In this document: positions 1 through 64,000 of the stretch, in pieces
Position numbering within the stretch: position 1 is the first letter of the stretch
How the letters are laid out: each line of letters starts with the position of its first letter
Source of the DNA: an uncultured Candidatus Binatia bacterium
Lineage (GTDB): Bacteria > Desulfobacterota > Binatia > UBA9968 > JAJDTQ01
Reading direction: 5' to 3'
DNA length: 64,000 bases
Assembly: GCA_964291295.2 (NCBI GenBank)
Contig: OZ219754.1
Coordinates: 2,816,001-2,880,000 of the forward strand
Position numbers and translations under genes: made by a program
Notes under the pieces: generated by a model
What the model was told of the DNA's origin: nothing
Seen by the model: the letters and a program-made list of their open reading frames with translations, nothing else
Databases searched by the model: none

Positions 1-762
1 CGGGAGAATGCCCCGCGCCGGCAGATGGACGATCATGTCGGGACGGCCGTTGTCGGTGACCGCCTGCTCCTCGAAGTCCACATGGGGCACCATGTCCGCC
101 AGTTCCACCACCCGGCGCAGCTGCAACTCCCCCCAGCGGCCGCGGGCCGCTGGCGCCGCCCGCAACGCCTGCACCAGCGGTCCGAGCTGCCGAAGCTGCT
201 CCTGGAGGCCCTGGTACGCCCCTTCGCGCTTCTGCTCCATCTGCTGCACCTGCCGGTCCAGCTCCTGCACGGTCTTGCCGAGGGGCTCGACGAGATTGCG
301 CAACTCCTCCTTTTGGGTGCCCCAGTCGCCGCGCACCTCCGTCAGCATGTGCCCCATCTGTTCCCGGCTATGCTTGAGAAACCCCTCGGTGTTGTCCTGG
401 AGCGAACGGGAGGCCAAGGCCTGGAACACCTCCCTGAGGCGCGTCTCGGCAGCCTCCACCCAGCGCAGCTTCTCCGCATCCGCCTCCCGCTCCTTGCGTA
501 CTTCGGCGGCCTGGACATGCGCGCGCTGACAGGCTTCCTGGACCTGCCGCAGCTGCTCCTCGAGACCGGGAACCCGATCCGCCACCTGCTCCGCCCGGGC
601 CTTGTCCTCCGAAAGCTGACGAATGGTCTGCTGCGCTTCCTCGACGCGGTCGCGCGCTTCATGCCGCCAGCTCGCCAGCTCCCGGGCCGCGGCAATTCGA
701 GCGACCATCCAGGCCACCAGCGCGCCTGCCGCCGCGCCTATGACGACAAGGACAAATTCCAT
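1..762 (-). CDS. rmuC: DNA recombination protein RmuC (3' end runs off the window)
   Basis: Not in the ORF track. Hand translation from ATG 762 gives MEFVLVVIGAAAGALVAW (TM anchor), a coiled coil, then ARGRWGELQLRRVVELADM...DFEEQ...RPDMIVHLP, the RmuC signature. Confidence 0.9.
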   Translation of the reverse strand, partial: MEFVLVVIGAAAGALVAWMVARIAAARELASWRHEARDRVEEAQQTIRQLSEDKARAEQVADRVPGLEEQLRQVQEACQRAHVQAAEVRKEREADAEKLRWVEAAETRLREVFQALASRSLQDNTEGFLKHSREQMGHMLTEVRGDWGTQKEELRNLVEPLGKTVQELDRQVQQMEQKREGAYQGLQEQLRQLGPLVQALRAAPAARGRWGELQLRRVVELADMVPHVDFEEQAVTDNGRPDMIVHLPARGILP

Positions 763-915
763 GAGCGGCTCATGAGGCCGGGGGTCGGGAGTTCCCGGCA
801 CCGCAGTGCGCGCCGGTGCCGATGAATTCCGGCCGTCGGGCGCACTTCCGGTCTTGCGCGCACCCCGTCTTGCGCGGCCCGCCGGCCACACCTCTCGAAG
901 CCGGCACGCCGGCGT

Positions 916-1728
916 TCACCGTCGGACCCCGTGGCCGCCCTTGCGAAGAATGCGCTGGATCTGCTGCAACTTTCCCCCATCCCACGTCTGCAACGCGCTT
1001 CCTTCGGGAAGCTGCGCGATCACCTTCCGGGTGTTGGCAATACGGGTTTCGGTGGCGGGATGGCTGGACAGGAAGCTCGGTGCCGAGCGGCCGCCCTCTT
1101 TCCTGAGGGTCTCGAAAAAGGTCACCAGCCCTCGCGGATCGTATCCCGACCTGAACATGAGCCCCACGGCAAATGCGTCCGCCTCGTTCTCGGCCTCCCG
1201 GCTGAAGGTGTTGAGGTAGCCCATGGCGGCAAAACCGCCGAGGGCGTGTATCGCCCGGCCGGCTTCCGGCCCGCCGGCCAACTCGGCCACCATCACCCCT
1301 GTCTGATGCAGGATGTTGGTGGTCAGGGCGCGATTGAAGTTCTTCGCGACGTGGCGTCTGGCGACGTGTCCGATCTCGTGAGCGATGACACCGGCCAGTT
1401 CGCTGACATTGCGCGCCTTGAGCAGCGTTCCCGTGTAGAGATAGATGTGACCGGCCGGTGCGGCGAACGCGTTCACTTCGTCCCTGGCCACCACATGAAA
1501 GCGATAGGTGAAGGGTTGCGGGGCGGCTTCCCGCAACAGCCTCTCGCCGATGACCGAAACGTAGCCGACCACGTCCGGATTGCGCACGAGATCGGCGCGG
1601 CGATTGAAGGAACGGGAGAAATCAGCACCCAGGCTGCGTTCCTGGTCCACGCTCAACGGCATGCACGCCGCCGGCGTCATTGCCAGAAGGGAACAGATCA
1701 AACATTCCACGGCCCGGACCCAACGCAT
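916..1728 (-). CDS. M48 family zinc metallopeptidase (BepA/YfgC-like), probable lipoprotein
   Basis: VNAFAAPAGHIY, ELAGVIAHEIGH (HEXXH), FSREAENEAD, LSSHP; hydrophobic N-terminus ending in AAC. Confidence 0.88.
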   Translation of the reverse strand: MRWVRAVECLICSLLAMTPAACMPLSVDQERSLGADFSRSFNRRADLVRNPDVVGYVSVIGERLLREAAPQPFTYRFHVVARDEVNAFAAPAGHIYLYTGTLLKARNVSELAGVIAHEIGHVARRHVAKNFNRALTTNILHQTGVMVAELAGGPEAGRAIHALGGFAAMGYLNTFSREAENEADAFAVGLMFRSGYDPRGLVTFFETLRKEGGRSAPSFLSSHPATETRIANTRKVIAQLPEGSALQTWDGGKLQQIQRILRKGGHGVRR

Positions 1729-1863
1729 GCCCCAAGGTTAACCGCAGCCATCCGCCCTTTCAAGCAGTGCGGCCGGGCCGCCACCCGGACCGGCCAAAGC
1801 GCCGCGACGGATTCTCAAAGGAAACGCGGTGCGTTACAATCCGCGGACGGCTGGAGTGAACGG

Positions 1864-2559
1864 ATGAGGGCGGCATCAAATCCGAAAAAGATCGCTGGAG
1901 AGCGCGCTGCGGAGTACGCCGCCAATGACATGATCGTGGGGCTCGGCACGGGCTCGACGGCCTGTTTCGCCATTGTCCGCCTGGCGGAGAGAATCCGGGA
2001 GGAAGGACTGCGCATCCGTTGCATCGCGACCTCCGAACGCTCCGCGACCCTGGCGCGGCAACTGGACGTTCCGTTGACCGGCTTCGACGAGGTGCTCCAC
2101 GTTGACCTCACCATCGACGGCGCCGACGAAGTGGACCCGGCCTTCAATCTCATCAAGGGGGGCGGGGGGGCGCTCCTGCGCGAAAAGTTCGTCGCCTCCG
2201 CCACCGATATCGAACTGATCATCGTCGACGAGGGGAAGCTCAAGCGGCGCCTCGGCGCCTTTCCCGTGCCCGTGGAGGTGGTCCCCTTCGGCTGGCGGCT
2301 CACGCGTCAACGCCTGCAGGGGCTGGGGTGCGAGGCACGGTTGCGCGCGTCCGACGGGCACCCTTTTGTCACCGACAACGGCAACTATATCGTGGACTGC
2401 TCCTTCGGCGCCATCGAGGACCCGCCCGGGCTCGAACGCCGGATGGTCGAAACCTGCGGCGTGGTGGAGTGCGGCATCTTCGCCGGACTCGCAACCCGGA
2501 TCGTGGTCGGAAAGTCCGACGGGAGCCTGGAAGAGAGAGCCGAGCCCGCCCGGCTCTGA
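1864..2559 (+). CDS. rpiA: Ribose-5-phosphate isomerase A
   Basis: GLGTGST, DGADEVD, IKGGGGALLREK, TDNGNYIVD. Start trimmed to ATG 1864 from ORF 931..2559. Confidence 0.96.
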   Translation: MRAASNPKKIAGERAAEYAANDMIVGLGTGSTACFAIVRLAERIREEGLRIRCIATSERSATLARQLDVPLTGFDEVLHVDLTIDGADEVDPAFNLIKGGGGALLREKFVASATDIELIIVDEGKLKRRLGAFPVPVEVVPFGWRLTRQRLQGLGCEARLRASDGHPFVTDNGNYIVDCSFGAIEDPPGLERRMVETCGVVECGIFAGLATRIVVGKSDGSLEERAEPARL

Positions 2560-2599
2560 CGGAAGCTCTGAACCACCCCGGTGCGGGCGGCGGTGCGGC

Positions 2600-5500
2600 T
2601 CACCGCTCCGGCTCGAAGACAAGTTCGGGCACCACCACCTCCCAGCCATGGCATTTCGCGGTGTCGCGGTATTTCGGGTCTGAAGCCTCGCGGCTCCAGC
2701 CCACCACCGCGAACACTTCCGCCCACCGGCACCGGGTTCCGGACGGCGGTCTGAACGACCCGGCCATGCGCCCCACGGTGCGGCCGGCCCGGTCCAGCAA
2801 CAGCCAGCGCCCGTCGCTTCCGATCCGCACGTCCAGGGCATCGCCGATGGACAACGCGGCGATGGCGCCGTGTATCGGGTCGTCCGCATGACAGCGTCCG
2901 GCGAACCCCAGATCGACGTCCCCGAGAGTCGGCCGGACATGGCGATACGACACCGCCTCGGGGCACGGCGGAAGCTCGGCGGCCTCCCGGAGCACCGTGG
3001 CGGGATGGTCCAGCAATTCGTCCTGCAGACCTCGGGAACCGTCGAGGCGCGCCAGCGTGAGCGTCTGCCGCGCCCGCGTCATGGCCACATAGTACAGGCG
3101 CCGCGGCGCATCGAAATCCTCGTTGTGGCCCACGCGTTCCCAGCTGCCGTCGAGCACCGCCACGTGATCGAACTCCAGCCCCTTGGCGCGATGGGCGGTG
3201 AGCAGCAACAGTCCCCGCTGGCGGCGGCGTATGCCCTGGCCCCACTCGGCCAGCCACTCGATGAAATGCTCCACCGGGGTTTCCCCGCCGCCGGTTTCCA
3301 GCGCATGTTCCTCGACGGCCTGGCGCAGCAGATCGTGCCAGGGATCGGCGGGCCACGCGTCCGCCCGGCGGCGCAGGGACGCGCCGTCGACGATCCGCGT
3401 TTCACGCTGGCACAGCCAGTCGACGAACGTCCGGGTCTCCCGCAGGTGCCAGAAACTCGGTATCTCCTCGTTCGCCATCTGCACCGGAATGGCATGCGCC
3501 TCGCAGAATGCCCGCACCGGCACCAAGTACTCCCACTCGCGCGCCACCGCCGCGCACCGCGACCAGTCCCAGGCGGGGGCCCGTGCGGAGAGACGCTGCA
3601 ACTCCGCCATGACCGCCCGCGCCTGGTGGACCGCATCGCCGCCGGCCGGCAGTATCTGTACCCGCCCGCGCGCCATTGGATCCAGGGCCGTCCACGCACC
3701 GCCCGGCGGCTCCTTCTCGCGGGCGCGGTTGACATGGATGGGATGCTCCGCCTTCATGCGGCTCCGCGCGGATTCGATCACCGCGTTGGCCGCGGCCACG
3801 ATATGGGCCGTCGAACGGTAGTTGGCGGTGAGGTAGCCGGGCTTCGGTCCGTAGTCGGCCTCGAAGCGCCGGATGAACTCCACCGACGCGCCATTGAAGG
3901 CGTAGATGTTCTGATCGTCATCCCCGACCGCGAACAGGGTCAGCTTGCCGGCGTCGTCTTCCAGCGTCCGGCCGGCCAGCGCCGATATCAGTTCGTACTG
4001 CTCGGGGCCGACATCCTGATACTCGTCCACGAGAATCCAGCGAAAACCCGCCAGCAGCCGTTCGCGGCGCTCATCCGCCTCTTCCGGCGACAGATCTTCG
4101 CCCCGGAGCAGTGCCACGGCCCGGCGCATCACCTCCCTGAATGTCTCCTGGTCCGGCCGCTCCCACCGGCCGGTGAAGCTTGCGCCCGCCAGGCGCATGG
4201 CCAGGGCGTGGCAGGTGAGCACCGTCACGCCGCGGGCGTCGCCGCCGATCAGCTCGCCAAGCCGGCGGCGGATGTCCACGGCCGCGTGGCGGTTGTAGGC
4301 CAGCGCAAGGATGCCCCGGGCACTCTCCCGTCGGACGCGGATCAGCCAGGCGATGCGATGGACCAGCACGCGCGTCTTGCCGGAGCCGGGGCCTGCGAGC
4401 ACCAGCACGTGGGTGCGGTCCCGATCGTCGGCCACGATACGCTGCTGGACCGGGTTTCCCAGAGCTTCGACGATGGCGCGCCACGACGCCGGCGTCGTCT
4501 GCCGGCCGATCTCCCGGTCCCGTCCGGGAAGCCAGCGGGCGAGGAACTCCTTCGTCCCGAGGGCGAAATAGTCCATCGCCAGGCGCAGCGCCTCGCTCAT
4601 GGCGGCAAGGCCGCGCTCGGCGAACTCCACCATGACGTGGACCTGCAGCACCTGACCCCTGTAGTGAAGCGCAAGAGGTTCGAAGTCCGCCCTGGAAAAG
4701 CCGCGCCGCTCCCGCTGCTCCAGCCGGATCGTCATGGCCGGGCGGAACACCGCCAGCCCCTTGTTGAGGCGAAGCACCTCCTGCTCGTGGAGCCAGAGCA
4801 GAGCCCGGTCCAGCAGCCGGGTCGGGTTCCGAACCCTGCTTTTCAGGAGCAGGTCGGACTGGATCGCCTGCAGGAGTTTCCCGAGCGTGCTCTCGGCCAG
4901 AAGATCGGTACCCCGGCTGCCGGAGGGCAGGCAGCCGAGCAGATGTTCCAGAAGGCGGGCGGCCGCCTCGCGGCGCAGGCGGGCGGTTTCTTCGAGCGCG
5001 CCCCACTCGCGTTGCAGCGTGACATGCGCGGTCTCCGCATCGCGTTTGCGGACCGTGAGGCTGCCGGCGGCGCCGTCGTCCTCGCCGCGCCCGTCCCAGG
5101 CGATGCTGCGGATGATGCGGAACAACCGTTCCGGCAGAGGATCCACCAGACCCTGGTCCCGCAACACCTGGGCGGCGACGCGCAGATGGAGAGTCGAGCG
5201 GTCTCCCTTCCCGAGGTCGGGAGCGGCCTCCCGCATGTGGGTGATGAGGGCGGTTTCCAGCGCCGCCGCCTCTTCGAGACGCTTCCGCGACGAGCGCTCC
5301 ACGCCGGTGTGGACGAACGCGGTCAGCGCCGTGTCGTTGCTGGCAATGCCGACCCGCTCAAGGTCGTACAGGGCACCGCGTACACCTTCGGGAGTCAGGC
5401 CCGAGACCCCCATCAGCTCGTCCGTGCTCATCCCTTCGTCGGCGTTCGCGCCGATCAGTACTTCCACGATGCGCAGCAACTGTGCGCGATAGGCCGCCGC

Positions 5501-7762
5501 GGTCCCGGCCTTGGCCAGCCGCTGTCGGGCCTCGTCGATTGAATTCACCCGCAGCGAAGACGGAAACACCTGGACGAAGTTCTCCTCCCGGGTCAGGAGT
5601 TGCGATTCCTCCAACCAGGCGATGGCGGTGCGCACCCGGGTATCGTCGGTGGCGGAATCGCGTTCGAACACCTTTTCATCGTCCTCACCAAGGATTTCCC
5701 CGGCGGTGGCCACCACGTCGCCGCCAAAGCGCTTCTTGCGGTCGAGATTGCGCAGGGCTCTCAGCACCCCGTGAATCTCCTCGCGGGTGAGCCGCGAGAG
5801 CGCCGACATGCCGAACTGACGCTCGACATCATCCGCCGCATAGAGAAGAACGCAACGCGCCGGATCGCGGTCGCGCCCGGCGCGGCCGGCCTCCTGGAGA
5901 TAGTTCTCCAGCGAACCCGGTATGGCGGCGTGGATCACCAGCCGCACGTCGGGCTTGTCGATCCCCATGCCGAAGGCGTTGGTGGCGGCCACCGCGCGCA
6001 GATCGCCGGCGATGAACCGCCGCTGCACATCCTTCTTCGTCTCGGGAGACAGACCCGCGTGGAAACGTTCCGCCGCGACACCCTTCCGCTGAAGGTACTC
6101 CGCGATGTCCTCGCTTTGCTGGCGCGTCGCGCAGTAGACGATGGTGCCGCCGGGCTGGCCGGGAGGCAGATGGGACGTGATCACCTGGAGAATGTCCGAG
6201 AACTTCTCGCCTCCCGTGGCGGGGATCACCTCGAAGTCGAGATTGGCGCGCTCGGCGCCGCCGTCGAACACGGCCAGTTCGATGCCGAGCTTCTCCCGGA
6301 AATGCCGGGCGATGTCTCCGACGACATCGGGCTTGGCGGTGGCGGTCAGGCACAGCACCGGAGGCACCGGCCCGCCGCCCGCCTTCTCCCGGATGAAACG
6401 GCCCACATACCGGTAGTCGGGCCGGAAGTCGTGGCCCCAGCGCGACAGGCAATGCGCCTCGTCCAGCACCCAGGCGCCGATCTCGCGCTGGGCCAGCGCC
6501 CGCCGCAGGGCACGGGAGCGCAACTGCTCCGGCGAGATCAGCAGGATGCCGGCGTCGCCCAGCCGGACCCGATCCAGGGCGTCGGCGCGCTCCGGCATCG
6601 ACAGCAGCCCGTTGACGGTGACGCAGCAGCCGACGCCGTGCTGCTCCAGCCCGGCCACCTGGTCCGCCATCAGCGCCACCAGGGGCGAGACCGCCACCGT
6701 CAGCGCGCCGGTCTTGTGGTAGCGCGACAGCGCGGGGAGCTGGTAGCAGATGGACTTCCCGGTGCCGGTGGGGAGAATCCCGAGCACATGCCGTCCCGCC
6801 AGCACCTCCTCGACGATGACCTGCTGCAGGGGCCTGCCGTCCTGGTCCGCGGGTTGGGGTCGAAAGCCGTCATGGCCGAACCAGCGTTTCAACTCCCTGA
6901 CCGCGTCATGATATTCCCGGCACCAGCCGCAGGCCGGATCGGTGCAGGCGGTGTCCCTGAGGCGCCGCACCCAATGCCCCGCTTCTGGAAACTGCTGGCG
7001 CACCCAGGGCGGCATCACCGAGTTGCCGCCTGCGACCGACAGCCACGCCAGGGCATAGGCCAGCGCCCAGCCGAGTTGTTCCGCGTTCTCCATGGCGCTG
7101 TGCGCCTGGGTCCCGCAGGCGGCACCCTCCAGCCTCCGTTCCATTGCCGCCGCGGCCTCCGCCCGGGACGGACGCCGGGCTCGGCGAACCTGCCGGAAGA
7201 ACTTGTCCAGAGCCCGGTCCGCACCGGCAGGATCCGGCGTGCACAGCCAGTGCCATGCAGCGAGCAGATCCGGCGCGGCCTTGGCCAACGCTTCGCGCTC
7301 GTCGCCGAAGAGCTCCAGTGCCAGGCGGGAATCGAGTTCGGGATCGTTCACGCGGCCGCGCCTGAGGCCACCGTCCTGGTAGTGCTTGACGAGGTGGTGA
7401 TAGGGATTGCGGGGGAAGGCCAGCGGACTGAGGAGCAACGTGTCCACCGCGGGCAGCTTCAGCAGCCGGAGGTCCGGCTTCGCCGCCGCCAGGTGGGGCA
7501 GGTCGAATGCGATCAGATTGTGCCCCAGCACGAAGGAGGCGCCCTCGGCGAAATCGTCGAGCTGCGCCAGAGCGGCGGCCCGGCTGTCCACCGCATGCGT
7601 CATGCTGCGGCCGGTATCCGCGCGCACCGCCCCCAGGGCATGAATATTGCCGTTCCTGCCGACCTCGATATCCAGGGAAACGCAGGGCGGCCGGAAGAAG
7701 GCGCCCGGCCGGGACGAGGCCCGGCCCGAGTCCGGTGGGGCGTTGGCCGCTCCGTTGCTCAC
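2600..7762 (-). CDS. Large fusion: DEDD-like 3'-5' exonuclease + RecQ (SF2) helicase + UvrD (SF1) helicase
   Basis: Exonuclease: LDIE, GHN..FD, DTL. RecQ: LPTGTGKS, DEAHC..WGHDFRPDY, ATNAFGMGIDK, QEAGRAGRD. UvrD: AGPGSGKT, DEYQD, VGDDDQNIY, NYRS, AKGLEF, YVAMTRA. GTG 7762 chosen for its GAGGA RBS. Confidence 0.9.
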   Translation of the reverse strand: MSNGAANAPPDSGRASSRPGAFFRPPCVSLDIEVGRNGNIHALGAVRADTGRSMTHAVDSRAAALAQLDDFAEGASFVLGHNLIAFDLPHLAAAKPDLRLLKLPAVDTLLLSPLAFPRNPYHHLVKHYQDGGLRRGRVNDPELDSRLALELFGDEREALAKAAPDLLAAWHWLCTPDPAGADRALDKFFRQVRRARRPSRAEAAAAMERRLEGAACGTQAHSAMENAEQLGWALAYALAWLSVAGGNSVMPPWVRQQFPEAGHWVRRLRDTACTDPACGWCREYHDAVRELKRWFGHDGFRPQPADQDGRPLQQVIVEEVLAGRHVLGILPTGTGKSICYQLPALSRYHKTGALTVAVSPLVALMADQVAGLEQHGVGCCVTVNGLLSMPERADALDRVRLGDAGILLISPEQLRSRALRRALAQREIGAWVLDEAHCLSRWGHDFRPDYRYVGRFIREKAGGGPVPPVLCLTATAKPDVVGDIARHFREKLGIELAVFDGGAERANLDFEVIPATGGEKFSDILQVITSHLPPGQPGGTIVYCATRQQSEDIAEYLQRKGVAAERFHAGLSPETKKDVQRRFIAGDLRAVAATNAFGMGIDKPDVRLVIHAAIPGSLENYLQEAGRAGRDRDPARCVLLYAADDVERQFGMSALSRLTREEIHGVLRALRNLDRKKRFGGDVVATAGEILGEDDEKVFERDSATDDTRVRTAIAWLEESQLLTREENFVQVFPSSLRVNSIDEARQRLAKAGTAAAYRAQLLRIVEVLIGANADEGMSTDELMGVSGLTPEGVRGALYDLERVGIASNDTALTAFVHTGVERSSRKRLEEAAALETALITHMREAAPDLGKGDRSTLHLRVAAQVLRDQGLVDPLPERLFRIIRSIAWDGRGEDDGAAGSLTVRKRDAETAHVTLQREWGALEETARLRREAAARLLEHLLGCLPSGSRGTDLLAESTLGKLLQAIQSDLLLKSRVRNPTRLLDRALLWLHEQEVLRLNKGLAVFRPAMTIRLEQRERRGFSRADFEPLALHYRGQVLQVHVMVEFAERGLAAMSEALRLAMDYFALGTKEFLARWLPGRDREIGRQTTPASWRAIVEALGNPVQQRIVADDRDRTHVLVLAGPGSGKTRVLVHRIAWLIRVRRESARGILALAYNRHAAVDIRRRLGELIGGDARGVTVLTCHALAMRLAGASFTGRWERPDQETFREVMRRAVALLRGEDLSPEEADERRERLLAGFRWILVDEYQDVGPEQYELISALAGRTLEDDAGKLTLFAVGDDDQNIYAFNGASVEFIRRFEADYGPKPGYLTANYRSTAHIVAAANAVIESARSRMKAEHPIHVNRAREKEPPGGAWTALDPMARGRVQILPAGGDAVHQARAVMAELQRLSARAPAWDWSRCAAVAREWEYLVPVRAFCEAHAIPVQMANEEIPSFWHLRETRTFVDWLCQRETRIVDGASLRRRADAWPADPWHDLLRQAVEEHALETGGGETPVEHFIEWLAEWGQGIRRRQRGLLLLTAHRAKGLEFDHVAVLDGSWERVGHNEDFDAPRRLYYVAMTRARQTLTLARLDGSRGLQDELLDHPATVLREAAELPPCPEAVSYRHVRPTLGDVDLGFAGRCHADDPIHGAIAALSIGDALDVRIGSDGRWLLLDRAGRTVGRMAGSFRPPSGTRCRWAEVFAVVGWSREASDPKYRDTAKCHGWEVVVPELVFEPER

Positions 7763-8142
7763 GCGGCGTCCTCGCTCATGTCCGTGAATCGGCGTGCAGG
7801 GCGGTAAGCAGAGCCTGTGCCCCCGCCCGCTGCCGTCGCTGCCCGGAACTGCGGCCGGTGGGCGCCGCTCCTTGCTTCGGTCTTGGCGCCGGCGGCTGTC
7901 AGGACATGCCAAGATGCCGCGAGGCCGTCCCCGGAGTCTGCGCCGCAGGACGTTTCGGGAGGTGAGGGGCGGGAGAACAGTTCCGGATTCTCGTCCAGAA
8001 TTCCGGAAGTGTGCAGCCTCGCCCCATTGGAAAACAGGAGGCGGGCGTCAACGGGACATGGCCCGGGAGCCCCTTGGTACTCCGATGGATCTCTGCCCCG
8101 GGAAGATTTTCTGCGGCCCAGACTCGCAGCCGAAGAGTCCGG

Positions 8143-8436
8143 CTACCAGCGGTTCGTGCCGCCGCCACCTCCGAAACCGCCGCGACGTTCCTGCGGGCGC
8201 GCTTCGCTGACCGTCAGCTTGCGTCCACCCAGTTCCGAATCGTGCAGGGCATCGATGGCCCGTTGCGCCTCTTCGCCGGACGCCATCTCCACGAAGCCGA
8301 ACCCCCTGGAGCGTCCGGTGAACTTGTCCGTGATCACCCGGGCCGATACCACGGTTCCGTGTGCGGCGAAGACATCCTGGAGCTGATCCTCGGTCGTCGA
8401 ATAGGGCAGACCACCCACATAAAGCTTCTCGTTCAT
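8143..8436 (-). CDS. RRM-domain RNA-binding protein with Gly-rich tail
   Basis: RNP2 LYVGGL, RNP1 RGFGFVEM, tail RRGGFGGGGG; GGAGG RBS before ATG 8436. Confidence 0.95.
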   Translation of the reverse strand: MNEKLYVGGLPYSTTEDQLQDVFAAHGTVVSARVITDKFTGRSRGFGFVEMASGEEAQRAIDALHDSELGGRKLTVSEARPQERRGGFGGGGGTNRW

Positions 8437-8574
8437 GCTCTCCTCCATCTTGCTTGACAGCCACGAGACAGGCACGGCGAAAGGAGCAGAGCAAACGTGG
8501 GATGATCACGACACTCCGGACGGCTTTGGTCTTACGCTGTCTCCATGCGCACAACTCGGTCGTCTACGGTGTCA

Positions 8575-8603
8575 CTTATATTGACCTGCATTGCGCATGT
8601 CAA
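8575..8603 (-). promoter_or_regulatory. sigma70-type promoter of RRM gene 1
   Basis: TTGACA-17 nt-TATAAG on the minus strand, ~140 nt upstream of the start codon. Confidence 0.7.
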
Positions 8604-8680
8604 CCGGCCGACACCACTTGTCACCAATTGTTCACGAATCGCCAATGGTCCATGCCCGATCCGGGAAGAAGCGGACGCCG

Positions 8681-9841
8681 TCAGCGAAGAAGCCGGTAGA
8701 CCAGTGGCGTACCCAGCGTGATGAGCATGAAGAAACACCCGGCGGCCAGGAACATGGCTTCGAACCCCCACGCATCGGCCGCCCAGCCGAGCAGCAGGGG
8801 AAGCGCCATGGGCGCGATGTTCCAGCCGAGGCCGGTGGCGGCCATGACCGCGGAGCGGTCGCGGGCCTTGCTCAGGTCCACGGCCTGCACCTGATTGAGC
8901 AGGTCGGCCACACCGCCGGCCATGCCCAGACCGGCGATGCAAAGCCCCAGCAACACCAGTCCCCCGGTCCAGGCGCTGGCCAGGATGCAGATGCCGAGGC
9001 CGCCCATGCCGAGTGCATAGAAGAGCTTCTCCCGCTCGATGGTGATCTCCGAGCCGAAGGCCAGGCCAATGACCACAGGGCCGACGGAGCGTACGGCGAT
9101 CACCACGCTGATCCATCCCTCGGGAAAATCGAGTCCGCTCATGTACACGGGATAGATGGACTGGGTGATGCCGAATGGTACCGCGGCCGCGCATGAACTG
9201 GAGAGCAGCAACCAGGTGCGCCTTTCGACCAACCGACGGCTCATCTCCACGGTGACCTGCCAGACGGTGCGGCCGCCCATGTCCAGGCGGATCGGCGGCA
9301 GCGCGAAACCCAGCAACATGCTGGCGACGCATGCCAGCGCCACCAGGATGAAGGTGGGACCGTAACCGAGCCAACCCGCGAGAATCCCCCCGAAGGCGAG
9401 TCCCAGCAGCTGGCCGGTGTAGTTGGCCGCGGAGAGCTGGCCCAGCATCCTGCCGGGATTGATGCTGTCGAGTTGACTGGCCATGGACTGGGCCGGGACC
9501 CAGAACATGCTGCGGGAGAGATTCGCCAGTGCGCTGGACAGCATCAGCGAGAAGAACCCGCTGGCCATGCACAGGGCCACCGCCGCCAGAACGTTGAGGG
9601 CATAGCAGGCCTGCAGCATGCGATGCTCGCCGTAGCGGTCCGCGAAGGCGCCGCCGACGAAACGCATGACGAGGGTCATCAGGTAGGGAAGTCCGACCAG
9701 GGAGCCGATATCGAGTACGGACAGGCCCAAGCTCACGCCGAAGAGCGGCGTGAGCACGAACAGCATGCCGTTGCACATGTTCCAAAGGAGCGCTCCCAGG
9801 AAAAGCACCCCGCGGACCGGCCGCCCGTCACGGCCGCGCAC
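8681..9841 (-). CDS. MFS transporter
   Basis: About 12 hydrophobic segments; motif A-like GAFADRYGEHR. Confidence 0.9.
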   Translation of the reverse strand: MRGRDGRPVRGVLFLGALLWNMCNGMLFVLTPLFGVSLGLSVLDIGSLVGLPYLMTLVMRFVGGAFADRYGEHRMLQACYALNVLAAVALCMASGFFSLMLSSALANLSRSMFWVPAQSMASQLDSINPGRMLGQLSAANYTGQLLGLAFGGILAGWLGYGPTFILVALACVASMLLGFALPPIRLDMGGRTVWQVTVEMSRRLVERRTWLLLSSSCAAAVPFGITQSIYPVYMSGLDFPEGWISVVIAVRSVGPVVIGLAFGSEITIEREKLFYALGMGGLGICILASAWTGGLVLLGLCIAGLGMAGGVADLLNQVQAVDLSKARDRSAVMAATGLGWNIAPMALPLLLGWAADAWGFEAMFLAAGCFFMLITLGTPLVYRLLR

Positions 9842-9947
9842 GCTGGTCCAGAGCGTGGCAGACCGCCCGGTTGCCGCGGAGGCGCTTGTACCTGATGGAC
9901 CTGATGGGCATGTCGTTGTCGAGAACCCTGTATCCGTTCCTGACCAT
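9828..9947 (-). pseudogene. 39-aa relic resembling the N-terminus of an amidohydrolase-2 family protein
   Basis: GGAGGGG RBS, then MVRNGYRVLDNDM, resembling the M.RNG.RV.D.D.H start of these enzymes. Similarity stops at a 9-bp tandem duplication (9890-9907). Confidence 0.5.
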
Positions 9948-10000
9948 CGTCCCCCTCCCTGATATCCGGAGGAGTCCGGTGCCGGGCCGCATGCCGGTTC

Positions 10001-10375
10001 CTACCCTTTCCAGGCACCCCAGGCAATGCTGAGCCAGCCCAGCAGGAACGCGAGTCCGCCGATGGGGGTCACGGCGCCCAACCACCGGAAGCCCGAGAGG
10101 CTCAGTCCATAGAGGCTTCCGGAGAACAGCACCGTACCGGCGACGAAGAACCAACCGGCCGTCGAGAACTCGCTGCGCGGCCAACGGGAGGACGCCAGCG
10201 CCACCACCAGCAGCGCCAGCGCATGGTAGATCTGATAGCGAACTCCCACCTCAAAGACATGGAACATCTCGTCCGCCAGCCTTCCGCGGAGGCCGTGGGC
10301 GGCGAAGGCGCCCAGCATCACGCCAACAAGGCCGGACAGGGATCCCAGCAAGAGGAACAGGCGGTCGGTGTTCAT
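10001..10375 (-). CDS. DUF423 / YgdD / TMEM256 family membrane protein
   Basis: GAFAAHGL, YQIYHALALL, GTVLFSGSLY, LGAVTPIGG. Confidence 0.92.
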   Translation of the reverse strand: MNTDRLFLLLGSLSGLVGVMLGAFAAHGLRGRLADEMFHVFEVGVRYQIYHALALLVVALASSRWPRSEFSTAGWFFVAGTVLFSGSLYGLSLSGFRWLGAVTPIGGLAFLLGWLSIAWGAWKG

Positions 10376-10536
10376 GGAAACGTCGCGGTCAAGGTTCGTA
10401 TGGCTGACAACGTGTGGCTGCCAAGGAGTTCGGCAGTCTGGCGTAGTCTTCCACACGAGGGGGCGGGATTGCAACAACGCCGGTTTGACGGCTGGCGCCA
10501 CGCCCGCCGAACGGCCGGCCGCGGCAACCGCGGGGA

Positions 10537-10565
10537 TGGACAATTTGAAATGTTCAGGATAGTCT
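10537..10565 (+). promoter_or_regulatory. Candidate sigma70 promoter of infA
   Basis: TGGACA-17 nt-TAGTCT in an AT-rich patch ~90 nt upstream of infA. Confidence 0.45.
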
Positions 10566-10656
10566 GTGAAGTCATGAGACCGAGCGGTCGTCCTGGCGAC
10601 TGTACCCGCGGTTGTACTTTTTCGGGCAAGGAGGATCAGCGCAGGATGCACACGAC

Positions 10657-10878
10657 ATGAGCAAGCAGGACAATATCGAGGTTACCGGCACGGTGATGGA
10701 GAGCCTTCCCAACGCCATGTTCAAAGTTGAGTTGGACAACAAGCACAACGTTCTCGCGTATACCGCGGGCAAGATGCGAAAATTCTACATCAAGATTCTG
10801 CCCGGCGACCGCGTCACTCTCGAGTTGTCACCCTACGACCTGAGCCGCGGACGGATTACCTACCGGCATCGAAACTAG
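10657..10878 (+). CDS. infA: Translation initiation factor IF-1
   Basis: [28 protein letters not shown]...[32 protein letters not shown]. Confidence 0.97.
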
Positions 10879-10927
10879 TTCGACCGCGCGCAAGCGGACC
10901 TTCCTGCAGCACCCGATCGAGGCCCCG

Positions 10928-12295
10928 CTACCTGGCGTCCAGACGCCCCATGAGGTCGCCCCGGGCGGCCCGGGCACTCCGGAGGATCTCCCCTTCGTCC
11001 AGCGAGGTACAGCGACGGTGGCGCATCAGCAGCCTTCCGTCCACCATCACCGTATCCACGTCCGTAGACTTGGCGCAGTGCACCAGCTGACTCACCAGGT
11101 CGTTGACCGGTTGAAAGTGCGGCTTCTGGATATCCACCAGGATCAGGTCCGCGCGCTTGCCTTCCTCCACCGTACCGCAGACCGACGCCAGCCCCAGCGC
11201 ATGGGCGCCGTCGACCGTCGCCATGCGCAGAACGCTGTAGGGATCCACGACACCGGCGTCTTGATGCTTGACCTTCTGAAGCAACGACGCCGCCTTGATG
11301 GTCTCGAACAGATCCTGGCCGTGGTTGCTCGCCGCCCCATCCGTACCCAGACCGACCCGGACCCCGGCCGCCAGCAACTCCACCACCGGTGCGATTCCGT
11401 CGCCCAGCATCATGTTGCTCACGGGATTGTGCGAGACCGCCGTGCCGGTGTCCGCCAAGTGCCGGATCTCTTCCGGCGAAAGGTGGACGCTGTGGGCGAA
11501 GATGGCATCTTCCCCCGGAATGTCGAACTCCTTCAGATGAGCCACCACACCCGGCCTGCCGTACTCCCGGCGGGTGACATCCACCACCGACGCCGACTCC
11601 GCGACGTGGGTGCTGATGCCGATGGAATGATGGTCGGCAAAGCGCCGTATTTCCCGCAGCAGGTCGGGAGAAGCGTTGAGGGGCGGCGTGTTGGGACCGG
11701 TACGGAACGTGATCCGGTTGCCTTGTCGAAGTGAGTCGGCGGGTGGACGCCCCATCAGGTCCTCGATTCTCGCAAAGGCCGTCTCGGGGGTCTCCCTGGT
11801 GCAGTCCGGCACGATCTCCCCGGTGTCCATGATGGTTCGGGCGAAGACGCCCCGGAGACCGGAACGGGAAAGCGCATCAACGGCGGCGGCGGCGCACTCG
11901 GGTCCGGGGTTGAGGAAATTGTGCTCGCAGACGGTGGTGACCCCGCCCTTGAGATTCTCCAGACAGCCCGCCAGGGTCCCGGCGCGCATGTGCTCCGGGT
12001 TGAGGGCTTCCGCCACACCGTAGATGCGCTTCAGCCACGCCAGAAACGGCAGATCCTCCCAGACCGCCCGCAGCAGCACCTGGTAGAGGTGGGTGTGGGC
12101 GTTGACCAGACCGGGCATGAGCACCATCCCGCGGCCGTCGATGAGCACCTCCCCTTCCCTTGCCGGCGGCTCCCCCGCCGCCACCTCGGTGATGACGCCA
12201 TCCCGGACCCTTGCGTAGCCCGATTCGATCACGGCCCCGGGCGCTGTCATGGGAAGAATCGTGCACGCGGTGATGGTGGTCGCTTGCCCGTCCAT
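10928..12295 (-). CDS. Metal-dependent amidohydrolase (MtaD/SsnA/TRZ-ATZ deaminase-like)
   Basis: MPGLVNAHTH, THVAES, AHSVH, HNPVSN, LGTDG, GKRADL. Start trimmed to ATG 12295 (GGAG RBS). Substrate unknown. Confidence 0.88.
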   Translation of the reverse strand: MDGQATTITACTILPMTAPGAVIESGYARVRDGVITEVAAGEPPAREGEVLIDGRGMVLMPGLVNAHTHLYQVLLRAVWEDLPFLAWLKRIYGVAEALNPEHMRAGTLAGCLENLKGGVTTVCEHNFLNPGPECAAAAVDALSRSGLRGVFARTIMDTGEIVPDCTRETPETAFARIEDLMGRPPADSLRQGNRITFRTGPNTPPLNASPDLLREIRRFADHHSIGISTHVAESASVVDVTRREYGRPGVVAHLKEFDIPGEDAIFAHSVHLSPEEIRHLADTGTAVSHNPVSNMMLGDGIAPVVELLAAGVRVGLGTDGAASNHGQDLFETIKAASLLQKVKHQDAGVVDPYSVLRMATVDGAHALGLASVCGTVEEGKRADLILVDIQKPHFQPVNDLVSQLVHCAKSTDVDTVMVDGRLLMRHRRCTSLDEGEILRSARAARGDLMGRLDAR

Positions 12296-12328
12296 TTTCA
12301 CTCCGAATTTCGCTTGGGATTTCGCTCC

Positions 12329-12360
12329 AAAGACGAAGGGGCGGCGTATCCGCCGCCCCT
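12329..12360 (-). terminator. Intrinsic terminator after RRM gene 2
   Basis: 10-bp stem AGGGGCGGCG/CGCCGCCCCT with 4-nt loop, followed by TCGTCTTT on the minus strand. Confidence 0.6.
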
Positions 12361-12387
12361 CCAAGGGTTCCACTCTTGATCGTGGTG

Positions 12388-12651
12388 TCAGAAATCGCGC
12401 GTTCGCCGTTCGTGCGCCTCGTTCACTTTCAGCACGCGCCCCTGCAACTCCGTTCCGTTCAGGGCCTCCATGGCGGCCCGGGCCTCGGCCTCGGAGCCCA
12501 TCTCCACGAAACCGAAGCCGCGGGACCGGCCAGTGAAGCGGTCCGTGACGATGCGCGCCGATGCCACGGTCCCGTGCTCCGAAAAGAGCTCCTGCAACTG
12601 GGCTTCGGTCACCGCGTAGGGCAGTCCACTTACATACAGTCTGTCCCCCAT
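12388..12651 (-). CDS. RRM-domain RNA-binding protein (second paralog, no Gly tail)
   Basis: MGDRLYVSGLPY...TGRSRGFGFVEM...LKVNEA. Confidence 0.93.
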   Translation of the reverse strand: MGDRLYVSGLPYAVTEAQLQELFSEHGTVASARIVTDRFTGRSRGFGFVEMGSEAEARAAMEALNGTELQGRVLKVNEAHERRTRDF

Positions 12652-12728
12652 GAGCCAACTCCCGGTTCGAGATGACGACAGCCGATCCTGGCAGGACCAT
12701 CTCGGAGACCCCGCCGTGAAACGCGCTG

Positions 12729-12757
12729 ATTCTATCCCCATGTCTGCCGCAATGCAA
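12729..12757 (-). promoter_or_regulatory. Candidate sigma70 promoter of RRM gene 2
   Basis: TTGCAT-17 nt-TAGAAT on the minus strand. Confidence 0.55.
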
Positions 12758-12807
12758 ACCTTCGGCCGCGGCCCTGAATGCCGCCCGCACATTCCGCCCG
12801 CGGTTCG

Positions 12808-13575
12808 TCAACCGGACCGGTAGGCAGCCATGAGGCGGTTCCAGTCACCGGGTCGAACCCTCCGGCGCTGAGGGTCCAGTTTGTTGACTGAACGCAGCAG
12901 CCGGCGGAGGTTCCGTTGTGCCCGCGCGTCCGGCACGGCTCCGGGAAAGAGACGCGCCTTGTCGAAGTCGATGATGTAGATCCTCGGAAACGGCTCATCG
13001 TCCCGCACCAGGATGTTGCGCAGGTTGAGATCGGCGTGGTCGATGCCCAGCGTGTGCATGAGGCGCAACGTGCGCCCGACAAGCGACAGCACCATCTCCG
13101 TCCCGGCGCCGGAGCGTTGCCCCGGAAGCGCCGCCCAGAGGTCGCGGGCCCCCGTCAACTCCCGCGTGACCAGCCAACCTCGATACCACGGGCCGATGCC
13201 CCGCGCCACCAGCGCCGCCAGCACTTCCGCGGTGGCGAGCCCCCGTTCCCGGGCCGCGGCCGTGACGGCCAGTTCCGCGAACGGCCGGGGCGGCCGGCTG
13301 ACGAACCAGTGCCGGGTGATCCGGCGCAACAGCCCTCCGTGCCGGCATGAACGCACCAGCGCGTGACCACCCTCCGGGAGCGCCACGGTCTGCAACGCGG
13401 CACGACCGAAATGGCGTGCCGGCACCTCGGCAACCGGGCTCCGCATGCGGGCGAGCAACCCGCCGGCATCCACGCCGGAGGCCACCACCATGGTCACTCC
13501 CGGCTCCGGGGACACCCGCTGGAAGCCCGCCGGCACCGTATCCCCCGGCCTGTTCGAACGCATGTTATCCGTCAC
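12808..13575 (-). CDS. kdkA: Kdo kinase family (KdkA/InaA-like LPS kinase)
   Basis: RHGGL, HADLNLRNIL, IIDFDKA, NLRRLLRS; lies directly after lpxK. Confidence 0.8.
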   Translation of the reverse strand: MTDNMRSNRPGDTVPAGFQRVSPEPGVTMVVASGVDAGGLLARMRSPVAEVPARHFGRAALQTVALPEGGHALVRSCRHGGLLRRITRHWFVSRPPRPFAELAVTAAARERGLATAEVLAALVARGIGPWYRGWLVTRELTGARDLWAALPGQRSGAGTEMVLSLVGRTLRLMHTLGIDHADLNLRNILVRDDEPFPRIYIIDFDKARLFPGAVPDARAQRNLRRLLRSVNKLDPQRRRVRPGDWNRLMAAYRSG

Positions 13576-14689
13576 CGCCGCGCGAGGAGGAACCGGCTCT
13601 CCTCACGACGTCCACGACGTGGTCCAGCAGCGCCTCGGGCCTGTCGAAGGACATCTCGACCCGCAGCGCCCGCAGCTTCCCGGCGGAGAACGGGAACCGC
13701 GCCAGCTTCACGTAGTCCTTCTCGGTCGTCACCACCATGTCCACCCGGTGCCGGCTGATCTCGCGCCAGTCCCGTTCGCTGTAGGCATGATGGTCGGGAA
13801 ACTCCAGGGTGTCGCCGATGATCCCTTCACACTCGCGGATCATCTCATAGAACCCTTCAGGCCGGGCCACCCCCGCAACCGCCAGAACCCTGCTGCCGGC
13901 CAGGGCGGCCAGCGACGATTCTTTCAGACCTTCCTCCGTGCGGCCCAGGAGCCCGCGCGGCCGGAGGCAGGCATGGAAGACCCGGGAATCGTCGAAGCGT
14001 TGTTGCAGAATCGCCCGCCAGCGGTCGCGGGCGCCCGTCACCACCAGGATGTCGGCGCGCCGCAAGGCCCGGATCGGCTCCCGGAAAGGCCCGGCCGGCA
14101 GCATCGCGCCGCTGCTGTCGGCACCCAGGAGGACCATGTCAAGGTCCCGCGCCAGCCTCCGGTGCTGGAATCCGTCGTCCAGCAGGAACAGATCCGCGCC
14201 GCCGGTCCCCTCGCTCAACGCCAGACCCGCCCGGTAGCGGTCGGCGCCGACCACCACGGTCTGCCCATGGAGGGCGCTCAACATGACCGGTTCGTCGCCG
14301 TAGTCCAGCGTGCGATCGCCCGACCGACCGCGCAGCCTTTCCGGGCTGAGGACGGCGGGCCGGGGACCGTGCTGCCGGCCGCCGTAGCCGCGGGTCAGGA
14401 TCGCGGCCTCCAGGCCGCGCCGCCTCAGGCCTTGCGCCAGCCACAGCCCGGTGGGGGTCTTGCCCGTCCCTCCCACCGTGAGATTCCCTATGCTCACGAC
14501 CGGAAGGGGCAGTTTTCGGACATTCATGCAACCGGCGTCGTAGAGCCGGTTCCTCACACCGACGACCGCGCGAAAGACCGCGCTCCAGGGCAGCAGCAGG
14601 GTCCGAAGAATCCGGCCGGCGATGCTGCGGCGGCTCCACGCCGCCCGCACCAGAGCGTTCCCCTTTCCAGCGGCGGCCGCCATGGTCAT
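13565..14689 (-). CDS. lpxK: Tetraacyldisaccharide 4'-kinase
   Basis: [40 protein letters not shown]. Confidence 0.95.
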
Positions 14690-15966
14690 CCGCGAGGTTC
14701 CGCCCCGTGACGGAGCTGCCGGCACACCAGTCGGAGACTGCGCGCCAACACCTCCGTGTCGGCATCGGCCACGTGGCGGGCGCGGCGCCCCATGGCCGCA
14801 CAGCGCGCCCGGTCGGAGAGAAGCGCGCTCACCTCCCGAACCAGCGCGTCACGCCCATCCACCTCGACGCCGCCGCCCTGCCGCAACAACTTCCGCGCCG
14901 TCTCGGCAATATTGGAACGATACCGCCCGAACAGCACGGGCTTGCCCCAGCGCGCCGGTTCGACGAGGTTGTGGCCACCCACAGGCACCATGCTCCCGCC
15001 CACGAAGGCAACGTCGGCACAACCGTAATAGCGCGGCAACTCACCCAGGGTGTCCAGCAGCAGCACCGGGCAGTCCCCCGCTGCCGCACCGCCCGCTGCG
15101 CTGCGCTTGCGGTAGCGCCACCCGCATTCCCGAAGCAGCCGCTCGACGGCACCAAACCGTTCCGGATGCCTCGGGGCCAGAATCAGCAGAAGGCCCGGAT
15201 GCCGGCGGCGCCACTCGGAAAGAGCGTCCAGCAGGATTTCCTCCTCGCCGGCGTGGGTGCTCCCCGCCACCACCACCGACCGCGGCCGGCCGCCGAGGTC
15301 CGGCAGCGGCGCCGCGGCCGCTTCGGCATGCTTGAGAGAGCCCGTCACCGTCACCTTGAGCGGGTCCACGCCCAGGGCCAGCATCCGCCCGGCGTTCTCG
15401 TCGTCCTGCATGCCGAAGCCGGCAACCCGGTCCAGCACCGGCCTGAAGAGCGCCCGAAAACGTGCGTACATCCGCGCGCCCCGGGGCGACAGGCGACCGC
15501 TGAGGACCAGCGTGGGGGTTCCCCATCGATGGGAGGCGCGAATGAAGTTCGGCCATATCTCCGTCTCCAGCAGGATGATGAGCTCCGGACGAAGCCGGCG
15601 CAGGCTTCGGGAAACCAGCCACGGCAGGTCCAGCGGGAGATAGGTCACGCCGTCGATGTCGGGCAGGGCGTCCCGGACCGTGCGGTGTCCGGTAACGGTG
15701 ACTGTGGAAACGAGCAGCTTGCGGTCCGGCCACTTCGTCTTCATCCGCCGCACCAGCGGCGCGGCGGAGCGCACCTCGCCCACGGAGGCGGCGTGGATCC
15801 AGATGGGACGGCCACCCGCGAGTGCGGCCAGCAGCTCCGGAGGATAGGCGGCAAGGCGCTCGCGCAGCCCCGCGAAGACGCTCCGGCGCCACAGGAACGC
15901 CAAAGGCCAAGCCAGCAGCGCGACAAGCAGCCCCGCATGCAAGACCGCATTGTAGAGCCCGAGCAC
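14686..15966 (-). CDS. waaA: Kdo transferase
   Basis: IWIHAASVGE, ETEIWPN, AGSTH.GEE, APRHPER, VGGS...GGHN..EP. Confidence 0.95.
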   Translation of the reverse strand: MLGLYNAVLHAGLLVALLAWPLAFLWRRSVFAGLRERLAAYPPELLAALAGGRPIWIHAASVGEVRSAAPLVRRMKTKWPDRKLLVSTVTVTGHRTVRDALPDIDGVTYLPLDLPWLVSRSLRRLRPELIILLETEIWPNFIRASHRWGTPTLVLSGRLSPRGARMYARFRALFRPVLDRVAGFGMQDDENAGRMLALGVDPLKVTVTGSLKHAEAAAAPLPDLGGRPRSVVVAGSTHAGEEEILLDALSEWRRRHPGLLLILAPRHPERFGAVERLLRECGWRYRKRSAAGGAAAGDCPVLLLDTLGELPRYYGCADVAFVGGSMVPVGGHNLVEPARWGKPVLFGRYRSNIAETARKLLRQGGGVEVDGRDALVREVSALLSDRARCAAMGRRARHVADADTEVLARSLRLVCRQLRHGAEPRG

Positions 15967-15970
15967 CGGC

Positions 15971-17713
15971 CTACGCCTCCGTGGAAAGACCTTCGCCGAC
16001 GGCCTGAAGACCGTAGAGGCGGCGATATTCTCTTTGCCTGGCCAGGAGCTCGGCATGGGTGCCTTCTTCCACGATGGTTCCCTTGGCCAGCACGACGATG
16101 CGGGTGGCGTTGCGGACGGTGGACAGCCGGTGAGCGATGACCACGCTCGTGCGGTTCTTCATGAGGGCTTCAAGGGCATCCTGGACCGATCGCTCCGACT
16201 CCGAGTCGAGAGCGGACGTCGCTTCGTCGAGGATCAGTATGGGGGCGTTCTTGAGCACCGCCCGCGCGATGGCGATGCGTTGCCGCTGCCCGCCGGAGAG
16301 TTTCAGGCCAAGCTCGCCGATGACCGTATCGTAGCCGGCCGGCAGCGCAGTGATGAAGTCATGGGCATGGGCGGCCTTGGCAGCCATCACCACGTCGTCC
16401 ATGTGCCGGGTCGGGTCGCCGTAGGAAATGTTGTTTCGCACGCTGTCGTTGAAGAGAAACGTGTGCTGGGTCACGATTCCGATCTGCCGCCGGAGCGACT
16501 CCAGGGACAGCTTCCGGATGTCCACGCCATCCAGGGCGATGCTGCCCGAGGTGACATCGTAGAACCGCGGAATCAACGCCGACAAGGTGGTCTTGCCGGC
16601 TCCGCTCATGCCCACCAGCGCCACCGTCTCGCCGCGGCGGACCTCCAGATTGATACCGGTCAACACCGGCTCCTTCCGGTAGCCGAATCCGACATCGCGG
16701 AAGGCGATACGGTCCGAGAAAGGCGCGGCGGGAACGGCGTCCGGAGCGTCGGCAATATCCAGGGGGGCGTCCAGGACATCGAAGATCCGGTCCCCTCCGG
16801 CGATGCCCTGATAGATTTCCGGAAAGGTCCGGCCGAGGTGCTTGACCGGCTCGTATACCAGGAACACGGCGGTGAGAAACGCAAAGAACTCGCCCGCCGT
16901 ACGTCCGCCGTCCATGACCGCGTTGCCGCCGTACCACAGGACCCCGACGATCCCCAATCCCGCCAGCAACTCCATCGCCGAGGGAATCATGGCTCTGGCG
17001 CGGCTGGCCTTCATGGTGTGGCGCAGAATATCACGGTTCTCCCGGTTGAACCGTTCGAGCTCGTAACGCTCCATCCCGAAGGCCTTCACGATGGAACTGC
17101 CCTGAAGGCTCTCCTGAAGAATCGCCGCCATGGTGCCGGTGCTGGCCTGACTTCTTCGGGTCGCCCGTCGGATGCGGCGGGTGAGTCGCCTGACGGGAAG
17201 GACCGAGCCGGGAAATGCCACGAAGGCGATGGTGGCCAGCAGCCAGTCCATGTAGAAGGCCACCGCCGTCAACGCCACCACCGAAGTGCTGTTGCGCGCC
17301 ACCGACGCGACCGAACTGGTGAGGGCGACCCGCACCAGCGTCACATCGCTGGTCACCCTGGAAAGCAGCGTGCCCGTGGGGTGCCGGTAGATGTACGCCA
17401 GCGACAGCCATTGCAGCCGCTCGCACATGGCCGACCGCAGGTCGCGAACGATCCGCTGGCCAACATGTTCCATCAGGTAGACTTGGCCGAAATTGCAGGC
17501 GCCGCGAATGCCGAACACCAGCAGCACCGTGACAAGGATGTATCCCAGCCTGGCGCGGTCCTGGCTCCCGAACACGTCGTCCACCATGTCCCGAACCAGA
17601 AAGGGCATGGCCGCCGTGGTGGCGCTGTACCACAGCATGCAGAGTACGGCGCCGCAGAAATGCGGCCACAGGTAGGGGCGCAGGTACTGAAGCAGACGCC
17701 GGTAGATGCTCAT
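15971..17713 (-). CDS. msbA: Lipid A flippase ABC transporter
   Basis: TMD plus NBD (GMSGAGKT, LSGGQRQR, LDEATS), between lpxB and waaA. Confidence 0.9.
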   Translation of the reverse strand: MSIYRRLLQYLRPYLWPHFCGAVLCMLWYSATTAAMPFLVRDMVDDVFGSQDRARLGYILVTVLLVFGIRGACNFGQVYLMEHVGQRIVRDLRSAMCERLQWLSLAYIYRHPTGTLLSRVTSDVTLVRVALTSSVASVARNSTSVVALTAVAFYMDWLLATIAFVAFPGSVLPVRRLTRRIRRATRRSQASTGTMAAILQESLQGSSIVKAFGMERYELERFNRENRDILRHTMKASRARAMIPSAMELLAGLGIVGVLWYGGNAVMDGGRTAGEFFAFLTAVFLVYEPVKHLGRTFPEIYQGIAGGDRIFDVLDAPLDIADAPDAVPAAPFSDRIAFRDVGFGYRKEPVLTGINLEVRRGETVALVGMSGAGKTTLSALIPRFYDVTSGSIALDGVDIRKLSLESLRRQIGIVTQHTFLFNDSVRNNISYGDPTRHMDDVVMAAKAAHAHDFITALPAGYDTVIGELGLKLSGGQRQRIAIARAVLKNAPILILDEATSALDSESERSVQDALEALMKNRTSVVIAHRLSTVRNATRIVVLAKGTIVEEGTHAELLARQREYRRLYGLQAVGEGLSTEA

Positions 17714-18888
17714 TGCGGTGCCCGGGTGTCGGACTGCGCCAACAGGGCCATGGCCATGTCGGCCACGCGCGCCGGAGCGCCCGGAGGTCCCAGCCGCTCC
17801 CGCACCGCCTCAAGCCTGCGTACCACGGCGCCGCGCACTTCCGGCTCCAGCATGCGCCGGGTTTCCGCCAGGATGCGCTCCGCCGTCACCTCGTTCTGGA
17901 TCAGCTCCGGCACCACCCGTTCGCCCGCGATGATATTGACCATGCCGATGTGATCCACGCGGACCAGCAGACGCCCGATCCAGTAGCTCAAGGGTGACAG
18001 GCGGTAGGTGATCACCATGGGTTTCCCGAGCAGCCCCGCTTCCAGCGTGGCCGTGCCGGAAGCCACCCACACCAGATCCGCCGCCGCCAGCATGTCGTAC
18101 GTGCCGCCCTCGGCGATGCGGACGGTGACGGGCGATCCGGCGATGGCCCGTTCCAGTCCGCTCCGCTCGATGGTGCTGGCGCGTATCAGCAGGAACTGCG
18201 CGTCGCGTTCCCGGGCCAGGCGGCGGGCGGCCTCGAGCATGGGGTCCAGGAGCGCGGCAACCTCCTTCCCCCGGCTTCCGGGCATGACCGCCACCGTGAG
18301 CTTCTCCGGGTCCAGTGCCACGGACCGAAGACTGGTCTCGCGGTCCCGCCGCGGCTTCACCACGTCCACCAGGGGATGCCCCACGAAGGCGGCTCCGGCA
18401 ACGCCGAACGCCCTGTAGAGGTCGGCCTCGAAGGGAAAAACGACGGCCAGCGCATCCACGTTCGACGCCACCTGCCGGATGCGGTACCCGCGCCACGCCC
18501 ATATCTGCGGGCCGATGTAGTACAGAACGGCGATGCCGTGGCGGCGCGCCAGCCGCGCCAGCCGCATGTTGAATTCCGGAAAGTCGATGAGGATGAGCAA
18601 GGCCGGCCGCACCTCCAGGAGCAGCCGGCGCAACATCCGGTAGGCACGCCAGATGTGACGAAGATTGCCGGCAAGCTCCGAGAAACCCACGCTCGCGACT
18701 CTCGCGATATCGTGGACGACCCGCATGCCCGCTTGCCGGAGGTTGACTCCGCCCATGCCGAAAAACTCCGCCGAGGGCTCCCGTTGCCGCAGATGGTGCA
18801 CCAACTCCGCGCCCCGGGCATCTCCCGACGCCTCTCCCGCCACCAGCATGATGTCCAATGGCCGCCGCACTGCCGAATGACGGGCCAT
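17710..18888 (-). CDS. lpxB: Lipid A disaccharide synthase
   Basis: AGEASGD, IDFPEFN, PQIWAWR, VGHPL, PGSR, SGTATLE. Confidence 0.96.
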   Translation of the reverse strand: MARHSAVRRPLDIMLVAGEASGDARGAELVHHLRQREPSAEFFGMGGVNLRQAGMRVVHDIARVASVGFSELAGNLRHIWRAYRMLRRLLLEVRPALLILIDFPEFNMRLARLARRHGIAVLYYIGPQIWAWRGYRIRQVASNVDALAVVFPFEADLYRAFGVAGAAFVGHPLVDVVKPRRDRETSLRSVALDPEKLTVAVMPGSRGKEVAALLDPMLEAARRLARERDAQFLLIRASTIERSGLERAIAGSPVTVRIAEGGTYDMLAAADLVWVASGTATLEAGLLGKPMVITYRLSPLSYWIGRLLVRVDHIGMVNIIAGERVVPELIQNEVTAERILAETRRMLEPEVRGAVVRRLEAVRERLGPPGAPARVADMAMALLAQSDTRAPQ

Positions 18889-19820
18889 TACAGCCGCTCA
18901 CTGATCGCCGACGCAATCTCCAGCGCGTGCAACCCGTCCTCGCCGCTCACCAGAGGGCTCTTGCGGGTGGCCACCGACTCCAGAAACGATTCAATCTGGT
19001 CCCGCAGAGCGTCGCCATCCTCGGCGGCGATCATCTCCCCCCGAATCCCCGCCCAGCCCCGGCTCCGGTCCTCCACCCGGTAGACCTCGGCCGTCTTGGC
19101 GCCGTAGTCCAGGGAGATATAGGTGTCCGACTGGAAGAACCGTATCTTCCGCTCGCGTTTCATCGACACCCGGCTGGCGGTCACGTTGGCCACGCAACCG
19201 TCCTCGAAGCGAATGCGCGCATTGGCGATGTCCGGTCTGTCCGTGAGCACGGCAACCCCGTTGGCGTCAATGGCGGCTATGGGCGCACGGACCAGGCTGG
19301 CGATGACGTCGATGTCGTGGATCATCAGGTCGAGCACCACGTCCACATCCGTACCCCGGGTCACGAACGGTGCCAGCCGGTGGCACTCGACGAACCTGGG
19401 CTCCAGGATGAACCGGGTGAGTTCGCGTACCACCGGATTGAAGCGTTCGAGGTGACCTACCTGGAGGATGCGGCCGTTTCGCCGCGCCAGATCCACCAGC
19501 TTCCGTCCGTCCGCCACCGAGTCCGTAATGGGCTTCTCCACCAGCACATCGACACCGGCGGCCAGGCAGTCCCGGGCCACCCGGCCGTGTTGCCGCGTGG
19601 GTACCGCGATGCTGACGCAGCGGACCCTGTCCAGCAGCTCCCGATAGTCCGCCACCGCGGGCGCCTGATAGCGCTCGCCCGCCTCCCGGGCCCGTGCCTC
19701 GTCGATATCGGCCACGCCCACCAGCCTGGCGACCGGTGACGCGGCGTACTTGGCCGCGTGCAGGCTGCCCGCGTACCCGACTCCAATCACTCCAACCGCG
19801 ATGGGCTCCGTTATCGTCAT
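18888..19820 (-). CDS. Gfo/Idh/MocA oxidoreductase, probable UDP-GlcNAc 3-dehydrogenase (GnnA-like)
   Basis: VIGVGYAG, VEKP, VGHLERFNP, DLMIHDID; occupies the gnnA position upstream of lpxB. Confidence 0.8.
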   Translation of the reverse strand: MTITEPIAVGVIGVGYAGSLHAAKYAASPVARLVGVADIDEARAREAGERYQAPAVADYRELLDRVRCVSIAVPTRQHGRVARDCLAAGVDVLVEKPITDSVADGRKLVDLARRNGRILQVGHLERFNPVVRELTRFILEPRFVECHRLAPFVTRGTDVDVVLDLMIHDIDVIASLVRAPIAAIDANGVAVLTDRPDIANARIRFEDGCVANVTASRVSMKRERKIRFFQSDTYISLDYGAKTAEVYRVEDRSRGWAGIRGEMIAAEDGDALRDQIESFLESVATRKSPLVSGEDGLHALEIASAISERL

Positions 19821-20659
19821 TCCGGTTCCGGGGCCAGCGCCACCACGGCCAGACCTGCGTCATCCGCCGCCGCCAGCAACGCCTCCTTCTCCAACAGGAT
19901 GGATCGTCCCGCCTCCACCGCCAGCACCCCTCCCCCGGCACGCCTCAGGGTCTCGATGGTTCCGGGACCGATGGCGGGCATGTCAAAGCGCAGATCCTGG
20001 TGCGGCTTGCTCATCTTCACCACCACCACCGGACCTTCCGCCAGTGCGCCGGCGCGGCGAATGGCCGCATCCGTGCCTTCGATGGCTTCCACCGCGAGAA
20101 TCACGCCCTCCTTCAGCACCAGCGTCTGGCCGATTCCCATGCGGCCCAGCGTCTTGGTCATGGGGATGCCGAGGCGCACATCCTTCCACTGTTCCGGATC
20201 GGGCGAGGTTCGGGTAAGCACGCCCGGCTGTTGCGGGATGATCCGCTTCAGGAAAAGCGTCGACTCCAGAACGCGAATGCCCTCGCTCTCCAACTCGGCG
20301 GCCACTCCGCGCAACAATTGATCGTCGTCACGGCCCGGCGTTCGGGCCAGCAGCGCCAGCCCTCTGGCATCGGGCCGGAAATTGGAAAACAGCCGTACCT
20401 TGCGGATCCCTCCGGCCATGACGGCATGATGCACGTCCGCCTTGCGAAATGTGCGGATGATCTTTCCCAGTTGTCCGACGCGAATCCAGGTGACCTCCTC
20501 CACGAACTTCCCGATCTCTTCAGCCGTCTCGCCGCGGTGCGCCACCGCAATCACGCGGACGCCGGCCTCCCGCGCATTTCGGGCGAATATCAGCGGGAAC
20601 CGACCGCTGCCGGCAATCAGGCCGACCTTGTCGATGGTCATTTCCCGGAGTTCGCCCAT
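19817..20659 (-). CDS. lpxI: UDP-2,3-diacylglucosamine pyrophosphatase LpxI
   Basis: GLIAGSG.FP, IGQT, AVEAIEGTD, KP.QDLRFDMP.IG. ATG 20659 overlaps the lpxA-relic stop (alternative start 20641). Confidence 0.92.
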   Translation of the reverse strand: MGELREMTIDKVGLIAGSGRFPLIFARNAREAGVRVIAVAHRGETAEEIGKFVEEVTWIRVGQLGKIIRTFRKADVHHAVMAGGIRKVRLFSNFRPDARGLALLARTPGRDDDQLLRGVAAELESEGIRVLESTLFLKRIIPQQPGVLTRTSPDPEQWKDVRLGIPMTKTLGRMGIGQTLVLKEGVILAVEAIEGTDAAIRRAGALAEGPVVVVKMSKPHQDLRFDMPAIGPGTIETLRRAGGGVLAVEAGRSILLEKEALLAAADDAGLAVVALAPEPE

Positions 20660-20890
20660 CAGCGGCGGATTCCTCGCCGGGAGCTCCAGCCGAATCCGAT
20701 CATCGATCCACCTCACGGGTTCGGGGGACTGCCCGAAGGACACTGTTCAAGGCGTCCTTCAAACGAAGGCTGGAGCGGAACAGCAGGACCAGGCCGCGCC
20801 TTGCCGGCATGGCGGACCAGCAAGGGGCACGCCGGTCCGGACGACAGGCTGAAGGAAGGTCCGGACGACAGTCCGGACATGCCCCCACTC
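20659..20890 (-). pseudogene. lpxA: Decayed C-terminal remnant of UDP-GlcNAc acyltransferase
   Basis: Sits in the lpxA slot between fabZ and lpxI. Fragments across frames: GGMSG (20886-20872), DLP, FSLSSG, LLFRSSLRLKDALNSVLRAVPRTREVDR (20786-20703), MIGFGWSSRRGIRR* (20703-20659). Confidence 0.8.
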
Positions 20891-20923
20891 GCCACCTTCC
20901 AGAGCGTCCTGCGGCGCGGGCTC

Positions 20924-21352
20924 CTAGACCGCCATCTCCATCCCGGACAGTTCCGCCTCGGCCACCTGCCTGCCGTCCACCGTCACGTGACCGGCCAGGC
21001 GCCAGTAATGTTTGCGCCGCCGGGAAACCTCCACCTCGATCCTCAACTGGTCGCCGGGCTCCACCGTTTGCTTGAACCGCACCCGGTCGAGCCCGGTCAG
21101 GACGAGGACCCTGTCCGCTTCCTGTCCGCTGCACTTGGCGAGAACCGCGCTCACCTGGGCGATGGCCTCGCAGATCAATACGCCCGGCATGACCGGCTTG
21201 TCGGGGAAATGGCCCTGAAAGAAGCCTTCGTTGATACTCACGTTCTTGATCCCCACGACACGCCGGTCGGGCTCCAGCTCCACGATCCGGTCCACCAGGA
21301 GGAAGGGATATCGATGAGGAATCAGTTTTCGTATCTCGGTGACGTCCATCAT
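20924..21352 (-). CDS. fabZ: 3-hydroxyacyl-ACP dehydratase
   Basis: PHRYPFLLVDR, FFQGHFP..PVMPGVLI.EA.AQ. Confidence 0.96.
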   Translation of the reverse strand: MMDVTEIRKLIPHRYPFLLVDRIVELEPDRRVVGIKNVSINEGFFQGHFPDKPVMPGVLICEAIAQVSAVLAKCSGQEADRVLVLTGLDRVRFKQTVEPGDQLRIEVEVSRRRKHYWRLAGHVTVDGRQVAEAELSGMEMAV

Positions 21353-21413
21353 GTCTTCACGGAACTCCCCGGCGCGGCGCCTCACCAGCCCATCGTTACC
21401 GAGAGACAGCGCG

Positions 21414-22454
21414 TCAACCCTGCCGCGACGACGCGCGCATGCGTCGTTCGATGGCCGAAACCCGCCGCCACAGGGCCGGCAGTTTCGGCAGCAGCCGCAT
21501 GGTCCGAAGCCACTGACCGTGAGGCGCGGCCTCCACCAGGCCCGACAGCAGGGAGCCGGACGGAACCGACCGCATCACGTTGCTCTTCGGTCCGATGACC
21601 GACCTTGCACCGATCTCCACATGATCATTGATGCCGGCCTGCCCGGAAACCATCACATCGTCGCCCAGCACGGCACTGCCGGCGATTCCCGTCTGGGCAA
21701 CGATCAGACAGCGTTCACCAATGACCACATTGTGTCCGATCTGCACGAGATTGTCGATTTTCGTGCCGCTCCCGATCCGGGTGCTGCCAATGGTGGCCCG
21801 GTCCACGGTGGTGTTCGCGCCGATCTCCACCTTGTCGCCGATCTCCACGATACCGGCCTGGGGTATCTTGAGACGTGCCGGACCGTGCCCGGCGTAACCG
21901 AACCCGTCGCTTCCGATCACCACGCCGGCGTGGAGTATGACGCGGTCGCCGATCCGGCACCCCTCGGACACGGTCACGTTGGAATGGAGCACGCAGCCCT
22001 CGCCGACCTGTGCCCCCGCGCCGATGACCACTCCGGGCATGAGCACCGTCCCGGCGCCGACTCTGGCGTTCCGTCCGACGTAGCAGTGTGGATAGAGTGC
22101 GGCCTCCGGACCGATGACGGCGCCGGGGTCGACAACCGCCAAGGGGCTTGTGCCGGCGTCATGGACCGGCGGGGGATTGAACAGTGCGTGGATGCGGGCG
22201 AACGCGCGGTAGGGGTCGTCGACCCGCAGAAGATTCAGGACCGCGCCGGTGGCCGACTCGCCGGCCACGATAACCGCGCTGGCCTTGCAGGAAGTCAGGT
22301 GCCGCCGGTACCGCGGGCTGGCGAGAAAGGTGATATCCCCCGGACCCGCATCCTCAATGGACGACACCTTCTCGATGGTCGCGTCGGGGTCGCCGATCAC
22401 CCGTCCGCCGACCAACTCGGCGAGCTCCGCGAGCGATTTGCCTTTGCGCGTCAC
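21414..22454 (-). CDS. lpxD: UDP-3-O-acylglucosamine N-acyltransferase
   Basis: Hexapeptide repeats, IGSDGFGY, EIGANTTVDR, KIDNLVQIGHNV. Confidence 0.96.
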   Translation of the reverse strand: MTRKGKSLAELAELVGGRVIGDPDATIEKVSSIEDAGPGDITFLASPRYRRHLTSCKASAVIVAGESATGAVLNLLRVDDPYRAFARIHALFNPPPVHDAGTSPLAVVDPGAVIGPEAALYPHCYVGRNARVGAGTVLMPGVVIGAGAQVGEGCVLHSNVTVSEGCRIGDRVILHAGVVIGSDGFGYAGHGPARLKIPQAGIVEIGDKVEIGANTTVDRATIGSTRIGSGTKIDNLVQIGHNVVIGERCLIVAQTGIAGSAVLGDDVMVSGQAGINDHVEIGARSVIGPKSNVMRSVPSGSLLSGLVEAAPHGQWLRTMRLLPKLPALWRRVSAIERRMRASSRQG

Positions 22455-22978
22455 CTGTCCGTGTCGGCCGGTTGGTTGTTGTAGCGTTCGTCGTAGAGGC
22501 TGATCACATTGTCCGTGATATCGGTTCCCTTGTCGGTGTAGAGCAACTGACCTCGTTCGAGGATCATGGTGAAGTTGCTCGTCCTGCCGAATTCCGCGAT
22601 GATCTTCTGCAGATCCTTGAGGATCGAGTCGGTCAACTCGCGCTCTCTGAGGGAAAGCTCCTCCCGCATGTCCCTTGAGTCGCGCTCCCAGTCTCGCACG
22701 CGAAGCTGCAGTCGCCGCTGCGCCTTGGCCCGCTCGCTGGCCTTCATCAGCAGGGCCTGCTTTTCGAGTTCGCTTTTCTGCTTCTCAATGGAGGCCCTTT
22801 CCTTTGCCAGCGCCTCCTGCCTGCGCTGGACGCTGTCCTGGAAGGCCGCGCGCGCCTCCTTGCCACGCTTCGATTCGATCATGGCCTTCTGGAGGTTCAC
22901 GAAGCCGACCTTGAGTTCCTGGCCCCACGCGGGAATGGTCGGTATCGCCAGCAGAGCAATCAACAGGACTCGAACCAC
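22451..22978 (-). CDS. skp: OmpH/Skp periplasmic chaperone
   Basis: Signal peptide, KVGFVNLQK, coiled coil, DITDNVI; between bamA and lpxD. Confidence 0.9.
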   Translation of the reverse strand: MVRVLLIALLAIPTIPAWGQELKVGFVNLQKAMIESKRGKEARAAFQDSVQRRQEALAKERASIEKQKSELEKQALLMKASERAKAQRRLQLRVRDWERDSRDMREELSLRERELTDSILKDLQKIIAEFGRTSNFTMILERGQLLYTDKGTDITDNVISLYDERYNNQPADTDR

Positions 22979-23011
22979 GATATTCTCCCGGGTGCTCCGG
23001 CACCTCGCCTG

Positions 23012-25405
23012 TCAGAGGCCGCCGACCGCGCCGATGGCGAAACCGACAATCTCCTTGTGATCGGTGGGTTCCGCGTTCAGCGGCACTGCCCAACTCAAGT
23101 TCACCGGGCCGATGGGCGAACGCCACTGCATCGCCAGACCCACCGAGCGCTTGAGATCCTCGATGCTTATGTTCTCGGACGGCCCGAACGCCTGTCCCTG
23201 GTCGAAGAACGCCGAACCCCTGAAGCCCCACTGCTGCAGGATCGGAAAATGCAGCGCCGCCTTCAGGATCAATTGCTTGTTGCCTCCCACCGCCTCGGGA
23301 TCATCACACTCCGGATCGTCGCCCGGACACTCCTGCGGACCCAGGGTACGGTACTCGTAACCACGCACCGAGTAGATGCCTCCGGCGAAGTAGCGTTCGA
23401 ACAGCGGCAATTCGCGATCATTCCAGGACTCTGCGTAACCGATCCGCCCGCCCAGCATCAGGGCGAAGTTCTCACCCCACTCGAAGTCCTTGAGGATGGG
23501 GTAGTACCATGTCAGCGAGGCGTCGCTCCGCATGAATCGGTTGTCGCCCCCCAGTCCGGCGAGTTTGACCGACAGCACCGACCGCACCCCCTCGGTGGGC
23601 GAGAAGAAGTGGTTGCGCGTGTCGTACCGCAGCCTTGTCCGGACGGCGCTGGTGAGGGACCTGCCGGGCTTGATGCTCAACGGCGCGTCGGCGTCCACGT
23701 CCGTGATCTTGGAACGGAACAGTTCGTAGCCGATATCGCCGTGGAGATGGTCCAGGATGGAGAAGCCCGGTTCCATGTAGGGTCCGTCGCCGCGCAGGAC
23801 GTCGGCGCGGCGGCCGAAGTAGGGCAGCCGGACATAACGCATGGGCACGCCGATACGGGTGGCAAACCCGCTGCGCCGGTTGGTCCAGGAAGTGTACTCG
23901 ACGGTGGTATGAACGACATCGAGGCCCAAGTCCGCACGGCTGCCGAAGACACGCGGCTCCACCAGGCCGACCACGATATCCTGATCGGTATCGCTGAGGT
24001 CGAGGCTGGCCGATACCCGCCTGCCGGTGCCGAACAGATTGCGCTCCTCAAGCGAGGTTCGGAACGAGAAGGCGCTGGCGGTGCTGTAGCCGGCGCCGAC
24101 GCTGAACGTTCCGGTAGGCGCCTCCTCAACCTTCACCAGCAGGTCCACCTGGTCTTCCTTCCCGGACTTTTCGGTGGAGACGACAACGTCCTTGAAGAAA
24201 CCGGTCCGCAACAAGGCGTTGCGGCTCTCCGTCACCCGGGTGGAAGAGAAGCGCCCCTTCTCCGCCACTTCCAGCTCGCGGCGAATCACCTTGTCCCGGG
24301 TCTTGACGTTCCCGGCGATCTTCACCTGGTTGAAGAACACCGGCGGCCCGCGCTTGATGGCGTACGTGACGTTCACCAGACGGCCGTCGGGGTCGAACCG
24401 GGTGACGGGCGAAACGTCCGCGAACGCATAACCGCGGTCGGCATACCGTTGCTTGAGAGCGGTCACGTCATTGAGCAGCCGGCTCCTTCGAAAGATCTGC
24501 CCCGATGTCAGGGTCACGTCTTCCAGCAATCGGCCTGGGTCGTCCTCGAGGTCCCCCCCCAGCCTTACCTCGCCGACCCGATAACGTTCGCCCTCCTGAA
24601 TCCGGATGACGACCTCCAGCCACTCGTCGCGTGTGAGTATGACAGGCTCGTCGATCTTGTGGTTGACGAATCCGTGATCGTAATAGAAGGAGGACAACAG
24701 CGTGGTGTCGTTGGTCAGCACGTCCGGATCCAGAATGCCGCGGCTGCTGAACGGAAGGAACCACTTCTCCTTCGTGTTCATGATGTCCTTCAACTCATCG
24801 TCGGAGAACTCCCGGTTTCCCTCGAAGGTGATCTTCCTGATCCGCAGGGTCCTGCCTTCGGTAATGGTGACGGTGACGGTGGTCTGGTTGTTCTCCTCGG
24901 CCGTCAGGGCATAGTCGACGCGGGTGTTGACGTGCCCCGCCTCGCTGTAGAGCCGCAGCACCCGTTGCAGGCCTTCCTGGAGCCGGCCGCCATCCAGAGC
25001 GGTCCGCAGCCGGATCCCCAAGGCGGCTTCGATGTCTTCCGTCGACAGCTTGTCGTTGCCCAGAATCTCCACCTGCTTGACGTACGGCCGCTCTTCGACC
25101 GCGTAGGTCAGGATCCCCTCAGCGGAGAAATCCGCGCTCACGTCGTCGAAAAAGCCCATGCGGTAGATGGCCTTGACGTCGCGGCTTACCGCGTCCTGAT
25201 CGAAGGGCTGCCCCGGCTGCACCTGAATGCTCAGACGGATGGCGTCCTCGTCGACCCGCAGGTTGCCCTGGACGCGGACCTCGTTGACGAGCGCAGCCGC
25301 CGGCGCAAGACTGTTCCAGGCCGCAAGACCGAACGCGGCTGCGAGGAATGCGGCGGCAAGACGGCCCGCAGTCTTGCCGCCAATTTTTCCCGCAGTCTTG
25401 CCCAT
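23012..25405 (-). CDS. bamA: Outer membrane protein assembly factor BamA
   Basis: POTRA repeats, GNVKTRDKVIRRE, SVRGY, W.SPIGP. Start position approximate. Confidence 0.95.
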   Translation of the reverse strand: MGKTAGKIGGKTAGRLAAAFLAAAFGLAAWNSLAPAAALVNEVRVQGNLRVDEDAIRLSIQVQPGQPFDQDAVSRDVKAIYRMGFFDDVSADFSAEGILTYAVEERPYVKQVEILGNDKLSTEDIEAALGIRLRTALDGGRLQEGLQRVLRLYSEAGHVNTRVDYALTAEENNQTTVTVTITEGRTLRIRKITFEGNREFSDDELKDIMNTKEKWFLPFSSRGILDPDVLTNDTTLLSSFYYDHGFVNHKIDEPVILTRDEWLEVVIRIQEGERYRVGEVRLGGDLEDDPGRLLEDVTLTSGQIFRRSRLLNDVTALKQRYADRGYAFADVSPVTRFDPDGRLVNVTYAIKRGPPVFFNQVKIAGNVKTRDKVIRRELEVAEKGRFSSTRVTESRNALLRTGFFKDVVVSTEKSGKEDQVDLLVKVEEAPTGTFSVGAGYSTASAFSFRTSLEERNLFGTGRRVSASLDLSDTDQDIVVGLVEPRVFGSRADLGLDVVHTTVEYTSWTNRRSGFATRIGVPMRYVRLPYFGRRADVLRGDGPYMEPGFSILDHLHGDIGYELFRSKITDVDADAPLSIKPGRSLTSAVRTRLRYDTRNHFFSPTEGVRSVLSVKLAGLGGDNRFMRSDASLTWYYPILKDFEWGENFALMLGGRIGYAESWNDRELPLFERYFAGGIYSVRGYEYRTLGPQECPGDDPECDDPEAVGGNKQLILKAALHFPILQQWGFRGSAFFDQGQAFGPSENISIEDLKRSVGLAMQWRSPIGPVNLSWAVPLNAEPTDHKEIVGFAIGAVGGL

Positions 25406-25558
25406 CTTGCTGATGGTGTTTTTTCTGTTGGTAATTCGCACGGGTCCGTTCACGACGCACCGGGTCTGCCTGTGTCTGCTAACAAGTTCCCACCCCGTTG
25501 TAAAGCGTGGAACCCCTGGTCGAAGGCACGCGTCCGATCCGATGCGCACACCGCGGGG

Positions 25559-26242
25559 CTATCCCGCAAAGGGCGAGAGGCGGCCGCCGCGAAGCTCGAG
25601 CTGCCGGTTCATGCGGGTGGCCAACTGGCGATTGTGGGTCGTGACGATCAGCCCCAGACCGCGCTGCTCGTTGAGGTCGCAAAGGAGATCCCCGATTTCG
25701 CCGGCGGTGACGGGATCGAGATTGCCGGTGGGCTCGTCGGCAAGGATGACCCGCGGTTCCATTACCAGCGAGCGCGCAATGGCCACCCGCTGCTGTTCGC
25801 CGCCGGAGAGCTCCCCCGGGCGGTGCGTCAGCCGGTGTCCCAGGCCGACGGACTCCAGCAGCCCGAGTGCGGCCATGCGTGCCCCGGAGCGGTCCCGGCG
25901 GGCGATGAGCGCCGGCATCATGACGTTCTCGAGGGCGCTGAAGTCGGGAAGAAGATGGTGGAACTGGAAGACGAAGCCGATGGTCCGATTCCGCAGGTGC
26001 GAGACCTCGTCGTCGCTCCAGCGGGTGATGTCGCGCCCCTCGTAGCGCACCGTCCCCCGGTCCGGGCGTTCGAGAGTCCCGATGATATAGAGCAGGGTGC
26101 TCTTGCCGATACCGGACTCGCCGATGATGGCAAGACGCTCGCTCCGGCCCAGTGACAGATCCAGGTCGGCGAGCACGTCCACCTTCCGGCTGCCCCCGGC
26201 AAAGGACTTTGCCAGCCCTCGCACTTCGATCAACGACGACAC
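25559..26242 (-). CDS. lolD: Lipoprotein-releasing ABC ATPase
   Basis: GESGIGKS, GFVFQFHHLLPDF, LSGGEQQR, ADEPTGNLD. Confidence 0.93.
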   Translation of the reverse strand: MSSLIEVRGLAKSFAGGSRKVDVLADLDLSLGRSERLAIIGESGIGKSTLLYIIGTLERPDRGTVRYEGRDITRWSDDEVSHLRNRTIGFVFQFHHLLPDFSALENVMMPALIARRDRSGARMAALGLLESVGLGHRLTHRPGELSGGEQQRVAIARSLVMEPRVILADEPTGNLDPVTAGEIGDLLCDLNEQRGLGLIVTTHNRQLATRMNRQLELRGGRLSPFAG

Positions 26243-26248
26243 GTTCCT

Positions 26249-27493
26249 CTACTCGTACCGAATGACGTCCACGGGATGCAGTCGGGCCGCCTGCCGCGCC
26301 GGGTAAATGCTCGCCAGACAGCAGATGGCCAGGGAGGCCAGCGCCACCAGCGCGAAGTACAGAGGGGAGATGCTTACCGGTACGGTGGAAACGGGAAAGA
26401 CGCCCTCGGGCAACTCGATGAACCGGTAGCGCTGAAGCAACAGCGCCAGCACGTAGCCGATGACGACCCCGGACAGCGTGCCGATGGCGCCGATGATCCA
26501 TCCCTTCAGCAGGAAGATCCGCCGTATGCTGCCGGCGGATGCGCCCATTGATCGCAACACCGCGATATCCTTGCGTTTCTCCATCACCACCATGATCAGC
26601 GTCGAAACGATGTTGAAGGCCGCGATCAAGACCATCAGCAACAGCACCAGGAAGTATACGGTCTTCTCCAGCCGCAGGGCGGCGAACAGGTTGGGCCAGA
26701 GACGTGTCCAGTCCTCCACCCGATATCTCTGACCCACGTCGCGCTGGATCTCCGCGGCAATGCCCTGCGCGTCCGAGACGTCGTCCACGGCGATCTGGAT
26801 GCTGGTGGCGACCTTGCCGGTGCCGAAGAACCGCTGTGCATCCGCCAGGCTCAGAAAGACCAGACCGACGTCGTACTGGCGCATGCCGGAGTCGAAGACG
26901 CCGACCACGGCAAACCGCCTTATCCGTGGAACAATGCCCACCGCGGTGGGGCTGCCGACAGGCGAAACCGCCTGCAGTGCATCGCCCTTGCCCACCTGGA
27001 GCTTCTCCGCGAGCCGGTGACCGATGATGATCCCGGGGAGGAGCAGCCGGCGCCCGTCCACCACCACCGGGGTGCGGGTGGTGAGATCGCCCGGGCGTCC
27101 CTGTTGCAGGTAGGTCTGGAGGTCCACATGGGAACGGTCCGGGTCGATGCCGCGCACCAGTACCCCGGTCACCCGGCTCCCCGCCGTGAGGATGATCTGT
27201 CCGGTGAGGACCGGAGCCGCCGTGTTCACGTCTTCCCGGCTCTCCAGTCGTCCGGCCAGTTCGTCGTAGCCGGTCAGATAGGAGGCCGGCTTGACCAGCT
27301 CGATATGCGCGTGCAACCCCAGGAGACGATCCCTGAACACTTCCTCGAATCCGGTCATGACGGCGATGGCGACGTTCAGGGTCACCACTGCGATCATGAC
27401 CCCGAGGATGGAAATCAGGGTGAGCAGGGAAATGAACCGTTCGCTGCGCCGGGCCCGGAGATAGCGCAGCCCCACGAACAATTCGTACCGCAT
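26249..27493 (-). CDS. Lipoprotein-releasing ABC permease LolC/E
   Basis: GLRYLRA, AVMTGF, AAFNIVSTL...EK..DIA.LRSMGA, YPA..AA. Confidence 0.92.
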   Translation of the reverse strand: MRYELFVGLRYLRARRSERFISLLTLISILGVMIAVVTLNVAIAVMTGFEEVFRDRLLGLHAHIELVKPASYLTGYDELAGRLESREDVNTAAPVLTGQIILTAGSRVTGVLVRGIDPDRSHVDLQTYLQQGRPGDLTTRTPVVVDGRRLLLPGIIIGHRLAEKLQVGKGDALQAVSPVGSPTAVGIVPRIRRFAVVGVFDSGMRQYDVGLVFLSLADAQRFFGTGKVATSIQIAVDDVSDAQGIAAEIQRDVGQRYRVEDWTRLWPNLFAALRLEKTVYFLVLLLMVLIAAFNIVSTLIMVVMEKRKDIAVLRSMGASAGSIRRIFLLKGWIIGAIGTLSGVVIGYVLALLLQRYRFIELPEGVFPVSTVPVSISPLYFALVALASLAICCLASIYPARQAARLHPVDVIRYE

Positions 27494-27495
27494 CG

Positions 27496-28971
27496 TCAGG
27501 TGCGCAGGAGCGGGAACAGGATCACGTCCCGAATCGACGCCGAATCGGTCAGCAGCATCACCAGCCGGTCGATTCCGATCCCCTCTCCCGCGGCCGGGGG
27601 CATGGCGTACTCCAGGGCGCGCAGGTAGTCCTCGTCCCCCTCACAGGCGGTGTCGTCCCCGGCGCGTCGGGCCGCAGCCTGTTCCTCGAACCGCCGCCGT
27701 TGGTCGAACGGATCGTTCAGCTCGGAAAAGGCGTTGGCGAGTTCCCTGCCGCCGATAAAGCACTCGAAGCGGTCGACCCGCTCCGGAGCGGTATCGTTGC
27801 GCCGCGCCAGGGGCGAAACCTCCAGCGGATAACCGACCACGAAGGTGGGCTGGATCAAGTGGGGCTCCACCAAGTGCTCGAACAGTTCCACCAGCAACTT
27901 GCCACGGCCAAGTTGCGGATCGAGCTTGAGGGAGCGGCGTTCCGCGAGTCGCCGCAAAGCCCCGGTGCTGGCCAGCTCCGACTCCTCCACGCCGGCGTAC
28001 CGGGCCACGCCTTCGGCAAGGGAAAGGCGCTCCCAGGGCGGTTCCAGGTTCACCTCATGCTCCCCCCAGGGAATGCGCAGGCTGCCGCGCACCTCCTGCG
28101 CCAACGCGACAACGAGCTCTTCGGTAAGCGCCATCATGTCCTCGAAGTCGGCGTAGGCCTGATAGAACTCGACCATCGTGAACTCGGGATTGTGGCGGGT
28201 GGAAAGACCCTCGTTGCGGAAGTTCCGGTTCAGCTCGAACACCCGGTCGAAGCCGCCTACCAGCAGTCGCTTGAGAAACAGCTCCGGGGCCACCCGCAGA
28301 TAGAGATCCAGGTCCAGGGCGTTATGGTGCGTGACGAAGGGCCTGGCCGAGGCGCCGCCCGCCAAGGGTTGCATCATCGGGGTCTCGACCTCCAGAAACC
28401 CCCGCTGCTCCAGGAAGGCGCGTGTCCGCGCGATGATTCGGGAGCGGCTCCGGAACACCTCGCGAACCTCCGCATTGACCATCAGGTCCACATACCGCTG
28501 CCGGTAGCGGGTCTCCACGTCCTTCAGCCCATGCCATTTCTCGGGCAGGGGGCGGATGCACTTGCTCAGCAGCCTGACTTCCCGGGCCTCGATGGTGAGC
28601 TCCCGGGTGCGCGTACGGAAGAGACGCCCGCTCACGCCCGCGATGTCGCCCACGTCCAGCGAACGGACCCGTTCATAGGACTCATCCCCCAGCCTGTCCT
28701 TGCGTGCGTACACCTGCAGCCGCCCGCTGCCGTCCTCCAGCTCGAAAAACGCCGCCCGGCCGTGGGGTCGGAGCGCACGGATGCGTCCTCCCAGCGAGAA
28801 CTCTTCCTCCAGCGCTTCCAGCTCGGGTGGTTCGAGACCGCCGTGACGGTCGCGGATGGAGCGGGCGGTATGGGTGGGACGAAAGTCGTTGGGATAGGCG
28901 GACCGGCCCTGGGCCTGCAGCTTCGCCACCTTCTGGCGGCGCACCGTCATCTGCTCATTGACGTCGTCCAT
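27496..28971 (-). CDS. lysS: Lysyl-tRNA synthetase (class II)
   Basis: [28 protein letters not shown]...HNPEF, GIGIDRL. Confidence 0.97.
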
Positions 28972-28978
28972 GCGCGGG

Positions 28979-29332
28979 TCAAAGCATGCCGAGCTGCAGC
29001 TTGGCCGCGTCCGACATGAGCCCGATATCCCAAGGCGGCTCCCAGACCACCTCGACGTGCACGTCCTTGACGCCGTCCACCGCCCGGACCTTCTCTTCCA
29101 CCTCCATGGGAAGAGACTGGGCGGCGGGGCAGTTGGGTGCGGTGAGGGTCATGGAAATGGACGCATTGCCGAGGGGGTCCACCTCCACGCCGTAGATCAG
29201 GCCCATTTCGTAGATGTTGACCGGCACCTCGGGGTCGTAGCAAGTCTGCAAGGCCTCGATGACCCGCCTCTCCATCTCTTTCTGGTCGGCAATCGTTTCC
29301 ACGAATGTCTCGCGCTCCGCTATTTGTCTCAC
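28979..29332 (-). CDS. sufT: DUF59 / SufT Fe-S assembly protein
   Basis: DPE.PVNIYEMGLIY, MTLTAPNCP, VWEPPW. Confidence 0.9.
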   Translation of the reverse strand: MRQIAERETFVETIADQKEMERRVIEALQTCYDPEVPVNIYEMGLIYGVEVDPLGNASISMTLTAPNCPAAQSLPMEVEEKVRAVDGVKDVHVEVVWEPPWDIGLMSDAAKLQLGML

Positions 29333-29338
29333 GCACCG

Positions 29339-29791
29339 CTACTCGGTGCTGACCGCTCCGTCCGCGCCATCAAGGGCGGCGCGCAGGGTGTGCCATGCCA
29401 GCGTAGCGCACTTGACGCGCGAGGGATAGGCCCGGACGCCGGCAAAGGCCGCCAGCTTGCCCATGCCGGGGAGATCGGACTCCCTTCCATCGTCGCCCGC
29501 CACCATCTGATGGAACCGCTCGAACAGGCTCTCGGCGTGCTCGCGCGTCTGCCGCTTCACGCTCTCGGTCATGACCGACGCGGAGGCGATGGAGATGGCG
29601 CAGCCCGTGCCCTCGAACCGGACCTCCTTCACCGCGCCGTCTTCCACCTGCAGGTGGATGGTGATCTTGTCACCGCACAGAGGATTGAGACCCCGGGCGC
29701 TTCGATTGGCCGCCGCCAGCGGACCGAAGTTCCGCGGCCGGCGGTTGTGATCCAGGATCAACTCCTGGTAGAGCTCCCGGAGATCAGACAC
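29339..29791 (-). CDS. sufU: SufU/NifU-like sulfur-transfer protein
   Basis: LYQELILDH..RPRN, NPLCGD, GCAIS.ASAS, RVKCATLAW. GTG 29791 overlaps the end of sufS. Confidence 0.92.
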   Translation of the reverse strand: MSDLRELYQELILDHNRRPRNFGPLAAANRSARGLNPLCGDKITIHLQVEDGAVKEVRFEGTGCAISIASASVMTESVKRQTREHAESLFERFHQMVAGDDGRESDLPGMGKLAAFAGVRAYPSRVKCATLAWHTLRAALDGADGAVSTE

Positions 29792-31055
29792 CGCCGAACA
29801 GCCTCCGTACCGTTTCCAGAGCGTCGGCCAGCAGATCCACCTCGGCCTCCGTGTTGTAGCATGCGAAGGAGACGCGGACGGTGGCGGGAACGCCGAACCG
29901 CTCCATGACCGGCATGGCGCAGTGATGGCCGGCCCGCACCGCGATCCCCTGCTGGTCGAGGACCGTGCCGATGTCATGGGCGTGGATGTCGTCCAGGACG
30001 AACGACACCAGGGAGGCCCGGCGACCGGGCGTCCCCACCAGCCGCACGCCGGGAATCCGGACGAGCCGCTCCACGGCATGCGCCACCACCCGGTCCTCGT
30101 GGCGCGCCACCGTCTTCAGGCCCAGTCCGGTCAGGTACTCCACCGCCGCCCCCAGTCCGACCACACCGGCGATATTCGGTGTCCCGGCCTCGAACTTGTA
30201 GGGCAGCACATTGTACTCGGTCTCCTCGAAGCTGACCGAGAGGATCATGTCACCACCGCCCTGATAGGGTGGCATCTCTTCCAGCAGACCGGCCTTGCCG
30301 TAGAGCACCCCGACACCGGTGGGGCCATAGAGCTTGTGGCCGGAGAAGGCGTAGAAGTCGCAGTCGAGGTCCCGGACGTCCACCGTCATGTGCGGCACCG
30401 CCTGGGCACCGTCCACCAGCACCGGAACGCCGGCTCCACGGGCAGCCGCGATCATCTGCTTGACGGGGTTCACCGTTCCCAGGGCGTTGGAAACATGGGG
30501 CACCGCCAACAGCCGCGTCCTGGGACCCAGGAGCCGGTGGAACCGGTCCATCACCAGATCGCCGTCATCGTCCACCGGAATCACCCGCAGCGCCGCCCCC
30601 CTCTCGCGACAGATGAGCTGCCAGGGAACGATGTTGGAGTGATGCTCCATGGCGGAGACGACCACCTCGTCGCCGGCCTGCAGATGCGTACCGCCGTAGC
30701 ACCGGGCCACCAGGTTGATGGCCTCGGTGGTACCGCGGACAAAGACGATCTCCCGGTCCTCGGCGGCATTGAGAAACTTCCGGACCGTCGTCCTCGCCCC
30801 TTCATAGGCGCGCGTCGCCATCTCGCTCAGCCGGTGAACGCCTCGATGAATGTTGGCATTCTCGGTCTCGTAGTACTGCGCAACGCGCCGGATCACCGCC
30901 CGCGGCTTCTGGGCCGTCGCCGCGTTGTCGAGGTAGACCAGCGGCCTGCCGTGAACGGTCTGGTCGAGAACGGGAAAATCCTCCCGTACCCGCATCACGT
31001 CGAAGCCGTTTGCCGGCTTCCGCCAATCTGCCTTCGTGGCGTATCGCATCTTCAT
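29784..31055 (-). CDS. sufS: Cysteine desulfurase
   Basis: YLDNAAT.QKP, EHHSN, SGHK, RAGHHCA. Confidence 0.96.
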   Translation of the reverse strand: MKMRYATKADWRKPANGFDVMRVREDFPVLDQTVHGRPLVYLDNAATAQKPRAVIRRVAQYYETENANIHRGVHRLSEMATRAYEGARTTVRKFLNAAEDREIVFVRGTTEAINLVARCYGGTHLQAGDEVVVSAMEHHSNIVPWQLICRERGAALRVIPVDDDGDLVMDRFHRLLGPRTRLLAVPHVSNALGTVNPVKQMIAAARGAGVPVLVDGAQAVPHMTVDVRDLDCDFYAFSGHKLYGPTGVGVLYGKAGLLEEMPPYQGGGDMILSVSFEETEYNVLPYKFEAGTPNIAGVVGLGAAVEYLTGLGLKTVARHEDRVVAHAVERLVRIPGVRLVGTPGRRASLVSFVLDDIHAHDIGTVLDQQGIAVRAGHHCAMPVMERFGVPATVRVSFACYNTEAEVDLLADALETVRRLFGGV

Positions 31056-31142
31056 TGCCGCATCTTCACTTTTGCCTGGTCGGCCGCGCGCCGGCCCGAA
31101 GCCGGCCGCGGCGCCCCACCGCGTTCCGGTCAGCCTTTCCGG

Positions 31143-32438
31143 TCAGCCTCCCAAGTCCGAGAACACCCGGTCCGCGATGCCGGCGCGCAATGGCTCGATG
31201 GCGACGACGTCGAGGACTTCGCTGGCGAACCCCTGGACCAGCAACTCCCTGGCCCGCATCTCGTTCAGGCCTCGCGAGCGCAGGTAGAAGAGCTCGTCCG
31301 CTTCGAGCTGTCCGATGGTGGTTCCGTGGGAACAGCGGACGTCGTCGGCCAGGATCTCCAACTGCGGTTTGCTGTCGACTTCCGCGTCCCGGGACAGCAG
31401 GAGATTCTTGTTGGACTGCTGCGCGTCGGTCTTCCGGGCCTCCTTGTGCACGATGACCTTGCCGTTGAACACCCCCCTGGAGCGTCCGCTCAACACCCCC
31501 TTGTAGAGCTCGCGGCTGGTGCCGTGGGGCCTGGCGTGCTCCACGGTGGTGCGTTGGTCCACGTGCTGCGCTCCACCCGCCACGGAGAGGCCGTGAAGCA
31601 GGCAGTCGGCCCCCTCGCCGTCGAGCCGCGCATTGATCTCCACCCGGGTCATGGCGCCGCCGGAGGTGACGGAAAGCGACCGATAGCGGCTGTTGCGTGC
31701 CTGGCGCACCTGGACCGTGCCGATGTGGAACGCCCCGGCGCCTTCGCGCAGCAGCCGGTAGTGATCGAGTTCGGCATTGTCCTCCAGGACGACCTCGGTG
31801 ACCGCGTTGGTGCAGTAGGGCGCGTCGCCCGACCCGGCATAGGTTTCCACCAGCGTGAGCCGGCTGCCGGCGCCCACCACCACCAGGGTCCGGGGGTGCC
31901 GCATGCGGTTGGATACCTGCCCGGGATCGGCGAGAAAGGCCAGGTGCACGGGACGGTCCAGAACCCGGTCCGGACCGACGCACACTGCGCCGCCGTCCTC
32001 CAGAAAGGCGGTATTGAGCGCCCGCAGCGCATGGCCGTCGTAGTCCGCGTGGCGCGCGAGATGCGCTTCCACCCAGGGTGGCGGACGGTCCAGGGCGGCG
32101 GCCAGGCGTCCGATGAACAGACCCTCTTCACCCGCGTCCGCGCCGTCATGCGACGGGAATGTCAGCGCGTGGCGCTCCCAGCCGCCCGCGTCGAAGGGAT
32201 CCCGGCCCCGCGCCAGGCCCGTCTCCGGAGCGTCCGCCATGCGCAGGCGCGCCTTTCGCAGTCCCTCAAGGCTCGTGTACTTCCATTCCTCGTCCCGGGT
32301 CGACGGAAAGCCCAGAAGGCGGAAGCGATCCATGGCCCGACGGCGCAGATCGCCGGTCCAGCCGTTGCCCGGCACCCGCGCCATGAGCTTCTCGAAGTCG
32401 TTCTCGAAGTCGTCGAGACAGCCCTGTGCCCCGATCAT
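31143..32438 (-). CDS. sufD: Fe-S assembly protein SufD
   Basis: E.WKYT, KPQLEI.ADDV.CSHG, FYLRSRG. Confidence 0.94.
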   Translation of the reverse strand: MIGAQGCLDDFENDFEKLMARVPGNGWTGDLRRRAMDRFRLLGFPSTRDEEWKYTSLEGLRKARLRMADAPETGLARGRDPFDAGGWERHALTFPSHDGADAGEEGLFIGRLAAALDRPPPWVEAHLARHADYDGHALRALNTAFLEDGGAVCVGPDRVLDRPVHLAFLADPGQVSNRMRHPRTLVVVGAGSRLTLVETYAGSGDAPYCTNAVTEVVLEDNAELDHYRLLREGAGAFHIGTVQVRQARNSRYRSLSVTSGGAMTRVEINARLDGEGADCLLHGLSVAGGAQHVDQRTTVEHARPHGTSRELYKGVLSGRSRGVFNGKVIVHKEARKTDAQQSNKNLLLSRDAEVDSKPQLEILADDVRCSHGTTIGQLEADELFYLRSRGLNEMRARELLVQGFASEVLDVVAIEPLRAGIADRVFSDLGG

Positions 32439-33220
32439 GCCCCCGGTCTCCGGTCCGCCGCCGCGCCCCCTCCGGCGGTCTCCTCCTCCACCCAGGAATA
32501 GCCGGTGTCCTCCAGCTCCCGGGCCAGCTCCCTGCCGCCGGACTTCACCAGGCATCCGTTGTGGATGACGTGGACCCTGTCGGGCACCACGTGGTTGAGC
32601 AGCCGCTGGTAGTGGGTCACGAGAATGATGGCCCGCTCGGGGCTCCGAAAGAGATTGATGCCGTGGGCCACCACCTTGAGGGCGTCGATGTCCAGGCCCG
32701 AGTCGGTCTCGTCCAGGATCGCCAGGGTGGGCTCCAGCATGGTCATCTGGAATATCTCGGCGCGTTTCTTCTCGCCGCCCGAGAAGCCGGCATTCACCGG
32801 GCGCCGCAGCAGATCCTCGCCCATCTCCACCGCCTGCATCCTCTCCCTGGCCAAGGCCATGAAGTCCACCGCGTCCAGTTCCTCCTCGCCGCGGTGGGTG
32901 CGTGCCGCGTTGACCGCGGCGCGCAGGAAATAGAGGCTGTTGAGGCCGGGAATCTCCACCGGATATTGAAAGCCCAGGAAGATGCCCTCCACCGCCCGCA
33001 GTTCCGGGGCCATGCCGAGCAGGTCCCGCCCCTTGTAGAGGACTTCTCCGGCGGTCACCTCGTAGGTGTCCCGGCCGGCCAGCACCTGGGCCAGGGTGCT
33101 CTTGCCCGAGCCATTGGGTCCCATGATCGCGTGGATCTCGCCCGCTCCCACCGTCAGGTCGATGCCGCGGAGGATCTCCCTGCCTTCAACCCGCGCGTGC
33201 AGATTCCGAACTTCAAGCAT
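32435..33220 (-). CDS. sufC: Fe-S assembly ATPase SufC
   Basis: GPNGSGKS, FQYPVEIPG, FSGGEKKR, LDETDSGLD, THYQRLL. Confidence 0.96.
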   Translation of the reverse strand: MLEVRNLHARVEGREILRGIDLTVGAGEIHAIMGPNGSGKSTLAQVLAGRDTYEVTAGEVLYKGRDLLGMAPELRAVEGIFLGFQYPVEIPGLNSLYFLRAAVNAARTHRGEEELDAVDFMALARERMQAVEMGEDLLRRPVNAGFSGGEKKRAEIFQMTMLEPTLAILDETDSGLDIDALKVVAHGINLFRSPERAIILVTHYQRLLNHVVPDRVHVIHNGCLVKSGGRELARELEDTGYSWVEEETAGGGAAADRRPGA

Positions 33221-33237
33221 TCCTTGCACTCCGCCGT

Positions 33238-34686
33238 TCAACCGACGCTGCCTTCAAGGCTGACCCCGAGGAGCTTCTGGGCCTCCACGGCGAACTCCAT
33301 CGGCAGTTCACCGAAGACTTCACGGCAAAAGCCGTTGACGATCATGGCCACGGCGTCCTCTTCCCTGATGCCGCGCTGCCGGCAATAGAAGATCTGGTCC
33401 TCGCCGATCTTCGAAGTCGACGCCTCGTGTTCGATGTGAGCCGAGTTGTTCTTCACCTCCAGATAGGGAAACGTGTGCGCGCCGCATTGGCTGCCCATCA
33501 GCAGGGAATCGCACTGGGAGTAGTTGCGGGCGTTGGCCGCGCCCTTGAGCACCTTCACCAGGCCGCGGTAGCTGTTCTGGCCATGGCCGGCCGAGATTCC
33601 CTTGGACACGATGGTGCTGCGGGTGTTCCTCCCCGCGTGGATCATCTTGGTGCCGGTATCCGCCTGCTGGTGGTTGTTGGTCACGGCCACGGAGTAGAAC
33701 TCTCCCACCGAATCGTCCCCCAGCAGGATGCAGCTCGGGTACTTCCAGGTGATGGCCGACCCGGTCTCCACCTGGGTCCACGAGATCCGGGAGTTCCGAC
33801 CTGCGCACTTTCCCCGCTTGGTGACGAAGTTGTAGATGCCGCCCTTGCCGTCCTTGTCGCCGGGGTACCAGTTCTGCACCGTGGAGTACCGGATCCGGGC
33901 GTCTTCCAGCGCCACCAGCTCCACCACCGCAGCGTGGAGCTGATTCTCATCCCGCATCGGTGCGGTGCAGCCCTCCAGATAACTCACGTAGCTGCCGGCG
34001 TCGGCGACGATCAGGGTGCGCTCGAACTGACCGGTCTGGGCGGCGTTGATGCGGAAATAGGTCGACAACTCCATCGGACAGCGCACGCCCGGGGGAATGT
34101 AGCAGAACGACCCGTCGCTGAAGACCGCCGAGTTGAGCGACGCGAAGAAGTTGTCGCTGTAAGGCACCACCGAGCCCAGGTAACGGCGCACCAGCTCCGG
34201 GTGTTCCCGCACCGCCTCGGAGAACGAGCAGAAGATGATGCCCAGGTCCGCCAGCTTGTCCTTGAAGGTCGTGGCCACGGAGACGCTGTCGAAAACCGCG
34301 TCCACCGCGACGCCGGCCAGCGCCTCGCGCTCGTTCAGGGGAATTCCCAGTTTCTCGTAGGTGGCCAGCAACTCCGGGTCGACTTCATCCAGGCTCTTGG
34401 GAGCCTCCTTCTTCGCCTTGGGCGCCGAGTAGTAGATGATGTCCTGATAGTCGATGGCTGGATAGTGAATGTTGGCCCACCTGGGCTCGGCCTCGGCCTT
34501 CTCGAGCTTCGTCCAGTAACGGTAGGCCTTGAGACGCCAGTCCCGCAGCCACTCGGGCTCACCCTTCTTCTCGGAGATCAGCCGGACCACGGCCTCGCTC
34601 AGGCCGGGCGGCACATCGTCGGCTTCGATATCGGTGACAAAGCCGTACTTGTAGTCACTGCTGACCAACTCGTTGTCGAGTTCCAT
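33238..34686 (-). CDS. sufB: Fe-S assembly protein SufB
   Basis: [39 protein letters not shown]. Start trimmed to ATG 34686. Confidence 0.97.
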
Positions 34687-34745
34687 GTCTCTCCGTTTCT
34701 TCACGCCGGGGGTGGCCTGCACCGGTCCGGTCCGGCGTGTGCAGT

Positions 34746-35183
34746 TCAACTGTCCAGGCGATTCAACCGGCCCTTGAGGCCCTCCTGGTCCGCGATGCTG
34801 CCGATGGAGATCCCCGCCAGGTAATCCGCCAGCAACATCTGCGCCCTCTCCCACACGGAAATCTGCGTACACACCGCGTCGTAGGCGCAGCGATGGTCCC
34901 GTTCCAGGCAGGCCATCAGGGTCAACGGTTTCTCCACCGCCTCGTAGACCTGCTTGAGGTTGATGGCCTCCGGGTGCCGCGCCAGGCTGAAACCGCCCTT
35001 CCGGCCCACGTGGGAACGCACCAGACCCGCCGCCGCCAGCTCCTTCATGATCTTCGACATGTAATGCGCCGGAATGTCCTGCCGCCGGGCGATCTCCTTG
35101 CTGCCGACCACCCACAGATGCGGGCGGGCCGCCAGATACGACAGCGCCCGCACGGCGTAGTCCACCTTCCTGCCGATGTTCAT
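34746..35183 (-). CDS. Rrf2 family Fe-S-binding transcriptional regulator (IscR/SufR-like)
   Basis: DYAVRAL, wHTH LVRS..G.KGGF.LAR, three Cys ([14 protein letters not shown]); heads the suf operon. Confidence 0.92.
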
Positions 35184-35322
35184 CAGCGAGCTTCGGTCGG
35201 CCGCGGCCCTGGCGGTATTCACAGCGGTTTCCTGCATGCCGGCTCCCCGGGCGAATGGAACCCTGTCACCGTGACAGCGCGTGACAGTGCTTCGACGCGC
35301 AGTGCTTCGACGCGCCCGGAAT

Positions 35323-35355
35323 TTAAATATAGACTCAATGCGTCCATATTGTCAA
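35323..35355 (-). promoter_or_regulatory. suf operon promoter overlapped by an Rrf2/IscR-type palindromic operator
   Basis: TTGACA-18 nt-TATATT on the minus strand, overlapped by AATAT-A-GAC-N7-GTC-C-ATATT (35326-35350), which has the IscR type-1-like GAC-N7-GTC core. Confidence 0.7.
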
Positions 35356-35411
35356 ATCGCCTGCGACCCGCTGCCTTGAACGAGCCGAAATCCCCGTGTT
35401 AACAATCTCCG

Positions 35412-35972
35412 ATGGCCATCCTCAAGGTAGCCCGGCTCGGCAATCCGATCCTGCGCACCCCCGCCCGGGAAGTTCCGGCGGGCGATGTCGAACAGCCCGA
35501 TTTCCAGCGGTTTCTCGACGACATGGTCGTCACCATGCGCGACCACGACGGGGTGGGTCTCGCGGCCGTACAGGTCCACGAATCCCGACAGGTGGCGGTG
35601 CTGGAAGTGGCGGACAATCCCCGCTACCCGGGCAAGGGCGCCGTGCCCCTTTCGGTCCTGGTCAATCCGGCCATCACGCCCCTGGGCGACGACACCGAGG
35701 AGGACTGGGAGGGATGTCTGAGCATCCCGGAAATGCGCGGCCGGGTGCCCCGCTACAAGCGGCTGCGGGTGACCGCCCTGGACCGCGAGGGGAATGAACG
35801 CGACTTCATTGCCGAAGGCTTCCACGCCCGGGTCATCCAGCACGAGGTCGACCACCTGCGCGGGCTGGTCTACCTGGACCGCATGCCCGATCTCTCGACG
35901 CTCACCTACCTCACGGAACTGTCGCGCTACCGCGTCAGGTTGGCCCGGCCTGCTCCCCCGCCAGGATCCTGA
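35412..35972 (+). CDS. def: Peptide deformylase
   Basis: GVGLAA.Q, EGCLS, QHEVDHL.G. Confidence 0.96.
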   Translation: MAILKVARLGNPILRTPAREVPAGDVEQPDFQRFLDDMVVTMRDHDGVGLAAVQVHESRQVAVLEVADNPRYPGKGAVPLSVLVNPAITPLGDDTEEDWEGCLSIPEMRGRVPRYKRLRVTALDREGNERDFIAEGFHARVIQHEVDHLRGLVYLDRMPDLSTLTYLTELSRYRVRLARPAPPPGS

Positions 35973-37746
35973 TCTGCAACTCGGACAACTGGCGGCCATC
36001 CACGGCGGTGGGCGCCTCGGTCAGCATGCACACGGCCCGCTGGCTCTTGGGAAACGCGATGACGTCCCGAATGGCGGGCGAATCGCTCAACAGCATGGCC
36101 ATGCGATCGACACCCAAAGCGATGCCGCCATGCGGCGGCGCGCCCAATTCCAGCGCTTCCAGGAGAAATCCGAACTGCTCTTCCACCGTGTCCGGCTTCA
36201 CGTCCAGCAGGGCCAACACCTCCCGCTGCAACTCCGGCGAGTGGATCCGGATACTGCCGCCGCCAAGTTCCATGCCGTTCAGCACCAGATCGTAGGCCCG
36301 GGACCTTGCCCGGTCCGGCTCCTCCTTCAGATACGCCAGGTCTTCCTCGCGAGGCGCCGTGAACGGGTGATGGACGGCGGTGTAGCGGCCCTCCGCCGCC
36401 TTCCATTCCAACAGCGGGAAATCGACGACCCAGCAGAAGGCCTGGAGACTTTCGTCCACCAAGCCGAGCCTCCGGCCCATTTCCAGCCTCAGATTGGCCA
36501 GGCCCTCGTTGACGATGCCCGCGTCGTCGGCCAGCATGAAGAGAGTGTCGCCGGGCTGCGCCTGCATCAGCGTCCTCAGCGACTCCTTCTCGTCCTCGCT
36601 CAGGAACTTGGTCAGCGGCGACTGCCATTCACCCTCGGTCACCTTGATCCAGGCCAGCCCCTTGGCACCGTACCGCCCCACCAGCCCGGTGAGATCGTCC
36701 AGTTCCTTGCGCGACAGGCCGCCGGCTCCCGGCACCCGGAGGCCCTTGACGATGCCGCCGGCCGCCAGGGCGCGAGCGAAGATGGCGACGCCGGAGTCAC
36801 GGAACCGGTCCGACAACTCCACCAATTCCAGGCCGAAGCGGAGATCCGGCTTGTCGGTTCCGTATCGGCCCATGGCCTCGTCCCAACTCAGGCGGGGGAA
36901 CGGCGTCTCCAGCGCGGCCCCCCGGACGTCCCGGAATACCTGCGCCATCATGCCCTCCACCATGGCGAAGATATCCTCGGGCTGCACGAACGACATCTCG
37001 ATGTCGAGCTGGGTGAACTCCGGCTGCCGATCCATGCGCAGGTCCTCGTCCCGGAAACAGCGCACCACCTGAAAGTAGCGGTCCACGCCGCCCACCATGA
37101 GGATCTGCTTGAAGAGCTGGGGCGACTGCGGCAGGGCGTAGAACTTGCCCGGATGGGTCCGGCTGGGCACAAGGTAGTCGCGCGCCCCTTCCGGCGTGCT
37201 CTTGGTAAGCACCGGGGTCTCCACCTCCATGAATGAGAGACCGTTCAGGTGAGCGCGGACGGAGGACAGCATGCGGTGCCGGATCTCCAGAGGGCGCAGG
37301 CTGCGCGGCCGCCTGAGGTCGAGATAACGGTAGCGGAAACGACTGGTTTCGGTGGGCTCCCTCCCGTCATCGACCTGGAACGGCGGAACCCGCGAGGGGT
37401 TGAGCACCCGCAACTCCCGCGCCACCAGCTCCACCGCGCCGGTGGCGATGGCCGGGTTGACCGTTGCTTCGGAACGGCCCACCAGGACCCCCCGGACCGC
37501 CAGCACGTCTTCGGAGCGCACCTGCCGGGCCTTCTCGTGAGCCTCCGGCGTCACCTCGGGATTCACCACCACCTGCACCACGCCGGTACGGTCCCGGAGA
37601 TCGATGAAGAGAAGCCCGCCGTGGTCCCTCAGGGACCGCGTCCAGCCCATCAGGACAAGCTCGCGGCCCACATCGCCCTCGCGCGGTTCGCCGCAACGGC
37701 AGCTTCGCCGCCAGTCACCCATCAGATCGACATTTCTCTTGTTCAC
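35935..37746 (-). CDS. aspS: Aspartyl-tRNA synthetase
   Basis: RDHGGL.FIDLRD, YALPQSPQLFKQ, FRDED, HHPFT, PPHGGIALG.DR. Confidence 0.97.
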   Translation of the reverse strand: MNKRNVDLMGDWRRSCRCGEPREGDVGRELVLMGWTRSLRDHGGLLFIDLRDRTGVVQVVVNPEVTPEAHEKARQVRSEDVLAVRGVLVGRSEATVNPAIATGAVELVARELRVLNPSRVPPFQVDDGREPTETSRFRYRYLDLRRPRSLRPLEIRHRMLSSVRAHLNGLSFMEVETPVLTKSTPEGARDYLVPSRTHPGKFYALPQSPQLFKQILMVGGVDRYFQVVRCFRDEDLRMDRQPEFTQLDIEMSFVQPEDIFAMVEGMMAQVFRDVRGAALETPFPRLSWDEAMGRYGTDKPDLRFGLELVELSDRFRDSGVAIFARALAAGGIVKGLRVPGAGGLSRKELDDLTGLVGRYGAKGLAWIKVTEGEWQSPLTKFLSEDEKESLRTLMQAQPGDTLFMLADDAGIVNEGLANLRLEMGRRLGLVDESLQAFCWVVDFPLLEWKAAEGRYTAVHHPFTAPREEDLAYLKEEPDRARSRAYDLVLNGMELGGGSIRIHSPELQREVLALLDVKPDTVEEQFGFLLEALELGAPPHGGIALGVDRMAMLLSDSPAIRDVIAFPKSQRAVCMLTEAPTAVDGRQLSELQIRILAGEQAGPT

Positions 37747-37750
37747 GTGA

Positions 37751-39040
37751 TTACCCGAAAACCTGGTGCCGCGGCGCGCCCGGACGCCCGGCCAGCCTGT
37801 CGTCGATGTCCGCGAAATCCACCTCGGTCTGTTCCCTTGTCGTCATGTGGCGCATGACGGCCGTGCCCTTCGCCATCTCGTCAGGACCCACGATGAGCAC
37901 CACCCGCGCGCCCAGCTTGCCGGCGCGCCTCATCTGGCTCTTGAGGCTCCTGGCGTCCCCTTCCATATCCACCCGGAGGCCGCGCCGGCGCAGGCGGTGG
38001 GCCAACGCGAACATCCAGCGCCGCGCCTCCGCTCCCATCCACGCCAGATACAGCAGCGGCGCCGCGGCTTCCGTCGCGGCCCCTTCCGCGAGCAGCAGCG
38101 CCAGGCGCTCCACGCCCAGCGCAAAGCCGACCCCGGCCACCGGCGGTCCGCCCAGAGACTTCACCAGGCCGTCGTAACGTCCGCCCGCGGCCACGGTGTT
38201 CTGGCTCCCCAGCCCCGCACCCGCCTTCCATTCGAACGTGGTCCGGCAGTAGTAGTCCAGCCCGCGCACCAGCCTGTCATTGACCACCGGCCCGGGCCGG
38301 AGATCTTTCAGGAGATCCAGAAGCGTCTCGAAGTGCTGCCGGCAGTCCGTGCAAAGATGCGACAGAATCGAGGGAGCCGAAGCCGCGATACCGGCGCAGG
38401 ATTCGCGCTTGCAGTCCAGCACCCGCAGCGGATTGTTCTCCAGACGCCGGTCACAGTCGGCGCACAGCTCCTCCCGGCGCCCTTCCAGGAACGTCACCAG
38501 CGCCGCGCGGTAGACGGGCCGGCATTCGGCGCAGCCGATGGAGTTCACCTCCAGGACCGTGCCGGCCACACCCAGTTCCGCCCACAGGTCCCGCAGCAGC
38601 AGCAGCAGTTCGGCGTCGGCAAAGGGGTCGGTGCGGCCGAACACCTCGGCCCCAATCTGATGGAACTGGCGCAGCCGCCCCTTCTGCGGCCTCTCCCGCC
38701 GGAACATGGGGCCCAGGTACCAGAGCTTTCTCAGCGGCTCCGACTGGTAAAGGTTCCCCTCGACGTAGGCCCGCACCACCCCCGCCGTTCCCTCGGGCCT
38801 CAGGCTCAACAGGGTCGCCCCGGCGTCCCGGTCGGGGAAGGTGTACATCTCCTTCTCGATGACGTCGGTAGTCTCTCCCAGCGAACGGGAGAAGAGTTCC
38901 GACTTCTCCAGGACGGGAATTCGAATCTCCTTGAAGTTGTAGCTGGCAAATACCTGTGCGGCGGCACCCTCGATCCTTTGCCAGACCTTGGCTTCGTCCG
39001 GTCCGACGTCGGCGAATCCCTTGATGCGTGTCACTTTCAT
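37751..39040 (-). CDS. hisS: Histidyl-tRNA synthetase
   Basis: LRPEGTA, MFR.ERPQKGR.RQFHQ, LVRGLDYY, GGRYD. Confidence 0.97.
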   Translation of the reverse strand: MKVTRIKGFADVGPDEAKVWQRIEGAAAQVFASYNFKEIRIPVLEKSELFSRSLGETTDVIEKEMYTFPDRDAGATLLSLRPEGTAGVVRAYVEGNLYQSEPLRKLWYLGPMFRRERPQKGRLRQFHQIGAEVFGRTDPFADAELLLLLRDLWAELGVAGTVLEVNSIGCAECRPVYRAALVTFLEGRREELCADCDRRLENNPLRVLDCKRESCAGIAASAPSILSHLCTDCRQHFETLLDLLKDLRPGPVVNDRLVRGLDYYCRTTFEWKAGAGLGSQNTVAAGGRYDGLVKSLGGPPVAGVGFALGVERLALLLAEGAATEAAAPLLYLAWMGAEARRWMFALAHRLRRRGLRVDMEGDARSLKSQMRRAGKLGARVVLIVGPDEMAKGTAVMRHMTTREQTEVDFADIDDRLAGRPGAPRHQVFG

Positions 39041-39315
39041 AAGCACCCCCGAACGGGCGCCCGCATGGTTGCCATAAGGAGAGTCGGTGACCGGTGACAG
39101 GAAGAATTGTGCGCGCATTGTGCGCGCATTGTACGCGCGGAGGGTACGCGCGAAAGGCGGCGGCGTATGCACGGGCGTGTGCGGCCTGCCTTCCACCACA
39201 GGGCCTAACAGAGGCACCCCTGAAAGTCAACAAAGCCCCTCCCGTGAATCCGCGCTTCGCAGGGGAAGACGGCGGGGGTCCCGCTGCGCGAAAGCCGAAA
39301 AGACCCCTGCGGGAA

Positions 39316-40884
39316 TCAGGACAGCCGGCGCAGGATCCGGCAGATGCACGCGGCTGCCGCCAGGATCAGGACGTAGATGAGCGCCACCGTACCCCAGCCG
39401 GGTCTGGGCAGGGAAAGCGCGGCCAGGGGAAGATCGGAAAGAAGCGCCACGACCCGCAGGAACAGCGCGACCAGGGGCTCCAACGCCCGGGCCAGGAGCG
39501 CCGACCCGCCGGAGAGGAACAGGCACAAGGCGCCCATGAGCAGACCCGCCGGCACGATCACGAAACCCAGCAGCGGAACCAGCAGCGGGTTGGCGATGAA
39601 ACCGGCCAGGGACAGGTAGCCAAAGTGGTGGGCCACCACCGGCCCGGTGCCCACGCTCGCGAAGAACGGCACGAGAATCGCCAGCAGGACGGCAGACCGC
39701 CACCGCCCCGGCCATCCTCCCGCCGGCGAGTCCGGCGGACGCGAAGAAGGCGCCTTGTGGAACAGCCGGATGCCGCCGACGATCGACAACACGGCCAGGA
39801 AGGACAGCTGAAACGACACCTCCGTCACCGCCCCCGGCCAACACAGCGCGGCGATGACCGCGGCCCATGCCAAGGCGCGGAGAATATCCACGTGCCGCCC
39901 GCTCAGTACGGCCAGATGGTACAGCCCGATCATGATGGCTGCGCGCACGGTGGGAATGCGCCCCCCGGCCACCACGGTGTACAGGACCACCGGCACCATG
40001 GAGCCCAGGGCCGCCAGCTTGTACACCGGCAGGCACAGCAGCAGCCGGGTGCTGCGCCCCGCCAGCACCCGCAGCAGCAGGAGCACGGCACAGGCGAGCA
40101 TGCCCACGTGGAGGCCCGATATCGACAGGACGTGCGACATGCCGACGGCGGCGAAGCGCTGCCGCGTCTCGCGGGAGAGGCTGCCGCGGTCCCCCAGCAC
40201 CAACGCCCGGACGAGCCCGCCGCCGTCTCCCTCGAAGCGGCGCACCACGAACCGCCGTATCCGCCGGCGCGCCGTCTCGATGGCACTCCGGAGACCCGCA
40301 CCGCGCCGGACCCGCACGGCGTCCCAGTCGCTGTGCAGGTAGGCGACCCGATAGATCCCTCGCCGGGCCAGAAACGCCCGGTAGTCGAAGCGCCCGTCCC
40401 GGTTCCTGGGCGGCCGCAGGCGCAGCGGAACCCGGACCACGTCCCCGTAGTGCCAGTGGCGGTACGCGTTGCGGACGGTCACGAGCAACTTCCCCGCGGC
40501 CTCACGGGGTCCGTCAGGGGTCCAGACCCGCGCCGCCGACAGATACCAGCGACTCCAGGCCCCCCGCCCTTCGGGCTCGCGATAGAGCCTTGCCTCGACC
40601 AGGACCGCCTTCTCCTGTCGCACGACGGAGCGTACATCCTCCGGCCCCGGCTTGGCATGCAACAGCCGATGATGGGCGCCAAGACCCCAATGGAACGCCA
40701 GTGCGCACGCAAGCCCGAGCAGCCCCCAGCCCCGGCTGAAACAGCAGGCCGTGAGACCGGGCAGAAACAGCGCCGCACCCCACCAGGAAAGGCCGCCGCC
40801 TTCGGCCGGCACCGCCGCGGCCTGCCCCGCCAGGAGCGCCAGCAGTGGCAGGACCAGTCCCGCCGTGGGTCCGGGCCGTTTCAC
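39316..40884 (-). CDS. comEC: ComEC/Rec2 DNA uptake membrane protein (no metallo-beta-lactamase domain)
   Basis: OB-like region (PRN..FDY..FL), G.SH.LSISGLHVG, RA.IM, FQLSF, ANP..VP. Confidence 0.88.
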   Translation of the reverse strand: MKRPGPTAGLVLPLLALLAGQAAAVPAEGGGLSWWGAALFLPGLTACCFSRGWGLLGLACALAFHWGLGAHHRLLHAKPGPEDVRSVVRQEKAVLVEARLYREPEGRGAWSRWYLSAARVWTPDGPREAAGKLLVTVRNAYRHWHYGDVVRVPLRLRPPRNRDGRFDYRAFLARRGIYRVAYLHSDWDAVRVRRGAGLRSAIETARRRIRRFVVRRFEGDGGGLVRALVLGDRGSLSRETRQRFAAVGMSHVLSISGLHVGMLACAVLLLLRVLAGRSTRLLLCLPVYKLAALGSMVPVVLYTVVAGGRIPTVRAAIMIGLYHLAVLSGRHVDILRALAWAAVIAALCWPGAVTEVSFQLSFLAVLSIVGGIRLFHKAPSSRPPDSPAGGWPGRWRSAVLLAILVPFFASVGTGPVVAHHFGYLSLAGFIANPLLVPLLGFVIVPAGLLMGALCLFLSGGSALLARALEPLVALFLRVVALLSDLPLAALSLPRPGWGTVALIYVLILAAAACICRILRRLS

Positions 40885-42734
40885 CGCCGGTGGACGGCAA
40901 CGAAAGAGTCGCGAATGCGCCGGGCCACGGTTCCGGTGATGGAAGGCACCTCCAGGAGTTCCTCCAGGGACGCGCCGCGAAGCCGCTTGAGGCTGCCGAA
41001 TCGCCGCAGCAGCGCCCGTCTCCGGGCGGGCCCCACGCCGGGAATCCCGTCGAGCCCCGAACGCAGAGTATCCCGGCTCCGGATGGTCCGGTGGTAGGTG
41101 ATGGCGAACCGGTGCGCCGCGTCGCGTATGCGCTGGAGCAGAAAGAGCGCATTGGAGTTGCGCCGCAGCACCACCGGATTGCTGCGGCGGGGCAGAAAGA
41201 TCCGTTCCTCCGTCCGCTCGATTTCCGCCAGCCTCGGCGACGCCGTGACGCGCATCTTGGCCAAGGCCACCACGTCCACGTCCGTCACCCGGAGGTCCGC
41301 CAGCGCCGTGAGTGCCACCTGCAACTGTCCCTTGCCACCGTCCACCACCATGAGATCCGGCAGATCGCCCTCCCGCTGGCCGCGCTGGAATCGCCGCTTG
41401 ATGACCTCGTACATCATGGCGAAGTCATCGCCCCGGCTCTCGGGATCGACGGTGCGCACGCGGTAGCGCCGGTAGTTCCGCTTGTCGGGCTCGCCGTCGA
41501 AGAACGACACCCGCGATCCCACCGCATGGGCGCCCTGGATCATGGAGATGTCATAGCACTCGATCCGTTGCGGATACCGCCGCAGCCGCAGCTTCTGCTG
41601 CAGTTCCCGCAGCATCTTCTCCCGTTCCCGCTCCTGGTCGTGGCGTTCGCTGAAGCTGTGGCGGGCATTGTTCATGGCCATCTCCAGCAACTTGTGCTTC
41701 TCGCCCCGGCGCGGACGGTGCAACGTCACCTTTCGGCCCTTGCGCTCTTCCAGATAGTCCTCGCGCACAGCACCGTCTTCCAGGTCCACCGGCACCAGGA
41801 CCTCGTCGGGGACAAAGCGATTCCCCTGGTAGAACTGGGTCAACAGCGCGGCCACGATCTCCTCGTCGTCGAACTGGTGGTCCTCAAGGGAATAGGCCTG
41901 GTTGCCGGTGAGCTTCCCCTGCCGCACGAAGATGACCTGGGCTTCGATGAATCCTCCTTCGCGATACAACCCGAAGATGTCCTGGTCCGCACCCCAATGG
42001 GACACCATGCGCTGTTTCTCCAGAGTCTTTTCCACCGCCCGGATGCGATCCCGGAGCCGCGCCGCCTGCTCGAACTCCAGCGCGTTGGCGCGGGCCCGCA
42101 TGCGGGTGCGGAGTTGCCCGAGCAGGTCCGCGTTCCTCCCCTCGATGAAGAGAACGGCCTGCCGCAGATTACCGCCGTACTCATCCGGGTCCACCGGATG
42201 GACGCACGGCGCCGGACAGCGCCGTATCTGGTATTGCAGACACGGACGGTCCCGATTCCGGAAGTTGTAGTCGGTGCAGGTCCGGAGCAGGAAGTGTTTT
42301 TCGATGACATCCAGGGTCTCGCGCACGGCCACGGCCGAAGCGAACGGCCCGAAGTAGCGGCTGCCGTCCCTGACGATGTTGCGGGTGGCCAGCACCCTTG
42401 CCCAGGGGCCGGCCGTGACCTTGATGCTCAGGTAGCTCTTGTCGTCCTTGAGGCGAATGTTGTAGCGCGGCTTGTATTGCTTGATGAGATTGTTCTCAAG
42501 GATCAGGGCTTCCTTCTCGTTGCTCGTGACCAGGCTCTCGATGTCGCCGGCCTGGCGCATCAGAAAGGCGATGTGCGGGCGCCCGTCGCCGCCCCGGAGG
42601 TAAGCCCGGACCCGCGCCCGGAGGTCCTTGGCCTTGCCCACGTAGAGCACCTTTCCCGCGGCATTCCGCATCAGATAGACGCCGGGTCCGGTGGGCAGCG
42701 TGTCGAGCTTCTCCTTCAGCTCATCGATCTTCAT
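40881..42734 (-). CDS. uvrC: Excinuclease ABC subunit C
   Basis: GIY-YIG (PGVY..YVGKA), RIECYDIS, VDGGKGQ, HhH GIPGVG. Confidence 0.97.
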   Translation of the reverse strand: MKIDELKEKLDTLPTGPGVYLMRNAAGKVLYVGKAKDLRARVRAYLRGGDGRPHIAFLMRQAGDIESLVTSNEKEALILENNLIKQYKPRYNIRLKDDKSYLSIKVTAGPWARVLATRNIVRDGSRYFGPFASAVAVRETLDVIEKHFLLRTCTDYNFRNRDRPCLQYQIRRCPAPCVHPVDPDEYGGNLRQAVLFIEGRNADLLGQLRTRMRARANALEFEQAARLRDRIRAVEKTLEKQRMVSHWGADQDIFGLYREGGFIEAQVIFVRQGKLTGNQAYSLEDHQFDDEEIVAALLTQFYQGNRFVPDEVLVPVDLEDGAVREDYLEERKGRKVTLHRPRRGEKHKLLEMAMNNARHSFSERHDQEREREKMLRELQQKLRLRRYPQRIECYDISMIQGAHAVGSRVSFFDGEPDKRNYRRYRVRTVDPESRGDDFAMMYEVIKRRFQRGQREGDLPDLMVVDGGKGQLQVALTALADLRVTDVDVVALAKMRVTASPRLAEIERTEERIFLPRRSNPVVLRRNSNALFLLQRIRDAAHRFAITYHRTIRSRDTLRSGLDGIPGVGPARRRALLRRFGSLKRLRGASLEELLEVPSITGTVARRIRDSFVAVHRR

Positions 42735-42768
42735 GCTCGCTCGGCGGCGGCTCCAGGCCCGTGGGGCC

Positions 42769-44781
<2,013 letters not shown>

Positions 44782-44897
44782 GGAGAAGAGATATCACCGC
44801 GGGCGACGGGTGTGCAAAGCCGCGGCTCTCCTGGACACCGGCCGGACGAAACTGCTATGTCCTGTCTCACCATCAGCCTCCAGTCCCATCTGTCTCC

Positions 44898-46130
44898 ATG
44901 GAAAAATTCGACCTGACCATCATCGGCGGCGGCATCGTGGGGCTGGCCACGGCCATGCGCATGGCGCACCGGCATCCCCGGCTGCGCTGCCTGCTGCTGG
45001 AAAAGGAGCCGGAACTCGCCACCCATCAGACCGGCCACAACAGCGGCGTCCTCCACTCCGGCATCTATTACCGTCCGGGATCGGTCAAGGCCCGGACCTG
45101 CGTCGCCGGCAAGAAGGCGCTCCAGGAATTCTGCGACCAACACGCCATCCGCTACGACCTGTGCGGCAAGGTCATCGTCGCGACGCGCCCGGAAGAGGTG
45201 TCCCGCCTGGACGAACTGCACCGGCGGGCCCAGGCCAACGGCGTGGAGGGTGTCCGCATGATCGATCCCGGGGAGCTCCGGGAGATCGAACCCCACTGCA
45301 CCGGAATCAGGGCGCTCCACGCCCCCTTCACCGGGATCATCGACTTCGGCGCCGTGGCACGGACCTGTGCCCGCCTGTTCCGGACGGCCGGCGGCACCAT
45401 CCGCACCTCCTGCGAGGTCACGGCCATGACCCGATCGCCGGGCAGGTTCGTGATGGACACCACCGGCGAGGCCGTGGAGACACGCACGCTGATCAACTGC
45501 GCAGGGCTGTTCGTCGACCGGGTGGCGGCCATGACCCCCGGGTTCGCATCCCGTGTGCGGGGCGGCATCGACGAGCCCGTGCGCATCGTCCCGTTCCGGG
45601 GTGAATACCATCGGCTCAAGTCGGAAAGGCAGGGACTGGTCAAGGGGCTGGTGTATCCTGTACCCGACCCGCGGTTTCCCTTTCTGGGGGTGCACTTCAC
45701 CCCCACGGTCCACGGCCGCGTGGAGGTGGGCCCCAACGCGGTCCTGGCGTTCGCGCGGCAGGGCTACCGGCAGCGCGACATCAACCTGCGGGATCTGTAC
45801 GAGGTCCTTTCCTACCGCGGCTTCTGGGCCATGGCGCGAAAGCACTGGAAGACGTCCCTGCCGGAGCTCCGGCGCTCGTTCGACAGGCGCGCCTTCACCC
45901 GAGAACTCCAGCGGCTCATTCCGGAGATCCGGTCGGAGGATCTCGAATACAGCGGCGCCGGCGTGCGCGCCCAGGCGGTATCGGCCAGCGGCAGGCTGGT
46001 GGACGACTTCGTCATCGCCGAGTCCGAGGGTGCGGTGCACGTGCTCAACGCGCCGTCGCCCGGCGCCACGTCGTCGTTGGGCATCGCCGACGTCATCTGC
46101 CACACGGCGGCGAAACATCTGGGATCCTGA
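44898..46130 (+). CDS. lhgO: L-2-hydroxyglutarate oxidase family FAD enzyme
   Basis: IGGGIVG, HQTGHNSGV.HSGIYY, PFLGVHFT, GVRAQA, NAPSP.AT. Confidence 0.9.
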   Translation: MEKFDLTIIGGGIVGLATAMRMAHRHPRLRCLLLEKEPELATHQTGHNSGVLHSGIYYRPGSVKARTCVAGKKALQEFCDQHAIRYDLCGKVIVATRPEEVSRLDELHRRAQANGVEGVRMIDPGELREIEPHCTGIRALHAPFTGIIDFGAVARTCARLFRTAGGTIRTSCEVTAMTRSPGRFVMDTTGEAVETRTLINCAGLFVDRVAAMTPGFASRVRGGIDEPVRIVPFRGEYHRLKSERQGLVKGLVYPVPDPRFPFLGVHFTPTVHGRVEVGPNAVLAFARQGYRQRDINLRDLYEVLSYRGFWAMARKHWKTSLPELRRSFDRRAFTRELQRLIPEIRSEDLEYSGAGVRAQAVSASGRLVDDFVIAESEGAVHVLNAPSPGATSSLGIADVICHTAAKHLGS

Positions 46131-46161
46131 AGACAGGCGGCAGCACCGGGAGGCACCTGCA

Positions 46162-46689
46162 ATGCTCATACAATACAAGGGGCAGCGCCCCAGGATTTCA
46201 CCCCAGGCCTTTGTCGCTCCCACCGCCGTGCTCATCGGCGACGTCACCGTGGAGGCCGGTGCCAGCATCTGGTTCGGCGCGGTGCTCCGTTCCGACGAGA
46301 ACCAGAACCCCATCGTCATCGGCGCCCGGAGCAGCGTTCAGGACAATTGCGTGATGCATTCGGGCGAGGGGGCGGTGATCATCGAAGCGGACGTGACCGT
46401 GGGTCACGCCGCCATCATGGAGGGAGCCACGGTCCGACGATCCGCCATCATCGGCATGAATGCGACGCTGCTGGAAGATACCGAAGTCGGCGAGGAGTCC
46501 CTGGTGGCCGCCGGCAGCGTGCTGGTGCCGCACACCCGCATTCCCCCGCGCTGCCTTGCGGCCGGCAGTCCGGCGAAGGTCAAGAAAGAGATCAGCGGCG
46601 AAGCCCTGAACTGGATCAGGATGGGCTCTTCGACCTACACCGAGCTGTGCAGGAGCTACCTGGGCGGCGACTTCAAGGTGGTGGGCTGA
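46162..46689 (+). CDS. Gamma carbonic anhydrase-like / PaaY-CaiE hexapeptide protein
   Basis: IGDV, WFGAVLR.D, QDN..MH, TVGH, GSPAK. Confidence 0.88.
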   Translation: MLIQYKGQRPRISPQAFVAPTAVLIGDVTVEAGASIWFGAVLRSDENQNPIVIGARSSVQDNCVMHSGEGAVIIEADVTVGHAAIMEGATVRRSAIIGMNATLLEDTEVGEESLVAAGSVLVPHTRIPPRCLAAGSPAKVKKEISGEALNWIRMGSSTYTELCRSYLGGDFKVVG

Positions 46690-46710
46690 CACCGCGCCCG
46701 GCACCGGGTC

Positions 46711-47532
46711 CTATCGCTGGCACCGGGGACAGTAGAAGGCGCCGCGGTTCCCGAGCCCGATGCGCTTGATGGCGGTGCCGCATCCGTAACAGGGCGCGCC
46801 CTTTCTGTCGTAGACTCGCAGACGCCACTGGAAGCCGCCGCGCCGGTCGTTGCCGTCGCGGTAGTCCGATACCGAACTGCCGCGCCATCGGATGGCCTCG
46901 CGCAGCAGCGCACGGGTCGCACGCGCCAGTTCGGCGCACCGCGCCCTGGATATGCGGTGGCTCCGGCGGGTGGGACGAAGCCCGATCCGGAACAGCACTT
47001 CGTTGACGTAGATGTTGCCGAGCCCGCAGACCACCTGCTGGTCCAGCAGCAGGTCCCGGATGGTTCTGCGGGAACGGTGCAGGAAGGGTTGGAGGTAGTC
47101 GCCGGTGAAGCGGCGGTCCAGCGGATCCAGGCCGAGTCTTGCAAAGGGCGGCCAAGCCTCCAGCTCCCGGCTGCGCAAGAGCACACAGAGCCCGAACCGG
47201 CGCGGGTCGTGGTAGCGGAGCTCGCCGCCGTCATCAAGCGTGAAGACCAGGTGGTCGTGCTTCTCCACGGGCGCGTCCGGCTCCCGGAACGCCAGCTTGC
47301 CCGACATCCCCAGATGTGAGACCCAGGTCCACCCCGCCTCCAGTGCCGTCACGATATACTTGCCGCGCCGGGTGACCGCGGCCACCCGGCGTCCCTCCAG
47401 GGTCTCCGCGAAGTCCCCGGCCACGGGCTGACGCAAGCGCCCCTCGATGACCCGCACCCGGACTATTCTCACGCCGCAAAGCCGCTCCCGCAGAGTGCGG
47501 CACACGGTCTCGACCTCAGGCAGCTCCGGCAC
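46711..47532 (-). CDS. mutM: Formamidopyrimidine-DNA glycosylase
   Basis: PELPEVE, RRGKY, HLGMSG, GLGNIY, C-terminal zinc finger. Confidence 0.96.
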   Translation of the reverse strand: MPELPEVETVCRTLRERLCGVRIVRVRVIEGRLRQPVAGDFAETLEGRRVAAVTRRGKYIVTALEAGWTWVSHLGMSGKLAFREPDAPVEKHDHLVFTLDDGGELRYHDPRRFGLCVLLRSRELEAWPPFARLGLDPLDRRFTGDYLQPFLHRSRRTIRDLLLDQQVVCGLGNIYVNEVLFRIGLRPTRRSHRISRARCAELARATRALLREAIRWRGSSVSDYRDGNDRRGGFQWRLRVYDRKGAPCYGCGTAIKRIGLGNRGAFYCPRCQR

Positions 47533-48388
47533 GACTGCCGCTCCCCTGTGCGCCGCCGGCCTCCCCGAACGCGCGGGCAAGCCGGGAGAATTCCCGCAGG
47601 TCCAACGTCTCGGCCCGACGCCGGGGATCGATGGCGGCCCGGCCGAAGATGTCCCGAGCCCGGGCATGGAACAGACCCGCCAAGGCGTTGCCCAGCATCT
47701 TGCGCCGCCGGGCAAAGCCCGCACGCACCACCATCCGCAGCAACGACACCTCTTCGACCGGAACCAGCGGCTCCCGGTCCGGCTCGATCCTCAGCAGCAT
47801 CGACTCCACCCTGGGTCTGGGCGTGAACGCCTCCCGGGACACCGCCACCTTCCGGGTCACCCGCCCGTAGAGCCGGCACCAGACCGAAAGGGCTCCATAG
47901 GGAGGCGTTCCCGGCGGCGCCGCGAGCCTCCGGGCGACCTCCTTCTGCAACATGACCACCAGCACGGAGAAACGCGGGCCAGCCTCGAAGAACCGCAGCA
48001 GCATGGGTGCGGCCACGCTGTACGGAAGATTGGCCACCACCTTGACTCCCTCCCCGGGCAGCAGCCGATGGAAGTCCGTGGCCAGCACATCCTCGTGGAG
48101 GAGCTGGAAGCCCGGGCAGGACCCGAGCGGGCCGTCCCGGAGCCACCGCACCAGCAACGGGTCCACTTCCACGGCCCAGACCTTCCGCCTCCGCCCCACC
48201 AGACCGCGGGTGACGAACCCGAGGCCCGGCCCCACCTCGAGGATGCGGTCGTCTTCGCCCAGGTCGAGAAGCTGAAGGATGGTATCGATGACGCGCTCAT
48301 GCACGAGAAAGTTCTGCCCGCGCGCCCGGCTGGGTGTGAACCCCAGCCGGCGCCAAGCCGTCCTTGCCTCCTGGTGAAGCGTCGTCAT
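47516..48388 (-). CDS. rsmA: 16S rRNA adenine dimethyltransferase
   Basis: GQNFL, EVGPGLG, ANLPY, MLQKEVA, P.P.V.S. Confidence 0.95.
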   Translation of the reverse strand: MTTLHQEARTAWRRLGFTPSRARGQNFLVHERVIDTILQLLDLGEDDRILEVGPGLGFVTRGLVGRRRKVWAVEVDPLLVRWLRDGPLGSCPGFQLLHEDVLATDFHRLLPGEGVKVVANLPYSVAAPMLLRFFEAGPRFSVLVVMLQKEVARRLAAPPGTPPYGALSVWCRLYGRVTRKVAVSREAFTPRPRVESMLLRIEPDREPLVPVEEVSLLRMVVRAGFARRRKMLGNALAGLFHARARDIFGRAAIDPRRRAETLDLREFSRLARAFGEAGGAQGSGSRAGAA

Positions 48389-48451
48389 GTCGAAACCGCC
48401 GCCGGCAGAGCGTCGGGGTGGGTCGTCGGGGCGCCGGGCAGACACCTCGGG

Positions 48452-49447
48452 TCAGAGGATCAGCGCGGGGTCGGCATTCAGACGCGGACCGCTTCGACCG
48501 CCCTGTCCCAGCCGGTGGCTCCCCACCAGCGCCACCATCGCACCATTGTCGGTACAGAAACGCGGTGACGGGTAGTAGAGTTCGGCCCCGACCGCGGCGG
48601 CCTTTTCCGCCATCTTGCCGCGAAGACGGCTGTTGGCGGAGACCCCCCCGCCCAGGACGATGCGCATGATGCCGAACTCCGCCACCGCCGCCAGGGTCGG
48701 GGCGATGAGCATGTCCACCACCGCCTCCTGAAAGCTGGCCGCGATATCCGCCATGGCGTCACGCCAGTCGTCCGGCCGCTTGCGAGTGAGGTAGTGCCAG
48801 ACGGACGTCTTCAGGCCGCTGAAGCTGAAGTCATAGGGGGTGCGCAGGCGCGCCCGGGGAAAAGCGACGGCCCGGGGGTCGCCCTGTCTGGCCAGGTCGT
48901 CGATAACCCTGCCGCCGGGAAAGCCCAGCCCCATCATCTTGGCGACCTTGTCGTAGGCTTCGCCGGCGGCGTCGTCGAGGGTGCCCCCCAGATGCTGGTA
49001 TTCGCCGAACCCCCGCACCACGTAGAGCAGCGTGTGCCCCCCGGAAGCCACCAGCGCCAGGTAGGGGAAGTCCACTTCCTTCTCAAGAAAGATGGACAGC
49101 ACGTGCGCTTCCAGATGGTTGACGCCCACGTACGGTATCCCGGAACGAAAGGACCAGCCCTTGACGAAGGAGAGGCCCACCAGGAGCGAGCCGGTCAATC
49201 CGGGTCCGCAGGTGACCGCAAGGCCGTCCAGCTCCCCAGGGGCCACCCCCGCCTGCTCCAGCGCCCGGTCCACCATGGGTTCGATGGCGCGAACATGTTG
49301 CCGCGAGGCCATCTCCGGAACGATACCGCCGAAGGGTGCGTGCAGAGCGTCCTGGGAAGAGACCAGGTTCGCACGCACGGCCCGGCCGTCTTCGAGAACG
49401 GCCGCCGCGGTATCGTCGCAGGACGTCTCGACACCCATCACGATCAC
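48452..49447 (-). CDS. tsaD: tRNA t6A37 threonylcarbamoyltransferase
   Basis: ETSCDDT, HLEAH, SGGHT, DDAAGEA.DK, FSGLK, TDNGAM. Confidence 0.97.
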   Translation of the reverse strand: MIVMGVETSCDDTAAAVLEDGRAVRANLVSSQDALHAPFGGIVPEMASRQHVRAIEPMVDRALEQAGVAPGELDGLAVTCGPGLTGSLLVGLSFVKGWSFRSGIPYVGVNHLEAHVLSIFLEKEVDFPYLALVASGGHTLLYVVRGFGEYQHLGGTLDDAAGEAYDKVAKMMGLGFPGGRVIDDLARQGDPRAVAFPRARLRTPYDFSFSGLKTSVWHYLTRKRPDDWRDAMADIAASFQEAVVDMLIAPTLAAVAEFGIMRIVLGGGVSANSRLRGKMAEKAAAVGAELYYPSPRFCTDNGAMVALVGSHRLGQGGRSGPRLNADPALIL

Positions 49448-49475
49448 GAGTCACCTCCGTCGAGTTTCGTGGCGG

Positions 49476-50102
49476 CTACCATGACTTTGTCCTCGAACGT
49501 TGCCTGCTCGAAATCAGGCCGCGCTTGGCCGAGGGGTTGGACGGATCCATGGAAAGGGCCCTCCGATAGGCCGCTCCCGCGGCATCGAACTGCCCCAACG
49601 CACGGTGGTTGTCCCCGCGCAGAACCAGACTCCGCACCAGCCATGGCGGATCGTTGCCCAGCATGGGCTCGGCAACATCCAGGAAATCCAGCGAAGCCTT
49701 GAAGTTGCCCAACTGGTGGTGGGCCCGCGCGATGTAGTAGTGAACATGGGGACTGCTGCCACCGGTTGAAAGGCTCTTCTCAAGCTCGGACAGCGCAAGG
49801 GTGTAGTGACCGGACCGGAGCAACCGCTTGGCCCGCTCGATCATGCGCGTCGAGGCGACACGCCGGGACGACGCACCACGCTTCATGCGAAGGCTGCGGT
49901 CGGCGAGGGCACCGGGCGCCGCCTCCGGGCCGTCGCGCCGGGACTCCGCCACCGCGGCAACGGAGGGGCCATACCCTGCGGGAGACCCGCAGGCCGACAC
50001 AATGGAAACCGCCGCGACCCATGCCGCGGTCCGGAACAGCCACTTCAACCGGCCCGCCGCGCGGCAACAGGGCGGGACGCGGCAACCGCCCCCTATCCGC
50101 AT
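49476..50102 (-). CDS. TPR-repeat lipoprotein
   Basis: Hydrophobic stretch ending VSAC (lipobox-like), then about three TPR-like helical repeats. Start uncertain (50102 or 50048). Confidence 0.7.
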   Translation of the reverse strand: MRIGGGCRVPPCCRAAGRLKWLFRTAAWVAAVSIVSACGSPAGYGPSVAAVAESRRDGPEAAPGALADRSLRMKRGASSRRVASTRMIERAKRLLRSGHYTLALSELEKSLSTGGSSPHVHYYIARAHHQLGNFKASLDFLDVAEPMLGNDPPWLVRSLVLRGDNHRALGQFDAAGAAYRRALSMDPSNPSAKRGLISSRQRSRTKSW

Positions 50103-52366
50103 GTCTCCACCGGCGCCGCGCATTCCGTTCGCGGGACTCCGTCCGCACAGCGCGGCACGCGCGGGTCGGCCTCGAACGCGGAAGCCCGGGGAGGGGCCAC
50201 GAAATCGGTCACGGGCAGTCTGCGGGTGGCCTTCTTCATGAAGTCCGTCCATATCGGCAAGGCCGCCTGGGAGCCCGCCAGACCCAATTTCGACTGACGA
50301 TCGAAACCGACCCAGACCAGCGCCAACAGGTCGGGCGTATAGCCCGCGAACCAGGCGTCCCTGGCATCGTTGGTGGTGCCGGTCTTGCCCGCCGCGGGGC
50401 GGGTGAAACCCTGCAGGCGCGCACTCCGGGCGGTGCCCCGGTCCACCACGCCCCGCAGCATGTTGTTCAGGTCGTGGGCAACCTCGGGCGACACCACTCG
50501 TTTCACCCGGATGTTGCGCTTTGCCAGCACGTTCCCGTTGCGGCCCACCACGTTCTTGATGGACAGCAGATGGGTGCAGACGCCGTTGTTGGCCAAGGCC
50601 GAAAAGGCGCCCGCCATCTCAAGGGGCGTCACCTCCACCGCACCCAGGGCAAGGGACGGCAGCAGCGGCAGGCGGCTCCGGATCCCCATACTGTACGCCA
50701 TCTCGCGTACCCTGTGGATGCCCACATCCCGGGCGATGCGGGCCGTGGCGGCGTTCAGGGACTTCTCCATGGCCTCGCGCAGGGTCACCCGGCCGTAGTA
50801 CCGCCGCTTGTAGTTTTCCGGAGCCCAGTTTTGCCGGCCAAAGCTCCAGGTGAACGGCGCGTCCTCCACGAACGTGCCGCTGTGATAGGGTGTACGATCC
50901 TGCGCCGACCCATGGGTCAGTGCCGCCAGGTAGACGAAGGGCTTGAACACCGAGCCGGGTTGACGCTTGGCCTGGGCCACCCGGTTGAACTGCGACTTGC
51001 CGTAGTTCCGCCCGCCAACCATGGCCTTGATCTCTCCGGTGGGCGGCCGAATCACCACGAGAGCGCCTTCGAGGTCGTCCGTCCTGGCGATCCTGCGCAG
51101 GCGGTCATGGCTCTTTTCGAGCTTCGTGAGGCCCCCGGACACGGCCGTCACCGCCGCCTGCTGGAGCTCCAGATCCAGACTCGTGAAGATCCGCAGCCCC
51201 TCCGTCATCAGGACGTCGTTGCTGTATTTGTAGCGGGTGGCCAGTTCCTTCTTCACGTAATCGGTGAACCAGGGCGCGCTGTTGGTGACCCGTACCGGCT
51301 CCCGCTCTTCGAAGACCTCCTGCAATGCCCGCTCATAGGCCCGGCGCGTGATGATGCCGTCCCCGGCCAGCTTGCCCAGCACGACGTTGCGCCGCCGGGT
51401 CGCCTCCCGCACGTCCCGGTACGGCGAATACCGATTGGGCGCCCTGATGAGACCGGCCAGCATGGCCGTCTCGCCGACGGTCAGCTGCTCGGGCTCCTTC
51501 GCGAAGTAAAAGCGCGCGGCCTCCCAGATGCCGAAGATCCCCTGCGAGCCGTTCTGCCCGAGATAGATCTCGTTGAGATAGTTCTCCAGGATCCGATCCT
51601 TGCCGTACAACCACTCCGTCACCAGCGCCATGAGCGCTTCCTTGACCTTGCGCTTGAGTGTCCGGTCGCTCTCGAGGAAGAAGTTCTTGACCAACTGCTG
51701 GGTCAAGGTACTGCCGCCCTGCACGACGCCGCCCCGCCGCAGGTTGGCCACGAACGCCCGCAGCACCGCTACCGGATCGACGCCGCGGTGATAGTAGAAG
51801 CGTTCGTCCTCCACCGCCAGCACCACCTTCCTCAATCTGACCGGCACCTCATCCAGGCGCACCACCCGCCGTTGTTCACGGACGCGGTCATAGAACCCGG
51901 TCACCACCTCCGGTTCCAGCTCGAGTGACGGCAGGACTTCCCCGCTGTCCAGGCGCTGAATGCGGTGGATGGTCCCGGATTTCAGGGAGATGCGTATGGG
52001 AAAGCCCTGGAAGTCCCGCAGCGGGTACTGGAAATCATGAAGAAAGACCTCGATGACCGCGGCTCGGCCGTGAACCCTGTATTCCCCCTTGAACTTCGGC
52101 TCGTTCCTTGAAGGGCGATAGCCCAGACGCCGCAGCTTCTCGCGAAGCTGACCCACCTGGACGCCCATCCCGGGATAGAGGATCTTGCTGTCCGCGTAGA
52201 TCGTCGAGGGGAAGTCCCACTTGCGCCCCTCGAACTTTGCCACCACCACCCCCCTCAGATGCCAGACATACCACCCGCCCAGACCCAGTCCCGCCACCAC
52301 CAACAGCAGGAACAACACCGCCGTGATCTTGACGAGCCGCCGGAAGATCCTCTTGAAGGCCTTCAT
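50093..52366 (-). CDS. mrcB: Class A penicillin-binding protein PBP1B-type
   Basis: TM anchor, UB2H-like insert, EDERF..H.G, GGSTLTQQLVKN, SVFK, SLN, KTG. Confidence 0.9.
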   Translation of the reverse strand: MKAFKRIFRRLVKITAVLFLLLVVAGLGLGGWYVWHLRGVVVAKFEGRKWDFPSTIYADSKILYPGMGVQVGQLREKLRRLGYRPSRNEPKFKGEYRVHGRAAVIEVFLHDFQYPLRDFQGFPIRISLKSGTIHRIQRLDSGEVLPSLELEPEVVTGFYDRVREQRRVVRLDEVPVRLRKVVLAVEDERFYYHRGVDPVAVLRAFVANLRRGGVVQGGSTLTQQLVKNFFLESDRTLKRKVKEALMALVTEWLYGKDRILENYLNEIYLGQNGSQGIFGIWEAARFYFAKEPEQLTVGETAMLAGLIRAPNRYSPYRDVREATRRRNVVLGKLAGDGIITRRAYERALQEVFEEREPVRVTNSAPWFTDYVKKELATRYKYSNDVLMTEGLRIFTSLDLELQQAAVTAVSGGLTKLEKSHDRLRRIARTDDLEGALVVIRPPTGEIKAMVGGRNYGKSQFNRVAQAKRQPGSVFKPFVYLAALTHGSAQDRTPYHSGTFVEDAPFTWSFGRQNWAPENYKRRYYGRVTLREAMEKSLNAATARIARDVGIHRVREMAYSMGIRSRLPLLPSLALGAVEVTPLEMAGAFSALANNGVCTHLLSIKNVVGRNGNVLAKRNIRVKRVVSPEVAHDLNNMLRGVVDRGTARSARLQGFTRPAAGKTGTTNDARDAWFAGYTPDLLALVWVGFDRQSKLGLAGSQAALPIWTDFMKKATRRLPVTDFVAPPRASAFEADPRVPRCADGVPRTECAAPVETCG

Positions 52367-52378
52367 GGTCCGGGCTCT

Positions 52379-53797
52379 TCAACGAGGGAGTCGCAACGCG
52401 AGGAAAATGGTGGTGTCTTCACGCCGTATCAGAAAGAGGATGCCGCTTCCTTTCGCCAGCTTGTCGACAATCTGCCTGAAATCGCCGAGCCCGGCGATCC
52501 GTTGGCGGTCGATTTCGAGAATGACGTCGCCGACCCGGATTCCCGCCCGGTCCGCCGGGCTGCCCGACTCCACCGCCGTGACCACGACGCCGCCCCTGTC
52601 CGGCGTTCCCGGGCCACGCCGCAGGTCGGGCGTCAGTGCCCGTACGGTCAGGCCGAGCCCGCTGCCTTCCTCCAGCGCCGCCGCCTCGTCGTCACTCAGG
52701 CGGCCGATCTCCACCTTGAGCGTGACGCGACGCCCGTTGCGCACCACCGCGATGTCCACGAGGCTTCCCACCGGAGTCCGGGCCACCACCAGCGAAAGCT
52801 CGCTGGATCGGGTGACGGGAGTGTCGTCGAACGTGACGATGACATCGCCCACCTCCACTCCGGCCGACTCCGCGGGGCTTCCCTTGGCCACATTGGCCAC
52901 CAGGGCCCCGCCAGGGTCGGCCATGCCCAGCGCCTCGGCCATTTCCGCGTCGACATCCTGTATGACGACGCCCAGCCAGCCGCGGGTGACCTTGCCCTCG
53001 TCCTTGAGTTCCGAGAGCAGTCCCTTGACCAGGTTGATGGGGATCGCGAAGCCGATGCCGATGTTCCCGCCGCCGCGGCTGAAGATGGCGGTATTGACTC
53101 CCACCACCTCGCCTCGCAGATTGATCAGCGGTCCGCCCGAATTGCCGGGATTGATGGAAGCATCGGTCTGGATGAAATTGTCGTAGGGGCCGGCGCCGAT
53201 TCGACGTCCCTTGGCGCTGACGATGCCTGATGTCACCGTGAGCTCGAGACCGAAGGGATTGCCGATGGCCAGCACCCACTCGCCCACTTCCAGGGCCGCC
53301 GAGTCTCCCAGCACTGCCACCGGCAACTCGCGCTCGACGTCGACCTTGATCAATGCGATATCGGTCCTGGGGTCCCGGCCGACGACCCGGGCCGCGTGCT
53401 CCGACCCGTCCGCCAGCTTGACCGTCAGGTCGTGCCCATCTTCCACCACGTGGTCATTGGTGAGAATGTAGCCCGCGGGATCGACGACAAAACCGGAACC
53501 CACGCTGAGGCGCGGACTCGGCGACGGGCTGCGGGGAAAACGTTCGCCGAAAAAGCGCCGCCAGAAATCGCTGAAGGGATCCTCCTCGCGGAAGCGCCCC
53601 GGACCGGACGACGATTGCGTGGAAGGCGTCGAGGAAATATGCACCACCAGCGGCCGCACCTGCTTCGAGAGGGTGACGAAATCCGGCAGACTCATGCGCG
53701 TGGTGGTGCCGGCCCGGGACACCCCCGCGGCAAGCAGGACCATGCAGGCCAGCACCACCACGCGCATGCGCGCGCGTCCTTGAGTGACCGGGGTCAT
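52379..53797 (-). CDS. DegP/DegQ serine endoprotease with two PDZ domains
   Basis: LTNDHV, DIAL, QTDASINPGNSGGPL, two PDZ domains. Confidence 0.95.
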   Translation of the reverse strand: MTPVTQGRARMRVVVLACMVLLAAGVSRAGTTTRMSLPDFVTLSKQVRPLVVHISSTPSTQSSSGPGRFREEDPFSDFWRRFFGERFPRSPSPSPRLSVGSGFVVDPAGYILTNDHVVEDGHDLTVKLADGSEHAARVVGRDPRTDIALIKVDVERELPVAVLGDSAALEVGEWVLAIGNPFGLELTVTSGIVSAKGRRIGAGPYDNFIQTDASINPGNSGGPLINLRGEVVGVNTAIFSRGGGNIGIGFAIPINLVKGLLSELKDEGKVTRGWLGVVIQDVDAEMAEALGMADPGGALVANVAKGSPAESAGVEVGDVIVTFDDTPVTRSSELSLVVARTPVGSLVDIAVVRNGRRVTLKVEIGRLSDDEAAALEEGSGLGLTVRALTPDLRRGPGTPDRGGVVVTAVESGSPADRAGIRVGDVILEIDRQRIAGLGDFRQIVDKLAKGSGILFLIRREDTTIFLALRLPR

Positions 53798-54234
53798 GGG
53801 GTTCGAACCGCCTCCACGTACTTCATCCTGAGGTTGTACAGCACTTCCCGAACCAGCTGTTCCTCGGTGTCATCCAGATTCCCCTTGCTCTTCTCACCGA
53901 GCATGCCGATGATGTCGATGGTCTGCCTGGCGACGGCCACGTCCTTCTCCACCTTGCCGGTGACAGGATCGTCCATCTCTCCGAGGTGCATGAGGGCCTG
54001 GGTGCTCAGGCTGATGATGAACGTGGAAAAGTTGATGGACGGCAACTCTTCCCGCCGCTCTTTCCCTTCCACGCCCGGACTCGCCTCCGGCTTCGGACGA
54101 GGCTCGGAAACAGGGCCTTTCGGCACCGCCTGCGCCGGCCCGGCCACCGCCTCTTCACGCGCCTCGCCCTCATCGGTGAAGCGCCGCCGGTCTTGTACCT
54201 TGAATCCCCGCTGTTCGTCTGTTTCCCCGCTCAT
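53794..54234 (-). CDS. DUF1844 domain protein
   Basis: FKVQDRRRF, FSTFIISL..QAL.HLG, ID...ML..K.KGNL. Confidence 0.88.
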   Translation of the reverse strand: MSGETDEQRGFKVQDRRRFTDEGEAREEAVAGPAQAVPKGPVSEPRPKPEASPGVEGKERREELPSINFSTFIISLSTQALMHLGEMDDPVTGKVEKDVAVARQTIDIIGMLGEKSKGNLDDTEEQLVREVLYNLRMKYVEAVRTP

Positions 54235-54258
54235 GCGCTCTCCTCCGCGTATTCGACT

Positions 54259-54347
54259 ATTATTGATTCAGCCTCACGGAGTGTCAAGGTGAAGGCGGTG
54301 CCGAGGCCGGGGCGGCCATTGACATCGAGCCCGCCGGACTCTATATC
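54259..54347. promoter_or_regulatory. Divergent sigma70-like promoters (DUF1844 operon / cysK)
   Basis: Minus strand TTGACA-17-AATAAT (54287-54259); plus strand TTGACA-17-TATATC (54319-54347). Confidence 0.6.
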
Positions 54348-54380
54348 GTGGCTGACCGAGACGGTTCCAACCTCCGACCC

Positions 54381-55301
<921 letters not shown>

Positions 55302-55370
55302 GTCCCGCGCGGTCACCCGGTTTTCAAGAACACCGATTTCTGTTAACCCTTGAAGCTCTCGGTCCGAGCC

Positions 55371-55448
55371 GTCCCCGTCGTCTAGCCTGGCCCAGGACAC
55401 CGGCCTTTCACGCCGGCAACACGGGTTCAAATCCCGTCGGGGACGCCA
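55371..55448 (+). tRNA. tRNA-Glu(TTC)
   Basis: Acceptor stem GTCCCCG/CGGGGAC, anticodon arm CCGGC-CT-TTC-AC-GCCGG, GGTTCAAATC, encoded CCA. Confidence 0.97.
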
Positions 55449-55465
55449 GCCCCCACGCCCCCTCC

Positions 55466-56155
55466 CTACACCGCCCCGTGCGCCACCAGCGCTTCGGCAA
55501 AAAGGATGTCTTCGGGGTAGGTGACCTTGATGTTGGCGGTGCTTCCCTCGACCACCCGCACCGGCGTGCCCATGCGTTCCACCAGCATTGCGTCGTCGGT
55601 GGCCTCCACCCCTTCCCGGTGGGCGAGCGCGTGGGCATCCCGGAGCAGGCCCACGGGAAACGCCTGCGGCGTCTGTATCTCCCAGAGCCGGCTCGACGGC
55701 AGCGTCTCCGTCACCTGTCCGTCGGTCACGCTCTTGATCGTGTTGCGCGACGGCACCGCCGCCGTCACCGAGCGGTTCCTGCGGGATTCCCGGGCACAGC
55801 GGTCGATCAGCGCCGGTGCGGCGAAGGGCCTCGCTCCATCATGGACGATCACGAACTCGCAGTCGGGGTCCAGCGCGTCCAGTCCCGCGCGCACGGAGTC
55901 CTGACGGCGGGCCCCTCCCGGCCGAACGCCGACCTCCAGCCCGGACACCGGCGCCCCTTGCAGCAGAGTCTCGTATCGCCGCAACGCCTCGGGCGGCACC
56001 ACCAGCGTTGCCCGACCCACCTCCCGGGAACGGCCGAAACGCTCGAGCGTGTGCAGGATCAGCGAACGTCCGGCCACCGGCAACAGAACCTTCGAGACAT
56101 CACTCCCCATTCGCGTCCCCCGGCCGGCGGCCAGGATGATGGCATTGACTCGCAC
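55466..56155 (-). CDS. ispD: 2-C-methyl-D-erythritol 4-phosphate cytidylyltransferase
   Basis: LAAG.G.RM, RQDSV, VHDGARPF, QTPQ.F, TDD, NIKVT.PED. Confidence 0.95.
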   Translation of the reverse strand: MRVNAIILAAGRGTRMGSDVSKVLLPVAGRSLILHTLERFGRSREVGRATLVVPPEALRRYETLLQGAPVSGLEVGVRPGGARRQDSVRAGLDALDPDCEFVIVHDGARPFAAPALIDRCARESRRNRSVTAAVPSRNTIKSVTDGQVTETLPSSRLWEIQTPQAFPVGLLRDAHALAHREGVEATDDAMLVERMGTPVRVVEGSTANIKVTYPEDILFAEALVAHGAV

Positions 56156-56184
56156 CCGGATGTCCTCCCGCGAAAACCTCCCGC

Positions 56185-56218
56185 AAAAAAAGAGCCGAAG
56201 GATGTCCTTCAGCTCTTT
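56185..56218 (-). terminator. Intrinsic terminator after carD
   Basis: GAGCTGAAGG/CCTTCGGCTC hairpin followed by a run of 7 T on the minus strand. Confidence 0.8.
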
Positions 56219-56239
56219 CGTGCCGATCCGAAGTCCGCG

Positions 56240-56725
56240 CTATTGGGTAAAGATGTGGCTCAACTCCTCCATGATCTTTTCCTCGGTGTGCGCCCGGGCG
56301 ATGGAAAGCTCCTTGACCAGCAGGTTTCGGGCCGTATCCAGCACCTTTCGCTCGCCAAAGGAGAGCTCCTTGTCGCCTTTCAGCAGGAACAGGTCCCGCA
56401 GCACCGCGGCGATCTCGATGACCGAGCCTGTCTTGATCTTTTCGGTATACTCCCGATAGCGGCGGTTCCATGTCTGCTGGTCGATGGGCGCCCTTTTCTT
56501 TTCCCGCAGGATTCGGTAGACGCGCGTGACCGTCGTCTTGTCGATGATCTTCCTCATGCCCACGGTCGAGGCGTTGTCGACGGGTACCATCATCTTCATG
56601 TCCGTATCGAGGATGCGAAGCATGTAGAATCTCTTCTCGGTCCCGGATATCACCTGACTCCGTACCGCTTCGATTTCGCCAACGCCATGTGCGGGATAGA
56701 CAACCTTCTCTCCGACCTTGAACAT
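56240..56725 (-). CDS. carD: CarD/CdnL RNA polymerase-binding factor
   Basis: MFKVGEKVVYPAHGVG, WNRRYR, LSFGER. Confidence 0.95.
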   Translation of the reverse strand: MFKVGEKVVYPAHGVGEIEAVRSQVISGTEKRFYMLRILDTDMKMMVPVDNASTVGMRKIIDKTTVTRVYRILREKKRAPIDQQTWNRRYREYTEKIKTGSVIEIAAVLRDLFLLKGDKELSFGERKVLDTARNLLVKELSIARAHTEEKIMEELSHIFTQ

Positions 56726-56967
56726 TCTTTCCTCCTTGACGGGTCAGAAACGATGCGCGGCAGAGGGACAAATCAGTCGACGGAACCGGAGGAAGGTGAC
56801 TGTGGGGGACGAGTTCAGGACTGGAGGTGGGTTTTTCAATGACTTTCTCTTCAACGATCAGGACACTCCTTATATACAACGCCCGTCAAGAAACTGTCAA
56901 GCTTTATCGTATGCAAAGATATTCAACATATTACGAATGGTTATCTGACAATATCTAACATAGGACC

Positions 56968-57456
56968 TCAGTTTCCTGAGGATTCGTTGCGCGCAGGTTG
57001 CAGCGTCCGTTCCATGAGCCAGGCGTCCTCTCCATTGTCGGAGTAGTACCCTTTCCGCAGGCCGCAGACCTCGAAACCCATTGAACGGTAAAGGGTTTGC
57101 GCCGGGTCGTTGGACCTCCTGACCTCCAGGGTCATTCGCCGCAAGCCCCGTTTCGCGGCGCTCTCGATGAGGTTCCGGAGCATGGCCCGAGCAACCCCCT
57201 GCCGCCGGCACTGCGGATGCACCGCGACGTTGTGGATGTCCAGCTCGCCGGGCAGTTCCCAGTAGACGACGTACCCGATGGGCCTGCCCTCCCGCTGGCA
57301 CAGGATAGATCCGGCATGCGCCGCCTGCAACTCCTCGAGAAAGAACTGCCGGCTCCAGGGACTGGCGAACGCCGCCGTCTCGATGGTCATGACCTCATCG
57401 ATGTCGGCGGCCGTCATGCTCCGGAGGTACAGCCCTCCACTGGCCTCTACGGACAT
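56968..57456 (-). CDS. rimI: Ribosomal protein S18 alanine N-acetyltransferase (GNAT)
   Basis: SPWS, NVAVHP..RRQG, LEVR.SN..A..LY...GF, RKGYY...EDA. Confidence 0.92.
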   Translation of the reverse strand: MSVEASGGLYLRSMTAADIDEVMTIETAAFASPWSRQFFLEELQAAHAGSILCQREGRPIGYVVYWELPGELDIHNVAVHPQCRRQGVARAMLRNLIESAAKRGLRRMTLEVRRSNDPAQTLYRSMGFEVCGLRKGYYSDNGEDAWLMERTLQPARNESSGN

Positions 57457-57512
57457 TCGGGGAAAACCGTACGGGTGCGAACCTGACGTCGGTCTTGCGT
57501 GGTCGCGGAATG

Positions 57513-58853
57513 TCAGGTGATCCAACCCAGCCTTCCGGCGCTCTCCTTCAGCAGAAGAACGTCCAGAACCTTGCTGTTCAGACGGTGAACGAAGCCGTAG
57601 ACCCGGTCCTGCAAGGGAATGACCGTGGTGAACTCGGGCGGAAAGGCGCCGATGCTTGAGGATACCTGACGGATGCGGGTGTCCGGCAACCTGCCCTTGA
57701 CGATCAACCGGCCTTCCTTCAGCAACAGGTCATAGTCATAATCCGGCATGCGCGACGGCAGTTTCGACGCAATGGCGATACCCAGGCGCGGCACCTGGGT
57801 GGGGAACTCCAGCCGAAGATGGTAGGCCTTGCCCAGGTCTTCCATCGTGTAGGCGTGGCCGTAGCGCCGCTCGCGCTCCACCTTCTCGACGAATCGCGAA
57901 TCGTAGAATCCCTCCACGGGCACCGGGATTCGCCGCAGCAACCTGCCGCGCCGCGACAGCAACGGCCGCAGCAGCATGGCCAGCGGAACGCCGTAAAGCG
58001 CCGCGCCCACCGTGACCTGCTCCACCGGAACCGCGCTGAAGACGCTCCGGCGCAGGCGATACAACACCTCGGCCAACGCCACCAGGAAACCTGCCAGGAT
58101 GTACAGGTTGACGCCCTTGCCGAAGGCCAGGCCCAGCCCCTCCAGCGCGACCCCCACGAGGACCAGCACCACCGGATAGAGGATCATGTTGAGGATCATG
58201 TTCAGGGCCGTGGCCAAGCCGTCCACGATGCCGTGACGGCCCGCCAGCTCCGCCAGATCGTTTCGCGAGGAAGCGGGCAGGGCGCCGAGCAGCGGCTGCA
58301 ACAGCCGCAGGGTGATTCGCAACAGGCTGGAATCGCTGGTCTGGATCCGTTCCGCCCATTCGTCGAAACCCATGGGCAACTGGCCCGGGAAAACCTTGGG
58401 CTCCCGCGGTACGGGGGCCTCCTCAGGTTCTTCTTCAGGCTCTTCCGCCGGCGCGGGGCTGGCCGCGGCCACCGGAGCGGGGACCACTGCGGCGGGAGCC
58501 GCGGGCGTGGCGTCCGCCGCGGTGGCTTCCGCAGCCGGTGCCGGCGCGGGTTCCGCGGCTTCGCCGCCGGTACGGAACCTCGACTCGAACGCATCCCCGA
58601 AATCGACATCCTGGTGCAACTCCCGCGCCCGTTCGATCAGCACGGTTTCCGATTCCACGTTGTTCGGGTCCGTCACACAGCAGTCCACCGGACAAACCGC
58701 GGCACAGGCTTCGTAATCGTGGAACCCGACGCATTCGGTGCACAGCACCGGATCGATGACGTACAGGTCATCCTGTTGCGTGATGGCTTCGTTGGGACAC
58801 TCGGGTTCGCAAGCGCCGCAGTTGATGCACTCGCTGGTTATCATCGTCGCCAT
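57513..58853 (-). CDS. YfhL-like 2x[4Fe-4S] ferredoxin fused to an Ala/Pro linker, a membrane region and a C-terminal beta domain
   Basis: CINCGACEPECP and CTECVG....ACAAVCPVDC; the rest has no function I can recognise. Confidence 0.85.
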   Translation of the reverse strand: MATMITSECINCGACEPECPNEAITQQDDLYVIDPVLCTECVGFHDYEACAAVCPVDCCVTDPNNVESETVLIERARELHQDVDFGDAFESRFRTGGEAAEPAPAPAAEATAADATPAAPAAVVPAPVAAASPAPAEEPEEEPEEAPVPREPKVFPGQLPMGFDEWAERIQTSDSSLLRITLRLLQPLLGALPASSRNDLAELAGRHGIVDGLATALNMILNMILYPVVLVLVGVALEGLGLAFGKGVNLYILAGFLVALAEVLYRLRRSVFSAVPVEQVTVGAALYGVPLAMLLRPLLSRRGRLLRRIPVPVEGFYDSRFVEKVERERRYGHAYTMEDLGKAYHLRLEFPTQVPRLGIAIASKLPSRMPDYDYDLLLKEGRLIVKGRLPDTRIRQVSSSIGAFPPEFTTVIPLQDRVYGFVHRLNSKVLDVLLLKESAGRLGWIT

Positions 58854-59056
58854 GGAAGAACGCTCCTGAATCAGCCCCGCTCAAAGTAAGCCCCGCTCAG
58901 GATCCCGCTCAAGATCCTGCTCGGAACGCCGGCGGGCGCGGCCCGGCTCCTGCAAGCCCTGCAAGATAAAAATAGTTGATTTTCCGGGTTTCTTCAACGT
59001 CCCGGAGCTGCTTGAAAAACCACGATCCCGTGTGTTACAAAGCTGTTGTCTTTTCG

Positions 59057-59132
59057 GGCGGCGTACCCAAGTGGTCAAGGGAGAGGTCTGCAAAACCTCC
59101 ATGCGGCGGTTCGAATCCGCCCGCCGCCTCCA
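59057..59132 (+). tRNA. tRNA-Cys(GCA)
   Basis: Acceptor stem GGCGGCG/CGCCGCC, arm GAGGT-CT-GCA-AA-ACCTC, GGTTCGAATC, U73 discriminator plus CCA. Confidence 0.97.
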
Positions 59133-59182
59133 ATCCCCCACCCGACCTGGCGCACGATGGCACTCAACGGCCCGCCGCCCGG

Positions 59183-61015
59183 TCAGCGCTGTTTCAGCAT
59201 GTCGTCCAGCAACTCCGCGTAACGCTCCATCACGGTCCGCCGCTTGAGCTTCAGGCTCGGAGTCAGCTCTCCGGTGTCCGTGGAAAAGTCCGCCGGCAGG
59301 ATGCGGAAGTCGCGCACCGCCTCGAAGGCCGCCAGTTCCTTGTTGCGCTCGTGAATCCGTTGCCTGACGTACGCCGTGAGCCGGGAGTCCGCCGCCGCCT
59401 CCTCGACGCCTTCCCATCGCAAGCCCTCCTTCTCCCCCCAACGGCGAACTTCCTCGGGGTCCAGCGTGATCAACGCCACCAGGTGGCTGCTCCTGTCGCC
59501 CCACACCATGACCTGACTGACCAGCGGCTCCTGCCGCAGATGGTTCTCTATCATCTGCGGCGCCACGTTCTTGCCGCCGGAGGTCACGATCAGGTCTTTC
59601 TTGCGGTCGGTGATGCGCAGAAAACCGCCATCCTCGATCCGCCCGACATCGCCGGTGTGGAACCACCCGTCCTCGCCGATCACGTCCCGGGTGGCGGCGG
59701 GATCCTTGTAATACCCCTTCATGATGTTGGCGCCGCGGATCAGGATCTCGCCATCGCCGTTGATGCGGCACTCCACGCCGTCCAGGGGCAGGCCCACCGT
59801 GCCCACCCGATAGCGGTCCAGCCGGTTCACGTGGGTAACCGTGGAGGTCTCCGTGAGCCCATACCCCTCGACGATCCACACCCCCAGCCCCTGGAAGAAG
59901 TCCGCGATGGGTTCCGACAGCGGCGCACCACCCGAGATGGCCAGACGCAGCCGGCCGCCCATGCCTTGCCTGACCTTTGAAAGCACCAGGGAGTCCGCGA
60001 GCCGGTGGCGAAGCCGCAGCCACGGTCCGCAACGCTCGCCCTTCCTGGCCCGCCGGTTGTACCGCCCGCCCACGCCCACCGCCCAGCCGAAGAGCCTCTG
60101 CCTGAGAGCGCTGCCGCTCTCGACCCGGCTCTGGATGCGCCTGTGGGCATTCTCGTAGACCCGCGGCACGGAGAAGAGAAGCGTGGGCCGAACCGCCTGG
60201 AGATCCGCGGACAGCGTCCCGATGGAGCGCGCGAAAGCGCACACGTATCCTCGCGCCGCCGCCAGAAAGTGCTCCAGGCGGCCGAAGGAATGCGCCAGAG
60301 GAAGGAACTGAAGCGCCACGTCGTCCTCGCTGACGGGCATGGCGGCGAGGGACGAAGCGATGGTGAACAGATAGTGGCCGTGGGTCGTGACCACGCCCTT
60401 GGGTTCACCGGTGGTACCCGAGGTGTAGATGATGGTCAGGTCGTCGTCGGGCTCCAGCACCGCCGCCCGTTCCCGGAACCGTCCCGGATGCGCGCGCCCG
60501 TAGTCCCGCCCCATGGCCTTCAACCGCTCCAACGAGACGACGTCCGCCGCCATGCCGGAAGACTCGTCGGGCGCCGCATCCAGCACCACGGTGAGGGTCA
60601 CCCGCGGCATCGCCGGCGCCGCGGCGCGCAGCCTTTCCAAAGCCGCGCGGGAGTCCACCACCAGACCCACCGATTCGGAATGTTCCACGATGTGGTGTGC
60701 CTGCGCCGGCGTGCTGGAGGGATACAGGGGTACGGTCAGGGCACCGATGCAGATGTTTGCCCAGTCCAGCAGGCACCACTCGACCCGGTTGGCGGCGTAC
60801 AGGGCCACGCGGTCGCCCTTCCGGATCCCCGCCGCGGCCAGCCCCAGGGCCAACGCCTCGACCTCGGTGGCCACCTCGCTCCAGCTCTGGCCGCGCCACC
60901 GGCCGTCGCGCCAGAAACGGTACAGGAGCCGGTCCCGCCGGGCGTCCGCCTGGGACAGAAAGAGCTGGGCCAGGCTCCGATACGGCGTGCCGGCATCATG
61001 ACACAGGGGGCTCAA
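59183..61015 (-). CDS. Long-chain fatty acid-CoA ligase (AMP-dependent)
   Basis: IYTSGTTGEPKG, FLPLAH, EGYGLTE, HTGD, DRKKD, TPSLK. TTG 61015 follows a GGAGGG RBS just after the DegT stop. Confidence 0.93.
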   Translation of the reverse strand: MSPLCHDAGTPYRSLAQLFLSQADARRDRLLYRFWRDGRWRGQSWSEVATEVEALALGLAAAGIRKGDRVALYAANRVEWCLLDWANICIGALTVPLYPSSTPAQAHHIVEHSESVGLVVDSRAALERLRAAAPAMPRVTLTVVLDAAPDESSGMAADVVSLERLKAMGRDYGRAHPGRFRERAAVLEPDDDLTIIYTSGTTGEPKGVVTTHGHYLFTIASSLAAMPVSEDDVALQFLPLAHSFGRLEHFLAAARGYVCAFARSIGTLSADLQAVRPTLLFSVPRVYENAHRRIQSRVESGSALRQRLFGWAVGVGGRYNRRARKGERCGPWLRLRHRLADSLVLSKVRQGMGGRLRLAISGGAPLSEPIADFFQGLGVWIVEGYGLTETSTVTHVNRLDRYRVGTVGLPLDGVECRINGDGEILIRGANIMKGYYKDPAATRDVIGEDGWFHTGDVGRIEDGGFLRITDRKKDLIVTSGGKNVAPQMIENHLRQEPLVSQVMVWGDRSSHLVALITLDPEEVRRWGEKEGLRWEGVEEAAADSRLTAYVRQRIHERNKELAAFEAVRDFRILPADFSTDTGELTPSLKLKRRTVMERYAELLDDMLKQR

Positions 61016-61016
61016 G

Positions 61017-62159
61017 TCATCTCCCTCCAGCCTCGACGGGGCCGGGTCCATCCTCGAAGCATCCGTCGATCTGGGCACAGACGTACCGCTGCTGCGCCCA
61101 CGTCATCTCGGGATAGACGGGCAAGGCCAGCGAGGTTCGCGACGCCGCCTCGGCCTCCGGACAGTCCCCCCGACGGTAGTCGAGCGATTCGAAGCACTCC
61201 TGGAGGTGCAGCGGCAAGGGATAGTATATTTCCGTCGCCACGCGGCGCGCTTCCAGAAACGACCGCAGCCGGTCCCGCTCCGACGAACGGATGACGAACT
61301 GGTTGTAGACATGGCCGGGGTTGTCCTGGGGAAGGACAACCCGCTCCGCCGATACCGCCCTGGCCAGGAGTTCCCGGTACCGCCGGGCGTTTTCCCGGCG
61401 CGACTCGGACCATTCCCGGACGTGTCTCAGCTTGACGCGCAGCACCGCGGCCTGAAGGCTGTCGAGTCTGAAGTTTCCGCCCACCAGCCTGTGGTGATAC
61501 TTGGGCGACTCGCCGTGAACCCGCAGCATGCGGATCCGCCGGGCCAGCTCTTCGTCGTCGGTGATCACCATCCCGCCATCGCCAAAGGCTCCAAGGTTCT
61601 TGCTGGGATAGAAGGAGAAGCAGCCCACGTCGCCGATGGTGCCCGCCGCCCGGCCCCGGGCATCGGTGCCGCCGAAGGACTGCGCGGCATCCTCGACCAC
61701 CGCCACCCGCGCACCCTCGGCCAACTCCTTCAGGGGGTCGAGGTCCATGCAGCGGCCGAACAGATGGACGGGCATGATGGCCCGGGTCCGGGGGCTCATG
61801 CGCGCCGCCACGGCCGCGGGATCCATGTTGAAAGTATGGGGCTCGATGTCCACGAACACCGGCCGCGCGCCCACTCGCGCGACCACGCCGGCGGTGGCGA
61901 CGAACGAGTAGGCCGACGTGATGACCTCGTGGCCCGGACCGATCTCCAGGGCCATGAGCGAAGCCAGCAACGCGTCGGTGCCGGACGAGACGCCGATGGC
62001 GAACCGCGCGCCGGCATGGGCGGCGATCTCCCGCTCCAACGCCTCCACCTCCGGGCCCAGGATGAATCTCTGTGACGCGCAGACTCTCAGGACCGCTTCC
62101 TGAACCTCCTCGCGAATGGTCTCGAACTGGGCTTTCAGGTCCAGCAATGGCAATTTCAT
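61017..62159 (-). CDS. DegT/DnrJ PLP sugar aminotransferase (GnnB/WbpE-like)
   Basis: SSGTDAL, PVHLFG, EDAAQ, SFYPSKNLG..GDGG. Confidence 0.92.
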   Translation of the reverse strand: MKLPLLDLKAQFETIREEVQEAVLRVCASQRFILGPEVEALEREIAAHAGARFAIGVSSGTDALLASLMALEIGPGHEVITSAYSFVATAGVVARVGARPVFVDIEPHTFNMDPAAVAARMSPRTRAIMPVHLFGRCMDLDPLKELAEGARVAVVEDAAQSFGGTDARGRAAGTIGDVGCFSFYPSKNLGAFGDGGMVITDDEELARRIRMLRVHGESPKYHHRLVGGNFRLDSLQAAVLRVKLRHVREWSESRRENARRYRELLARAVSAERVVLPQDNPGHVYNQFVIRSSERDRLRSFLEARRVATEIYYPLPLHLQECFESLDYRRGDCPEAEAASRTSLALPVYPEMTWAQQRYVCAQIDGCFEDGPGPVEAGGR

Positions 62160-62261
62160 GGGATTCGTCCGCCCGCCTCCTGTCCCGTTGATGCGGCAAT
62201 CGGCAGTTGATACAGAAGCAGGGAACGGTGCCGCAAGCAGGTTCCCCCAGCGAAGGTTGAC

Positions 62262-62915
62262 ATGGCACGAATACTCGGTCTGACCGGCGGCATCGCCACC
62301 GGAAAAAGCACGGTCTCAACCATCCTGAGCGACCGCGCCGCCATCGTCGATGCGGATCGGCTGGCGCGGGAGGTGGTGGAGCCGGGGCAGGAAGCCTGGC
62401 GGGAGATCGTCGGGCTGTTCGGCCACCAGGTACTCCGGGACGACGAGACCCTTGATCGTTCGTGCCTCCGCCGCCTGATCTTTCAGGACCCCGCGAGCCG
62501 CAGGCGCCTGGAGGCCATCACCCATCCGCGAATTCGGGCGCTGGCACGGAAGCGCATCGTCGAGGGTTCCCGCGACGCCGCGTTCGTCATCTACGACGCG
62601 CCGCTCCTGTTCGAGGCCAGGATACATCACTGGCTGCGTCCCGTCATGCTGGTGGCCTGTGCACCCCATATTCAGTCGGAGCGCCTCCGTCAACGGGACG
62701 GCCTCGACGCCGCCGCCATCGAACGCCACCTGACGGCACAGATGCCGCTGGCCGAGAAGCGCCGGCTTGCCGATTTCGTCGTCGAGAACGACGGCTCCCT
62801 GGCGGACCTCGAGGAAGCCGTGGCGGAAGTGTGGAAGGCCGTCGTGGCTACTTCACCCGCTCGATATATCTTCCTTCGGACGGATCCACCCGAATCCGGT
62901 CACCGGTCTGGATGA
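62262..62915 (+). CDS. coaE: Dephospho-CoA kinase
   Basis: GLTGGIATGKS, DAD, LEAITHP, PLLFE. Confidence 0.95.
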   Translation: MARILGLTGGIATGKSTVSTILSDRAAIVDADRLAREVVEPGQEAWREIVGLFGHQVLRDDETLDRSCLRRLIFQDPASRRRLEAITHPRIRALARKRIVEGSRDAAFVIYDAPLLFEARIHHWLRPVMLVACAPHIQSERLRQRDGLDAAAIERHLTAQMPLAEKRRLADFVVENDGSLADLEEAVAEVWKAVVATSPARYIFLRTDPPESGHRSG

Positions 62916-63408
62916 ACGGCGGAACCTGGACCGTCACCCCGGTCTCCAGCCGGGCGGGCTTGTAGGACGCCGAGGCGGTGGCGCCCTTCATGGAGGGTTC
63001 GGTCTCCACCACTTCCAGTTCCACCGCCGCGGCGAGGCTCACCCCCACCGGACTTCCCTCGAACAGCTCCACGTTCACCATCTGCGTGGGCAGAAGGTAC
63101 CGCAGGATGTCGCCCACCTCCTCGGACGAGAGCTCCGATTGCTCGTAACTCTCGGTATCCATGAACGTATGACGGTCATCCTCGGCGTAGAGATACTGCA
63201 TTTCGCGGCTCTCCAGGGTGGCCCGGTCGATCTTGTCCTCGGAACGGAACTTGTGCTCGGTGCCGGCCCCGGTCCTGAGATTCCTGAGCTTCGTCTGCAT
63301 GAAGCCGTGGCCCTTGCCGGGCGTGAGATGCTTGACCGCGGTCACCCGGTAGAGCCCGCCCTCATGAAGGATGGTCATTCCCGTCCGAAGCTGTGTCGCA
63401 TTGATCAT
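62848..63408 (-). CDS. efp: Elongation factor P
   Basis: TPGKG, QYLY, FMD...YEQ, KGATA, KPA.LETG..V.VP.FI. Confidence 0.97.
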   Translation of the reverse strand: MINATQLRTGMTILHEGGLYRVTAVKHLTPGKGHGFMQTKLRNLRTGAGTEHKFRSEDKIDRATLESREMQYLYAEDDRHTFMDTESYEQSELSSEEVGDILRYLLPTQMVNVELFEGSPVGVSLAAAVELEVVETEPSMKGATASASYKPARLETGVTVQVPPFIQTGDRIRVDPSEGRYIERVK

Positions 63409-63504
63409 TGCGTGGCTTGTCCTTTCGTGAAACCCGCCCGCCCGGTGCCGCGTGGGACGCGAGCCCGGTGGTCGCTCGATTCGCCGCCGGCGGCGCGCCT
63501 CTCC

Positions 63505-63849
63505 TCACCCCGGCGGCCACCCCAGCGCCCGCCCTCCCAGGAGATGGAGATGGAGGTGATGGACGCTCTGCCCGGCATCCGGCCCGGTGTTCACCACCAC
63601 GCGGAATCCGCTCGCCGCCACCCCGTGCGTGGCGGCGAGTTGCCCGGCCACCTGCATGGCGTGTCCGAGGGTTGCCTCGTCTTCCGCCCGCAACGCATCG
63701 ACGCCGGCGACATGCCTGCGGGGGATGATCAGGAGATGCACCGGCGCCTCGGGCGCGATGTCCCTGAAAGCGAGCACCGATTCGTCGCGGTAGACGATGT
63801 CTCCGGGAACGTCTCCGCTGGCGATACCGCAGAACAGGCAGTCCTCCAC
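63505..63849 (-). CDS. HIT family nucleotide-binding protein (HinT-like)
   Basis: DCLFC.I, AFRDI.P.AP.H, GQSVHHLHLHLLGGR..WPPG. Confidence 0.95.
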   Translation of the reverse strand: MEDCLFCGIASGDVPGDIVYRDESVLAFRDIAPEAPVHLLIIPRRHVAGVDALRAEDEATLGHAMQVAGQLAATHGVAASGFRVVVNTGPDAGQSVHHLHLHLLGGRALGWPPG

Positions 63850-64000
63850 TATGCGTTCCCCTGGCGCGGGTCGGAGCCGGGACAGAACGCCCGCACCGTA
63901 CCCGCATCCACCGTGAGCGGCACCTTCTGCAGCCAGGCGCCCACACATGGCCCCCAGACGCACTGGCCGGTAGCGGGCTCGTAGAGCGCTCCGTGATTGG
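63849..64000 (-). CDS. Rieske [2Fe-2S] domain protein (3' part only)
   Basis: Hand translation: NHGALYEPATGQCVWGPCVGAWLQKVPL...GNA*; its TAG overlaps the HIT start codon. Confidence 0.8.
   Translation of the reverse strand, partial: NHGALYEPATGQCVWGPCVGAWLQKVPLTVDAGTVRAFCPGSDPRQGNA

Follow-up and report, generated by a model that had tools for sequence, protein, structure and literature searches.

A relic of the operon copy of lpxA in a lipid A gene cluster of an uncultured Binatia bacterium whose genome retains an intact second lpxA

The window analysed in this study, a stretch of 64,000 nucleotides with a G+C content of 66%, carries on its minus strand a cluster of outer-membrane and lipid A genes in the order bamA, skp, lpxD, fabZ, an intergenic gap, lpxI, an oxidoreductase gene, lpxB, msbA, waaA, lpxK and a Kdo-kinase family gene (Table 1). 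Every gene of this cluster has an open frame and a match to its own Pfam family, which bears out the statement of a preliminary description of this DNA that lpxD, lpxI, lpxB, lpxK, waaA, kdkA and msbA keep their motifs; for lpxD this was also evident from TIGR01853. Since lpxI starts at the ATG at 20659-20657, the gap between fabZ and lpxI extends from 20660 to 20923 and comprises 264 nt. Two ORFs cross this gap, and neither of them produced a Pfam match. A scan of positions 20500-21100 against Rfam returned no family at E ≤ 1, and consensus scans of the same interval did not find promoter-like or terminator-like sites.

Table 1. Features of the lipid A cluster, of the fabZ-lpxI gap and of a distant aminotransferase gene in the window.
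Feature	Position	Strand	Evidence and remarks
bamA	23012-25549	-	Pfam; intact
skp	22451-22978	-	Pfam
lpxD, intact	21414-22454	-	TIGR01853, 343.9 bits (cut-off 242.5); Pfam
fabZ, intact	20924-21385	-	Pfam FabA, E 3e-34; stop TAG 20926-20924
Truncated left arm of a MITE of ~172 nt	20846-20924	-	blastn, nhmmer; terminal inverted repeat 20924-20909
Two copies of a 14-nt direct repeat	20871-20858, 20847-20834	-	pattern positions; first copy inside the MITE remnant
Spacer, ~59 nt	20787-20845	-	between MITE remnant and relic; length varies between strains
lpxA1 relic, last 42 codons and stop	20659-20786 (128 nt)	-	tblastn, blastn, nhmmer, frameshift-tolerant alignment
lpxI, intact	19817-20659	-	Pfam LpxI_N, E 2e-40; LpxI_C, E 1e-45; start ATG 20659-20657
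Gfo/Idh/MocA oxidoreductase, GnnA-like candidate UDP-GlcNAc 3-dehydrogenase	18888-19820	-	Pfam; NF040723
lpxB	17710-18888	-	Pfam; open
msbA	15971-17713	-	Pfam; open
waaA	14686-16056	-	Pfam; open
lpxK	13565-14725	-	Pfam; open
Kdo-kinase family gene (kdkA)	12808-13575	-	Pfam; open
DegT/DnrJ/EryC1 aminotransferase, GnnB candidate	61017-62159	-	PF01041, 383.7 bits; no NCBIfam cut-off reached

To compare this gap with that of related bacteria, 30 lpxI loci were collected, namely the one of the window's own genome, 24 from the same genus and 5 from the same order. An lpxA gene is located between fabZ and lpxI in 19 of these loci (14 of the genus and 5 of the order), while it is missing in 11. The LpxA encoded at this operon position in relatives is referred to as LpxA1, and the LpxA encoded at an unlinked locus as LpxA2. 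The preliminary description had read the gap as a frameshifted remnant of lpxA and had proposed a tBLASTn search with the LpxA proteins of close relatives. When 19 operon LpxA proteins of relatives were used as queries against a small database of 11 gaps, the relic was matched with 64% identity over 28 amino acids (E 7e-9), pairing ILFRSRLRLKDAVQRVCREVPRTSEVEQ against LLFRSSLRLKDALNSVLRAVPRTREVDR, and blastn aligned 160-172 nt, including 60 nt of lpxI, with 77-79% identity. A DNA profile built from 19 lpxA1 genes aligned gap nt 141-261 with profile positions 652-773 of 773 (nhmmer, E 4.4e-16). Likewise, a frameshift-tolerant alignment brought LpxA1 residues 217-256 onto gap nt 138-256 through one -1 shift near 20704, which joins ...EVDR to MIGFGWSSRRGI; the score of this alignment was 115, compared to 29.3 ± 4.1 in dinucleotide shuffles, and none of the 100 shuffles scored as high. 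The reading as an lpxA remnant thus holds for the last 128 nt, in which the C-terminal helical domain of LpxA is present by homology with its last 42 codons only, but not for the part further upstream.

The TGA of the relic (20661-20659) overlaps the ATG of lpxI as TGATG, as had been noticed before, and a GAGGA motif is located within the relic at 20675-20671, 12 nt before the lpxI ATG. A single open lpxA reading frame is absent from the gap, given the -1 frameshift and the lack of about 650 nt of the gene. Of the several indels and the large deletion claimed earlier, the deletion was found, while a single frameshift was demonstrable. Because only the last 42 codons remain and these are frameshifted, we regard the lpxA1 remnant as dead. 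With the LpxA2 of the same genome as tblastn query, the gap yielded chance-level pieces only, the best with 16.9 bits and on the wrong strand; the relic was detectable only with the LpxA1 of relatives and not with LpxA2.

The N-terminal left-handed beta-helix with the catalytic His was not found in the gap. The first 137 nt scored 29 against LpxA1 residues 1-216, a value reached by 71 of 100 shuffles, whose mean was 32 ± 5, in agreement with the earlier statement that this part of the protein is gone. All peptide strings quoted in the preliminary description do occur in the three minus-strand frames of 20640-20940, but the portion GGMSG..DLP..FSLSSG is not LpxA by the same score. Local alignment of the first 150 nt with the fabZ-lpxA1 spacers of relatives, each extended by the first 90 nt of lpxA1, remained at chance in 17 of 19 cases, and only two alignments (L008 and L033) rose above it with z values of about 4. 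A 10-nt match to the start of lpxA1 that was seen by eye was dropped, as nhmmer gave it no support.

A blastn search of the same 137 nt against the genome placed nt 1-64 in a dispersed repeat with more than 25 copies, to which the gap belongs from nt 1 to about nt 78. Profiles of this repeat gave 37 and then 46 nhmmer matches in the genome at E ≤ 1e-3. Both ends could be parsed in 13 of the 22 best copies, 9 of the 13 being 172 nt long, and the copies have terminal inverted repeats of 16 nt; most of the parsed copies are flanked on either side by a TA that is part of CTAG. With terminal inverted repeats, a target-site duplication and many short copies devoid of ORFs, the repeat has the properties of a MITE. 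The copy in the gap was placed at 20932-20846 by an 85-nt profile or at 20934-20863 by the full-length profile (positions 12-85), and retains only the left 60-80 nt of the element. Its insertion point is the CTAG of the fabZ stop codon, where the TA of TAG served as target and the element begins with the G. Since the MITE remnant begins at the fabZ stop and covers the stretch in question, the string GGMSG is MITE DNA. Insertion into CTAG with duplication of TA is a trait of the IS630/Tc1-mariner group, to which the target preference of the element would point. The element shares with MITEs of that type the length of about 172 nt, the 16-nt terminal inverted repeats, the TA flanks in CTAG, the dozens of copies and the lack of a reading frame, and the gap copy differs from them by its truncation. 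The spacer between the MITE remnant and the relic, which includes the second copy of the 14-nt direct repeat, showed no significant likeness to lpxA1, to the fabZ-lpxA1 spacers of relatives or to the MITE.

A second, diverged copy of the ~172-nt MITE lies in the window at 7928-8132 on the plus strand, and copies are found at about 45 other places across the 3.7-Mb genome. In locus L010 of another species (genome G007), a different element of about 160 nt with terminal inverted repeats of about 28 nt sits at the CTAG of the fabZ stop, while this site is empty in its sister L012 (G018). MITEs that target TA seem to land repeatedly at the fabZ stop. Among the 19 loci with lpxA1, the fabZ-lpxA1 spacer measures 15-39 nt in 16 and 179, 159 and 471 nt in L008, L013 and L031, respectively, and these long spacers may also be insertions.

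Logan contigs from three runs of a single study (X1, X2 and X3) cover the gap region. X1 is identical to the window over 20300-21600 and may be the source of the assembly itself. X2 is identical over 20702-21038, with 20538-20701 and 21039-21332 lying outside its cover. X3 represents a diverged strain of about 97% identity, in which one contig of 13.4 kb spans fabZ, the gap and lpxI; this contig shares the deletion and the frameshift with the window, is free of indels in the relic and contains no lpxA. The earlier assertion that the gap reflects real decay and not one sequencing error is supported by this strain. In place of window positions 20798-20864 (67 nt), X3 has 30 other letters, 26 of which match by eye positions 20799-20828 of the window, so that in net terms the two strains differ by an indel of 37 nt in the spacer. 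Judged by eye, X3 thereby lacks one copy of the 14-nt direct repeat and the terminal part of the MITE remnant.

When the entire genome (3.70 Mb in 3 contigs, 99.1% complete) was searched for lpxA, a single full-length match was obtained. This intact gene, located at G000:C1:862979-863776 and about 1.97 Mb away, encodes LpxA2, a protein of 266 amino acids that scored 297.5 bits with TIGR01852 (cut-off 231; model positions 1-254 of 254), 309.2 bits with NF003657 (cut-off 226) and 78.9 bits with PF13720. Its SHVGH aligns with AHIAH of the E. coli chain 1lxa with both His residues paired (SHxxH), and we take the second His of these motifs to be the catalytic His125 of E. coli LpxA. The SHxxH motif, and with it the catalytic His, is kept in all 30 LpxA2 sequences examined. 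A search of the same genome also located an intact lpxC at G000:C1:166372-167172. The neighbours of the LpxA2 gene are a YacG-like gene and a gene with a MoCF_biosynth domain, none of them for lipid A.

LpxA2 and LpxA1 are 37-43% (about 40%) identical, and 34 positions are fixed differently in the two groups. All 30 LpxA2 sequences have Asn for the Asp next to the second (catalytic) His, Tyr for another conserved His, and Ser or Ala for the Lys of the QDLKY motif, while LpxA1 retains E. coli-like residues at these Asp, His and Lys sites. These substitutions weigh against the view that LpxA2 acts as an LpxA. Since 13 of 28 species have no other LpxA while the rest of their pathway is intact, we infer that LpxA2 would perform the acyl-ACP-dependent acylation of position 3 of the UDP-sugar.

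An LpxA2-type match (61-100% identity) was found in each of 41 genomes, comprising the window's own, 24 from its genus and 16 from its order. A further match, of the LpxA1 type (37-43%), was present in 30 of them, and the 11 genomes left with one lpxA coincide with the 11 in which no such gene lies between fabZ and lpxI. Across the whole genus, LpxA1 occurs in 15 of 28 genomes and LpxA2 in all 28. Because LpxA2 is present in 41 of 41 genomes and LpxA1 in 30, the possession of both paralogues is ancestral in the order, with LpxA1 being the one that is lost. A tree of concatenated LpxI, oxidoreductase, FabZ and LpxA2 sequences (1008 columns, 30 rows) needed five changes of state, five of which are forced by starred branches, and not one of 200 bootstrap trees was compatible with a single change. 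With the unlinked LpxA2 as the only marker, the tree needed seven changes, at least four of them forced by starred branches. Read as what they are, namely gene trees from four genes, three of which are linked to the deletion site, and not a species tree, these results would require that LpxA1 was lost independently at least four to five times in the genus.

The remains of lpxA1 differ from species to species. In locus L025 (genome G022), the gap of 196 nt keeps profile positions 1-92 and 705-773 around a clean internal deletion; this is a younger relic in which ~92 nt from the start and ~69 nt from the end of the gene survive, with 81% amino acid identity to relatives, and the LpxA2 of this genome shows 98.1% identity to the LpxA2 of a sister species in which lpxA1 is still present. 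L024 retains profile positions 719-773, i.e., the last 55-75 nt, and in L007, L015 and L022 only about 10 codons remain at the end of the gene. In L023 and L027, fabZ overlaps lpxI, and in L010, L012 and L014 other sequence is found in place of the lpxA1 end. The different deletion ends of the relics argue for separate loss events.

Taken together, these observations make it highly probable that the gap records the fate of one member of an old pair of paralogues, in which the operon lpxA1 was deleted down to a relic as an ordinary loss of a spare copy, with LpxA2 remaining. The lineage would have inherited LpxA1 in a cluster bamA-skp-lpxD-fabZ-lpxA1-lpxI-gnnA-like-lpxB and LpxA2 at an unlinked site, and in this genome a deletion of about 650 nt would have left the last 42 codons of lpxA1. 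A TA-targeting MITE would have colonised the site beside the fabZ stop and later been truncated, with one breakpoint of the lpxA1 deletion, or of a later deletion, lying inside the MITE. The MITE insertion may have come before or after the lpxA1 deletion. The lpxI ribosome-binding site and the stop/start overlap are part of the extreme 3' end of lpxA1, which is probably why this end persists; since only 6 of the 11 lpxA1-less loci keep at least the last 25 nt, such retention for lpxI translation is not general. An intact second lpxA elsewhere in the genome speaks for the loss of a spare copy and not for a new lipid A route. With ordinary pseudogene decay of a redundant paralogue the locus shares the large deletion, the frameshift, a pace of change above that of the flanking genes and the different deletion ends in sister species; it differs in that the gene concerned is the first of an essential pathway and has been lost at least four to five times in one genus. 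What is left is a modest evolutionary result, an uncultured lineage with two old LpxA paralogues that has discarded the operon copy again and again, and its lpxA1-bearing and lpxA1-less sister species are natural pairs for asking what the second LpxA does.

One reading would add to this explanation rather than replace it. LpxA1, being E. coli-like, might O-acylate UDP-GlcNAc, and LpxA2 might N-acylate UDP-GlcNAc3N supplied by the GnnA-like and DegT enzymes. We consider such a division of labour unlikely. The GnnA-like dehydrogenase gene is located beside lpxI in 30 of 30 loci, and the best NCBIfam match of the oxidoreductase encoded in the window is NF040723, UDP-GlcNAc 3-dehydrogenase, with 204.7 bits, which is below the cut-off of 450. 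The DegT gene is the only strong DegT/DnrJ/EryC1 gene in the genome (the next best of 4 matches has 27 bits), and this aminotransferase has been retained by 38 of 41 relatives (E ≤ 1e-60). Judged by sequence, the two are candidates for GnnA and GnnB, which would make UDP-GlcNAc3N. However, no gnnA-like or DegT gene was found within 3 kb of an LpxA2-like gene in any of 26 loci from other lineages.

The comparison with solved structures leans towards different substrates for the two LpxAs. The best match of LpxA2 is 3hsq with 208.7 bits, although this is only 3 bits ahead of the next one, 4eqy (205.8 bits). LpxA1, in contrast, is most like proteobacterial LpxAs (best match 4e6u, 262 bits), and among its full-length matches 3hsq ranks last (186.4 bits). 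We take 3hsq to be the LpxA of Leptospira interrogans. The Lys of QDLKY is missing from LpxA2 as well as from the 3hsq chain, but the latter has an Asp after the catalytic His and a His at the sites where LpxA2 has Asn and Tyr. No convincing convergent substitutions in LpxA2 accompany the loss of LpxA1 in five sister pairs, as only two columns differ in at least three of the five pairs and neither shows a consistent replacement, which argues against the division of labour.

According to a review (PMC4624066), L. interrogans LpxA uses the 3-amino sugar and is selective for UDP-GlcNAc3N. A precedent is Capnocytophaga canimorsus (PMC3342949), in which lpxA and lpxA' occur in one genome together with gnnA and gnnB, and the authors link the second lpxA copy to a hybrid GlcN3N-GlcN backbone. 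The combination of two lpxA genes with 3-amino sugar genes is shared with the lineage studied here; both copies are kept in one operon in C. canimorsus, whereas here the copies are unlinked and the operon copy is deleted in 13 of 28 species. A full-text literature search for Binatota with lipopolysaccharide returned nothing on lipid A genes as judged by titles and the start of abstracts, a search on lpxA1/lpxA2 returned nothing on paralogues of this kind in the titles and abstract starts of the matches listed, and a search combining LpxA, UDP-GlcNAc3N and Leptospira interrogans matched no paper. If the division of labour were true, loss of LpxA1 would switch the backbone from mixed GlcN/GlcN3N to pure GlcN3N. 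It is doubtful that the repeated lpxA1 deletions represent repeated switches to an all-amide, GlcN3N-only lipid A. Such a switch would be close in spirit to the route through a 3-amino sugar suggested in the preliminary description, with a second LpxA in the place of LpxD.

Selection for an lpxI leader could also account for the relic itself. With its TGATG end, the short frame MIGFGWSSRRGIRR would couple translation to lpxI, the relic would supply the GAGGA ribosome-binding site, and this end is retained in the six loci mentioned above despite differing upstream breakpoints. We nevertheless judge this unlikely, since the other five lpxA1-less loci manage without it and such a role would need the last 20-30 nt only and not all 128. 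In addition, the differences between X3 and the window amount to 6 of 128 nt in the relic, 6 of 359 in the aligned part of lpxI and 12 of 462 in fabZ, so that, as far as these small counts go, conservation is no higher in the relic than in fabZ and lpxI.

The preliminary description had put forward three explanations for an lpxA relic in an otherwise intact operon, namely a displaced or foreign lpxA elsewhere, an early stage of LPS loss, or an LpxA-independent pathway in which LpxD or another N-acyltransferase acts on a 3-amino sugar. The first proved right in that an intact lpxA is encoded elsewhere and wrong in its wording, because LpxA2 is an old paralogue kept in 41 of 41 genomes and not a recently displaced or foreign copy. 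The other two are very improbable. All that speaks for them is that the cluster has no lpxA at the customary position, and against this stand an lpxA above curated cut-offs at another locus, conserved in all relatives, as well as intact lpxC, lpxD, lpxI, lpxB, lpxK, waaA, msbA and bamA genes, which contradict LPS loss; the idea of a bypass, which formed the headline of the description, is refuted by the intact lpxA elsewhere in the genome. The striking claim that lipid A is made without LpxA is thereby removed. A relic in the canonical operon is insufficient for such a claim, and a whole-genome search for paralogues is needed first.

That a full lpxA is truly present between fabZ and lpxI and was lost by artefact can practically be dismissed, since nothing in the assembly of 3 contigs supports it, the independently built contigs of three runs agree, one of them from a diverged strain with the same architecture, and 12 other species of the genus are also without lpxA1, none of the 10 loci examined having lpxA between fabZ and lpxI.

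Elsewhere in the window, an ORF at 57513-58853 on the minus strand encodes a protein of 446 amino acids. Its family match, to a YfhL-type 4Fe-4S dicluster ferredoxin, is confined to residues 1-77, and the other ~370 have no NCBIfam match.
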